Part shown: piece after piece, positions 1 to 14,261 of the stretch | Numbering within the stretch: the stretch's first letter is position 1 | How the letters are laid out: each line of letters opens with the position of its first letter | From: a virus | Reading direction: 5' to 3' (one strand) | Length of the DNA: 14,261 bases | UHGV virus genome: UHGV-0074784 | Notes under the pieces: model-generated | Seen by the model: only the letters and a program-made list of their open reading frames with translations | What the model was told of the DNA's origin: nothing | The model's database searches: none | Position numbers and translations under genes: made by a program

Positions 1-1
1 T

Positions 2-787
2 TCTTTGTCGGTAAAAGTGGTCATTATGCTCCAGCCTCCGGTGCTTTTGGCATTAACGCGTAAGGCGCGTCGCCAGGGTAACCGCAATGCGTCGAATGTT
101 TATCAGCTTAACGTTGCGAAGCTTCAGGCAGCGGCATTTTCTCAACTGTCAGATTCTGACCCGTCAAAATCTGACGCATCAAAATCTGACCCGTCAAAAT
201 TTGATGCGTCGAAATCTGGCAAAAAAGCGGGTTTTCACCCGTCAGAATCTGGCGGGGATCCGTCAGTAAAATCAAAACATGATCCGTCAGATAAAAAACC
301 TTCTCGTCCGGACGCTTCGCAACCGGACACGCAGACGGATGAACAGGATTTTTTAACTCGCCATCCTGATGCGGTTGTATTCAGCCCTAAAAAGCGCCAG
401 TGGGGAACGCAGGATGATTTGACCTGCGCACAGTGGCTCTGGAAAAAAATCATCGCCCTGTACGAGCAAGCCGCCGAATGTGACGGCGAGGTGGTTCGTC
501 CCAAAGAACCGAACTGGACAGCCTGGGCAAACGAAATTCGCCTGATGTGTGTGCAGGATGGTCGTACTCACAAACAAATCTGCGAGATGTACAGCCGCGT
601 CAGCCGCGATCCGTTCTGGTGCCGTAACGTGCTCAGCCCGTCGAAGTTGCGGGAAAAATGGGATGAGCTTTCCCTGCGCTTATCGCCGTCCGTCAGCACG
701 CACACAGAAAAACGCGAAGACCCGTACTTCAAAGCCAGTTACGACAATGTGGACTACAGCCAGATCCCGGCGGGATTCAGGGGGTGA
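2..787 (+). CDS. Phage replication protein with DnaT-like (primosomal protein I-like) C-terminal domain; 5' end probably outside the window (alternatively starts at ATG 26)
   Basis: Frame is open from the window edge to the stop at 785-787. The C-terminus ...DYSQIPAGFRG closely resembles the E. coli DnaT C-terminus (...SQIPPGFRG) as I recall it. An S/D/K-rich low-complexity linker is encoded by tandem repeats. Position upstream of the nin/RusA region fits a lambdoid replication module. Confidence 0.6.
   Translation, partial: SLSVKVVIMLQPPVLLALTRKARRQGNRNASNVYQLNVAKLQAAAFSQLSDSDPSKSDASKSDPSKFDASKSGKKAGFHPSESGGDPSVKSKHDPSDKKPSRPDASQPDTQTDEQDFLTRHPDAVVFSPKKRQWGTQDDLTCAQWLWKKIIALYEQAAECDGEVVRPKEPNWTAWANEIRLMCVQDGRTHKQICEMYSRVSRDPFWCRNVLSPSKLREKWDELSLRLSPSVSTHTEKREDPYFKASYDNVDYSQIPAGFRG
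155..214 (+). repeat. Tandem ~15-bp repeat units (TCTGACCCGTCAAAA-like), including a perfect 16-bp direct repeat (155-170 and 185-200) and a perfect 11-bp inverted repeat (173-183 and 200-210), inside the replication gene; iteron-like
   Basis: Read directly: TCTGACCCGTCAAAAT occurs twice 30 bp apart; GACGCATCAAA is the reverse complement of TTTGATGCGTC. Further CCGTCAG-containing copies follow at about 236, 259 and 281, then an A-rich stretch. Confidence 0.55.
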
Positions 788-789
788 TC

Positions 790-1278
790 ATGAGTCTTTT
801 GAATGACGTTCAGAAATTCATTGAAGCCCATCCGGGCTGTTCTTCCGGAGACATTGCGGATGCTTTTGCAGGTTACTCACGGCTGCGCGTTCTGCAGTCA
901 GCAAGCAAGTTACGTCAGAGTGGGCGTGTGGCTCACCGTTGTGAAGGAGATACACGCAGACATTTCCCGCGCCTGACTGAGAGAGCGCAGGAGCCGGAAC
1001 CACAACCAGTTCGTGAAACCAGACCTGTGCGCAATTTCTATGTCGGCACTAACGATCCCCGGGTGATTTTGTGCCTGACCCGCCAGGCTGAAGAACTGGA
1101 GTCCAGGGGCTTATACCGTCGTGCTGCAACGGTGTGGATGGCGGCATTCCGTGAAAGCCACTCCCAGCCAGAACGAAACAATTTTCTGGCGCGTCGTGAG
1201 CAGTGCTTACAGAAAAGCAGCAAGCGCGCTGCATCGGGTGAAGAGTGGTATCTGTCAGGGAATTACGTGGGGGCGTAA
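790..1278 (+). CDS. Putative regulatory protein: N-terminal winged-helix-like region plus C-terminal PerC/Pch-like segment (tentative)
   Basis: ORF 784-1278; ATG at 790 preceded by a GGGGG Shine-Dalgarno-like run at 779-783. The C-terminal motif LESRGLYRRAATVWMAAF resembles the GLWRRAA..W signature I associate with PerC-family regulators in prophages. The start overlaps the upstream stop (translational coupling). Confidence 0.4.
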   Translation: MSLLNDVQKFIEAHPGCSSGDIADAFAGYSRLRVLQSASKLRQSGRVAHRCEGDTRRHFPRLTERAQEPEPQPVRETRPVRNFYVGTNDPRVILCLTRQAEELESRGLYRRAATVWMAAFRESHSQPERNNFLARREQCLQKSSKRAASGEEWYLSGNYVGA

Positions 1279-1604
1279 TGACGACGTTAACTCAATGCCA
1301 GCATCAGGTGCTGGATATGCTGATTTCTTACCAGAAAGAGCGTGGCTTTCCGCCAACCAATCAGGAGGTGGCAACCATGCTGGGATACCGTTCAGTGAAT
1401 GCAGCGGTAGAGCATCTTCGTGCACTGGAGAAAAAAGGCGTCATCACGATAAAGCGTGGCGTGGCCCGGGGGATCACGCTTCATACCACAGTGAAGGACG
1501 ACGACAGCGAGGCAGCCGGGATTATCCGCGCACTGCTTGCCGGTGAGGAAAACGCCAGACTGCGTGCAGCCCACTGGTTACATGAGAGGGGCCTGAAAGT
1601 ATGA
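1278..1604 (+). CDS. LexA-like N-terminal DNA-binding-domain protein lacking the S24 peptidase domain
   Basis: LTQCQHQVLDMLISYQKERGFPPTNQEVATMLGYRSVNAAVEHLRALEKKGVITIKRGVARGITL aligns by eye with the LexA N-terminal domain (LT..Q.EV...I......G.[37 protein letters not shown]). The protein is only ~108 aa, with no Ser/Lys peptidase domain or Ala-Gly cleavage region. ATG at 1278 overlaps the upstream stop (TAATG). Confidence 0.7.
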   Translation: MTTLTQCQHQVLDMLISYQKERGFPPTNQEVATMLGYRSVNAAVEHLRALEKKGVITIKRGVARGITLHTTVKDDDSEAAGIIRALLAGEENARLRAAHWLHERGLKV

Positions 1605-1990
1605 AGCTGATCCTGCCTTTCCCGCCCAGCGTGAACACGTACTGGCGACACCCCAACAAAGGGGCGTTTGCTGGTAAGAGTCTGATAAGCGCAGCGGGGC
1701 GCAAATTCCAGAGCGCGGCATGCGCAGCAATAGTTGAGCAGTTACGTCGTCTGCCGAAACCAACGTCGGCACCTGCTTCAGTGGAGATCGTGTTGTTTCC
1801 TCCGGATAACCGGATCCGCGATCTGGACAACTATAACAAGGCGCTGTTTGACGCCCTGACCCACGCGGGTGTGTGGGAAGACGACAGACAGGTGAAAAGA
1901 ATGCTGGTGGAGTGGGGACCGGTTATCCCGGAAGGGAAGGTCGAGATCACTATCAGTAAGTATGAGAAACCGGCGGGTGCAGCCGCCTGA
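1601..1990 (+). CDS. rusA: RusA-family Holliday junction resolvase (crossover junction endodeoxyribonuclease)
   Basis: 129 aa with the characteristic N-terminus MKLILPFPPSVNTYW and acidic residues (DLDNYNKALFDAL) typical of RusA. ATGA start/stop overlap with the upstream gene. Canonical nin-region position. Confidence 0.9.
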   Translation: MKLILPFPPSVNTYWRHPNKGAFAGKSLISAAGRKFQSAACAAIVEQLRRLPKPTSAPASVEIVLFPPDNRIRDLDNYNKALFDALTHAGVWEDDRQVKRMLVEWGPVIPEGKVEITISKYEKPAGAAA

Positions 1991-2009
1991 TTAAGAGGAG
2001 AAACGAAGT

Positions 2010-2807
2010 ATGAATAATCTGATGGTTATTGATGGTATTGAAGTTCGTCGTGATGCTTATGGGCGTTACAGCCTGAACGATCTGCACAGGGCTGCCGGTT
2101 CTCTGGATAAGCATAAGCCTGCATTCTGGCTCCGCAATGAGCAAGCTGAACGTTTAATAAGCGAGTTGCAGATTTGCAACTCGGTCAATATAGAGCCAGT
2201 TAACGTTATTCGTGGCGGAAATAACCAGGGGACGTATGTCTGCAAAGAACTGGTGTATGCCTATGCAATGTGGATCAGCCCGTCATTCCATCTGAAGGTG
2301 ATCCGTACTTTCGATATGGTAACCAGCACACCGGAAAAATTATCCGGGCAGGCTGCTGACAAGATGCAGGCTGGCGTGATCCTGCTGGACTTTATGCGCC
2401 GGGAATTAAACCTGTCTAACTCATCAGTGCTTGGTGCCTGTCAGAAACTCCAGGAGGCTGTTGGCTTACCGAATCTGGCACCGCGCTATGCCATTGATGC
2501 TCCTGCTGATGCACACGATGGCTCAAGTCGCCCGACACTGTCACTGAGTGCACTGCTGAAACAGTATGGTATCCGCCTGACGGCTAATCAGGCATATCAC
2601 CAGATGGTGAAACTGGGGATCGTCGAGCAGCGCGAACGATACAGCCGTACCGCGATTAACAACATCAAAAAATTCTGGTCGCTGACAGCGAAAGGTTGCA
2701 TGTTCGGCAAGAACATCACCAGTCCCGCAAATCCGCGTGAGACGCAGCCGCATTTCTTCGAATCCCGATTCCCTGAGCTGTTAAAGCTGCTCGATACCGT
2801 TCATTGA
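2010..2807 (+). CDS. KilA-N domain protein (antirepressor-like) with an uncharacterised C-terminal domain
   Basis: N-terminal ~100 aa (IEVRRDAYGRYSLNDLHRAAG...KPAFWLRNEQAERLISEL) matches the KilA-N pattern. Strong RBS AGGAG at 1994-1998 upstream of the ATG. Confidence 0.75.
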   Translation: MNNLMVIDGIEVRRDAYGRYSLNDLHRAAGSLDKHKPAFWLRNEQAERLISELQICNSVNIEPVNVIRGGNNQGTYVCKELVYAYAMWISPSFHLKVIRTFDMVTSTPEKLSGQAADKMQAGVILLDFMRRELNLSNSSVLGACQKLQEAVGLPNLAPRYAIDAPADAHDGSSRPTLSLSALLKQYGIRLTANQAYHQMVKLGIVEQRERYSRTAINNIKKFWSLTAKGCMFGKNITSPANPRETQPHFFESRFPELLKLLDTVH

Positions 2808-2808
2808 G

Positions 2809-3810
2809 GTGACCGTGAGAGCACTACTGACCCCTGAAATTGCCCCGTGTATGGGGATCGTATTGTTCAGGCCAGGTTCAGAGCTGATGCCCCTGTTTAT
2901 GCAGGGGCGTGTCCTGCTGGAGCCTGAGCCGGAACGTTATTCATCTTTCGCCAGTGGTGCCGTTCCGGCGGCATCACAACCGCTGGCGGATGATCCTGCC
3001 GTTCGGGCCGTGTTCCGCAATGAGGCAGTGATCCGTCGTGCTGGTGGCGTGGAATGTCTTGAAAGCTGGTTACTTCGTGAAAAAGGCTGCCAGTGGCCTC
3101 ATTCCGACTGGCACAGCGAGAACATGACCACAATGCGGCACGCGCCGGGCGCAATCCGTCTGTGCTGGCACTGCGATAACCAGTTGCGCGATCAGTTCAC
3201 GGAACGGCTGGAATCAATGGCAACGGATAACTGTGCCCGCTGGGTGTTATCTGTTGTGCGCCGTGATCTCGGTTTTGATGATAGTCACGTTGTGACAATG
3301 CCGGAACTGTGCTGGTGGCTGGTTCGTAATGACCTGGCGGATGCCTTACCGGAAAGTGCAGCCCGTAAGGCACTGAGATTACCGAAGCCTGTTGTGCCGT
3401 CTGTTACCCGGGAAAGTGACCTTGTGCCTTCGGTTCCTGCCACCAGCATCATCCAGGATAAAGCGAAAAAGGTGCTGGCGCTGAAAGTGGATCCGGAGTC
3501 GCCGGAGTCTTTTATGTTACGCCCAAAACGTCGCCGCTGGGTTAATGAAAAGTACACGCGCTGGGTTAAGACACAGCCGTGTGCATGTTGTGGAAAGCCT
3601 GCTGATGATCCCCACCACCTGACAGGTCACGGTCAGGGTGGAATGGGAACAAAAGCGCATGACCTCTTTGTGTTGCCTTTGTGCAGAAAGCATCACGACG
3701 AGCTGCATGCGGATACCGTGGCATTTGAAGAGATGTATGGCTCCCAGCTGGAGCTGATATTTCGTTTTATCGATCGTGCGCTGGCGATCGGCGTAATTGC
3801 GACAGCTTAA
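2809..3810 (+). CDS. DUF968-family phage protein (YdfU-like) with C-terminal Cys/His HNH-like zinc-binding motif
   Basis: 333-aa ORF with GTG start. C-terminus CACCGKPADDPHHLTGHG...LPLCRKHHDELH has CxxC...HH...CxxHH spacing typical of DUF968/HNH-like proteins encoded next to Q in lambdoid prophages (Qin ydfU-like arrangement). Confidence 0.65.
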   Translation: MTVRALLTPEIAPCMGIVLFRPGSELMPLFMQGRVLLEPEPERYSSFASGAVPAASQPLADDPAVRAVFRNEAVIRRAGGVECLESWLLREKGCQWPHSDWHSENMTTMRHAPGAIRLCWHCDNQLRDQFTERLESMATDNCARWVLSVVRRDLGFDDSHVVTMPELCWWLVRNDLADALPESAARKALRLPKPVVPSVTRESDLVPSVPATSIIQDKAKKVLALKVDPESPESFMLRPKRRRWVNEKYTRWVKTQPCACCGKPADDPHHLTGHGQGGMGTKAHDLFVLPLCRKHHDELHADTVAFEEMYGSQLELIFRFIDRALAIGVIATA

Positions 3811-4521
3811 GTGTATGGAGCGCTGAGAAGTATGAATCAACAAGACTTGAATTTTGTCAGAATAGAACTACGTCGTGCGCTGTTTGACTTCTCTGGGGGG
3901 ACAAAAGGGCAGCTTGAGGCTTTCACTGAACACCCACCAGCAGACAAAAATGCCACTCCACGCCGTGGAATTCATCTTGTCGAACTCGAAGGTGATAAGG
4001 GACCACGCTTTGTTAACTCGCTTTCCGCGCCATTGTACGTGCAAGAAACACGTAGCCGCCCCAGGCCAATGCCGCCGATAAAAGATGTAGAATTTGAGTC
4101 CGCGCCGTGGCGTAGGGCAGTGTCCGCGCTTAGTGGATACCAGCAGGCTTGGTTGCGGTACTGTTACGGTTTTGACCTTAACTATACGCACCAGGTGATG
4201 ATGTGTGAATACGTCTGGAAGGCTTATCAGAAATGCTTGGGTAAAAACTCACTTCAGGAGCGCGTAGTAAAAAAACTAATAGGCCTAGTATGGCTTGCAG
4301 GACAGGAAATTGCTGCAACCCGAAACAATGAAACCTATAAAGACTACGCTGGTGCGGCGCTGGCCCGTATGGTTAGCGTTGACCGTTCGACATGGTTGCG
4401 CGTCTATTCAGGCCACTGGGCTGGGTTAAAGGCCGCTTTTACCCAGCTTGATGAGTCTGCGCTGGCCATGGCTCTTGAATACTATGAGGATGAAGAAGCT
4501 CTCAAAGTGGGAGAAATATGA
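3811..4521 (+). CDS. Putative late-gene antitermination protein Q (non-lambda Q family); true start may be ATG 3832
   Basis: Sits immediately upstream of an intergenic region with an intrinsic terminator and the lysis cassette, and downstream of the DUF968 gene (same order as ydfU-quuQ). Assignment is mainly positional; no clear zinc-finger motif as in lambda Q. Confidence 0.5.
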   Translation: MYGALRSMNQQDLNFVRIELRRALFDFSGGTKGQLEAFTEHPPADKNATPRRGIHLVELEGDKGPRFVNSLSAPLYVQETRSRPRPMPPIKDVEFESAPWRRAVSALSGYQQAWLRYCYGFDLNYTHQVMMCEYVWKAYQKCLGKNSLQERVVKKLIGLVWLAGQEIAATRNNETYKDYAGAALARMVSVDRSTWLRVYSGHWAGLKAAFTQLDESALAMALEYYEDEEALKVGEI

Positions 4522-4613
4522 CGTAAATTTCACTATCTCCTTCAAACGCGCTTGCAAAATACAACAAAATAAGCCATATTGGAAGCATGTTTGATATGTT
4601 GCCAAAGTTTTAT
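4522..4613 (+). promoter_or_regulatory. Putative late promoter / Q-utilisation (qut) region
   Basis: Positional inference only. TTGCAA at 4553-4558 is -35-like, but no clean -10 hexamer at 17 +/- 1 bp could be found by eye. Confidence 0.25.
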
Positions 4614-4640
4614 AAACCCGCCGACGAGCGGGTTTTTTGA
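4614..4640 (+). terminator. Rho-independent terminator (tR'-like) downstream of Q
   Basis: AAACCCGC-CGACGA-GCGGG followed by TTTTTT: 5-bp GC stem (4617-4621 / 4628-4632), 6-nt loop, T6 run at 4633-4638. Confidence 0.8.
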
Positions 4641-4714
4641 TATGCGACATAACCTATAACATTTTTTATAAAATAAAATATAATTGCTTTACCATTATCC
4701 TGTGAGTTGAGCAA

Positions 4715-5500
4715 ATGTATATATTTGAATTGACCAAACCTGGCAACTGGCTTGAAAGTGAAGACAAAGAGTGGTCTTGGAAAATAGAACGGCTTTTGGA
4801 CCATCTTGAATTTGCATTTTATGAGGCTAATGTTGCATTAAATTTATTTATGCAGCAGCAAAACAATCAAATAGAACAACAAGGGGTTTCGCAATTGCAA
4901 TGGGAAAAAGAAATGCAAGAACGAAGAACCATCGAAACACTAGTTCGTGAGGAGTTAGGTTTATCCCCTTTTGAGAATCCTGAAAACATACAATTTGAGG
5001 TGGACGCGAGGTTTAAACGAGAAAAGTGGAGTTCTGGTGAAATTCCACGTAGCCACAAACATTGTGTGATTTTTATTTATGCAAAATCTTTTCTTTATTC
5101 TCTTGATACTATTGATAAATTTATAAAGGTTATTTCGAATGAACCTTATGCTCCTGAGTCGATAAAAGCCCTACACGATCAGATAGGTAAAGATTTTCCT
5201 GATCTCAGAGGGGTTAGGAATTCAACTCAACACCTCGAAGATAGGGCTCGAGGGCTTGGCGCAGGGAGAGAACCGAAGCCTTTGAATCTCCAGCCTATAA
5301 GTAATACCTTCATAAATGCACCGCAAGGTGCTTTGATATTAAATAATCTGAATGGCACCAAATTCGGGTCAACTATGTCTGATGGTCACTATGGTGAAGT
5401 GGACATTTCACCTGAATCGTTATCAAAAATGCAAAGTATTGTTCAGGGCGTTCTTGACTCGTTTAAGTGGGTTGGTAATCAGCAACACTTACCAAGTTAA
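4715..5500 (+). CDS. Hypothetical AT-rich cargo (moron) protein, 261 aa, with an R-N-x3-H (HEPN-like) motif; candidate toxin or abortive-infection effector
   Basis: Long ORF in a visibly AT-rich island (about 30-43% GC in sampled 60-bp lines versus ~52% in flanking phage genes). VRNSTQHLEDR at about residues 168-178 fits the Rx4-6H HEPN signature with the typical polar residue after R. Flanked by terminators at 4614-4640 and 5523-5549. No signal peptide or TM segment apparent. Confidence 0.6.
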   Translation: MYIFELTKPGNWLESEDKEWSWKIERLLDHLEFAFYEANVALNLFMQQQNNQIEQQGVSQLQWEKEMQERRTIETLVREELGLSPFENPENIQFEVDARFKREKWSSGEIPRSHKHCVIFIYAKSFLYSLDTIDKFIKVISNEPYAPESIKALHDQIGKDFPDLRGVRNSTQHLEDRARGLGAGREPKPLNLQPISNTFINAPQGALILNNLNGTKFGSTMSDGHYGEVDISPESLSKMQSIVQGVLDSFKWVGNQQHLPS

Positions 5501-5522
5501 CTAAACTTAATTATTCATATTA

Positions 5523-5549
5523 AGGCTGCCATATGGCGGCCTTTTTATT
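5523..5549 (+). terminator. Rho-independent terminator downstream of moron A
   Basis: AGGCTGCC-ATAT-GGCGGCCT forms an 8-bp stem with one G-U wobble, followed by TTTTTATT. Confidence 0.7.
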
Positions 5550-5593
5550 CCCTTCACTTTTGAGAGGATTCACAGCAATTAAGAGGGGGCTAA

Positions 5594-5980
5594 ATGTCCG
5601 ATCCGATTTCCGGCACAGGGTTAGCTGCTGGAGTCCTGACAGGCGCTAGTGTTTATGGACTGCTGACCGGAACTGATTACGGTGTTGTATTTGGCGCATT
5701 TGCAGGGGCTGTATTCTACATCGCAACAGCAGCAGATCTGAGTTTATCGCGTCGACTGGCATATTTTATCGTGTCGTATATTGCCGGAATCCTTTGCTCT
5801 GGGTTGGTTGGCTCCAAGCTGGCAAACTTGACCGGATACAGTGATAAACCTCTGGATGCTATTGGTGCCGTAATCGTCTCTGCTTTAGCCGTTAAAATCC
5901 TGACGTTTCTGAATAACCAGGATATCGGTTCGCTGGTGGCGCTTATAACGCGCCGGGGAGGTTCAGGTGGAGCTAAATGA
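5594..5980 (+). CDS. Phage holin (multi-TM small membrane protein)
   Basis: 128 aa, glycine/alanine-rich hydrophobic segments (GLAAGVLTGASVYGLLTG, VVFGAFAGAVFYIATAA, IVSYIAGILCSGLVG), charged C-terminus. RBS AAGAGGGGG upstream. Immediately precedes the endolysin. Confidence 0.7.
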   Translation: MSDPISGTGLAAGVLTGASVYGLLTGTDYGVVFGAFAGAVFYIATAADLSLSRRLAYFIVSYIAGILCSGLVGSKLANLTGYSDKPLDAIGAVIVSALAVKILTFLNNQDIGSLVALITRRGGSGGAK

Positions 5981-6248
5981 CCCGACAGCAACTATAAATG
6001 CGCTGTTATGTGCTTGTGTTGTTATTACTCTGATGTTTTATCGTCGTGGTGATTCGCGGCATCGTCCTTGGGTTTCACGTTTAGCCTGGCTGATTACTGT
6101 TACATACAGTGCTGTTCCGTTGGCCTATCTCTGTGGGATTTATCCCCATTCCTCATGGCCCATTATCGTGGCGAATACTATTTTTCTTTCCGTGCTGGTG
6201 GCCGTCAGAGGCAACGTTGCACGTCTGGTTGATCATCTGAGGCACTAA
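5967..6248 (+). CDS. Second small membrane protein of the lysis cassette (holin/antiholin-like)
   Basis: 93 aa with GTG start preceded by GGGGAGG; two or three hydrophobic segments (LLCACVVITLMFY, LAWLITVTYSAVPLAYLCGI, IIVANTIFLSVLVAV). Overlaps the upstream holin end and the endolysin start. Confidence 0.5.
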   Translation: MELNDPTATINALLCACVVITLMFYRRGDSRHRPWVSRLAWLITVTYSAVPLAYLCGIYPHSSWPIIVANTIFLSVLVAVRGNVARLVDHLRH

Positions 6249-6862
6249 TGAACCAACAATTATTTCAAAAGGCGGCTGGTATTAGCGCCGGGCTGGCTGC
6301 GCGCTGGTTTCCGCACATTGATGCGGCGATGAAGGAATTCGGCATTACAGCACCAGCGGATCAGGCAATGTTTATCGCTCAGGTAGGCCATGAGTCGATG
6401 GGGTTTAGCGCCGTAGTTGAAAATTTTAACTACACACCATCTGCGCTGGTGGCGTCGTTCGGAAAGAGGATTACACAGCAGCAGGCTGATGCCCTTGGCA
6501 GAACATCCGGACATGCAGCTCGTCAGGATGCTATTGCCAATCTTGTGTATAGCAACCGACTGGGTAACAAAGCACCAGGTGATGGCTGGAAATATCGTGG
6601 TAGAGGATTAATTCAAATCACTGGCCTCCATAATTATCGCATCTGTGGCGCGGCGCTGAAGTTAGATCTGGTGACTTCACCTGAACAACTGGAACAGGAG
6701 CTACAGGCCGCGCGCTCAGCTGCATGGTTCTACACCTCTAAAGGTTGCATGGTCTACGGTACCGATATTAATCGTGTTACGCGCATCATTAACGGCGGTC
6801 TGAACGGTATTGAGGATCGTAAGGTTCGATACAACAAGGCGCGGGCGGCGCTGCTGGTATGA
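6248..6862 (+). CDS. Endolysin, glycoside hydrolase family 19 (chitinase-like lysozyme)
   Basis: 204 aa with motifs typical of GH19 phage endolysins (FIAQVGHESMGF, YRGRGLIQITGLHNY, INGGLNG). TAATG start/stop coupling with the preceding gene. Confidence 0.85.
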   Translation: MNQQLFQKAAGISAGLAARWFPHIDAAMKEFGITAPADQAMFIAQVGHESMGFSAVVENFNYTPSALVASFGKRITQQQADALGRTSGHAARQDAIANLVYSNRLGNKAPGDGWKYRGRGLIQITGLHNYRICGAALKLDLVTSPEQLEQELQAARSAAWFYTSKGCMVYGTDINRVTRIINGGLNGIEDRKVRYNKARAALLV

Positions 6863-7251
6863 AGATGAGTTATTGGGCGCTCATTTTAACGTTTATTGCT
6901 TGTATTGCTGGTGGTCTTGTTTGGTCAGCGAATCACTATCATGGAAAGTTTCTGGAGGAGCAGAAGCGTGCTGACGCTGCGGAACAGCGAGCTGATTCTA
7001 CTGAGGCTATCACCGCGAATGTTCTGCGTACTATGGCAATAACGAACATCATTCAGGAGGCGAATCAATATGCAAAACAGCAGATCGCACTGGAGTCACA
7101 GAGAACCCAGGAAGATATCAAAGTGGCTGTTGCGGATGATGATTGTGCTTCACGTCCTGTGCCTGCTGCCGCTGCTGACCGGTTGCGGAAGTACGCGAAC
7201 AGTTTACGTGAGCATTCCGAAGACTCCACTACCAGTCAGCTTGACTTCTGA
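6859..7251 (+). CDS. i-spanin (Rz-like)
   Basis: 130 aa with N-terminal TM helix (YWALILTFIACIAGGLVW) followed by a charged, coiled-coil-like periplasmic domain. ATGA overlap with the endolysin stop. Contains the start of an out-of-frame lipoprotein ORF. Confidence 0.7.
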   Translation: MKMSYWALILTFIACIAGGLVWSANHYHGKFLEEQKRADAAEQRADSTEAITANVLRTMAITNIIQEANQYAKQQIALESQRTQEDIKVAVADDDCASRPVPAAAADRLRKYANSLREHSEDSTTSQLDF

Positions 7252-7384
7252 TACACCTGTACCGTTTATACCCAACCCACTGACGTATGGTGCAAGTCTT
7301 GATTTGAATGTAAGTTTGTTATCCGCGTTGGCTCAATGTAATAGGGATAAGTCTGATATCAGAATCATTGATAATCAAAATTGA
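7136..7384 (+). CDS. o-spanin (Rz1-like outer-membrane lipoprotein), overlapped architecture
   Basis: +1 frame relative to Rz; MMIVLHVLCLLPLLTGC supplies a signal peptide with lipobox LTGC. Mature part is proline-rich (PKTPLPVSLTSDTPVPFIPNP). Extends 133 bp beyond the Rz stop. Confidence 0.7.
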   Translation: MMIVLHVLCLLPLLTGCGSTRTVYVSIPKTPLPVSLTSDTPVPFIPNPLTYGASLDLNVSLLSALAQCNRDKSDIRIIDNQN

Positions 7385-7465
7385 TGTATATTTTTATCGT
7401 CATGTAGATAACGAACAAGGTATTCCTCTGATACGTTTCGTTGAATACAGGTCATGGGTAGGCAT

Positions 7466-7497
7466 TGCAATATCGCTTCGAAATTATCTGTGATAAT
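7466..7497 (+). promoter_or_regulatory. Possible sigma70 promoter for moron B (extended -10 TGTGATAAT; -35-like TTGCAA at non-optimal spacing)
   Basis: TGnGATAAT at 7489-7497 in the AT-rich intergenic region about 90 bp upstream of the ATG at 7588; TTGCAA at 7466-7471 gives a 20-bp spacer. Sequence-only prediction. Confidence 0.25.
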
Positions 7498-7587
7498 GCT
7501 CTTAATTTTGAATGTATGTATTTGGGAAAAGAGATAAAGTAATAGTCTAATTAATGGAGATATCCACAAAACACAAGAGGGACTATT

Positions 7588-8094
7588 ATGCGACCAGATC
7601 AATTTTTCTATCCAGATACTTTTACCTTTAATTCATCCACCTATTATGGTCAACGTGACTCATCTAAAGGTCGATTGTATATTCTTATTGAAAGTGACTT
7701 ATGTCCATTTAATATCGGCGATATCATTGTGCAAAAAATGGTCGACAGGGAAAGACTATTTGAAGTGCTTGATTACGAGGTACAAATTAGTCTCGAGGCT
7801 GGTTGCCCTGGCTACTCACATTTGGCGGTATTGATAGTGAAGGCATTGGATGTAAAAGAGAAGCCGAAGCAGATTACGACCCATTTGACGTTTAACGGTG
7901 CTATTAATGCTGGTGGTGATTTTCAAGCCGGTAATGACAATTCGATCACAAAGAATATAACCATTCAACAACTACATGATGCTATAGAGCATTGCAATGA
8001 TCCAGAGGTTAAAAGCCTTTGGCAAAAGCTATTGGAAAATCCGACGTTTGCTTCAATTGCTTCAATATTGGCAAAAAGTGCTTTAGGACAGTAA
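7588..8094 (+). CDS. Hypothetical AT-rich cargo (moron) protein, 168 aa, unknown function
   Basis: ORF with good RBS (AAGAGGGA, 7571-7578) in an AT-rich island (~35% GC in a sampled line) between the spanins and the HNH/terminase genes. Followed by an intrinsic terminator. Soluble, no TM segment or signal peptide, no recognisable catalytic motif. Confidence 0.55.
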   Translation: MRPDQFFYPDTFTFNSSTYYGQRDSSKGRLYILIESDLCPFNIGDIIVQKMVDRERLFEVLDYEVQISLEAGCPGYSHLAVLIVKALDVKEKPKQITTHLTFNGAINAGGDFQAGNDNSITKNITIQQLHDAIEHCNDPEVKSLWQKLLENPTFASIASILAKSALGQ

Positions 8095-8103
8095 TTCATC
8101 AAG

Positions 8104-8127
8104 CCCCATTCAATATGGGGTTTTTAT
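8104..8127 (+). terminator. Rho-independent terminator downstream of moron B
   Basis: CCCCAT-TCAAT-ATGGGG: 6-bp stem (8104-8109 / 8115-8120) followed by TTTTTAT. Confidence 0.75.
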
Positions 8128-8151
8128 GCTTATTACAAAGAGTTTTCTTCA

Positions 8152-8502
8152 ATGCCACCACGAACTCCAAAAGCCTGCCGTGTTCGCGGGTGCCGCCGTA
8201 CCACCACTGACCCGTCAGGTTATTGCGAAAGCCACAAAAGCGAAGGCTGGAAGCAATACAAGCCAGGACAATCCCGTCATCAGCGCGGCTACGGTTCGAA
8301 GTGGGACGTTATCCGCGCGCGTGTGCTGAAACGTGACAAAGGTTTATGTCAGTTATGTCTGCGCGCTGGTGTGGTGCGTGAGGCGAAAACTGTTGACCAC
8401 ATCATCCCTAAAGCGCATGGCGGCACTGATGCCGACTGTAATCTGCAGAGTCTGTGCTGGCCGTGTCATAAGGCGAAGACGGCCCGTGAACGGATTAAGT
8501 AA
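8152..8502 (+). CDS. Phage-associated HNH endonuclease (terminase-associated type)
   Basis: 116 aa with CxxC zinc-finger pairs (CRVRGC...C, CQLC, CWPCH) and the HNH catalytic region DHIIPKAHGG...N. Located immediately upstream of the small terminase, as in HK97-like cos packaging modules. Confidence 0.85.
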   Translation: MPPRTPKACRVRGCRRTTTDPSGYCESHKSEGWKQYKPGQSRHQRGYGSKWDVIRARVLKRDKGLCQLCLRAGVVREAKTVDHIIPKAHGGTDADCNLQSLCWPCHKAKTARERIK

Positions 8503-8520
8503 GAACCAGTTCCCACTGCC

Positions 8521-8590
8521 AGAGGGGAGGGGCGGGTCAAATCCCTGTGACCTGACGTCTTCCGGACTGCCCGCCCCATCGTTTTTTTAT
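8521..8590 (+). other. G/C-rich inverted repeat (GGGGCGGG ... CCCGCCCC) followed by a T7 run, between HNH and terS; candidate cos region and/or terminator
   Basis: 8-bp perfect inverted repeat at 8529-8536 and 8570-8577, then ATCGTTTTTTTAT. In HNH-dependent cos phages the cohesive-end site lies between the HNH and terS genes. Confidence 0.35.
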
Positions 8591-8627
8591 ACCCGCGAAA
8601 AATGAAATTTAACCAGGAGTGCCGCAT

Positions 8628-9122
8628 ATGGCTGGAACGGCGGGGCGTTCCGGGCGTCGCCCCAAGCCAACGGCGCGCAAGGCGCTGGCCGGAAACCCCG
8701 GCAAGCGAGCCCTGAATAAAGATGAACCTGTTTTTACGCCCATCAAAGGTGTTGAGCCACCGGAGTGGTTCGCAGAAGAAAATCTCCCTCTCGCCACGAT
8801 CATGTGGCAACTGACAACCAAAGAACTCTGCGGTCAGGGCCTGTTGTGCGTGACTGACCTCGCGGTGCTTGAGCGGTGGTGCGTGGCCTATGAGTTCTGG
8901 CGACGTGCCGTGAAAAATATTGCCATACAGGGCAACACCATCACCGGTGCAATGGGCGGCAGGGTCAAAAATCCGGAGCTGACCGCCAAAAAAGAACAGG
9001 AGTCCGAGATGAGCAGCACGGGGGCAATGCTCGGACTCGACCCCAGCAGCCGCCAGCGTCTGATTGGCCTGGCGGGGCAGAAGAAAGCCACTAACCCGTT
9101 TCTGAAAATCATCGAGTCATGA
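8628..9122 (+). CDS. Terminase small subunit (P27-family type)
   Basis: About 165 aa with a basic N-terminus ([25 protein letters not shown]), typical of P27-family small terminases. RBS AGGAG at 8615-8619. Directly precedes the large terminase with ATGA overlap. Confidence 0.8.
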
Positions 9123-9925
9123 GCCGGAAATCTTACCCCAACGTAAATGCTGCCAATCAGTATGCCCGTGATGTTGTGCGCGGAAAGATTGTGGCCTGCC
9201 AGTTTGTGATTCAGGCCTGCCAGCGCCATCTTGATGACCTGATGGCGGAAAAAAGTAAGTCGTTTCGTTACCGCTTCGACAAGGACCTGGCTGAACGGGC
9301 TGCCAAATTTATTCAGCTGTTGCCGCACACCAAGGGGGAGTGGGCATTCAAGAGGATGCCCATCACGCTGGAGCCGTGGCAGCTCTTTGTGATCTGCTGT
9401 GCGTTTGGCTGGGTCAATAAAGGCTCCCGGCTGCGCCGCTTCCGGGAGGTGTATACCGAAATCCCCCGTAAGAACGGCAAATCGGCAATCTCTGCCGGTG
9501 TTGCCCTGTATTGTTTTGCCTGTGATAACGAGTTTGGCGCGGAAGTGTATTCCGGTGCCACGACAGAGAAACAGGCGTGGGAAGTCTTTCGCCCGGCGCG
9601 ACTGATGTGTAAACGCACACCCATGCTGACGGAAGCGTTCGGGATTGAGGTTAACGCCTCAAACATGAACCGTCCGGAGGATGGCGCGCGGTTTGAACCG
9701 CTGATCGGTAACCCCGGTGATGGTTCATCACCCCACTGTGCCGTGGTGGATGAATATCACGAGCACGCCACCGATGCGCTTTATACCACGATGCTTACCG
9801 GGATGGGCGCGCGACGTCAGCCACTGATGTGGGCCATCACCACCGCCGGGTACAACATTGAGGGGCCGTGCTACGACAAGCGGCGGGAAGTTATCGAGAT
9901 GCTCAACGGTTCGGTATGTTTCTGA
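9119..9925 (+). pseudogene. Terminase large subunit, N-terminal ATPase domain only (C-terminal nuclease domain missing)
   Basis: Walker A-like EIPRKNGKS and Walker B-like AVVDEYHE are present, but the ORF stops after 268 aa (...EMLNGSVCF). Intact large terminases of this type are roughly twice as long. Downstream sequence switches to tail-gene coding. Confidence 0.75.
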
Positions 9926-9929
9926 TGCG

Positions 9930-10715
9930 ATGAAAGTGGTGGATTCTGCCGTATCGGATGCCGCCAGGCTGTTGCAGGGGGATATCTCGGTACTTCTGCC
10001 GCCGCCATCGTCAGGCAAAAATTTCGTTGAGCAGGTGCAGAAAATGTGGCGTACCGGGAAACGCCTTTATGGTAACGCCAGCGACCTGGTCACCATGATC
10101 AAAACGCTTTCCGGTGTCAGCCTCGGCAGCGATCTGCAACCGCGCGGCGTCTGGAAAACGGACAGTAAAACCACCGCCACGGCGACGCAGCAGCGTAACG
10201 TGGTTGCCAGCACCCTTCGTACGACCGCAATCAGCGAAGCGGCGTATGCCGTCACCCGATTGCCTGCGCCAACAACTTCCGCGGTGATGCAGAATTCCGC
10301 AGTGGGGCAGGCAACAACACCCGCGCAGAGCACTGGCTGGCCTTCCATCACGCATCCGGCACTGAACAATGCACCGGCGGTGAAAAACACGGTTGACCTG
10401 CCGACGTGGGAAGAACTGACTGACATTCGCGACACACTGAATACGGCAATTGATAAGGAGTTGTCCCGTACAACCAGCGATGCGCTGTTTCTGGCGCTGC
10501 GCCGGGTGAAAGCAGATCTGAATGCGGATATCAACACGCGCCTTGAACAGTCTGCACGGATCATTCAGCGCACACCGGATGAGGTTTTACCCGCGCTGGT
10601 GCTGGCGGCGACCTGGTTTGATAACGCGGCGCGTGACGCGGACATTATCCGGCGTAATGCCATTACGCATCCCGGCTTTGTGCCGGTGATCCCTCTGAAG
10701 GTGCCAGTGCAATGA
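9930..10715 (+). pseudogene. Mu gp43/N-like tail (DNA circularisation) protein, probable C-terminal fragment left by a deletion
   Basis: ORF in a different frame from the terminase. Its stop overlaps the start of the gp44-like gene, as in intact Mu-like tail modules. The 5' part of the ORF-track frame (9858-9929) overlaps terminase coding and is probably not native. Assignment is by position and composition; weak. Confidence 0.4.
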
Positions 10716-11791
10716 ACGACAATGTCACGCTACGGGTAAATGGCCGGGAGTGGAATGGCTGGACATCGGTGCGCATCGGTGCCGGTATTGAACGGCTGGC
10801 GCGGGATTTCAGTGTGGAGATCACCCGCCAGTGGCCGGGAGATGAGGGTATCACCACGCTTCAGCCGCGCATTAAAAACGGTTCAAAAGTGGAGGTGCTG
10901 ATTGGTGATGAGCTGGTGATCACCGGCTGGGTGGAGGCGACGCCCGTTCGTTACGATGCCCGTTCGGTCAGCACCGGTATTGCCGGACGCAGTCTGACCG
11001 CTGACCTGATTGACTGTGCAGCCGAACCGACACAGTTTAATGGACGATCGCTGGTACAGATTGCGCAGGCGCTTGCTGCGCCTTTCGGCATTGAGGTGGT
11101 GAACAACGGTGCGCCGTCGGGTGTTATTCCTGATGTCCAGCCTGATCACGGTGAAACGGTGATTGAGGTAATCAACAAAATACTCGGTCAGCAGCAGGCA
11201 CTGGCTTACGACGACCCGCACGGCAGGCTGGTGATTGGCGGTATTGGCTCAACGCGGGCACATACTGCGCTGGTACTCGGGGAAAACATCCTTTCCTGCG
11301 ATACGGAGAAGAGTATCCGGGAGCGGTTTTCTGTTTACCAGGTGGCGGGGCAGCGTGCCGGAAACGACGATGATTTCGGTGAGGCCACCACCACCGCGCT
11401 GCGGGCCCGCACAGAGGACGCATTTATTGCCCGTTACCGTCCGATGTATATCAGGCAGACAGGGCAGGCTACGGGGGCAGGCTGTATTGCCCGTGCGGAC
11501 TTTGAAGCCCGACAACGGGCGGCGCGGACGGATGAAACCACCTATGTGGTGCAGGGCTGGCGACAGGGTAACGGTACGCTGTGGCAGCCCAACCAGCGGG
11601 TGATTGTCTTTGATCCGGTCTGTGGTTTCGACAATACCGAACTGCTTGTTTCGGAAGTCACGTTTACTCAGGACCAGAACGGCACCCTGACGGAAATCCG
11701 TGTCGGCCCACCTGATGCTTATCTGCCTGAACCCGAAGCCCCCAGCGCGCGGAAAAAGAAAAAAGCCAGAGTACAGGAGGACCCGTTCTGA
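10712..11791 (+). CDS. Mu gp44 (P)-like baseplate hub protein
   Basis: 359 aa; size, gene order (before gpV-like, gp46-like and J-like genes) and ATGA coupling match Mu-like baseplate modules. Lysine-rich C-terminus (SARKKKKARVQEDPF). Confidence 0.7.
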   Translation: MNDNVTLRVNGREWNGWTSVRIGAGIERLARDFSVEITRQWPGDEGITTLQPRIKNGSKVEVLIGDELVITGWVEATPVRYDARSVSTGIAGRSLTADLIDCAAEPTQFNGRSLVQIAQALAAPFGIEVVNNGAPSGVIPDVQPDHGETVIEVINKILGQQQALAYDDPHGRLVIGGIGSTRAHTALVLGENILSCDTEKSIRERFSVYQVAGQRAGNDDDFGEATTTALRARTEDAFIARYRPMYIRQTGQATGAGCIARADFEARQRAARTDETTYVVQGWRQGNGTLWQPNQRVIVFDPVCGFDNTELLVSEVTFTQDQNGTLTEIRVGPPDAYLPEPEAPSARKKKKARVQEDPF

Positions 11792-12339
11792 TGAGGACGA
11801 TTGAAGCCATGCAGCGACAACTCCTCGGCCTGATTGGGCGGGCCGTGGTGAAAAGCATCAGTGCCGCCACGAAATGTCAGACCGTGGATGTGTCCCTGAT
11901 TGCCGGTGAACCCAAAGCCGGGGTTGAACATCTTGAACCCTACGGTTTTACCTCAAGGGCAAACAGCGGTGCGGAAGCGGTGGTGTTGTTTCCGGATGGC
12001 GACCGTTCTCATGCGGTGGTTGTTACGGTGTCGGACCGGCGCTACCGCCTGAAAGGGCTGCAGACGGGTGAGGTGGCTGTCTATGACGATCAGGGGCAGT
12101 CCGTGACGCTGACCCGGGAGGGGATCGTGGTGGACGGTGCAGGTAAAACGATCACGTTTCGCAATTCACCTAAAGCGCGTTTTGAAATGGACCTGGAAGT
12201 GACCGGACAGGTGAAAGACCTGTGCGACTCCGGCGGCACCACCATGTCAGCGATGCGGCTTGCCTATAACGGCCATCGTCACAGAGAGAACGGTCAGGGC
12301 AGTAACACCGACAAACCGGATAAAGCGATGGAGGCATGA
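11791..12339 (+). CDS. Baseplate assembly protein V / Mu gp45-like baseplate spike
   Basis: 182 aa; N-terminal region (GLIGRAVVKSI...VDVSLIAGEPKAGVEHLEPYGFTSRANSGAEAVVLFPDGDRSHAVVV) is typical of gpV-like OB-fold spike proteins. Gene order supports the call. Confidence 0.75.
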   Translation: MRTIEAMQRQLLGLIGRAVVKSISAATKCQTVDVSLIAGEPKAGVEHLEPYGFTSRANSGAEAVVLFPDGDRSHAVVVTVSDRRYRLKGLQTGEVAVYDDQGQSVTLTREGIVVDGAGKTITFRNSPKARFEMDLEVTGQVKDLCDSGGTTMSAMRLAYNGHRHRENGQGSNTDKPDKAMEA

Positions 12340-12764
12340 TGGAACTGTGGCTGACGGTGAACGGTAAACGCACCTGCGCCAGCGCACCGCTGGATCCGCT
12401 GACCCGCGCCGTGGTGATTTCCCTGTTCACCTGGCGGCGGGCGGAGCCTGATGATAATGCCGACGTCCCGATGGGATGGTGGGGGGATACCTGGCCTGCG
12501 GTACAGAATGACCGTTACGGCTCCCGACTGTGGCTGCTTCAGCGCAGCAAACTGACCAATCAGCTGGTGCAGACGGTAAGGGGGTATATCCGCGAATGCC
12601 TGCAATGGATGACTGATGACGGCGTGGTGTCCCGTATTGATCTGGATATCCGCCGCACCGGGATTAATGAACTGGGTAACAGTATCACTCTCTGGCGTCG
12701 TGACGGACCGGTAATGATTTCTTTTGATGATCTGTGGAGTGCGATAACGCATGGCGGACAGTGA
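12336..12764 (+). CDS. Mu gp46-like (GP46 family, gp25/W-like) baseplate protein
   Basis: 142 aa small protein between the gpV-like and baseplate-J-like genes, with overlapping start/stop codons. Confidence 0.7.
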   Translation: MMELWLTVNGKRTCASAPLDPLTRAVVISLFTWRRAEPDDNADVPMGWWGDTWPAVQNDRYGSRLWLLQRSKLTNQLVQTVRGYIRECLQWMTDDGVVSRIDLDIRRTGINELGNSITLWRRDGPVMISFDDLWSAITHGGQ

Positions 12765-13809
12765 ATTTCAGCGCCCGACGCTGGCAGAAAATATCAGTAT
12801 GCTCCGTAACGATTTATTCGCCAGGCTGGACGTCAGCGACACGCTCCGGCGCATGGATGAAGACGTGCGGGCAAAGGTGTATGCGGCGGCGCTGCATACG
12901 GTTTACGGTTACATCGATTATCTGGCAATGAACATGCTGCCTGACCTGTGCGATGAGTCCTGGCTGGCGCGACATGCTGCGATGAAACGGTGTCCGCGCA
13001 AGGGGGCCACGGCTGCCAGCGGGTATATGCGCTGGGAAGGTGTCAGCGATGGCCTGAAGGTGACTGCCGGGAGTGTTATTCAGCGCGATGACCTGGTTCA
13101 GTACACGGCAACTGCCGATGCAACCAGCTCCGGTGGTGTCCTGCGCGTGCCGATCGCCTGCTCAAGTGCAGGTGCGGTCGGTAACGCTGACGACGGTACG
13201 GCATTAATCCTGGTCACGCCGGTGAATGGTCTGCCGTCTTCCGGTGTGGCTGACACCCTGACAGGCGGATTTGATACTGAAGAGCTGGAAACGTGGCGCG
13301 CCCGCGTCATTGAGCGGTATTACTGGACGCCTCAGGGCGGGGCTGACGGGGACTATGTCGTCTGGGCTAAAGAAGTGCCCGGCATTACCCGCGCATGGAC
13401 ATACCGTCACTGGATGGGAACGGGAACTGTCGGTGTGATGATTGCCAGCAGTGACCTGATTAATCCCATTCCGGAAGAATCAACGGAAACGGCGGCAAGA
13501 CAACATATTGAGCCACTGGCCCCGGTGGCAGGCTCTGATTTGTATGTGTTCAGGCCGGTGGCACATACGGTGGATTTTCATATCCGTGTGACGCCGGACA
13601 CACCGGAAATACGGGCTGCCATCACCGCGGAGTTGCGTTCGTTCCTGCTGCGTGATGGTTATCCGCAGGGAGAACTGAAGGTATCGCGTATCAGTGAGGC
13701 GATTTCCGGTGCGAACGGGGAATACAGCCATCAGTTGCTTGCACCGGCAGACAATATCTCCATTGCAAAAAATGAACTGGCGGTTCTGGGGACGATTTCA
13801 TGGACGTGA
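12751..13809 (+). CDS. Baseplate J-like protein (Mu gp47-like)
   Basis: 352 aa; size, composition and position upstream of the DUF2313 tail protein fit the baseplate J family. Confidence 0.75.
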
Positions 13810-14261
13810 CAAACGATGATTACATCCGTCTGTTGTCGGCACTGCTGCCGCCCGGTCCGGCGTGGTCAGCCAGCGATCCGGCGATTGCAGGTGCGGCACC
13901 GTCATTAACCCGTGTTCATCAGCGTGCGGATGCCCTGATGCGGGAGCTGGATCCGCGCACCACCACTGAACTGATAAACCGCTGGGAGCGTCTGTGCGGT
14001 CTGCCGGATGAATGTATTCCCGCAGGGACACAGACCCTTCGCCAGCGTCAGCAACGGCTGGATGCGAAGGTTAATCTGGCGGGCGGCATCAATGAGGATT
14101 TTTATCTTGCACAGCTTGCTGCCCTGGGCAGACCAGACGCCACTATCACGCGATACGATAAAAGCACGTTCACCTGCTCATCGGCCTGTACTGACGCAGT
14201 GAATGCGCCGGAATGGCGGTATTACTGGCAGGGTCGAGCAGCACGCCACCCCATCCAGATC
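13800..14261 (+). CDS. Phage tail protein, DUF2313 / YmfQ-like (Mu gp48-like); 3' end outside window
   Basis: ATG at 13800 overlaps the baseplate J stop. N-terminus [25 protein letters not shown] matches the LLPPGPAW signature of YmfQ-like proteins as I recall it. Frame remains open to the window end. Confidence 0.7.

Follow-up and report, generated by a model that had tools for sequence, protein, structure and literature searches.

We identified a repeat-bearing segment at about positions 137-340 of a 14,261-nt stretch of viral DNA (UHGV virus genome UHGV-0074784; the window, meaning the whole stretch analyzed) that is almost certainly a cis-acting DNA element under purifying selection, judging from the comparison of homologous loci, and that is likely to be an ori-lambda-like replication origin of a lambdoid replicon of the SfII/SfIV/CPS-53 type. 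The segment lies inside the gene for a predicted lambda-O-family initiator, of which the window retains the 3' remnant (53-787, plus strand, codons 70-313, 98% identity to SfIV/SfII). The prophage itself, a defective one, is an SfII/SfIV/CPS-53 (KpLE1)-like lambdoid, and the window is 98% identical to the Shigella phages SfIV and SfII, with many E. coli phages matching likewise.

The initiator gene and the anatomy of the repeat array

The full-length homologue, gp41 of SfIV, has 313 codons. A profile search identified HTH_36 at residues 23-70 (E = 4e-11), and PHROG 391, 'replication initiation O-like', was matched with E = 1.6e-135. Residues 131-277 were 35% identical to lambda O by tblastn, with the identity of the C-terminal domain to lambda O at approximately 30-35%, and by BLASTP residues 70-277 were colinear with residues 78-270 of phage 434 O (E = 7e-26). 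On these matches, we class the product as a lambda-O-family initiator composed of an N-terminal winged helix and an O-type C-terminal domain; a solved-structure search returned only marginal MarR-type winged-helix matches. No DnaT family was matched in Pfam (E up to 1) or NCBIfam (E up to 0.1), and 'DnaT-like' and 'primosomal protein' are therefore annotation labels only. No adjacent gene for a P-type or DnaC/DnaB-type loader was found in the window or beside the gene in SfIV, and among the phages compared, only phiP27 had DnaC/DnaB-like genes.

The basic unit of the array is a 13-bp palindrome, GTCA-N5-TGAC, with starts at 148, 163, 178, 193, 208, and 241. Repeat searches and a pattern count delimited 5 tandem iterons of this kind (GTCARAWTCTGAC, written GTCARA-W-TCTGAC) at 148-160, 163-175, 178-190, 193-205, and 208-220, which are strandless, have their centers 15 bp apart, and are separated by 2-3 variable bases. 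Tandem Repeats Finder reported 155-218 both with a period of 15 (4.3 copies, 81% matches) and with a period of 30 (88% matches), and a repeat search recovered 6 copies sharing a 15-nt register, plus several inverted repeats. With at most 1 mismatch, TCARAWTCTGAC had 8 matches in the 14.3-kb window, all within 148-253, where 0.23 were expected, and 0 of 200 shuffles reached this number.

An A6 run read from the sequence at 221-227 (plus strand), mostly conserved in the alignment of homologues, joins the tandem array to a distal sixth site. This site lies within an extended, strandless palindrome, TTTTCACCCGTCAGAATCTGGCGGG, delimited at 232-256 from an alignment of 76 sequences and containing a 19-bp dyad, CCCGTCAGAATCTGGCGGG, at 238-256. 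Most columns of the distal site were conserved at 90% or more in the 76-sequence alignment, and it was the most widely conserved site, kept even where the N-terminal domains were 52% identical. The adjoining segment at 257-300 (plus strand), the proposed unwinding region, carries two GATCCGTCAG half-site repeats in an A-rich stretch, and its two Dam GATC sites (257-260, 281-284) have a spacing of 24 bp; the 40 nt at 261-300 have 35% GC, the minimum within the first 800 nt, and an AT skew of +0.46. Further downstream, a strandless inverted repeat, GTCCGG-N11-CCGGAC, at 306-328 lies where lambda has its palindrome, to the right of ori-lambda, and is part of the C-terminal module.

The same architecture was derived from the 76 aligned sequences, in which 15-bp units, an A-run, the extended palindrome, GATC half-sites, and the inverted repeat follow in this order. 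The consensus of the extended palindrome among homologues was TTTT(C/G)ACCCGTCAGAATCTGGCGGG, corresponding to window 232-256, and GATCCGTCAGTAAAATCAAAACATGATCCGTCAGATAAAAAA, at window 257-297, was more than 90% conserved in most columns. Tandem units numbered mostly 3-7 per locus, with a mode of 4-5 and a range of 0-9 across 74 loci. In most loci the inverted repeat was GGTTGC-N3-GCAACC, and its variants were compensatory, with C:G, G:C, or T:A at the seventh pair and GGTTCC/GGAACC in 1 locus. At least 1 GATC was present in gene nt 380-540 in all 74 loci, and at least 2 in 68 of them, against a density elsewhere in these loci of 0.58 per 160 nt.

An earlier note, made from the window alone, had described most of these repeats, and its observations were borne out: the 16-bp direct repeat (TCTGACCCGTCAAAAT) is present at 155-170 and 185-200, the 11-bp perfect inverted repeat at 173-183 (GACGCATCAAA) and 200-210 (TTTGATGCGTC), three further CCGTCAG copies at 239-245, 260-266, and 284-290, and the A-rich stretch that follows the repeats at 267-298. 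It had placed them in the linker-coding part of a DnaT-like replication gene. The repeats do occupy a linker, at gp41 codons 101-137, preceded by HTH_36 (residues 23-70) and followed by the lambda-O-like C-terminus from about residue 166, and the gene is a replication gene, although what the window holds is a 3' remnant from codon 70 and the DnaT-like label gives way to the O-like assignment of PHROG 391. The extent of 149-300 given there covers the repeats, but the conserved element is larger, at about 137-340.

Constraint on the DNA and on the peptide

For the comparison of homologues, which the earlier note had named beforehand as the test of its origin reading, we took the gene from SfIV, Klebsiella phage 1 LV-2017, Citrobacter phiNP, Yersinia YeP2, and phiP27 and collected 80 loci from GTDB species-representative Enterobacterales genomes using the N-terminal domain as the query. 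Synonymous identity, the same-codon fraction among sequence pairs sharing the amino acid, was calculated for 74 loci. The same-codon fraction was 0.36-0.47 over codons 2-97, 0.73-0.94 over codons 98-165, and 0.50 over codons 166-175; per-column synonymous identity was 0.42 for codons 2-97 vs 0.80 for codons 98-165 (Mann-Whitney p = 4e-21), and the peak of the gene, 0.94, fell at codons 138-152, in the segment with the GATC half-sites. The DNA was thus conserved, while spacers and unit number varied, a result that favors an origin-type DNA element, and synonymously scrambled DNA beneath a retained peptide was clearly not what the homologues had.

We considered whether the repeats merely encode an expandable, SKSD-type flexible linker, with the DNA repeats a by-product of peptide duplication, which the earlier note had offered as its alternative. 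The segment is of low complexity, rich in S, D, K, and P, and placed between two folded domains; peptide motifs such as xSKSD recur in it, and a unit number of 0-9, mostly 4-5, indicates that the protein tolerates length change. Against this stand the nearly frozen synonymous sites of codons 98-165 and the choice of codons within the units. The unit consensus, taken over 334 units from the 74 loci, was nnn-TCA-RAW-TCT-GAC, and position 9, the third base of the K/E/N/D codons, was G or C in 1% of the units. The six-fold degenerate Ser codons were always TCA or TCT, in 41 of 41 sequences and with the third unit included, the subset of 41 having been chosen for sharing the first two sites without use of the third unit. 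Conservation was periodic, with 12-nt cores fixed and 3-nt spacers varying in both base and amino acid, so that the spacer codon ranged freely over CCG, ACA, ACG, GCA, and GGG. Further, amino-acid changes were tolerated where the DNA motif survived: phiP27 has one copy, TTTGACCCTTCAGAATCTGGAC, in another reading frame, with VLTLQNLD replacing FDPSESG. In the five phages, the D-P codon pair was GAC-CCN in the iterons, whereas the two downstream repeats invariably had GAT-CCN and hence a GATC site. Approximately 330 motif hits were found in the 80 loci of 3.3 kb each, 237 of them at gene nt 300-400, and the palindromic form of the units has no meaning for a peptide. With the DNA under selection, we reject a pure linker explanation as extremely improbable; it holds for the protein and fails to explain the DNA. 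The peptide is also a length-tolerant, S/D/K/P-rich interdomain linker, and because it tolerates length change, the linker and origin readings are not mutually exclusive.

Conserved DNA at this place could also reflect a recently spread recombination joint, a hidden overlapping gene, or mRNA structure. The region falls precisely where exchangeable N- and C-terminal modules meet, folding of the strand surpasses that of shuffled sequences (z = -4.7), and 37 of the 74 loci keep one minus-strand frame open. However, periodic conservation together with varying copy number points to selection and not to recent spread, and the boundary at codons 97/99 is sharp even where N-terminal identity falls to 52%. 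No alternative frame was open in all 74 loci, no Rfam match was obtained across the whole window, and the fold score is to be expected of palindromes. We regard these explanations as very improbable and retain the reading of the segment as a selected DNA element.

Co-inheritance with the DNA-binding domain and comparison with known origins

One N-terminal domain with its repeats was found joined to four C-terminal classes unrelated by BLAST, with 56 of the 80 loci carrying the phiNP type, 14 the lambda-O-like type, 1 the phiP27 type, and 2 another type; a second member of the phiP27 type is phage phiP27 itself, which came from the phage set and not from the 80 loci. In mEp460_4F5, the C-terminal domain of the window accompanies an unrelated N-terminal domain, and the 13-bp iteron motif is absent. 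This phage has approximately five 23-bp palindromic repeats (CATCGGGTCAAAATGaCCcgATG) and its own A/T-rich stretch, and its mosaic junction with window-like sequence falls at window 288, just past the A-rich region. A DNA-only scan of IMG/VR viral contigs with CAGAATCTGGNGGNGATCC, the core of the distal site, matched at least 120 contigs, in 115 of which the same strand encoded an SfIV-type N-terminal domain at a distance of 382-451 nt upstream. Among the matches listed, this means 115 of the 117 that could be evaluated, 3 others lying too near the locus edge; in one of the remaining matches, a mobile element (reading like the end of a transposase gene) replaces the upstream part of the gene, and the other is a chance match. 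The iterons are inherited strictly with the N-terminal DNA-binding domain. Where the recognition helix changed, the repeat had changed as well, with STVYGALAQ accompanied by CCTCCAGAATCTGGAGG and STVKSAIAE by GTCAAATATTGAC, which would fit co-evolution of recognition helix and repeats, in a few lineages only. In classical lambdoid origins, specificity resides in a single unit made up of the iterons and the N-terminal half of O, as has also been described for P22 and L (PMC8022706), and the same pattern is present here.

This inheritance bears on a further alternative, that the palindromes are an operator array controlling transcription of the early-right operon and not the start of replication, bound by the initiator (autoregulation), the LexA-domain protein, the PerC-like YfdN, a CII-like protein, or SeqA. 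An array of this kind would be suited to dimeric repressors, since its sites are palindromic; the two GATC sites are conserved, genes for several small DNA-binding proteins lie close by, and a terminator-like hairpin is present on the minus strand at 228-241. But the sites are inherited along with the N-terminal domain of the initiator itself; the neighboring genes, with which they do not travel, differ among SfIV, Klebsiella phage 1 LV-2017, phiNP, YeP2, and phiP27, and a promoter scan found no sigma-70-like promoter in 1-1400. Position, element order, and homology, moreover, all match ori-lambda. An operator function in place of an origin is thus unlikely.

Placement of the origin within the gene for its initiator is a textbook feature of lambda: ori-lambda consists of four 18-bp iterons, an A/T-rich region, and a 28-bp palindrome, all inside gene O. 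The record of phage 434 annotates four gpO-binding iterons, corresponding to O codons 117-145, and in lambda and 434 the iterons are followed by an A-rich region and then a palindrome, TTCGTCAGAGAATTCTGGCGAA. With repeats at codons 101-137, then an A-rich stretch and an inverted repeat, the element described here has the same position and order as ori-lambda. The analogy with lambda gene O drawn in the earlier note therefore rests on homology (the 434 O match at E = 7e-26) as well as on matching iteron position. The likeness extends to a homologous initiator that is colinear across the linker; to repeats with internal dyad symmetry at equivalent codons; to the succession of iterons, A-rich segment (A on the coding strand), and inverted repeat; and to an N-terminal domain and iterons that form one specificity module, exchangeable against C-terminal domains. 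The differences lie in the iteron sequence (GTCARAWTCTGAC here vs TCCCTCAAAACGAGGGA in lambda), in the dimensions of the sites (13 bp at 15-bp spacing here, 18 bp at 20-24 bp in lambda), and in the presence here of an extended site set apart from the 3-7 tandem units. The A-rich region is shorter than that of lambda and has a lower A+T content, its sequence is conserved, and it includes two GATC sites; in addition, the initiator gene lacks the P-type helicase loader gene that comes after it in lambda.

In plasmid replicons such as F, R6K, pPS10, and P1, a winged-helix Rep protein binds an array of sites beside an A/T-rich region, and GATC sites occur in P1 oriR and in oriC. Plasmid iterons are, unlike those here, 17-22-bp direct repeats about two helical turns apart and outside the rep gene. 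We rejected a plasmid-type iteron replicon as a candidate: the period is 15 bp, the units are palindromic and inside the gene, and no Rep_3 match was obtained.

Among lambdoid phages, the iterons inside the O/gp18 genes differ between lambda, P22, and L, and in phage L an origin with six short (11-bp), imprecise repeats was inferred from sequence alone (PMC8022706). The element here resembles those of the Salmonella phages P22 and L (gene 18) in having phage-specific iterons inside an O-like initiator gene, and differs from them in repeat sequence and initiator subfamily, as well as in the DnaB-type helicase gene (gp12) that adjoins the initiator gene in P22/L. The Stx phages 933W and P27 have six lambda-type iterons, the 2 extra iterons adding 13 residues to the linker and mattering for replication (PMC7466680). 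As in the Stx phages, iteron number here varies among relatives and alters the length of the initiator linker; the Stx phages differ in having iterons of lambda sequence and near-lambda O proteins. The phiP27 analyzed here (Stx2e, NC_003356), which has an SfIV-type N-terminal domain, is a different phage from that P27.

Of 5,426 complete E. coli genomes, 2,822 contain DNA similar to the replication gene, as do serotype-converting Shigella phages, and on present comparisons the repeats are probably the origin of this very common E. coli/Shigella prophage family. The iteron family is undescribed in the SfIV genome paper and in the annotations examined, and full-text searches with the motif and with yfdO/CPS-53 returned no description; the SfV genome paper lay outside their scope, and a prior description is possible. 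Origins are known to lie within O-family initiator genes, and this iteron family would add a new member to that arrangement. The iteron consensus, the limits of the element, and the DNA-binding domain linked to it can serve as a marker of origins when a large prophage family is annotated, the lineages together form a natural series of initiator/iteron specificity variants, and the element is a case, open to testing, in which palindromic iterons are closely packed and Dam sites conserved.

Proposed initiation and the orphaned copy in the window

In the mechanism we propose, dimers of the initiator's N-terminal winged helix would bind the 13-bp palindromes, occupying the five close-packed sites 15 bp apart and the sixth, extended site. 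With a 15-bp spacing, neighboring sites lie on nearly opposite faces of the helix, in contrast to lambda, and this spacing of 13-bp sites may preclude full occupancy. The resulting O-some-like complex would strain and open the adjoining A-rich segment at about 263-300, which bears the two conserved GATC sites, and the C-terminal domain would then recruit the host helicase. The variable-length, S/D/K/P-rich peptide would act as a tolerant linker that accommodates the DNA constraint. Initiator binding, A-rich unwinding, a role for GATC, and helicase recruitment are all steps that we infer.

The A-rich region is short, with 65% A+T, far below that of lambda. Its sequence is kept, beyond its composition alone, as would be expected of a specific binding site more than of a simple unwinding element. 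Allowing at most 1 mismatch, we found no DnaA boxes on the plus strand and one 1-mismatch match on the minus strand. Among plasmid records, which might have shown autonomous replication, the matches in PLSDB were mostly prophages in large replicons, error-rich records, and phage-sized circles; one was a 16-kb circle of lambdoid early genes in which the initiator gene is frameshifted.

In the window, the minus strand of positions 1-55 holds the start of a yfdT-like gene (ATG at 24-22) and the tail of yfdS (blastn to positions 3001-3055 of L002, 94.5%); this piece lies outside the origin but marks the truncation. The deletion junction with the replication gene is at about 53-55, SfIV homology starting at window 53, which is codon 70. 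Codons 1-69, encoding the N-terminal winged-helix DNA-binding domain with its recognition helix, are deleted, and the immunity region and the early-right promoter region were lost along with them. As the deletion makes the gene begin at codon 70, the origin is orphaned in this window, and with the DNA-binding domain gone it is probably inactive; such a relic could fire only with the initiator of a related co-resident or infecting phage.

Two further roles are speculative, and we consider both unlikely. Orphan copies may be decoys, whose iterons would draw off initiator from incoming SfII/SfIV-type phages, thereby protecting the host; ectopic ori-lambda copies have been reported to block lambda growth (PMC4488673, PMC3349717). 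Separately, the GATC pair may tie firing to Dam methylation/SeqA, and such dependence would explain the dam gene that lies beside the initiator gene in many relatives.

The genes 3' of the replication gene encode the PerC-like YfdN, a LexA DNA-binding domain protein, RusA, KilA-N, DUF968, and Q, beyond which lie genes for a holin, a lysozyme-like protein, the small terminase, a truncated large terminase, and Mu-like baseplate proteins. The truncated large terminase gene adjoins the baseplate genes and marks at least one further prophage deletion. The exact junction at 53 was not found in the complete E. coli genomes. Other E. coli genomes have a similar but independent deletion, in which the N-terminus is lost and the repeats are kept, and the gene is annotated as 'missing N-terminus'.

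Iterons, palindromes, and adenine methylation

The replication gene of phage mEp460_4F5 (L007) combines a C-terminal domain of the window type with another N-terminal domain and has iterons of its own, about five 23-bp palindromic repeats. Behind them, directly ahead of the mosaic junction, an A/T-rich stretch contains three 12-nt repeats (TACAGAGAATAMAAC); this arrangement was identified at positions 1337-1513 of the locus. A lambda-like right palindrome, TCGTCGCAGAATTCTGACGA, was identified at about nt 450-480 of the gene in 5 Providencia loci (L060, L062, L069, L075, and L076), alongside SfIV-type iterons, and is similar to the lambda palindrome TTCGTCAGAGAATTCTGGCGA. Because these 5 loci pair SfIV-type iterons with a lambda-like palindrome, the right palindrome travels with the lambda-O-like C-terminal module and not with the iterons.

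On the minus strand of the window, a terminator-like hairpin at 228-241 (CGGGTGAAAACCCG, then CTTTTTTGCC) combines the A-run with the left edge of the distal palindrome; its stem was poorly conserved among homologues. Two invariant GATC sites are kept in the origin. In many relatives, including mEp460_4F5, 3 further loci (L003, L004, and L005), and the SfII record, a DNA adenine methylase gene is found directly or a short way downstream of the initiator gene; SfIV and the window are without it.

Deleted, interrupted, and circular copies

We identified a deletion junction at window 1-55, with the breakpoint at approximately 53-55, where a 'TTA' microhomology is present and the beginning of a yfdT-like gene on the minus strand is joined to the replication gene at its codon 70. 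Both the immunity region and the DNA-binding domain of the initiator were lost through this deletion. A separate, similar deletion, with its junction near window 76, was found in other Escherichia coli genomes (L002) and arose independently of the one in the window. Mobile-element insertion is a further route to disruption of origin and gene, as in 1 IMG/VR contig (L181), where an inserted element lies upstream of the core motif and takes the place of the sequence before gene nt 375, a position within the iteron array; judged by its sequence, the insert resembles the terminal part of a transposase gene.

A circular plasmid record of 15,977 bp (NZ_CP148542.1) also holds a related initiator gene, whose iterons are variant (GTCAAATATTGAC) and which is interrupted by a frameshift or stop within the conserved GATC/A-rich segment. 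This 16-kb circle contains only lambdoid early, nin, Q, and lysis genes, a make-up that recalls lambda-dv, and it could be either a genuine mini-replicon or an assembly artefact.

Terminase, baseplate, and LexA-domain genes

The large terminase ORF (window 9119-9925; 268 aa) encodes the ATPase domain alone, and a single ORF separates it from Mu-like baseplate genes (gpP/gp44, gp45, gp46, and baseplate J) at 10712-13809. The head and tail-tube genes seem to be absent from the window prophage, which makes it defective in a second place. Further, a 108-aa protein made up solely of a LexA DNA-binding domain, without the peptidase domain, is encoded at window 1278-1604, downstream of a PerC-like YfdN homologue.

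Follow-up and report, generated by a model that had tools for sequence, protein, structure and literature searches.

What would a temperate phage do with the DNA-binding half of LexA? The 14,261-nucleotide stretch of viral DNA analysed here (UHGV virus genome UHGV-0074784, called the window below) carries a gene for a 108-residue protein in which an earlier reading, made from the sequence alone, had seen the winged-helix head of LexA without its self-cleaving peptidase domain. That sequence-only reading suggested that the protein might repress SOS boxes or a phage operator without being removed by RecA, or might act as a dominant modulator of host LexA targets. The view that we have come to favour, tentatively and with somewhat less than even confidence, is that the gene encodes a small DNA-binding regulator which temperate enterobacterial phages derived from LexA's DNA-binding domain, and which would act as a RecA-insensitive dimer that reads operators of the CTGT type.

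An intact gene coupled to both neighbours

The features discussed here are collected in Table 1. The LexA-like reading frame is intact and full length, as are the adjoining genes. Its ATG shares the letters TAATG (1276-1280) with the TAA of the PerC-like frame upstream, and its TGA shares ATGA (1601-1604) with the ATG of rusA downstream; coupling to both neighbours, in a nin-type region beside rusA, can thus be read directly from the sequence, as had been proposed. An in-frame GTG at 1245 is a possible alternative start that would add 11 residues; since MTTLT begins all of the homologues, we take 1278 to be the real start. The gene is orf42 of phage SfV and belongs to PHROG 362, a family that is already widely annotated (phrog_362, E=6e-58, protein residues 1-108 against positions 1-106 of the 106-position profile, its full length). 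The PHROG label "transcriptional repressor" is an annotation name and denotes a predicted function.

Table 1. Coordinates of the LexA-like gene, its parts, its neighbours and the deletion junctions in the window.
Feature	Position	Strand	Basis and remarks
Deletion junction 1	53..55	.	Against the intact prophage of E. coli SC476 (L002); 4.36 kb gone
PerC/YfdN-like regulator gene	784..1278	+	PF06069, E=6.8e-9; phrog_1324; upstream, stop overlaps LexA-like start
LexA-like CDS	1278..1604	+	ATG 1278 to TGA 1604, 108 aa, stop codon counted; from ORF and sequence
LexA-type winged helix-turn-helix, residues 1-68	1278..1481	+	Helices 6-22, 28-35, 40-52; strands 56-58, 66-68
Recognition helix, residues 40-52	1395..1433	+	From alignments; stretch 38-50 is RSVNAAVEHLRAL, R38 and S39 just ahead of the helix
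Linker, residues 69-74	1482..1499	+	Acidic, low confidence; pLDDT <50 for residues 71-75 in both models
Helical hairpin, residues 75-103	1500..1586	+	Helices 75-87 and 93-103; pLDDT ~86; absent from LexA
rusA (Holliday-junction resolvase)	1601..1990	+	PF05866, E=1.2e-14; phrog_34; downstream
KilA-N	2010-2807	+	Pfam/PHROG; nin-type operon
DUF968/HNH	2809-3810	+	Pfam/PHROG; nin-type operon
Antiterminator Q	3811-4521	+	Pfam/PHROG; nin-type operon ends at 4521
Deletion junction 2	9901-9915		11 kb gone, terminase C-terminus through tape-measure gene

A doubly deleted SfV-like prophage

The window is an SfV-like prophage, 96% identical to Shigella phage SfV. Its genes run in the order truncated replication O-like gene, PerC/YfdN-like gene, LexA-like gene, RusA (SfV orf43), KilA-N, DUF968/HNH, Q, an AT-rich moron, lysis genes, an HNH endonuclease, TerS, TerL and baseplate genes. 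At the first of two deletions, window positions 1-55 correspond to 14001-14055 of the SC476 prophage and window positions 53-9916 to 18417-28292. By the annotation of that prophage the DNA lost there comprises cI (ymfK-like), cro, ymfL, the PR/PL region and the 5' end of the replication gene, and the replication frame in the window matches its PHROG profile from profile position 67 onward only. The element is a defective, doubly deleted prophage without an immunity region. The suggestion that the protein acts on an operator of its own phage therefore fails for this copy, from which cI, cro and the PR/PL region are gone. A consensus scan of the plus strand found no sigma-70-like promoter upstream of the gene (window positions 1-1278), and Rfam and tRNA scans of the window gave no matches.

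The two deletions and the empty promoter scan, together with three substitutions private to the window allele relative to seven other E. coli and Shigella alleles (Q9H, A71T and V80A), would suit a copy that belongs to a functional family and itself sits promoterless in a decaying prophage, doing nothing. We give this a low though real probability: neither the frame nor the genes beside it are damaged, the dN/dS ratios with other alleles (0.09-0.27) show no relaxation of constraint, and a consensus scan can miss weak promoters or read-through transcription.

The head is that of LexA

The N-terminal part of the protein fits Pfam PF01726 (LexA_DNA_bind) along the entire profile (positions 1-65 of 65; 67.7 bits against a cut-off of 23.7, E=7.8e-19). 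A phmmer search of the PDB aligned it without gaps to residues 2-69 of E. coli LexA (E=4e-15), and tblastn with E. coli LexA as query placed LexA residues 1-68 on window positions 1278-1481 at 50% identity (E=2e-17). The rmsd between the head (residues 1-68) and LexA-DNA structures is 1.2 Å, and the winged helix is what the window protein shares with E. coli LexA (PDB 1lea, 1jhf, 3jso). The assignment to the LexA family is thereby upheld.

In LexA the residues of helix 3 that contact DNA bases are S39, N41, A42, E44 and E45 (PMC3091678). Four of these five (S39, N41, A42 and E45) are identical in the window protein and the fifth, E44, is replaced by V, as is P40; T5, Q8, R38, K53, R64 and G65 are also identical to E. 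coli LexA. Among 151 family-like sequences, conservation is complete or almost complete at S39 and N41 and ~92% at A42 and A43, and position 45 is acidic (E or D) in ~85%. Position 44 is never E across the family, being V, A, T, N or L instead, and in some subfamilies position 45 is L, Q, T, A or G (for example SSNAVLLH in Klebsiella and SVNTIAGH in Citrobacter), so that the recognition helix varies at positions 44-46. Variation at these positions would not be expected of a universal mimic that reads the SOS box.

No better match in sequence or fold was given by MarR or any other winged-helix family, and four of the five LexA contact residues are kept. Repressors of the BlaI/MecI and DtxR/MntR types resemble the protein in architecture only; at 11-22% identity the likeness is generic to the fold and offers no evidence of homology for the tail. 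We also rejected a phage repressor of the CI type (HTH_3 plus S24), which has another type of helix-turn-helix; the window protein has no S24 domain and lies in the nin region, and its intact relatives have a separate, S24-containing cI.

No peptidase and no conserved cleavage site

LexA_DNA_bind is the only one of the two LexA domains that the Pfam search found in the 108-residue protein, with no match to the S24 peptidase (PF00717), and a six-frame search of the window with the C-terminal domain of LexA returned nothing (best E>2). The LexA equivalog model TIGR00498 scores 66.4 bits against a cut-off of 110.95 and is matched over positions 1-91 of its 203. The window protein differs from E. 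coli LexA, then, in having neither the S24 peptidase/dimerization domain nor Ser119 and Lys156. Because the peptidase is absent, RecA-stimulated self-cleavage cannot inactivate the protein, and on both counts the sequence-only reading proved correct.

Its further statement, that the cleavage site is entirely absent, holds in part. The HMMER and TIGR00498 alignments run on to about residue 90 and set A88-G89 opposite A84-G85 of LexA, a correspondence that may be the remnant of a complete ancestral lexA gene. However, this pair is replaced in close and distant homologues alike (AN, VG, ER, TR, DD; LLANEE, LLVGEE, MVERES and others), and what stands is that the protein has no conserved Ala-Gly site of the LexA kind and no peptidase. 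A vestigial site cut in trans by some S24 protease was rejected because the Ala-Gly pair is not conserved.

A conserved helical tail in a protein without the LexA dimerization domain

Relative to E. coli LexA, the window protein adds a 35-residue helical hairpin tail. This tail is kept in relatives of only 39-50% identity, in which A97 and L101 are invariant and the hydrophobic pattern at positions 82, 83, 86 and 87 is retained. The hairpin is a candidate module for dimerization or for binding a partner. The hydrophobic moment of its two helices is no different from that of shuffled sequence, so amphipathicity lends the idea no support.

Two forms of LexA can serve as functional models for the idea of the sequence-only reading. 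The 1-84 cleavage fragment is a free head that has no dimerizer and binds operators weakly. The non-inducible (Ind-) LexA mutants G85D and S119A (PDB 1jhf, 1jhh), whose structures are among the top matches, offer a different comparison: their head, too, cannot be removed by activated RecA, but they still dimerize through the S24 domain, whereas the phage protein has another C-terminal module, for which the part of dimerizer is only a presumed one. Other lineages include S24-less proteins with two tandem LexA heads (P0154, two PF01726 stretches, E=1.6e-40), which shows that a pair of heads is a recurring solution once the S24 dimerizer has been lost.

Mixed dimers with host LexA are excluded because the LexA dimerization domain is missing, and in that form the proposal of a dominant modulator of host LexA has to be given up. 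Competition with host LexA for sites on the DNA is the sole conceivable route to such an effect, and it would require that the hairpin dimerizes as presumed.

Distribution, selection and genomic context

Of 5426 complete E. coli genomes, 2231 (~41%) contain DNA nearly identical to the gene, and the copies there are annotated "LexA family transcriptional regulator", "LexA repressor" or "LexA family protein". It is also carried by 61 phage records, and the proteins of SfV, SfII, SfIV, mEp460, cdtI and the Stx2a, Stx2c and Stx2k phages are 93.5-98.1% identical. A profile search outlined a large family, confined to prophages of Enterobacteriaceae (Escherichia, Shigella, Citrobacter, Salmonella, Cronobacter, Klebsiella, Enterobacter, Kosakonia, Atlantibacter and Hafnia), and all of its members, down to 39% identity, have PF01726 only and the same helical tail. 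The dN/dS ratio against other alleles is 0.08-0.27, which indicates that the gene is maintained by purifying selection. Against a Citrobacter allele, dS is 2.97 (saturated) for the LexA-like gene and 0.83 for the adjoining rusA; very different alleles are thus exchanged at a conserved position, and such a contrast is characteristic of specificity alleles that have been swapped.

The gene always lies in the nin region, near rusA, DUF968 and Q. In intact phages it is part of the PR-side delayed-early (nin) operon, with replication genes before it and Q after it, a further respect in which it differs from the lexA gene of E. coli. Directly 3' of it comes rusA, usually with overlapping stop and start, in phage mEp390 and in relatives as distant as 41% identity, and the adjacency recurs in Shigella, Citrobacter, Kluyvera, Kosakonia, Enterobacter and Silvania. 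DUF968 lies downstream in every context with enough downstream sequence, also where rusA is lacking (Kosakonia L012, Enterobacter L014, Klebsiella L082-84). There is, in addition, a natural fusion (P0156) of a LexA-like head to a DUF968 C-terminal domain that is 64% identical to residues 215-331 of the DUF968 protein in the window.

These associations would suit a protein that is no transcription factor at all and serves as a DNA-targeting or accessory subunit for RusA, for the DUF968 HNH-type protein or for both, with the hairpin as docking element. We judge this unlikely. The fusion, seen in a single sequence on a single contig, carries little weight and may have arisen as an artefact of deletion while a prophage decayed, a reverse-strand gene parts the LexA-like gene from rusA in Cronobacter, and a shared mosaic module can account for the co-occurrence.

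One further arrangement touches on the SOS response. In Klebsiella prophages a 130-residue homologue lies downstream of dinI, whose promoter has a -10 element overlapped by a consensus SOS box (TACTGTTTATTTATACAGTA); no terminator is predicted between this promoter and the homologue, and the arrangement groups the homologue with another SOS-damping gene.

The search for DNA targets

The search for boxes of the form CTGT-N8-ACAG that the sequence-only reading had called for came out negative in the window: there is no exact match, and matches with one mismatch occur at chance level (8 found, 5.1±2.1 expected). A weight-matrix scan of the window found nothing above 8.2 bits, while the 20 training sites score 12.6-27.1; the matrix, built from these 20 E. 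coli sites, is approximate. Applied to the sequence with the SC476 prophage (L002), the closest intact relative, it found no SOS box within the prophage and recovered the host dinB box, which served as positive control.

Strong SOS boxes do occur in other carrier phages. Some are placed upstream of dinI-like morons, some where a methyltransferase gene begins (SfV, mEp460) and some in the linker-coding part of cI (TACTGTATATAAAAACAGTA; SfII, mEp460, Stx2-type phages and Cronobacter prophages), and none of them is universal among carriers. The gene is present in all 13 E. coli and Shigella phage records with the cI type that has the internal box. A link between the gene and this box was nonetheless rejected, as ~37 further carriers differ in their cI type and the gene is absent from Salmonella phages whose cI is related; the co-occurrence is module linkage and not functional evidence.

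Nor did a comparison of SfV, SC476, SfII, mEp460 and Stx2k bring out a shared operator. The operon is nearly devoid of non-coding DNA, and the only non-coding palindrome with perfect 6-bp arms common to the five is the terminator downstream of Q. Palindromes common to their coding regions, among them one of 17 bp inside the LexA-like gene itself, were dismissed as coincidences. The lack of a common non-coding palindrome is compatible with a target that is imperfect or lies outside the phage.

A precedent in a Bacillus phage

The closest characterized analogue is gp6 of GIL01, a tectivirus of Bacillus thuringiensis. This 66-residue truncated LexA homologue, ~44% identical to the head of the host LexA, binds the palindrome GaCACAnnTGTGaC over the -35 element of the late promoter P3 and activates transcription (PMC6182141, Fornelos et al. 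2018). A full-text literature search found no functional study of the enterobacterial family, and gp6 was the only related case. Both are LexA DNA-binding domains without S24, encoded by temperate phages among their early genes, and gp6 likewise matches PF01726 only (E=7.9e-14). BLASTP of gp6 against the window protein gave no alignment at E<=100, so the two have independent origins; they are separate domestications of the same domain, analogous and not orthologous. Many further short phage proteins with this domain appear in structure libraries.

They also differ in ways that bear on function. In contrast to the window protein, gp6 has no tail, and its recognition helix has been rebuilt (S-H-K-T-A-H-R-Y): of the five LexA contact residues it keeps S39 only, and its K38 equivalent is N41 in the window protein. 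Late-gene control differs as well, since gp6 activates a late promoter directly and phages of the window type use Q. With an activator as precedent, the proposal that the window protein represses SOS boxes would by analogy be one option among several.

SOS-type operators or an operator of its own

The gp6 precedent gives shape to the alternative of a transcription factor that is specific to the phage and has a diverged operator of its own; it would turn some promoter of phage or host on or off and leave the SOS regulon alone. Besides gp6 and its P3 site, the variation at positions 44-46 speaks for this, as do the divergent alleles at a conserved locus (dS saturated where that of rusA is not), which are usual for specificity determinants, and the other regulators that adjoin the gene (PerC, KilA-N and Q). 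On the other hand, the E. coli/Shigella clade retains four LexA contacts where gp6 replaced as many, the phage comparison yielded no candidate operator in an operon with so little non-coding DNA, and late genes already have Q to control them. We give this alternative a minority chance of being right.

The reading that we prefer, a RecA-insensitive dimer on CTGT-type operators, would work as follows. The hairpin would dimerize the protein, standing in for the C-terminal dimerization domain of LexA, and the two flexibly tethered heads would read an inverted repeat of CTGT-like half-sites, that is, operators of the SOS-box type. The protein would be made once the early operon of the phage is on, typically after host LexA has been cleaved. 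Because expression follows the early operon and RecA cannot remove the protein, the dimer would then re-occupy LexA-type operators in a RecA-insensitive manner. It could act there on host SOS genes, on morons under LexA control and on LexA-controlled functions of co-resident elements, and the net effect would be an SOS programme that is damped or reshaped during lytic growth.

This preferred reading is favoured by the LexA fold, by the retention of four of the five contacts (compared with S39 alone in gp6, which binds another site), by the conserved tail, by the dN/dS values and by an operon position that holds across genera. It also draws on the lack of a non-coding palindrome common to the five phages, on the Klebsiella homologue that is grouped with dinI behind an SOS box, and on the tandem heads of proteins such as P0154. 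Several observations weigh against it. All Enterobacteriaceae use the same SOS box, and the loss of E44 together with the variable position 45 points towards diversified specificity; the dS pattern of swapped alleles and the gp6 precedent of an activator with its own site count against it as well, as do the lack of an SOS box in the window or the SC476 prophage and the flat result of the hydrophobic-moment test.

In its most specific form the proposal would be that lambdoid and SfV-like phages, the Stx2-converting ones included, carry a RecA-insensitive LexA mimic, dimerized by the hairpin, that closes SOS operators again after the early operon has come on. Such a mimic would bring the host SOS response to an end, keep LexA-controlled morons and the antirepressors of competing prophages silent, or occupy the cI-internal SOS box of SfII, mEp460 and Stx2-type phages. 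Set out in this detail, we regard the proposal as rather doubtful.

Significance

A phage-encoded LexA homologue without S24 is of a kind already known, and the gene family is widely annotated; the copy described here lies in a defective prophage. The interest of the gene lies in its presence in ~41% of complete E. coli genomes and in Stx2a, Stx2c and Stx2k phages. Should the protein indeed read SOS boxes while being uncleavable, the phages would encode a brake on the SOS response that could influence prophage induction, the release of Shiga toxin, SOS mutagenesis and the competition between co-resident prophages. If it has an operator of its own instead, it would be the second independent case, after GIL01 gp6, of a phage that has domesticated the LexA head as a private regulator.

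The LexA-like gene and related architectures

Comparison of this SfV-like prophage with a Citrobacter locus (L010) shows that divergence between the two is much greater in the LexA-like gene than in its neighbours. For that gene (window 1278-1604 against L010 3001-3318) dS has reached saturation and the proteins are 65% identical, while rusA has a dS of 0.83 and 90% identity. This pattern indicates allele replacement inside a conserved module. Codons 7-12 of the gene contain a perfect 17-bp palindrome (CCAGCA-TCAGG-TGCTGG, window 1298-1314). A comparison of five carrier phages shows it conserved in every one, and it could form an RNA hairpin close to the start codon or be a coincidence of coding.

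LexA DNA-binding heads also occur in other arrangements. In the 240-aa protein P0156, a LexA-like head is naturally fused to a C-terminal DUF968/HNH domain, and this latter part is 64% identical to residues 215-331 of the window 2809-3807 product. The fusion was found once, on a 401-kb ENA contig; it either hints at a functional connection or is the artefact of a deletion. Four proteins of 140-165 aa (P0129, P0154, P0157 and P0160) have two LexA DNA-binding domains in tandem and no S24 domain, and they look like single-chain "pseudo-dimers".

Deletions and a possible accessory gene in the window

Positions of the features discussed here and below
Feature	Locus and position	Strand	Remarks
Left deletion junction	window 53-55		3 bp shared sequence; comparison with E. 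coli SC476 prophage
Second deletion junction	window 9901-9915		~15 bp shared sequence
AT-rich moron	window 4715-5500	+	between Q and holins
cI-internal SOS box	L004 (phage SfII) 29167-29186		also L005 31970, L006 7725, L008 103, L085 1190
Methyltransferase SOS-box-like site	L001 (SfV) 21987-22006; L005 (mEp460) 41021-41040		gene downstream of Q
SOS box/dinI/LexA-like region	L082-L084 (Klebsiella prophages) 4362-5393

At the left junction window 1-55, which belongs to the left arm of the prophage on the yfdT side, is fused into the middle of the replication gene, and about 4.36 kb of the intact E. coli SC476 prophage (L002 14056-18416), which carried cI, cro, ymfL and PR/PL, is absent. At the second junction the terminase large-subunit gene is interrupted past its ATPase domain and fused to DNA-circularisation/baseplate genes; the prophage is defective, as it has lost about 11 kb of head and tail genes there.

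The moron has a GC content of 0.33-0.41 against about 0.50 in the surrounding DNA, a promoter-like site of its own (window 4656-4684) and terminator-like hairpins on both sides (window 4614-4635 and 5522-5543). Its 261-aa product matches a single family, PHROG 5322 (unknown function), and nothing in Pfam, NCBIfam or PADLOC; it is possibly an accessory or defence gene.

SOS boxes in related phages

A 20-bp SOS box of consensus type (TACTGTATATAAAAACAGTA when read along the cI sense strand) lies within the cI coding sequence of SfII, mEp460, Stx2k, one S. flexneri prophage and Cronobacter prophages, and scores 25.8-27.1 bits (approximate, from a matrix of 20 E. coli sites). The scan covered these elements; Stx2a and PhiR phages share the cI segment. 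The box falls in the part of cI for the linker that joins the HTH domain to the S24 domain, and after it come a GAGGA motif and an in-frame GTG. From within cI, host LexA may control something such as an internal promoter or a C-terminal fragment of CI. A second SOS-box-like site (TACTGTAAAAATAAACAGTG, 22.5 bits) spans codons 3-9 of a gene for a 350-aa DNA methyltransferase.

In three Klebsiella prophages dinI is preceded by a promoter whose -10 overlaps a perfect SOS box. Further along the same strand come a small ORF, the 130-aa LexA-like homologue, a 67-aa ORF, DUF968, a Q-like gene and lysis genes. The LexA-like gene of these prophages may itself be SOS-induced.

Follow-up and report, generated by a model that had tools for sequence, protein, structure and literature searches.

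Stx phages carry Shiga toxin in the slot between the late-gene antiterminator Q and the holin. In the viral genome UHGV-0074784, of which a stretch of 14,261 nucleotides was analysed here (the window), the same slot holds a single gene for a hypothetical protein. We asked what this gene is, whether it forms part of the late operon, and what its product might do.

A foreign gene in the Q-to-holin slot

The gene and its borders are the following.

3811-4521, plus strand: Q-type late-gene antiterminator (PF06323 Phage_antiter_Q, E=3.2e-37; phrog_304, E=1.7e-71)
about 4639-5521, plus strand: foreign AT-rich cargo cassette (moron), with limits from homology breaks
4715-5500, plus strand: ORF encoding 261 aa, ATG start (phrog_5322; RefSeq WP_000275196.1, 'hypothetical protein')
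5594-5980, plus strand: holin (PF16931), the directly downstream neighbour of the ORF among the genes
5594-6862, plus strand: lysis module of two holin-family genes (PF16931, PF05449) and a GH19 endolysin (PF00182) (Pfam; phrog_198, phrog_217)

We confirmed that the 261-aa ORF lies where the initial annotation had put it, with the PF06323 gene upstream and the PF16931 gene downstream. Indeed, all the features described there were found at, or no more than 1-2 bases from, the positions given. RefSeq names an identical copy of the 3811-4521 gene 'bacteriophage antitermination protein Q'. The Q module and the lysis module form the upstream and the downstream border of the cargo slot, respectively. 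A spurious ORF was ruled out by 416 homologues in a first search and by 968 representative clusters, all of about 260 aa. Neither tRNA genes nor Rfam families gave a match anywhere in the window.

The composition of the cassette is foreign, as had been proposed. The GC content of the ORF is 0.387 (GC3 0.321), and that of the cassette (4641-5521) is 0.370, in contrast to 0.547 in the remainder of the window (37% versus 55%). In a 300-bp profile, GC drops to 0.34-0.41 at about 4500-5550, compared with 0.47-0.55 in the adjoining genes.

We mapped the borders of the slot with a wider query, from Q through the holins. The flanks (Q and the holins) are common to many more prophages than the cassette itself. 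Matches on the Q side end at about 4638, just past the first of the two terminators described below, and matches on the holin side begin at 5522 or 5548. In the alignment with E. coli Nissle 1917, Q, its 3′ leader and the terminator at 4614-4641 are conserved as one module, with complete divergence beyond; the cargo of the Nissle 1917 prophage in this slot is a Clp-fold serine protease and a DNA methyltransferase. Three further prophages with the same holin module carry a 198-aa, an 85-aa and a 189-aa protein, respectively. Given these homology breaks and the differing cargo of related prophages, the cargo here corresponds to about 4639-5521. The GC contrast and the homology breaks thus uphold the view of the gene as foreign one-gene cargo at the Q-to-holin slot.

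Of 5,426 complete E. coli genomes, 25 contain the 1,028-bp segment with ≥99% identity, each time in the chromosome and with the annotation 'hypothetical protein'; some of the prophages concerned look defective (truncated terminase). In Enterobacteria, more distant homologues (about 58-60% identity) are found in this slot too, preceded by antiterminators of four unrelated types (PF06323, PF03589, PF06530 and DUF1133) and followed by holins of three different families. Altogether, the position downstream of a Q terminator and upstream of a holin recurs in at least six independent prophage lineages. Homologues in three loci (L009, L011 and L013) have a terminator at the equivalent relative position, its sequence differing each time. 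The occurrence of the gene in the same slot behind unrelated antiterminators, and with its own, differing terminators, therefore shows that it was repeatedly captured at this position.

Terminators and transcription of the cassette

The sequence between Q and the holin contains four elements relevant to transcription.

4522-4613, plus strand: conserved leader 3′ of Q, kept alongside Q (about 92% identity) in the prophage of E. coli Nissle 1917
4614-4641, plus strand: intrinsic terminator of the Q module (tR'-like), hairpin 4614-4635 and T-run, 8-bp stem with 5 GC pairs
4656-4684, plus strand: sigma-70 promoter-like site ATAACA-17-TATAAT, 10/12 consensus match
5522-5549, plus strand: strong intrinsic terminator, hairpin 5522-5543 and T-run, 9-bp stem with 6 GC pairs

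The initial annotation described a cassette bracketed, and thereby insulated, by two intrinsic terminators. Both hairpins are real and stable; their MFE is -12.3 kcal/mol (z=-3.1) for the first and -17.5 kcal/mol (z=-5.0) for the second, and in each case 0 of 200 shuffles was equally stable. The first terminator, however, is kept with the Q gene and the leader in prophages bearing other cargo, such as that of E. coli Nissle 1917, and therefore belongs to the Q module, outside the inserted cassette. In strain 2023CK-01509, another antiterminator is likewise followed by a stem resembling it. The gene is thus not insulated by two terminators; as the first of them is that of the Q module, the ORF would lie inside the Q-dependent late transcript. 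By the organization of lambdoid phages, the leader would hold the late promoter and the Q-utilisation region, and Q-modified polymerase would pass the terminator at 4614-4641 and extend through the ORF into the lysis genes. In the window, 74 bp separate the first terminator from the start codon, and about 20-22 nt separate the stop codon from the second.

A promoter of the gene's own is possible, although the evidence from the site at 4656-4684 is weak and only suggestive: promoter-like matches in the region number 4, against 3.6 expected from shuffles. Of the features of a moron, we observed foreign GC, variable cargo between conserved Q and holin flanks and an own terminator, while the promoter match is no better than chance.

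A protein family with a conserved R[N/D]xxxH motif

The initial annotation recognised no named family in the protein, and this was borne out. Pfam and NCBIfam gave no match for the query, nor did PADLOC-DB v2.0.0 at E≤1 (a library that predates post-2023 systems such as HepS and Esos). The only library match was phrog_5322, of unknown function (E=1e-124), and we found no paper in the literature that mentions WP_000275196.1. The family is large: the 416 homologues came from a word-indexed search, and the 968 representative clusters, at 50% identity, from an exhaustive profile search. Nearly all members are full-length proteins of 250-280 aa, and all named ones are called 'hypothetical'. Scanning a single genome for each species yielded 48 loci, which belong to Gamma-, Beta- and Deltaproteobacteria, to Acidobacteriota and to one actinobacterium. 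Nucleotide and tblastn searches of 50,697 phage records gave no match; the family is known from prophages and PHROGs, not from the deposited phage genomes of this collection.

The peptide VRNSTQHLEDR, reported earlier as a match to the signature of HEPN ribonucleases, is indeed present in the translated ORF. The residue numbers given with it (R169 and H174) are off by one, the correct ones being R168 (codon 5216-5218) and H173 (codon 5231-5233). Two candidate motifs can be placed on the DNA.

5105-5119, plus strand: codons of D131-x3-K135 (core helix 2), which may correspond to the HEPN Ex3[KR] (from conservation and coevolution contacts)
5216-5233, plus strand: codons of R168-N169-S-T-Q-H173, candidate Rx4H RNase active-site motif (from family conservation; in helix 164-178)

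All 30 members with at least 51% identity to the query have R168, N169, H173, E175, R177 and R179. Conservation of the R and the H among homologues, which had been named as a test of the HEPN proposal, extends to distant members. Among 60 members with 29-52% identity, R168 is found in 58 and H173 in 59, and at position 169 there are 43 members with N, the other 17 having D; R[N/D]xxxH as a whole is kept in 58 of the 60, down to about 30% identity. Judged by sequence conservation, the R-N-x3-H motif is no chance match. The exceptions, P0128 and P0259, lost the R or both the R and the H, as expected for occasional inactivated copies. In the same set, D131 is present in 54 of 60 members and K or R at position 135 in 55 of 60, forming a Dx3[KR] variant.

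Predicted fold and helix packing

We modelled the protein with AlphaFold2 using the family alignment (pLDDT 89, pTM 0.83). The model has an all-alpha core with a small beta unit. Its helices span residues 18-54 (H1), 59-81 (H2), 89-106 (H3), 112-141 (H4), 148-160 (H5), 164-178 (H6, which carries the motif) and 233-249 (H7). The motif helix is followed by a Gly-rich loop of low confidence (179-200), and then by a beta insert that precedes H7.

Helix packing was derived apart from the model by mean-field direct-coupling analysis (DCA) of 261 family sequences (Neff 189). The couplings place H1 antiparallel to H4 (E37-C117, E37-K124, L31-I133, I24-I140), and H4 antiparallel to the motif helix H6 (Y128-Q172, Y128-T171, K135-R165, D134-R165, F136-L174). 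H7 contacts H5 (F161-S235, Q156-G245), H4 (I133-V243), H1 (F35-M239) and also H6. H2 and H3 form a separate hairpin, and the motif helix touches the beta unit. According to these inferred contacts, the protein would be an up-down four-helix bundle in which the third helix carries RNxxxH close to its end and D131 lies across from R168/N169. In the predicted map, core helix 1 corresponds to residues 18-54, core helix 2 to 112-141, core helix 3, which is kinked, to 148-178, and core helix 4 to 233-249. Two lineage-specific inserts would interrupt this core: the helical hairpin 59-106 and a beta unit at about 205-232, joined by an N-terminal strand.

The HEPN superfamily is defined by an Rx4-6H motif, mostly with N, D or H after the R, and by an acidic residue on helix 2, often in the form Ex3[KR]; two alpha-hairpins make up its up-down four-helix bundle, which often contains inserts, and the motif is placed at the end of helix 3 (PMC3710099). 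The sequence features of the family fit this 2013 definition, as they comprise R[N/D]xxxH and a Dx3[KR] in place of Ex3[KR]. The bundle predicted here, with D131 opposite R168/N169, would correspond to the HEPN arrangement, and DCA puts the motif, at residues 168-173, within the third core element, a placement that rests on predicted structure and inferred contacts. The restriction of position 169 to N or D, the Dx3[KR] on the preceding helix and the predicted place of the motif near the end of the third helix agree with that definition.

Profile and structure searches, however, did not join the family to any described HEPN family. The Pfam and PADLOC profiles gave no HEPN match to the query, for 60 family members scanned with Pfam at E≤10 there were scattered chance matches, none of them HEPN, and sequence-profile searches of the PDB likewise gave chance matches only, again without HEPN. 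A PDB profile match to choline kinase weakened from E=0.005 with alignment A1 to 0.26 with the more diverse alignment A4 and was rejected as chance. Foldseek with the model against the PDB returned nothing below E=0.1. A model of residues 86-261 also retrieved no HEPN structure; we treat this result as uninformative, because by the coevolution map the construct lacks core helix 1. Thus, of the HEPN reading in the initial annotation, the conserved motif and the defence and toxin contexts (see below) stand, whereas a link by sequence profile was not found. Membership of the superfamily is suggested by motif, topology and a modest structural match, not by statistically supported homology, and this evidence is supportive, not decisive.

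We put it at about even that the gene encodes a new, HEPN-like RNase that works alone in abortive-infection defence, or else a conditionally toxic RNase. A rather doubtful alternative, although the strongest of those considered, is a helical bundle whose conserved R-N-x3-H-x-E-D-R-x-R has a non-HEPN function (binding of ligand, nucleic acid or protein, or other catalytic chemistry), carried as a moron that would help the lysogen in another way, for instance through superinfection exclusion or as a fitness factor or regulator. It would have to accommodate a position 169 that is only ever N or D, a paired acidic and basic motif on the adjacent helix, a location of the motif near the end of the third core helix, which is that of the HEPN definition (PMC3710099), and neighbours that are defence and toxin genes.

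Genomic contexts and the absence of a partner gene

The initial annotation proposed a defence or toxin gene, and the surroundings of the gene elsewhere agree with this, with Abi_2, AbiV, RelE/Xre and RES or restriction-modification genes as neighbours. In V. parahaemolyticus, the homologue is a genuine integron cassette with attC-type repeats on both sides, close to an HEPN_AbiV cassette. On small Rep3/Mob plasmids of Acinetobacter, it directly follows Abi_2 and adjoins RelE/Xre. In a Desulfuromonadales island, it is found alongside an AAA_21 ATPase, Xre-RES and a type I restriction-modification system. In Andreprevotia, it is a moron within a prophage tail module, and in Chromobacterium it stands alone between metabolic genes. 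The gene is AT-rich relative to the host in Enterobacteria and Chromobacterium, and equals host GC in Vibrio and Acinetobacter. Such contexts are expected for a mobile defence or toxin gene. With copies in integrons, plasmids and an island, they argue against a phage-specific structural or regulatory role, which had been named as an outcome that would count against the proposal.

These contexts also bear on a further alternative, in which the protein is an active HEPN-like RNase that serves the phage, through host shut-off, counter-defence or late exclusion of co-infecting phages, and is not a sensor of the lysogen. This explanation would suit the weak evidence for an own promoter and the presumed inclusion of the gene in a late transcript antiterminated by Q, a position seen in six or more independent prophage lineages. 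Yet the logic of a late operon does not apply to integron cassettes, small plasmids, a chromosomal island or a location between metabolic genes. In addition, 25 E. coli genomes have kept the segment almost unchanged (≥99% identity), some of them in prophages that look defective, and a terminator follows each copy, as in classical morons. We consider a benefit to the phage decidedly unlikely.

We clustered all ORFs within 2.5 kb of the gene in 47 loci. No neighbour family occurred in more than 5 of the 47; those five differ in distance and orientation, and three of them are syntenic Acinetobacter loci. A partner or antitoxin gene was ruled out by this analysis. An addiction-module toxin that stabilises mobile elements, with a small RNA or an unrecognised tiny ORF as antitoxin, is very unlikely: the gene does adjoin RelE/Xre and RES/Xre and occurs in integron arrays, where toxin-antitoxin systems are common, and HEPN toxins are frequent in such systems (PMC3710099), but there is no conserved neighbour ORF across the 47 loci, no Rfam match in the window, and little room, with 74 bp before the start codon and about 20 bp between the stop codon and the terminator.

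Comparison with known HEPN systems

Solo HEPN defences of prophages are a known kind, to which this family would be an unannotated addition with unusual inserts and a preference for the Q-to-holin slot. HepS, likewise a solo HEPN protein, comes from an accessory gene of the lambdoid prophage Gifsy-1, has a canonical Rx4H and lacks a partner (PMC13043305). It is a tetrameric anticodon nuclease triggered by the tail-tip protein J, with known tRNA targets, and could by analogy serve as a model for a solo HEPN protein that both senses and kills. HepS differs in having its motif at R100/H105 and in its smaller size, with homologues below 250 aa (PMC13043305), and it was retrieved by no sequence or structure search, the PDB library extending to April 2026.

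Tha of an S. aureus prophage (PMC11087260) is similar in being a prophage HEPN RNase defence triggered by a structural protein of the incoming phage. However, tha belongs to the lysogeny (cI) operon, is turned off upon induction and has the inhibitor Ith as its partner, whereas the gene described here is in the late operon and has no partner. Unlike the position of tha, a late-operon position would put the prophage at risk from the toxin it encodes, except where only a foreign trigger activates it.

AbiV (PF18728), AbiD/F (Abi_2, PF07751) and AbiU2 are, similarly to the present family, one-gene abortive-infection HEPN proteins on mobile elements. Although AbiV and Abi_2 adjoin family members in Vibrio and Acinetobacter, no similarity to them was found with Pfam or hhalign (probability <5% for the family profile against the neighbouring proteins as single sequences). 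AbiV typically lacks the canonical H (PMC3710099), which the family here keeps. The HEPN toxins of HepT/MntA systems (PDB 7ae2, 5yep and 8xdj) are shorter, at about 130-140 aa, and always come with a nucleotidyltransferase antitoxin, whereas the gene here has neither an MNT nor any other partner. HEPN proteins are also known from integrons. Vpc_cass2 (PDB 3jrt; PMC3710099, Table 1) is an integron-cassette HEPN of 166 aa, compared with 261 aa here; PDB profile searches at E≤10 found no similarity between them, and the family here has a helical hairpin and a beta insert in addition. Anti-phage integron cassettes, a precedent alongside HepS and Tha, include the validated Esos, a HEPN-like-only one (10.1101/2024.07.02.601686).

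Proposed mechanism

HEPN RNases have a composite active site that arises by dimerisation, and they cut RNA independently of metal, leaving 2′,3′-cyclic phosphate. [quoted passage not shown] Expression in the lysogen would be low, from a weak promoter of its own or by read-through, and would become strong once Q is made. The protein would stay inactive until it senses an infection cue, plausibly with its insert domains; cleavage of tRNA or mRNA would then halt phage growth, as with HepS, Tha and AbiV-type proteins. Given the late-operon position, self-immunity would have to come from the specificity of the trigger, as with HepS.

A further proposal, which we regard as unlikely, is that the family is a branch of HEPN-like RNases with a built-in sensor (the beta unit and the inserted hairpin), specialised as late-operon cargo of the Q-to-holin slot and responding to trans-activation of the resident late genes by a superinfecting lambdoid phage. 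The dose of the protein would be tied to late transcription, and it could fire only upon a trigger from a foreign phage or upon activation of the resident late operon by a heterologous Q. Protection of the prophage itself would again lie in trigger specificity, not in an antitoxin.

Implications

The family is compact, being a single gene for 261 aa, and is easy to test. It is unseen by Pfam, NCBIfam and PADLOC, and is thus invisible to censuses of defence systems. If the favoured reading is true, the family, with 968 clusters at 50% identity, would be a widespread addition to the solo-HEPN abortive-infection proteins, and the slot between the Q terminator and the holin would be a hotspot of defence genes in prophages of E. 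coli, Klebsiella and Enterobacter. One would then also have to ask how a prophage tolerates a potentially suicidal RNase in its most strongly transcribed operon.

Loss of the motif within the family

Of the two candidate RNase motif residues of the HEPN-like protein encoded at 4715-5500, R168 and H173, one or both are lost in two of 60 diverse family members, at 29-52% identity. In P0128, R168 is replaced by V, while in P0259 S stands in place of R168 and R in place of H173. The remainder of each protein is kept, and P0128 and P0259 may be inactivated or repurposed copies.

Gene content around the family

In the window, this gene occupies the slot that runs from the antiterminator's terminator to the holin; related prophages fill that slot with different cargo.

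Cargo of the slot in related prophages (coordinates within each locus)
L007 4644-7325, E. coli Nissle 1917: small hypothetical gene, SDH-family Clp-fold serine protease and DNA methyltransferase
L008 2887-3483: single hypothetical gene, 198 aa
L018 2710-2967: single hypothetical gene, 85 aa
L019 2100-2669: single hypothetical gene, 189 aa

In Klebsiella prophages, a small opposite-strand ORF of 51-86 aa (L011 5653-5895, L012 5634-5894, L014 5739-5894) lies directly upstream of the homologue, that is, between that gene and Q. The window has no counterpart of it, and clustering of neighbouring genes showed no conservation of this ORF across taxa.

A Vibrio parahaemolyticus locus is a chromosomal integron array (L003 1-9300), with 14 attC-type repeats spaced 480-930 bp apart. 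Its named cassettes encode HEPN_AbiV, a glyoxalase, an acetyltransferase and a PNPOx-like protein, and several further cassette proteins (208, 185, 219, 153 and 175 aa) had no Pfam match. Near the cassettes lie genes for a group II intron reverse transcriptase and for an SMC/AAA ATPase.

A second AT-rich island

Another AT-rich island of the window, with a GC fraction of 0.37, is flanked on one side by the Rz/Rz1 lysis genes and on the other by the genes for the HNH endonuclease and the small terminase.

Lysis genes and second island
6859-7251: Rz-like ORF, 130 aa, overlapping the next
7070-7384: out-of-frame ORF, 104 aa, with a lipobox-like LLTGC
7385-8151: AT-rich island
7588-8094, + strand: ORF within the island, 168 aa, phrog_5789 (unknown function)

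The overlap of the first two ORFs is the layout expected of an Rz/Rz1 spanin pair. The Rz-like ORF had no Pfam match; RefSeq calls the equivalents of the two ORFs 'lysis protein' and also, among related prophages, 'Rz1-like LysC'.

For the island protein, phrog_5789 was the sole library match, and scans of Pfam, NCBIfam and PADLOC returned none; it shares 98.8% identity with a protein annotated as hypothetical in Escherichia phage vB_EcoM-689R6. Tai defence genes of lambdoid phages have been reported upstream of the packaging module (PMC11364771), the position that the island gene occupies here.

Integrity of the prophage

Packaging and tail region
9119-9925: large terminase ORF, 268 aa
9858-13809: 285-aa ORF, then Mu-like baseplate genes (gp44/P-like, gp45, gp46, Baseplate_J)

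The large terminase ORF ends after the ATPase domain, matching in Pfam PF03354 only, with no nuclease domain, and the 285-aa ORF had no Pfam match. Strain KSC64 carries this terminase in truncated form too, but there an integrase-bearing element comes next. The window lacks portal and capsid genes and most of the tail genes. The prophage looks to be mosaic or to have suffered deletions, and it is probably defective; despite this appearance, both morons, with their ORFs at 4715-5500 and 7588-8094, have been kept.

Follow-up and report, generated by a model that had tools for sequence, protein, structure and literature searches.

The window and its Q gene

The window, by which we mean the whole 14,261-nt stretch of DNA analysed here, is the replication-to-baseplate part of a lambdoid Escherichia coli prophage. 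Genes for RusA (1601–1990), a KilA-N protein (2010–2807) and a DUF968/HNH protein (2809–3810) are followed by the gene for a Q antiterminator of the Q82 family (3832–4521), an intrinsic terminator (4614–4640), a gene for a conserved protein of unassigned function which we refer to as the cargo (4715–5500), a second intrinsic terminator (5522–5551) and the lysis genes, all on the + strand. The lysis cassette (5594–7251; phrog_198, 217, 181 and 214) comprises a Phage_holin_8 holin (5594–5980), a Phage_holin_3_7 holin (5967–6248), a GH19 endolysin (Glyco_hydro_19, 6248–6862) and an Rz-like spanin (6859–7251), all likewise on the + strand. Its tandem holin genes (5594–6248), which precede the endolysin gene, belong to two different families and share 14 nt.

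The segment 3811–5600 is found whole in 25 of 5426 complete E. coli genomes, the best-matching of which are 99.8–99.9% identical; strains KSC64 and NCTC11129 have it at 99.9%, and the prophage of strain KSC64 is of the CPS-53/KpLE1 type, with yfdN, yfdP, yfdQ and yfdR as neighbours. Further downstream in the window, the large terminase ORF (9119–9925, 268 aa) holds the ATPase domain only, matching positions 169–382 of an 812-position profile, and overlapping it is an ORF whose sole match is to the C-terminal part of a baseplate-hub/DNA-circularisation protein, after which Mu-like baseplate genes follow (9119–10715). Judging from these truncated ORFs, head and tail genes (those for portal, capsid and tail tube) have probably been deleted, and the prophage is then defective; with this loss induction may be abortive and a normal lytic cascade is not guaranteed. 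The Q–lysis unit is intact despite the truncation of the terminase and baseplate genes. At the KSC64 locus (L101, 24820–33000) the terminase is interrupted, followed by genes for an integrase, a BRO-N protein, an Icd-like protein and a DNA primase, which looks like a P4-like satellite inserted in the prophage.

The Q gene begins with the ATG at 3832, the mechanical ORF running from a GTG at 3811; in the RefSeq entry for E. coli KSC64 the same gene is named 'bacteriophage antitermination protein Q' and starts 21 nt past the point equivalent to 3811. Its 229-aa product matches Pfam PF06323 (E 3.2e-37, 128.8 bits against a cut-off of 25) and phrog_304 (E 1.7e-71). PF06323 is the Q82 family; Q proteins fall into three families unrelated to one another, the other two being Q-lambda (PF03589) and Q21 (PF06530) (PMC9388147). 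Aligned end to end with a phage 82-type Q, also of 229 aa, the window Q shows 31% identity (BLASTP, E 5e-39, residues 1–213 of 229). The domain match and this full-length alignment bear out an earlier note on this DNA, which had taken the product of 3811–4521 for a Q protein. That the window Q is only 31% identical to the one studied member of the family counts against the phage 82-type reading given below. A sequence search of the window Q against solved structures gave no match, consistent with the absence of any Q82-family structure.

Terminator, predicted late promoter and pause element

The stop codon of Q occupies 4519–4521 and, 92 nt downstream, a consensus scan of the + strand finds the hairpin AAACCCGCCGACGAGCGGGTTT (4614–4635), followed by TTTGATATGC. 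The two arms of its 8-bp stem, AAACCCGC and GCGGGTTT (4614–4621 and 4628–4635), form eight pairs of which five are G–C, the loop is the 6-nt CGACGA, and the T run lies at 4633–4638. We refer to this element (4614–4640) as tR'. The RNA of 4606–4641 folds at −12.0 kcal/mol (z = −2.9), a stability equalled by 2 of 200 shuffles. The GC stem with six Ts that the earlier note had placed after Q is confirmed, its 'about 95 bp' from the Q stop being a fair estimate, and so is its position ahead of the AT-rich cargo (4715–5500) and the holin (from 5594). The scan gives 25 terminator-like hits across the window, where shuffled sequence gives 15.1 ± 3.9, and a single hit per 100-nt stretch is not rare; what raises tR' above chance is its conservation. 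The stem is preceded by a run of A residues, which makes a weak terminator on the opposite strand too.

Between the end of Q and tR' lies a predicted late promoter, pR', again on the + strand. Its −35 hexamer TTGCAA (4552–4557) is invariant in 72 distinct modules and identical in the 82-type pR'; it is followed by a 17-nt spacer, AATACAACAAAATAAGC (4558–4574), which is a candidate Q-binding element (QBE), and by a −10 hexamer CATATT (4575–4580), for which the 82-type pR' has TATATT at the same spacing. The predicted transcription start is the A at 4587, 7 nt past the −10, in the register of the 82-type sequence. A predicted sigma70-dependent pause element (4592–4603) then combines a TG at +6/+7, a −10-like TATGTT at +9 to +14 and a discriminator-like GCC at +15 to +17: the sequence TGATATGTT occupies 4592–4600, 11 nt past the −10, followed by GCC at 4601–4603 and by the AT-rich AAAGTTTT. 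In register with the phage 82 pR', the predicted pause positions +25/+26 (T and A, 4611–4612) come after this AT-rich stretch.

The order in the 82-type phage is TTGCAA, 17 nt, TATATT, 11 nt, TGATATTTT, GCC and AATGTTGT, the phage 82 pR' carrying TGATATTTTGCC at the positions equivalent to the window pause element. Common to both, in the same register, are TTGCAA-17-nATATT, 11 nt, TGATATnTT, GCC and an AT-rich stretch, and with +1 set 7 nt past the −10 the GCC falls at +15–17 in the window and in the 82-type phage alike. In the phage 82 pR' the GCC at +15–17 is required for the pause, the pause element consists of a −10-like sequence plus an extended −10 motif, and pausing occurs at +25/+26 with a 3' U preferred (Bird et al., PMC5001585); the QBE of phage 82 is located between the −35 and the −10 (PMC4914094). 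The PR'-qut-tR' layout put forward by the earlier note appears to hold, in that the promoter and pause signal of 4547–4613 match the characterised phage 82 pR' position by position. The window pR' matches the sigma70 consensus at only 8 of 12 positions, which is why a generic promoter scan did not list it.

A perfect 7-bp direct repeat, CAAAATA, occurs at 4555–4561 and 4565–4571 with a 10-bp period, made up of the last three bases of the −35 and part of the spacer, and would fit a dimeric or tandem Q-binding site. A clade at 60% identity has CAAAATG twice in place of this repeat. The spacer as a whole is near-invariant within the Q clade of the window and differs in every more distant clade of the Q82 family, as one would expect if the protein that reads it is specific and diverging. 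Upstream of the promoter, the non-coding stretch after the Q stop (4522–4546, CGTAAATTTCACTATCTCCTTCAAA) is conserved where Q identity is at least 59% (as GGTAACTTTCACTAACTCC...) and lacking where no gap separates the Q stop from the −35 (L011, L014, L018 and L158); it could be an UP-like element.

Counted from A4587, the tR' hairpin spans +28 to +49 and its U-tract ends at +52, so that the hairpin begins 3 nt past the predicted pause site, and a terminated leader RNA of ~52–55 nt is predicted, with its 3' end at about +52 to +55. A leader-peptide attenuator was considered as another role for this leader and rejected: 4587–4640 can be read as a 17-codon ORF, but in most loci ATA stands in place of its start codon, and other clades lack an ATG. 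An Rfam search of the leader gave no family match; sub-threshold hits to Trp, Leu and Phe leaders at 4574–4641 and 5493–5549 score 24 bits against gathering scores of 41–55 and reflect merely a hairpin with a U-tract.

Conservation of the module and of the slot behind it

Loci were sampled by relatives of the window Q, 18 from species-representative genomes and 80 from viral contigs. A pattern search for the promoter, pause element and terminator, which together we call the module, matched 93 of 100 sequences, in 75 distinct variants with Q identities of ~52–100%, from Escherichia, Citrobacter, Kluyvera, Enterobacter, Buttiauxella, Erwinia, Mixta, Rahnella and Serratia (~90 related loci, about 10 genera). 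An alignment of 72 distinct modules shows little or no variation in the −35, the greater part of the spacer, the −10 and the TGATA..TTG block, and in the MAFFT alignment (A1) the −10 columns A30, T31, A32, T33 and T34 do not vary at all. A hairpin and U-tract stand at a constant distance from the conserved promoter in all 57 distinct variants examined; each of these 57 3' segments folds into a 7–8 bp G–C-rich hairpin followed by U residues, at −6 to −17 kcal/mol (most at about −12), with about a dozen variants of the stem among them.

A covariance model derived from the alignment finds one site in the window, 4547–4644, at 111 bits, and also picks out 64 further loci, including several that the pattern had missed, one of them at 47% identity. 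In the model-based alignment of these 65 loci (A3), 86% of cells are paired and all eight pairs show changes on both sides, the observed covariation values being reached by 0 of 500 shuffles. This alignment leans towards the structure of the model, and about 12 of its rows are imperfectly aligned; for that reason a slid register is the fairer control, and with the partner moved by 1–3 columns pairing falls to 32–59%, against 86%. Alignment A1 was left out of the pair counts because the two main hairpin types sit in different registers in it.

The more distant loci of the Q82 family, in Klebsiella prophages and phage 82, keep the skeleton of promoter and pause element and have the terminator further downstream, and the pause motif is kept across Q82-family loci with Q identities of 31–100%. 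E. coli most often carries the module in a form ~80% identical to that of the window, and versions ~77% to 99% identical are present in 474 of 5426 complete E. coli genomes, annotated in none; copies also occur in many prophages of other Enterobacterales. In deposited phages, a search for near-identical DNA found only a 53-nt holin fragment, and a distant search of phage records found the module in 10, none with regulatory annotation. Hafnia phage yong2 (MZ516527.1, 35476–35565; H94) has a module 79% identical to that of the window and a Q protein just 36% identical, the regulatory DNA thus being better conserved than the protein that reads it. At two loci (L015, 8985–9082, and L017, 8544–8641) the module is not adjacent to Q but ~2 kb downstream, a distance which implies that something has been inserted between Q and pR'. 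Two others (L008 from 6748 and L012 from 6691) have an intact promoter and spacer, with the pause element and/or the hairpin replaced or lost, and are possibly decayed or rewired late switches.

Immediately behind the module lies a slot of variable content. Similarity to loci with other cargo stops at 4636–4645, right after the T-tract, and resumes at 5518–5549, at or just past the second terminator, and among the loci compared the distance from the module to the same holin type ranges from 426 to 2648 nt. Only eight of the 100 sequences carry the cargo (the window, L020–L024, L037 and L038), the slots of the others being empty or occupied by other genes. In the commonest E. coli variant (L158) the slot is empty: Q stop and holin ATG are 112 nt apart, and this gap is filled by the module and a ribosome-binding site, which leaves no room for another late promoter. 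As judged by sequence, this is the strongest single argument that the module would drive the lysis genes.

The second terminator has its stem at 5522–5543, with nine pairs of which six are G–C, and is followed by TTTTTATT; at −17.5 kcal/mol (z = −4.5) it is stronger than tR'. The same hairpin also follows a different small cargo in L034, and it is probably a backbone element that shields the holin from a cargo-borne promoter. The scheme of the earlier note, in which one terminator after Q makes cargo and lysis genes dependent on read-through, is to be amended accordingly: the terminator after Q stands, but the single-terminator layout does not, a second one at 5522–5543 also lying before the holin.

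The cargo itself encodes 261 aa and belongs to phrog_5322 (E 1e-124). Searches of the protein against Pfam, NCBIfam and PADLOC gave no hits; 416 homologs with at least 50% identity, from hosts that include Enterobacterales, Acinetobacter, Vibrio and Chromobacterium, are all unnamed or 'hypothetical'. Its AF2 model has a pLDDT of 88.9, and a fold search with this model returned only generic helical-bundle matches. The GC content of the cargo island is 0.34–0.41, against 0.49–0.56 in Q and the lysis genes. A promoter-like site, ATAACA-17 nt-TATAAT (4656–4684, + strand), precedes the gene, and no other site in the window comes as close to the sigma70 consensus (10 of 12 positions), although promoter-like hits in the window are in total at chance (13 against 12.6) and the site taken alone is weak evidence. 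In three otherwise unrelated flanking contexts, the cargo homologs keep a TATAAT-type box ~30 nt upstream of the ATG and a downstream hairpin-T terminator; this terminator is present in all prophage contexts of the cargo, and in the lineage of the window it also flanks other cargos, so it may belong to the backbone. The cassette (~4641–5520) is, as read from these features, a moron inserted between two terminators with a promoter-like site of its own. A second AT-rich island of the window (7200–8130, GC 0.32–0.41), between the spanin and the HNH/terminase genes, holds a 168-aa ORF (7588–8094, phrog_5789) followed by a terminator at 8101–8123 (−12.4 kcal/mol, z −3.3), and looks like a second moron.

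Exact-sequence look-ups place cargo homologs between Q and holin in prophages whose Q genes are of the PF06323, PF06530 and PF03589 families. In viral contigs with a cargo homolog (loci L102–L157), a Q gene lies upstream in 37 of 50, belonging to the Q-lambda family in 24, Q82 in nine and Q21 in four; the distance from the end of Q to the cargo is 149–213 nt in 36 of these 37 and 2.7 kb in the remaining one, and a holin or lysin follows shortly downstream of the cargo in most of the viral contigs. With the cargo a near neighbour downstream and on the same strand in contigs of all three Q families, co-transcription with the late operon would be the rule. In Chromobacterium (L100) the homolog stands by itself in the chromosome, and no phage genes were called in the 6 kb to its left or right.

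A probable phage 82-type switch and its passenger

From the agreement with phage 82 and the conservation described above, we consider it very probable that 4547–4640 is a complete late-gene module of the phage 82 type, that the lysis genes are reached by Q-dependent read-through and that the cargo is a moron. By homology with phage 82 and the general mechanism of Q proteins, pR' would fire constitutively, sigma70 would re-bind at the −10-like element and RNA polymerase would pause at ~+25. Where Q is lacking, the polymerase would stop at ~+53 and leave the ~52–55 nt leader; where Q is present, Q bound to the spacer would load onto the polymerase paused at +25, and the modified polymerase would read through both tR' and 5522–5543 into the cargo, the lysis cassette (both holins, endolysin and spanin) and the genes that follow. 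In the lysogen the cargo probably also uses its own promoter, and the second terminator would then keep this transcription out of the holin.

The likeness to phage 82 extends from a Q of the same Pfam family and length (229 aa) through the −35 hexamer, the 17-nt spacing, the nATATT −10, the pause element with its TG and its extent of +6 to +14, the GCC at +15–17 and the AT-rich sequence to +25, to the lysis genes downstream with two terminators ahead of the holin. The window differs from phage 82 in its spacer, AATACAACAAAATAAGC being unrelated in sequence to AACTGGATTAAAAATCA of phage 82, in its first terminator, which begins at +28 compared with roughly +60 in the 82-type phage, and in the cargo gene between its two terminators. 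With lambda pR'-qut-tR' and the pR' of phage 21 it shares a scheme in which the promoter is constitutive, polymerase pauses close to it in a sigma70-dependent manner, Q is loaded and an intrinsic terminator precedes the lysis genes, although Q-lambda and Q21 are unrelated protein families and in lambda the pause is at +16/17, the −10-like element at +2 to +7 and the leader 194 nt long.

The Stx prophages (933W, Sakai Sp5/Sp15) likewise have a passenger on the late strand between pR'/tR' and the holin, in a variable Q–lysis region (PMC8065619). The stx genes occupy the same position as the cargo and their expression depends on pR' and Q (PMC8065619), and by analogy cargo expression would be expected to rise upon Q production. 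Unlike in those prophages, the cargo is not a toxin homolog, there are no tRNA genes, and the predicted leader falls well short of the 258 nt of the StxS precursor (PMC7547250). The comparison with Stx made in the earlier note is thus one of position alone, the cargo resembling no toxin or known family.

Expression of the cargo is the point on which a second reading departs. Here the cargo is an autonomous moron, transcribed from 4656–4684 and ending at 5522–5543, and passage of the Q-modified polymerase is incidental and perhaps never occurs in this prophage. Such a reading is compatible with a real pR'–tR' and disputes only that the cargo is 'strongly expressed on induction, like Stx'. It draws on the 10 of 12 sigma70 match upstream of the cargo, the best in the window, on the TATAAT box and hairpin-T terminator kept in three unrelated contexts, on the AT-rich island, on the lone chromosomal homolog in Chromobacterium and on the apparent deletion of head and tail genes. 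It has to contend with the 37 of 50 viral contigs in which the cargo lies downstream of Q on the same strand, usually with lysis genes next, and with the fact that intrinsic terminators are ignored by Q-modified polymerase, as is established for lambda, 21 and 82. We judge it possible, though on the doubtful side. The promoter-like site makes cargo expression independent of Q likely in the lysogen, and because of that site Q-driven expression may perhaps not be the biologically relevant mode. The cassette does resemble lambdoid morons such as bor and lom in being AT-rich and self-contained, with a promoter-like site and a terminator, and in being present or absent among similar phages (definition in PMC8065619). 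Unlike these, phrog_5322 tracks one slot, from Q to holin, behind three Q families. That it is a dedicated late-operon passenger, kept in or re-entering the slot between tR' and holin because it needs the Q-driven lysis burst, and having a new fold and function, is a speculation that we consider unlikely; as such it could, for example, be set free when the cell lyses, or act on rival phages or nearby cells.

The conservation of the leader might also have another cause, namely a trans-acting sRNA of the StxS type, ~52–55 nt long and made constitutively in lysogens. In lambdoid lysogens pR' is constitutive and terminated at tR', and short RNAs are known from lambda (6S), 21, phi80, 82 and P22. 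StxS is an Hfq-binding sRNA made from pR'–tR' (PMC7547250, PMC8065619), and the short leader of the window recalls both lambda 6S RNA and StxS (PMC7547250), being highly conserved, AU-rich in its 5' part and closed by a hairpin with a U tail. All its conserved blocks are, however, already accounted for by the pause signal (TG, −10-like hexamer, GCC and AT-rich stretch) and the terminator, and it matches no Rfam family, so that we regard an sRNA as the chief reason for its conservation as improbable. There is very little chance that the hairpin only ends the early or Q transcript, or acts as an insulator in both directions, with the late promoter elsewhere, for example just before the holin: its place 92 nt past the Q stop codon and the A-run that makes a weak opposite-strand terminator would suit this, but the stretch from the Q stop to the hairpin holds a conserved promoter and pause element like those of the 82 pR', the ~45 nt between the second terminator and the holin start have no promoter-like site, and the Q–holin gap of L158 consists wholly of the module.

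As a late-gene switch of the phage 82 type, the module is, on its sequence, a distant new member of an ordinary design and leaves the textbook picture unchanged. What is gained is a base-resolution annotation of a switch that was previously without one in the records compared. The structure and mechanism of the Q82 family are still open (PMC9388147), and the natural variants give matched pairs of Q protein and spacer for working out how the QBE is recognised. This clade, in which the terminator begins 3 nt past the pause site, has a geometry that could limit the time available for Q to take effect. For its passenger, phrog_5322, the result points to a protein family that is widespread and well folded and is probably activated along with the lysis genes.

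Follow-up and report, generated by a model that had tools for sequence, protein, structure and literature searches.

Here we describe the segment that lies between the lysis genes and the HNH-terminase genes in UHGV virus genome UHGV-0074784 (14,261 nucleotides; hereafter the window, meaning the whole stretch of DNA analysed). The host element is an e14/SfV-like lambdoid-Mu hybrid prophage of Escherichia coli. The segment holds one ORF of 168 amino acids, preceded by an AT-rich non-coding leader and followed by an intrinsic terminator; the spanin genes bound it on the left, and an HNH endonuclease gene and the gene for a P27-type TerS on the right (Table 1). This position between the lysis and packaging modules, the ORF with its strong ribosome-binding site, the terminator and an AT-rich island of about 740 bp are all as the original prediction had them. 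The block 7385-8151 (intergenic sequence plus ORF) has a GC content of 0.368, compared with 0.451 and 0.575 in the adjoining 3 kb to the left and right, respectively, and the GC profile runs at 0.32-0.41 over about 7200-8100 as against 0.49-0.60 in the flanks. The terminator has a fold energy of -12.4 kcal/mol (z = -2.7 relative to shuffles) and lies 24 nt from the HNH start codon.

Table 1. Features of the cargo cassette and its flanks, in window coordinates.
Feature	Position	Strand	Evidence or remark
Rz spanin gene	6859-7251		
Rz1/LysC o-spanin gene	7070-7384	+	Left flank of slot; Pfam LysC PF23793, E 3.7e-15
AT-rich non-coding leader of cargo	7385-7587	+	Sequence and GC profile
Extended -10-like TGTGATAAT	7489-7497	+	In cargo leader
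Shine-Dalgarno AAGAGGGA	7575-7582	+	6 nt upstream of ORF ATG
ORF of 168 aa	7588-8094	+	ATG start
N-terminal six-stranded beta-barrel, proposed sensor/binding domain	7588-7857 (codons 1-90)	+	Predicted
Conserved segment	7858-7962 (codons 91-125)	+	No predicted secondary structure; carries FNGAINAGGDFQAGNDNSITKNITI
Motif core F112-Q113-A114-G115	7921-7932		
Motif residue N118	7939-7941		
Helical tail and stop	7963-8094 (codons 126-168)	+	Constant part of module
Intrinsic terminator ending cargo unit	8101-8128	+	9-bp stem 8101-8123, then U-run; terminator scan
HNH endonuclease gene	8152-8502	+	Right flank of slot; Pfam HNH, E 5e-15
P27-type TerS gene	8619-9122		Next after HNH; Pfam Terminase_4, E 4e-20

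The promoter that had been attributed to the cassette, with an extended -10 element, was not confirmed. For TGTGATAAT, one-mismatch matches to TGnTATAAT showed no excess over chance (6 found, 7.4 expected), and a two-hexamer scan found no promoter on the + strand in 7385-7587, upstream of the ORF. Alignment of the upstream regions of four family loci likewise gave no conserved promoter, the cargo leader not being conserved in the more distant loci. Since the terminator scan found no terminator between Rz1 and the ORF, read-through from the late operon is an equally good source of transcription. In E. coli the ORF runs in the direction of the late operon and lacks a verified promoter, and may for these reasons be a late lytic gene in this host rather than one expressed by the lysogen.

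As judged by comparison with related prophages, 7385-8151 is a cassette with one cargo gene that is exchanged horizontally; the slot which it occupies, flanked by the lysis cassette and the HNH-terminase genes, is variable. Two relatives (L038 and L039) have an empty slot, in which the HNH ATG lies 26 bp past the Rz1 stop. Between the same Rz1 and HNH/TerS flanks, related E. coli prophages carry at least six unrelated alternative cargoes: a GrlR-like protein, an opposite-strand two-gene cassette, and unrelated ORFs of 131, 158, 74 and 169 aa. Relatives with these flanks are thus either empty or differently filled, which bears out the moron site proposed at the outset. The last ~10 codons of Rz1 vary with the cargo, the tails being unlike among the window, L039, L040 and L041, and the 3' end found in the window is common to all E. 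coli copies of its cargo; the left recombination junction therefore falls inside the 3' end of Rz1. When the slot was searched for together with its flanks (1.8 kb), 1325 of 5426 E. coli genomes matched the query at least partly, and the 168-aa cargo was present in only 27-29. Whatever the 168-aa protein does, the Rz1-HNH junction is a cargo hotspot which, with at least seven unrelated uncharacterised cargoes, makes a good hunting ground for new accessory genes. The prophage in the window is colinear with an intact relative up to position 9915, inside TerL, and by this measure is defective, deleted from TerL onwards, as had been suspected; the second AT-rich cassette that had been reported around the lysis genes is present upstream of them.

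An intact copy of the 168-aa ORF, at least 98.5% identical, is present in 29 E. coli genomes; the carriers include an isolated phage as well as intact prophages, for example those of E. coli SCU-482 and MS 119-7. The pN/pS ratio is ~0.1 among the E. coli alleles (1-8 differences per pair), and one allele is truncated (P0003, 118 aa). Because pN/pS is low and full-length homologues are found down to about 20% identity, across Gammaproteobacteria and beyond, the ORF is, on these comparisons, a real gene. It matches no Pfam or NCBIfam model, and PADLOC-DB v2.0.0 gave no defence HMM match at E<=1 for the protein and no model match at E<=0.01 for seven alternative cargo proteins and two tandem paralogues, so that the defence function originally put forward is argued below from location and architecture.

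The protein had been described as an orphan without an assignable family. We find that phrog_5789, which also takes in members with VQVG or VQIG motifs, matches it over its full length (E 1.5e-77), and an exhaustive profile search extends the wider family to ~79 cluster representatives, many of which align only at profile positions ~90-167, behind unrelated N-termini. On these alignments the protein is a divergent member of an uncharacterised modular family of phages and satellites, of which the literature on RHIM with phage or prophage and on BASS motifs gave no description. Foldseek against BFVD and the PDB returned no significant match (E > 0.1).

Every family member examined, in the window and at 10 other loci, lies in an AT-rich island, 4-21 GC points below its flanks and in most cases by at least 10. 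In 37 of 49 IMG/VR family loci both neighbours are on the opposite strand, and in none (0/49) are both co-oriented. A family member is therefore usually a lone gene opposed to both neighbours, an orientation that implies independent transcription at most other loci, although not in the window. Next to it are genes for capsid, protease, portal, terminase and D5/DUF927 primase: the family gene lies between TerL and portal in L006, directly ahead of capsid in elements whose gene order is that of capsid-forming PICIs (cf-PICIs) and, in one such element (L042), in the variable region ahead of the packaging operon. The authors describing cf-PICIs consider that variable region "expected to encode immune systems" (10.1101/2025.02.11.637232). 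At two loci (L015 and L035) there are tandem paralogues, each with the whole module, and no sensor. Matches were obtained in 3 of 50,697 phage records (an E. coli phage colinear with the window prophage, a record whose matching region has cf-PICI order and a 3.8-kb fragment), none of them an evidently virulent phage in a search where low-complexity masking weakened the module tblastn; in the loci examined, the family seems confined to phages and satellites.

The protein is predicted to comprise an N-terminal beta-barrel, a non-globular segment and a helical tail. Residues 91-125 have no predicted secondary structure (pLDDT 44-45 with 19 sequences, 55-68 with 64 sequences) and are more conserved than the N-domain. 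The tail is composed of two amphipathic helices (residues 126-134 and 139-149) and a terminal hydrophobic helix (152-166), as assigned from the AF2 model together with hydrophobic moment and hydrophobicity; pLDDT is 79-86 up to residue 160 and 55 over the last eight residues. Across the wider family, hydrophobicity peaks in the last 17 residues (median KD17 1.68); the value is only 0.7-1.2 in the subfamily of the window, whose protein has a just moderately hydrophobic terminal helix. No TM segment was found in it, as originally predicted, the best 17-residue Kyte-Doolittle mean (1.34) falling within the beta-barrel. Motif segment and helical tail together form a constant module of ~72 residues, which in other members is fused to unrelated N-termini, including winged-helix-like and zinc-ribbon ones; the barrel is thus not the defining part of the family. 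The module is the most informative feature of the protein and was absent from the original account. The whole 72-residue module gave noise only against PDB sequences, and a word-index protein search with the module profile yielded short fragments only and zero domain fusions. In fold comparisons of the barrel, PilZ and flavin-binding barrels score the same as head-closure proteins. Kinship with the prophage's own head-closure protein was looked for by BLASTP, which gave no significant similarity.

The family motif, NIGSxSGxxVQVGNxN, matches Pfam RHIM (PF12721), and most other members have VQVG, VQIG or IQIG followed by N-x-N. The copy in the window has diverged to GGDFQAGNDN (G109-G110-D111-F112-Q113-A114-G115-N116-D117-N118): it keeps Q, G and N, has F at position 1 and A at position 3 where the RHIM tetrad is (I/V)-Q-(I/V/L/C)-G with a conserved N after it, and the G that precedes the tetrad in the G-phi-Q-phi-G signature is displaced. 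Q113, A114, G115 and N118 are invariant in 19 close homologues; in a 64-sequence alignment G115 is invariant, and Q113 and N118 are conserved in at least 90%. Among the 64 members RHIM is the commonest Pfam match (11/64 at E<=1), and the matched position was the family motif in all seven matches inspected. A single member (P0098) passes the RHIM gathering score (24.9 bits versus 20 bits, E 1.4e-5), the others reaching 10-17 bits. When an unselected 54-member motif-only profile was run against 177,635 PDB sequences, six matches were obtained (E 0.03-1.5), all six being RHIM cores, from RIPK1, RIPK3 and a viral RHIM protein; with a selected 15-sequence profile (E 0.017-1), the best six of eight matches were RHIM cores. 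These matches, all of them short and borderline by E-value (0.017-1.5), indicate that the wider-family motif is RHIM-like at the level of sequence. The window protein itself has no match to Pfam RHIM even at E<=10, and searching the PDB with a motif profile built from its own subfamily yields no RHIM. One member weakly matches Pfam PF17108 'HET-S' at the motif (E 0.009).

No partner gene sharing phi-Q-phi-G-x-x-N was found: in six frames over the window and seven related loci only the target ORF carries it, and the target was the sole match in 27 of 29 genome loci and, among the IMG/VR loci, in all those where it was called. In this respect the family is unlike every characterised amyloid-signalling system, which counts against the explanation that we favour.

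That explanation, which we hold tentatively as plausible but short of probable, is that the exchanged cassette encodes a divergent member of the modular family whose motif drives a switch in phage defence or competition. The product would be a single-protein defence or competition factor that switches by motif-driven self-assembly, and is a candidate stand-alone anti-phage suicide or exclusion protein. By analogy, in a lysogen that expressed it, the N-domain would bind a trigger that arises when another phage infects; an oligomeric intermediate of head or neck assembly is one possibility. The resulting clustering would nucleate cross-beta self-assembly of the motif into an amyloid, assembly would run through the pool of protein, and the C-terminal helices, freed or re-oriented, might then damage the membrane or trap a target, so that the infection aborts or the competitor is excluded. 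Precedent is provided by Bab/Agp, an abortive-infection effector system in prophage hotspots of E. coli that is controlled by an amyloid motif (10.1101/2024.11.07.622273). In favour of this reading are the hotspot at the slot, the family membership, the placing of members in AT-rich islands and in a satellite's variable region, and a motif segment that is RHIM-like in the wider family and well conserved yet predicted to be unstructured. Besides the missing partner gene, weighing against it are the failure of the window protein and its subfamily in the RHIM comparisons, its F-Q-A-G core and moderately hydrophobic terminal helix, the borderline RHIM E-values, the lack of any PADLOC, Pfam or NCBIfam match, and the late-operon orientation in E. 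coli. A bolder version would make the family as a whole a single-polypeptide amyloid switch, combining phage sensor, RHIM-like nucleator and membrane-active helical tail in ~170 residues and carried by prophages and capsid-forming satellites to kill or exclude rival-infected cells; taken in full, we regard it as unlikely.

The cargo might instead serve lysogenic conversion or another accessory role outside phage conflict (compare lambda bor), its RHIM likeness being that of a convergent N/Q/G-rich linker with no role in assembly. This is a serious possibility, if on the unlikely side: the slot also holds a protein resembling GrlR-family regulators, along with further cargo that bears no defence signature, the 168-aa protein matches no defence model, and the RHIM E-values are marginal and do not include the window protein. 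However, Q, G and N stay invariant between proteins that are ~20% identical, which speaks for a segment with a specific role, and a six-out-of-six specificity in the PDB is hard to obtain from composition alone; the seeming restriction of the family to phages and satellites also points away from such a role.

A part in phage assembly seems quite unlikely. Here the protein would interfere with assembly or act as a morphogenesis accessory, the barrel mimicking a head-closure or stopper protein and acting on the heads or necks of its own, a competing or a helper phage, and the conserved segment serving as a binding strand instead of an amyloid switch. Interference with helper assembly is known among satellites, and the gene repeatedly adjoins packaging or head genes (HNH-TerS in the window, TerL-portal in L006, capsid in elements of cf-PICI order). 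Against it stand the equal scores of PilZ and flavin-binding barrels, the Foldseek E-values above 0.1 and the BLASTP result with the head-closure protein; the module also occurs on N-termini other than the barrel, and opposite orientation, AT-richness and presence/absence polymorphism are unusual in structural genes.

About as unlikely, in our estimate, is a counter-defence decoy, a phage-borne RHIM-like motif that co-assembles with and poisons a host amyloid Abi system such as Bab/Agp. The herpesvirus RHIM proteins M45 and ICP6 block RIPK1/RIPK3/ZBP1 signalling in the same manner, E. coli has amyloid-controlled Abi, the motif is RHIM-like at family level with one PDB match (12kl_B) being a viral RHIM inhibitor bound to RIPK3, and a missing partner gene suits a protein aimed at a host-encoded partner; the window gene, co-oriented with the late operon and with no upstream terminator, would moreover be made during lytic growth. 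Most members, however, are lone, AT-rich and opposed to phage or satellite operons, as is usual for expression from a resident element and not for early infection; none of the three matching phage records is evidently virulent; and a variable N-domain on a constant module resembles a sensor plus an effector. Finally, a non-functional or decaying ORF kept by chance, for which the TerL deletion and the 118-aa allele might speak, is effectively refuted by its conservation in intact prophages and an isolated phage, its low pN/pS (albeit from few differences), its full-length homologues and its confident AF2 fold.

In animals, necroptosis is under the control of RHIM-type amyloid motifs, which have fungal relatives and have been described from filamentous bacteria in two-gene NLR-effector pairs; a two-gene amyloid abortive-infection system of E. 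coli was reported only in 2024. If the bolder single-polypeptide version is real, the family would be the first amyloid-controlled abortive-infection system to consist of one gene, and a RHIM-like element active in unicellular Gammaproteobacteria and their viruses. So compact a version would carry amyloid immune switching into phage-versus-phage conflict, in prophage slots and satellite regions, and would offer a very small (~170 aa), tractable model of ligand binding that nucleates a functional amyloid. The signature phi-Q-phi-G-N-x-N followed by the helical tail D-x-E-A-K-S-L-L-x-x-L-L-E-N could then be used to mine more sensors.

Like RHIM proteins (PF12721; RIPK1, RIPK3, ZBP1 and TRIF, and viral M45 and ICP6), the family has a short N/Q/G-rich phi-Q-phi-G-x-x-N core within a non-globular stretch, which is internal and not terminal. 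It differs from them in its bacterial phage and satellite setting and in pairing the motif with a small beta-barrel and a helical tail of 45 residues, neither a kinase nor a Z-alpha domain being present; the F-Q-A-G of the window fails the RHIM tests, and amyloid formation in the family is our proposal.

With Bab/Agp (BASS11), compared here by description only, the family shares residence in prophage hotspots of E. coli, a short conserved motif adjoining a small helical unit with a terminal hydrophobic helix, and the proposed logic of sensor, motif assembly and helical membrane effector. In Bab/Agp and in the Bell-NLR pairs (BASS1-10, of which BASS3 is RHIM-like), two adjacent genes share the motif, at the C-terminus of the effector and the N-terminus of the sensor, whereas in the family it occurs once per locus, in one protein. 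The order is also mirrored: Bab has an N-terminal hydrophobic helix and then the motif, and the family has the motif, the helices and a C-terminal hydrophobic helix. The 168-aa protein lacks the Bell, NLR and TPR-GreA/B-C-PIN domains of these systems, and no Bell/HeLo-like effector domain with an N-terminal hydrophobic helix was found in it, there being no Pfam match and the helical unit lying C-terminal to the motif. The residues reported for Bab (OWC60847.1), I87-G88-S89-V90, Q92, D99 and N100, seem compatible with an 'IGSV...Q...DN' pattern, which we note as a lead only.

PP-motif (HeLo/Hell-domain) systems, whose PP motif is RHIM-related, also join a prion-like motif to a folded domain that restrains a terminal hydrophobic helix. 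The family differs in having no HeLo/Hell domain, the opposite domain order, one gene that includes a putative sensor domain of its own and a bacterial host. As to genomic setting, the closest parallels are the variable regions of cf-PICIs and lambdoid morons such as bor, which in lambda lies downstream of Rz. Lambda Bor is an outer-membrane lipoprotein encoded on the opposite strand, whereas the 168-aa cargo, a cytoplasmic protein with no sequence relationship to Bor, is encoded in E. coli in the same direction as the late operon. As in both of these settings, however, the cargo is AT-rich, bounded by a terminator and placed at a module boundary, and it is present, absent or swapped among otherwise near-identical elements.

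The cargo protein, regarded in the original prediction as an orphan without a family, has a full-length match to phrog_5789, a family of unknown function (E 1.5e-77). A word-index search returned 22 relatives, mostly unnamed, at 48-98% identity, and an exhaustive profile search, covering 1.84 billion cluster representatives, gave 79 at E ≤ 1e-3, most of them 150-180 aa long. Many of these representatives align at profile positions ~90-167 only and have unrelated N-termini (a beta-rich phrog_16834 domain, DUF2513-like winged-helix-type domains, a zinc ribbon and others), so residues ~96-168 form a constant module carried on variable heads. Two family members lie on the same strand in Enterobacter soli (L035, 4862-6213) and Vreelandella (L015, 3542-6213), adjacent in the former and 1.5 kb apart in the latter; their N-terminal domains differ and their motif-plus-tail modules are alike, which would fit an array of alternative sensors. 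Two giant RTX/cadherin-like adhesins with Big_9 and Cadherin_4/5 repeats, P0025 (4708 aa) and P0096 (1793 aa), match the first ~60 positions of the barrel profile in 13 and 5 repeats, respectively; the summed E value of P0025 (1.5e-27) reflects either beta-domain homology or a repeat-summed artefact.

AlphaFold2 models of the cargo protein, built from 19- and 64-sequence alignments, place a confidently predicted six-stranded beta-barrel before a low-confidence segment lacking predicted secondary structure and three predicted helices. The unstructured segment is among the most conserved parts of the protein, its column entropy being below that of the barrel. Close family members all have F102, Q113, A114, G115 and N118; across 64 sequences at ~20% identity, G115 is still invariant and Q113 and N118 are at least 90% conserved. 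The first two helices are amphipathic and the last is hydrophobic. In 87.5% of wider-family members no stretch is more hydrophobic than the final 17 residues (consensus TVASIIGAGASALLGLL), whose median KD17 is 1.68 as against 0.7-1.2 in the window's subfamily; the window copy has the least hydrophobic tail of the family.

The family motif has the consensus f-N-I-G-S-i-s-G-x-x-V-Q-V-G-N-x-N-x-Q-x-x-N-I-t-I and resembles the core of the RIP homotypic interaction motif (RHIM), I/V-Q-I/V-G-x-x-N. RHIM (PF12721) was by far the most frequent Pfam match (11 of 64 members at E ≤ 1; runner-up family, 4) and sat on the motif in all seven matches inspected. One homologue, P0098, passes the curated threshold (24.9 versus 20 bits, E 1.4e-5); others score 10-17 bits. 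In the reverse test, a 26-position motif profile built from every one of the 54 members that do not belong to the window's subfamily was run against 177,635 distinct PDB sequences. All six matches at E ≤ 10 were RHIM amyloid cores: RIPK1 (8ib0 and 9m6m, E 0.03), RIPK3 (7dac, 12kl_A and 7da4) and a viral RHIM partner (12kl_B). With a profile of 15 hand-picked sequences these six again ranked first, ahead of two pectate-lyase chains. These profile matches argue for a RHIM-like motif in the wider family. The core of the window's subfamily has diverged to G-G-D-F-Q-A-G-(N/S)-x-N, making the window copy part of the least RHIM-like branch; the Pfam RHIM model did not match the window protein, and a subfamily-only motif profile retrieved no RHIM from the PDB. 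The window protein is thus tied to the motif by full-length homology, not by its own score.

The 168-codon ORF was confirmed at 7588-8094 (+), in a block (7385-8151) with a GC content of 0.368, its 3-kb flanks being at 0.451 and 0.575 (0.32-0.41 across ~7200-8100 versus 0.49-0.60 on either side). Two holins, a GH19 endolysin, Rz and Rz1/LysC lie upstream; the genes downstream encode an HNH endonuclease and a small terminase of the P27 type. The ORF, its strong ribosome-binding site, AT-rich island, intrinsic terminator and placement between lysis and HNH/terminase genes were all as predicted. Of the proposed private promoter, the extended -10 sequence exists, but such one-mismatch matches are no more frequent than chance (6 observed, 7.4 expected), and a two-hexamer scan of 7385-7587 (+ strand) found no promoter upstream of the ORF. 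As there is also no terminator between Rz1 and the ORF, transcription by late-operon read-through is no less likely than transcription from a private promoter.

The Rz1-HNH interval is a cargo hotspot, in line with the insertion site originally proposed between lysis and packaging genes. Of 5426 complete E. coli genomes, 1325 gave a full or partial match to a 1.8-kb query across the flanks, and only 27-29 contain this cargo. Where relatives share both the Rz1 and the HNH-TerS flank, the slot is empty (26 bp; L038, L039) or is occupied by a GrlR-family protein of 106 aa that has its own terminator (L040), an opposite-strand gene encoding 131 aa (L043), unrelated proteins of 158 aa (L044) or 169 aa (L047), a 74-aa ORF (L046) or an opposite-strand two-gene cassette (L041, L045). 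PADLOC matched none of seven alternative cargo proteins. The left junction falls within the last Rz1 codons, the Rz1 C-terminal tail varying with the cargo, and the right junction is directly 5' of the HNH start codon. The two-gene cassette (L041 856-1863; L045 446-1451) pairs a conserved 111-aa protein (WP_001089762.1) with a variable partner of 219 or 189 aa and looks like an uncharacterised two-component system with no PADLOC match.

In the window's subfamily, the gene is often downstream of lysis genes and co-oriented. It also occurs alone and opposed, between genes for an SLT-domain protein and a primase in Serratia, and between TerL and portal on a contig with head genes matching Bbp16, Bbp19, GP7 and Head-tail_con. 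At 49 IMG/VR loci of the wider family, both neighbours are on the opposite strand in 37, one in 12, and both are co-oriented in none. An AT-rich island was present at 11 of 11 family loci measured. When pooled, the neighbours are for the most part capsid, prohead protease, portal and Mu-like head proteins and primases of the D5/DUF927 type, occasionally AbiV or DUF4917. The gene order of L042, a circular Klebsiella element of 16 kb, is that of a capsid-forming PICI (cf-PICI): integrase, AlpA, primase, family member (opposite strand), capsid, protease, portal, connectors, HNH, TerS, TerL. The cf-PICI literature describes the variable regions on either side of the packaging operon as 'expected to encode immune systems' (10.1101/2025.02.11.637232).

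Matches occur in 3 of 50,697 phage records: an E. coli phage that is colinear with the prophage of the window, a record with cf-PICI gene order in the matching region, and a 3.8-kb fragment. The end of the Klebsiella phage P12620-1 record (L008, 96.5-106.5 kb of 106 kb) shares with L042 the order portal, protease, capsid, family member, DUF927 primase, with identical or nearly identical gene sizes, which suggests satellite sequence joined to, or co-assembled with, a phage genome. A conserved GC-rich hairpin and T-run directly upstream of the family gene in the otherwise unrelated contexts L003 and L006 (~5900-5990) may be an insulating terminator travelling with the cassette.

The window is colinear with the intact prophage L002 from 1272 to 9915 (98.3%). 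Homology stops inside TerL, of which 268 of 577 codons are left, so the window's prophage is deleted from there on and is defective, as had been proposed. Portal and capsid genes, which come after TerL in L002, should be within the missing stretch; the ORFs beyond the 9915-9925 junction look like a tail/baseplate region. At 1272-1281, ~640 bp with a phage N6-adenine methyltransferase gene are absent relative to L002, and BLAST alignments join the flanks over a ~10-bp overlap. The first AT-rich cassette, also found in L002, occupies the position at which Stx phages carry stx; its ORF had no match in Pfam, NCBIfam or PADLOC. The tandem repeats lie in an ORF (5-787) with a phage 689R6 counterpart annotated 'DNA replication protein O'. 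They encode a repeated DPSKSDASKS stretch and resemble origin iterons of the kind found in the lambda O gene.

Features of the window and regions of the cargo protein
Feature	Position	Strand	Details
Tandem repeats	155-218		four, 15 bp, TCTGACCCGTCAAAA
First AT-rich cassette	4522-5560		GC 0.34-0.41; between antiterminator Q (3811-4521) and holins
Terminator-like hairpins	4614-4635; 5522-5543		first cassette
Sigma-70-like promoter	4656-4684		10/12; first cassette
261-aa ORF	4715-5500		phrog_5322, function unknown
Extended -10-like	7489-7497	+	TGTGATAAT, one mismatch
Shine-Dalgarno	7575-7582	+	AAGAGGGA, good match
Intrinsic terminator	8101-8123	+	9-bp stem; -12.4 kcal/mol, z -2.7
Six-stranded beta-barrel	residues 1-90		pLDDT per block ~73-92 (19 sequences), 82-97 (64)
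No predicted secondary structure	residues 91-125		pLDDT 44-45 (19 sequences), 55-68 (64)
Three predicted helices	residues 126-134, 139-149, 152-166		

The variable head and constant module, the conserved unstructured RHIM-like segment, the hydrophobic terminal helix and the phage and satellite hotspot locations point to an amyloid switch, which we propose tentatively. The N-terminal domain would bind a trigger and thereby cluster the motif; cross-beta assembly would spread through the protein pool, and the C-terminal helices would then act on the membrane or on a target, so that the infection aborts or a competing phage is excluded. Beyond the domain layout, we infer each of these steps. It is unlikely that the protein has an unrelated accessory function and a linker that merely looks like a RHIM. 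The barrel, one of several alternative heads in the family, could be stopper-like and interfere with assembly, which we consider improbable, and a decoy against host amyloid signalling in the style of viral RHIMs seems quite improbable. A junk ORF is scarcely credible, pN/pS for the gene being ~0.1 among E. coli alleles (few differences).

The amyloid-switch model invites comparison with known systems. RHIM, the fungal PP motif and bacterial BASS3 have a G-phi-Q-phi-G signature in common, and BASS motifs, reported from multicellular bacteria, are C-terminal in Bell effectors and N-terminal in the neighbouring NLRs (10.1101/2020.01.06.895854). The E. coli pair Bab/Agp shares BASS11, mediates abortive infection against T5 and is sited in prophage hotspots (10.1101/2024.11.07.622273). 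By contrast, the motif of the phrog_5789 family is internal and occurs once per locus, no partner gene sharing it having been found at family loci, and the putative sensor is in the same polypeptide. Relative to Bab and HET-S the order is mirrored, the helical unit following the motif and ending in a hydrophobic helix. As it differs on every defining point, the family would work like these amyloid-signalling systems, if at all, and is not a member of them; the literature searched gave no description of it or of a one-gene RHIM-like phage protein. The family may represent a variant of amyloid-motif immune signalling, with the window copy at its least RHIM-like and least hydrophobic end.

Follow-up and report, generated by a model that had tools for sequence, protein, structure and literature searches.

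A decayed SfV/e14-family prophage from the human gut with a terminase-to-baseplate deletion that starts at a recurrent GGTACC site

In the 14,261-nucleotide stretch of viral DNA analysed here (UHGV virus genome UHGV-0074784, hereafter the window), the open reading frame for the large terminase, TerL, ends after 268 codons and the genes of a Mu-like baseplate follow directly. How did a packaging enzyme come to lie against a tail module? Judging from the sequence, the window belongs to a cryptic SfV/e14-family prophage, from which 11-12 kb of head and tail genes between TerL and the baseplate gene N have been deleted. This family combines an HK97-like head and a Mu-like contractile tail with a lambdoid early region, and the window follows its gene order: HNH endonuclease, cos, small terminase (TerS, P27 family) and TerL, then, past the missing genes, N and gp44-48, with a tail-fibre gene at the end of the source contig (Table 1). 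That contig, 14.9 kb assembled from short reads of a human gut metagenome, sample ERR526021, is still prophage DNA at both ends; the integrase region falls outside it, and the integration sites of relatives are thrW/proA, dusA and icd. Over cos, TerS, the truncated TerL (TerL') and the N-to-gp48 module, nucleotide identity to SfV-type phages and to EC43/SC476-type prophages is 96-98%; its host is E. coli or a species close to it. Membership of the e14 family rests on 97-99% identity to SfV and EC43-type prophages, whose genes bear e14 names such as ymfR, ymfQ and ymfL, and the left-arm cargo genes of the window are also present in the SC476 prophage. Outside its deletions the window is identical in synteny to the Shigella flexneri serotype-converting phages SfV, SfI, SfII and SfIV and to the EC43/SC476 prophages.

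Table 1. Coordinates of the features in the window and the basis of each assignment
Feature	Position	Strand	Basis
Early-left operon remnant (yfdT side), left of the first junction	1..55	-	100% identical to SC476 prophage L021 15001-15055, PCP06173 and SfV 22324-22378
Junction of the second deletion, ~4.4 kb, TTA microhomology	53..55	.	Three-way alignment with SC476, 15055 joined to 19417
O-like replication initiator, N-terminally truncated	5..787	+	PHROG 391 match starts at profile position 67/298
Antiterminator Q	3811..4521	+	Pfam Phage_antiter_Q, E=3e-37
Lysis cassette: two holins, GH19 endolysin, Rz with embedded Rz1/LysC	5594..7384	+	Pfam matches
HNH endonuclease, adjoining cos and terminase	8152..8502	+	Pfam HNH, E=5e-15
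cos region, flanks GGGGCGGG / CCCGCCCC	8520..8585	.	SfV nt 1 = window 8561; BLAST window 8561-9915 to SfV 1-1355
Small terminase (P27 family), intact	8628..9122	+	Pfam Terminase_4; 164 aa on source contig
Truncated large terminase TerL', codons 1-266 then Cys-Phe-stop	9119..9925	+	Pfam, alignment to EC43
TerL-N deletion junction, GGTA	9913..9916	.	Three-way alignments with EC43 and SC476
N' remnant, residues 182-442 of Mu N/gp43-like protein	9930..10715	+	Alignment to EC43, PHROG
Baseplate hub gp44 / Mu P-like, intact	10712..11791	+	Pfam GpP-like_1st, Gp44-like_2nd, GpP_4th; 1 nt off EC43
gp45 / V-like spike, intact	11791..12339	+	Pfam Phage_Mu_Gp45; same as EC43
gp46 / W-like, intact	12339..12764	+	Pfam GP46
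Baseplate J / gp47, intact	12751..13809	+	Pfam Baseplate_J, E=4e-53
gp48 / YmfQ (DUF2313), running past the window end	13800..14261	+	Pfam Phage_Mu_Gp48; complete on source contig L006

A first-pass annotation made from the letters alone had noted a TerL that ends near residue 268 with its Walker motifs but without a nuclease domain, and baseplate genes directly behind it, and both observations hold. Within the 268 residues of TerL', PF03354 TerL_ATPase is matched at residues 86-256 (174 of the 178 profile positions, E=6e-27); RKNGKS is a Walker A-like motif, and AVVDE at 208-212 is a Walker B. A Pfam scan of this ORF did not find PF20441 TerL_nuclease. Intact homologues such as that of EC43 have 577 residues, TerL_ATPase occupying 86-256 and TerL_nuclease 268-558. 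By this comparison the ORF at 9119-9925 is a truncated TerL remnant, with the N-terminal region and the entire ATPase domain, and not a functional member of the HK97-type terminases. The break falls between the two domains, so that TerL' could fold. Downstream, the genes are those of gp44/P, gp45/V, gp46/W, J/gp47 and gp48/YmfQ, and they are preceded by N', a remnant collinear with the C-terminal 60% of a 442-residue EC43 protein, from whose gene it differs by 1 nt over 786 nt. N' matches PHROG 184 (positions 184-408 of 411) and PHROG 17109, annotated 'baseplate hub' and 'DNA circularization'. It has no Pfam match; DNA_circ_N (PF07157), which was not found in it, spans residues 7-93 of the intact EC43 protein and thus belongs to the deleted part. 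The direct fusion proposed in the first-pass annotation stands in that the two genes abut, and fails in that they are not joined in frame: TerL' reads two codons of N sequence out of frame (Cys-Phe) before its stop, and N' restarts 4 nt further on at an ATG with no obvious Shine-Dalgarno sequence. TerL' and N' are by-products of a deletion, not designed proteins.

The deletion expected near 9900-9930 maps to a 4-bp GGTA that is common to TerL nt 795-798, where it lies within GGTACC, and to N nt 527-530. EC43 matches the window by 97.5% over 8150-9916 and by 99.7% over 9913-14232, and 11,712 bp of EC43 (11,091 bp of SC476) are absent in between. With this segment went the TerL nuclease domain, ymfR, the portal, protease, capsid, connectors and tail terminator, the sheath, tube, chaperone and tape measure, and ~176 codons from the start of N. 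SfV-type phages and the EC43/SC476 prophages have a complete TerL and the head, sheath, tube and tape-measure genes that the window lacks, and in these intact relatives the missing morphogenesis genes sit between TerL and N. As the first-pass annotation had observed, no portal, protease, capsid, connector, sheath, tube or tape-measure gene is present in the window, nor is one present anywhere on the 14.9-kb contig, and virion production is impossible by gene content. The element is not an R-type tailocin, as the sheath, tube and tape-measure genes fall in the deleted segment. Nor is it a phage satellite of the PICI or P4-like kind: cos, HNH and TerS are kept, but the replication gene is truncated and the window holds no satellite-type gene.

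Because the source contig was assembled from short metagenomic reads, the junction might be an assembly chimera, or the short TerL might belong to a naturally split terminase. The exact 268-residue TerL' with its Cys-Phe tail is found on nine contigs from at least five sequencing runs and on one isolate-derived contig in IMG/VR, and given this recurrence the junction is real. Moreover, a 4-bp overlap is far too short for a mis-join in a de Bruijn graph, full-length homologues of TerL have 577 residues and that of N has 442, and complete proteins align with the ORF at 9930-10715 over their C-terminal part only. As the contig holds no head genes either, none of the three grounds for refutation named in the first-pass annotation applies. 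The probability of either explanation is practically negligible. The exact junction was found neither among 5,426 complete E. coli genomes nor among GTDB species representatives, and the lineage is therefore uncommon among finished genomes.

[quoted passage not shown] By analogy with lambdoid phages, the early promoters were probably removed together with the repressor/cro region, in which case Q and the lysis genes would be silent without any selection. With its immunity region gone and its O-like gene truncated, the element should neither replicate nor be induced.

Are the retained genes kept because they serve the host? The first-pass annotation had suggested that selection preserves the baseplate, lysis and cargo genes, and one may further imagine that TerL', as a dominant-negative ATPase, interferes with related phages. 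Every retained ORF is indeed intact, TerL' breaks at a domain boundary that would permit folding, and the junction is found in several samples. On the other hand, the right arm differs from an intact prophage by only 11 nt over ~4.3 kb (six synonymous and five non-synonymous codon changes), a pattern that recency accounts for without a sign of purifying selection; the retained genes are intact because the deletion is recent. Sheath and tube are missing, so that no tailocin can be formed, the early region expected to hold promoters has been deleted, and the two low-GC cargo ORFs have no PADLOC match. Nor could selection pin an endpoint to one nucleotide. We therefore regard a domesticated module as unlikely, and the proposal of host-beneficial selection is not borne out; the case is a caution against taking intact genes in a prophage remnant for evidence of domestication.

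The fixed endpoint is what sets this locus apart. Loss of 11-12 kb is ordinary, and the unexpected part is the recurrent GGTACC start point. In public data, TerL nt 798 (GGTA/CC, the slash marking the break) is joined at the same nucleotide to at least 20 different partners, a total made up of 13 distinct protein tails, the further protein tail P0022 and six types known only as DNA. The 13 tails, found among 67 truncated or fused TerL proteins, start after V266 or P267; elsewhere there are 0-1 tails per codon, except for four at residue 179. Sixteen junction types were checked as DNA: 13 carry a T allele (GGTTCGGTA) and three a G allele, an excess that may reflect a ranking bias towards the query haplotype, and at least four upstream haplotypes are represented. 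Given two alleles and several upstream haplotypes, the junction types arose independently. The T allele is common in intact genes (378 genomes and 110 IMG/VR contigs), and it is not an absolute requirement, as three of the 16 DNA-verified types carry G. Not every GGTACC is a hot site: the one at TerL nt 1197 has a single junction type, and the one in the tail-terminator gene has no junction in IMG/VR.

The second such position lies in the portal gene. Its GGTACC at nt 408, the left endpoint of the beeE-jayE junction of e14, has at least 17 partners. At least 17 distinct portal tails start at residues 136/137, compared with at most two at any other unambiguous codon; four further tails map to residue 133, two of which read as breaks at residue 136 on a Cys134Ser allele. 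In IMG/VR there are four portal DNA types, that of e14 included. The e14 prophage of E. coli K-12 (ymfN/aaaE, ymfR, beeE, jayE, ymfQ, stfP, pinE) shares its family and gene order with the window, deletions inside the morphogenesis region have made both of them defective, and its beeE-jayE junction has the same form as the one described here, with a left GGTA/CC in GGTACC and a partner GGGTA/TAT. The first-pass comparison with e14 is thus right as to family, supported by the SfV/EC43 identity and the e14 gene names, but the deletions end at different places. In e14 the joined pairs are portal nt 408 with J nt 272, and the O-like gene with TerL nt 598; in the window TerL nt 798 meets N nt 527, and the early-left operon meets the O-like gene. 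Likewise, e14 keeps int, xis and the repressor and has lost the lysis genes, while the window keeps Q, the lysis genes, HNH, cos and TerS and has lost the repressor. Our literature search on a deletion hot spot in the terminase or in e14 returned nothing relevant.

Could each junction be a one-off, random microhomology deletion by replication slippage, its recurrence being an artefact of the search? A microhomology of 4 bp is typical of slippage deletions, and both the DNA patterns and the protein queries were anchored on the TerL nt 798 endpoint. However, breaks past codon 266 score equally well in the same protein search, yet there are ~10 types over the following ~180 codons compared with 13 at codons 266/267. 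The portal search behaves alike, with seven types over the ~100 codons past residues 136/137, and the anchor played no part in finding e14 and L088. These findings make slippage with biased detection very unlikely, and the left endpoint is not random. Alternatively, one ancestral TerL nt 798 junction may have been repeatedly extended rightward, so that the types are nested deletions related by descent, and the partners do run progressively downstream (protease, head closure, N, gp46, ymfQ, tail fibre). Under this explanation every later deletion must begin precisely at the old junction, and left arms with both T and G alleles on at least four upstream haplotypes are not accounted for. Some types cannot be derived from others, as L019 keeps the segment from head closure to sheath that is absent in the window type, and the portal site independently shows the same behaviour. 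Common descent is thus highly improbable. Taken together, it is very probable that the window is a decayed SfV/e14-family prophage with two deletions, in which TerL nt 798 was joined to N nt 527 by microhomology.

What is common to most of these junctions is the dinucleotide TA. Directly 5' of the junction, TA is present in 17 of 19 portal partners and in 13 of 16 TerL partners, compared with a background of ~3.4% of dinucleotides. Most partners have a microhomology ending in TA, and junction homology is 2-5 nt with no inserted DNA. The junctions CT02, L084, P0008 and P0009 of the family do not follow the TA rule. One scheme that would fit is that a break or exchange occurs preferentially at the central TA of G-N-TA-N-C palindromes, and that the broken end then joins other sites through 2-5 nt of homology including the TA, whether by template switching or by end joining of the cohesive or microhomology kind. 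It is a real possibility, if slightly short of an even chance, that such sequence-preferential breakage and rejoining, with GGTACC far ahead of GTTAAC and GATATC, repeatedly truncates SfV/e14-family prophages at identical nucleotides of terminase and portal.

Two known classes of event resemble the junctions in part. Short-homology illegitimate recombination or alternative end joining (A-EJ) in E. coli produces the deletion hot spots of lacI and lambda-bio phages, and A-EJ depends on RecBCD and LigA; like the junctions of the window family, its products have 2-5 nt of homology and no insert. We know of no classical microhomology case, however, with a nucleotide-fixed endpoint joined to ~20 partners or with a required TA at the centre of a palindrome. 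Restriction enzymes, homing endonucleases and serine recombinases that leave 2-nt 3' overhangs make chromosome scars as well, and these are like the hot sites in that exchange is confined to the central dinucleotide of a palindrome, here TA, and that both halves can be retained. Known GGTACC enzymes, in contrast, cut elsewhere than at the TA of the hot site, and KpnI-type cleavage, GGTAC^C, would leave an end other than that observed.

Candidate agents would be an endonuclease or restriction system of the GGTACC type, an off-target complex of phage HNH and terminase, or a recombinase with a TA core; no enzyme of matching specificity was found in the window or tied to the GGTACC hot sites. Terminase-adjacent HNH nickases cut CG^GT (PMC3592412), and the phage HNH acting as such a nickase is disfavoured, as the nick of these related enzymes lies 3 nt from the observed end. 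The Pin invertase acting at a quasi-site is likewise disfavoured: the pix sites of e14 read AAACC-TT-GGTTT, with different arms, and the Pin sites of the family have a TT/AA core in a context different from the GGTACC hot site. A pseudo-cos at TerL nt 798 is unlike the cos region. A 12-bp motif, TNNGGTACCNNA, or the half-site GTTCGG accounted for the initial handful of sites but broke down at the G-allele events, and the tail-terminator GGTACC has no junctions; a hairpin at the imperfect palindrome GTTCGGTACCCAAC is, by inspection, too weak. KpnI/Acc65I-type cleavage, gyrase (4-nt stagger), IS91 (GTTC target), IS5/IS630 (TA targets), HUH transposases, CRISPR self-targeting and Vsr-type nicking after deamination appear unsuitable, the grounds being cut position, no element at the junction or no candidate gene.

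On its own, the locus is one more decayed prophage, and this explains its odd gene order fully. Deletion is the main route to cryptic prophages and is usually treated as random, but in this family dozens of independent deletions, fixed to a single nucleotide and bearing a TA-centred signature, gather at two positions, of which one is the classic e14 junction of K-12. If the preferential breakage is true, decay of E. coli prophages would be driven in part by a specific nuclease or recombinase and would not be purely random, and the junction of the window, beeE-jayE of e14 and those of dozens of other defective prophages would share one process. A restriction system might be the agent, its scars persisting nowhere but in DNA that the host can spare; another example would be off-target action of the HNH-terminase complex of the phage. 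Scars of this kind could then mark past nuclease activity, the truncated terminase and portal genes in genome annotations would go back to one cause, and, should a specific enzyme be responsible, prophage inactivation becomes a testable mechanistic question. As to the two halves of the broken site, left halves are kept on ~10 contigs and a right half on one in IMG/VR; protein searches detect left-retained products only, and it is uncertain whether the excess of left halves is real. The one junction that keeps the right half starts with TACC, and partners often carry a half-site, GGTA or TACC, of their own.

The window is an ordinary defective prophage, read correctly as such by the first-pass annotation, and two deletions account fully for its structure. 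Its long open reading frames all lie on the plus strand, in the layout of a lambdoid prophage.

Features of the window, in map order
Feature	Position	Strand	Group
O-like replication gene, N-terminally truncated	5-787	+	early/regulatory
PerC-like, LexA-like, RusA, KilA-N, DUF968, antiterminator Q	after O-like gene	+	early/regulatory
Low-GC cargo ORF	4715-5500	+	
Lysis cassette: two holins, GH19 endolysin, Rz/Rz1	5594-7384	+	
Second low-GC ORF	7588-8094	+	
HNH endonuclease	8152-8502	+	packaging
Small terminase (TerS)	8628-9122	+	packaging
Large-terminase ORF (TerL'), 268 aa	9119-9925	+	packaging
261-aa ORF (N remnant)	9930-10715	+	
Mu-like baseplate genes gp44, gp45, gp46, J/gp47, gp48/YmfQ	3' of 9930-10715	+	

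The intact prophage of E. coli EC43 runs HNH, TerS, TerL, ymfR, portal, protease, capsid, connectors and tail terminator, and continues with sheath, tube, chaperone, tape measure, N and gp44-48. The window aligns to it at 97.5% identity over 8150-9916 and at 99.7% over 9913-14232, and 11,712 bp of EC43 are absent between the two arms, which bears out the proposed deletion between terminase and baseplate; relative to the SC476 prophage, which has the left-arm cargo genes in common with the window, 11,091 bp are absent. The predicted junction was found as a GGTA overlap of the two alignments at 9913-9916, corresponding to TerL nt 795-798 (intact TCGGTA/CCC, the slash marking the break) and to N nt 527-530 (GGGGTA/TGT). 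This junction is real. The exact TerL' product occurs on nine public contigs from at least five sequencing runs, the window's own source, a 14,875-nt human-gut contig, being one of them, and an IMG/VR contig originating from an isolate genome shares the junction but not the lysis module. A search of 5,426 complete E. coli genomes found no copy of the junction, nor did one of GTDB representatives.

The large terminase is indeed truncated after its ATPase domain: PF03354 is complete at residues 86-256, with a Walker A-like RKNGKS and a Walker B AVVDE, and the nuclease domain, located at 268-558 in the 577-aa full-length relatives, is missing. TerL' stops matching after codon 266 and ends in Cys-Phe-stop read from out-of-frame N sequence, and the N frame restarts at the ATG at codon 182, 4 nt past the TerL' stop. 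The "direct fusion" therefore holds as a gene adjacency made by deletion, but not as an in-frame fusion. The 261-aa ORF yielded no domain in a Pfam scan and is similar to the PHROG baseplate-hub and DNA-circularization families over their C-terminal two thirds; intact N is 442 aa long, and the DNA_circ_N domain at its residues 7-93 falls within the part that is absent.

The added value lies in the recurrence of the breakpoint, which ties the locus to the architecture of the K-12 cryptic prophage e14. Two variants gave the first pointer to the endpoints: in strain CT02, TerL nt ~1491 is joined to N at a point that precedes the window's right endpoint by 19 nt, and in strain PCP06173, TerL is broken at the window's exact nucleotide and joined to gp46. 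Scanning for sequences ending in CTCAACGGNTCGGTA followed by any base but C showed the window's left endpoint linked also to ymfQ, a tail fibre, a head-closure gene and a prohead protease. When TerL' was used as a protein query, numerous truncated or fused terminases were recovered, and the point of divergence from TerL was mapped for each (67 proteins). Thirteen distinct tails start directly after V266 or P267; other codons between 160 and 450 have zero or one type each, bar aa 179 (four). Counting one more protein tail (P0022) and DNA-only types, partners of this endpoint number at least 20. All 16 DNA-verified types read CGGTA and then diverge, 13 with a synonymous T and three with G, on several upstream haplotypes; the junctions at nt 798 are therefore separate events rather than one inherited junction. 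The T allele is common in intact genes (378 genomes, 110 IMG/VR contigs).

The left endpoint of e14 (GTGGTA/CCG, portal nt 408) likewise lies inside GGTACC. Four partner types join it in IMG/VR. With the first 136 portal residues as protein query, at least 17 distinct tails were found at aa 136/137, with at most two at any other unambiguous codon; four further tails start at aa 133, two of them reading as aa 136 breaks on a Cys134Ser allele. In one case the right half is what remains; this junction starts TACCGAAG, and therefore the exchange point is the central TA and either side can survive. Relative to the same reference, e14 carries two deletions: one runs from the O-like gene as far as TerL nt 598, the other from portal nt 408 to J nt 272. 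These endpoints differ from the window's, and the likeness to e14 that had been noted is right as to family and process. The baseplate module is ~98% identical to those of the Shigella flexneri phages SfV, SfI, SfII and SfIV, and SfV also matches the cos-to-TerL' segment at 98% identity, its nt 1 corresponding to 8561.

Most partners have TA directly 5' of the junction (17 of 19 for portal, 13 of 16 for TerL), often as GTA, GGTA or CGGTA, against 3.4% of the region's dinucleotides; TA/CC is common to six portal partners (32% versus 6% expected). One partner is another GGTACC site, one is inverted, and some partners are joined to both hot spots. Among TA-centred palindromic hexamers in TerL and portal, GGTACC is very hot, GTTAAC (TerL nt 532) has five types, GATATC (portal nt 487) three, and AATATT, TTTAAA, TGTACA and CGTACG at most one each. 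A second TerL GGTACC has one type, and that of the tail terminator has no junction in IMG/VR. The five tails at GTTAAC (nt 532-537, window 9650-9655) start from aa 178/179, and at least two are consistent with a break after GTTA. CCGAAC or CCGAAT lies exactly 1 nt past the junction in four partners (P0008, P0009, L088 and L140; loci L143, L142, L088 and L140), an arrangement for which no model accounts. The motif resembles the right flanks of the hot sites (CCCAAC, CCGAAG), offset by 1 nt, and its occurrence there is far above chance.

How might such junctions form? The exchange point is fixed in the central TA, which is kept on either side, filler DNA is absent, and junction homology always includes TA, reaching left or right. 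Breakage might generate ends that each bear TA, such as 2-nt 3' overhangs, with cohesive or microhomology joining to follow; alternatively, the agent might be a recombinase whose core is TA, or templates might be switched at a fixed stall. All are candidate mechanisms that fit the pattern. Pin invertase sites and cos are unlike the hot site, and the specificities published for HNH nickases differ from it. KpnI-type and gyrase-type cuts would give ends other than those seen. A literature search found no publication on this breakpoint hot spot.

Further rearrangements were observed. TerL nt 798 is also an inversion-type endpoint beside P4-like satellite genes (L136, Logan ERR1623131_177), and PCP06173 carries a second, inverted HNH-TerS-TerL-portal' copy adjoining its truncated prophage (L004 18626-22487). 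TerL nt ~1491 (GAGCTGGAA/GCG; L001 of CT02, 14223) is a recurrent site without TA, used three times, once on the left side of a deletion (CT02) and twice on the right side of deletions internal to TerL (proteins P0016, P0051). A palindrome, CCAGCATAATGCTGG, lies in intact N (EC43 L002 19985-20000; equivalent to window ~9895-9912) directly upstream of the window's right endpoint, and CT02's independent deletion ends across it, 19 nt from that endpoint.

The second deletion joins early-left-operon sequence (1-55, yfdT side) through a TTA microhomology at 53-55 to codon ~70 of the O-like gene; compared with SC476, the window lacks ~4.4 kb, including a cI-like repressor, cro and ymfL. The oweE fragment of e14 is an analogous break in its O-like gene. 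Having neither an immunity region nor a complete replication gene, the remnant should be unable to be induced or to replicate. If the early promoters went with the deleted region, as the lambdoid layout leads one to expect, there is probably no transcription of Q, the lysis cassette or the late operon. Selection for the baseplate, lysis and cargo genes had been suggested from their retention, and we find no evidence for it: the right arm and EC43 show 11 differences over ~4.3 kb (six synonymous and five non-synonymous codon changes, no stops), and intact ORFs are expected after so recent a deletion. A tailocin is excluded, since sheath and tube are missing.

The two low-GC ORFs (35-40% GC) occupy moron positions, one behind Q and the other behind the lysis cassette; they match the function-unknown families PHROG 5322 and PHROG 5789 and gave no match in Pfam and PADLOC scans. 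Both are also present in the SC476 prophage, and the first in PCP06173. The element carries several nuclease-type genes, including RusA, HNH and the DUF968 protein (2809-3810), whose nuclease-like match to HNHc_6 is weak (E=2e-5, under the Pfam cut-off). Together with HNH and TerS, a cos region (8520-8585) flanked by GGGGCGGG and CCCGCCCC is kept and aligns to the SfV genome end; in principle, such a remnant might serve as target of a related helper terminase. Chi sites (GCTGGTGG) number eight on the plus strand (1903, 3040, 3311, 5932, 6194, 6445, 6907, 7909) versus two on the minus strand (3440, 3934) in 14 kb, all eight oriented to be active for RecBCD coming in from the right, a pattern that agrees with published lambdoid phages rich in Chi and lacking a Rec module (PMC12315714).
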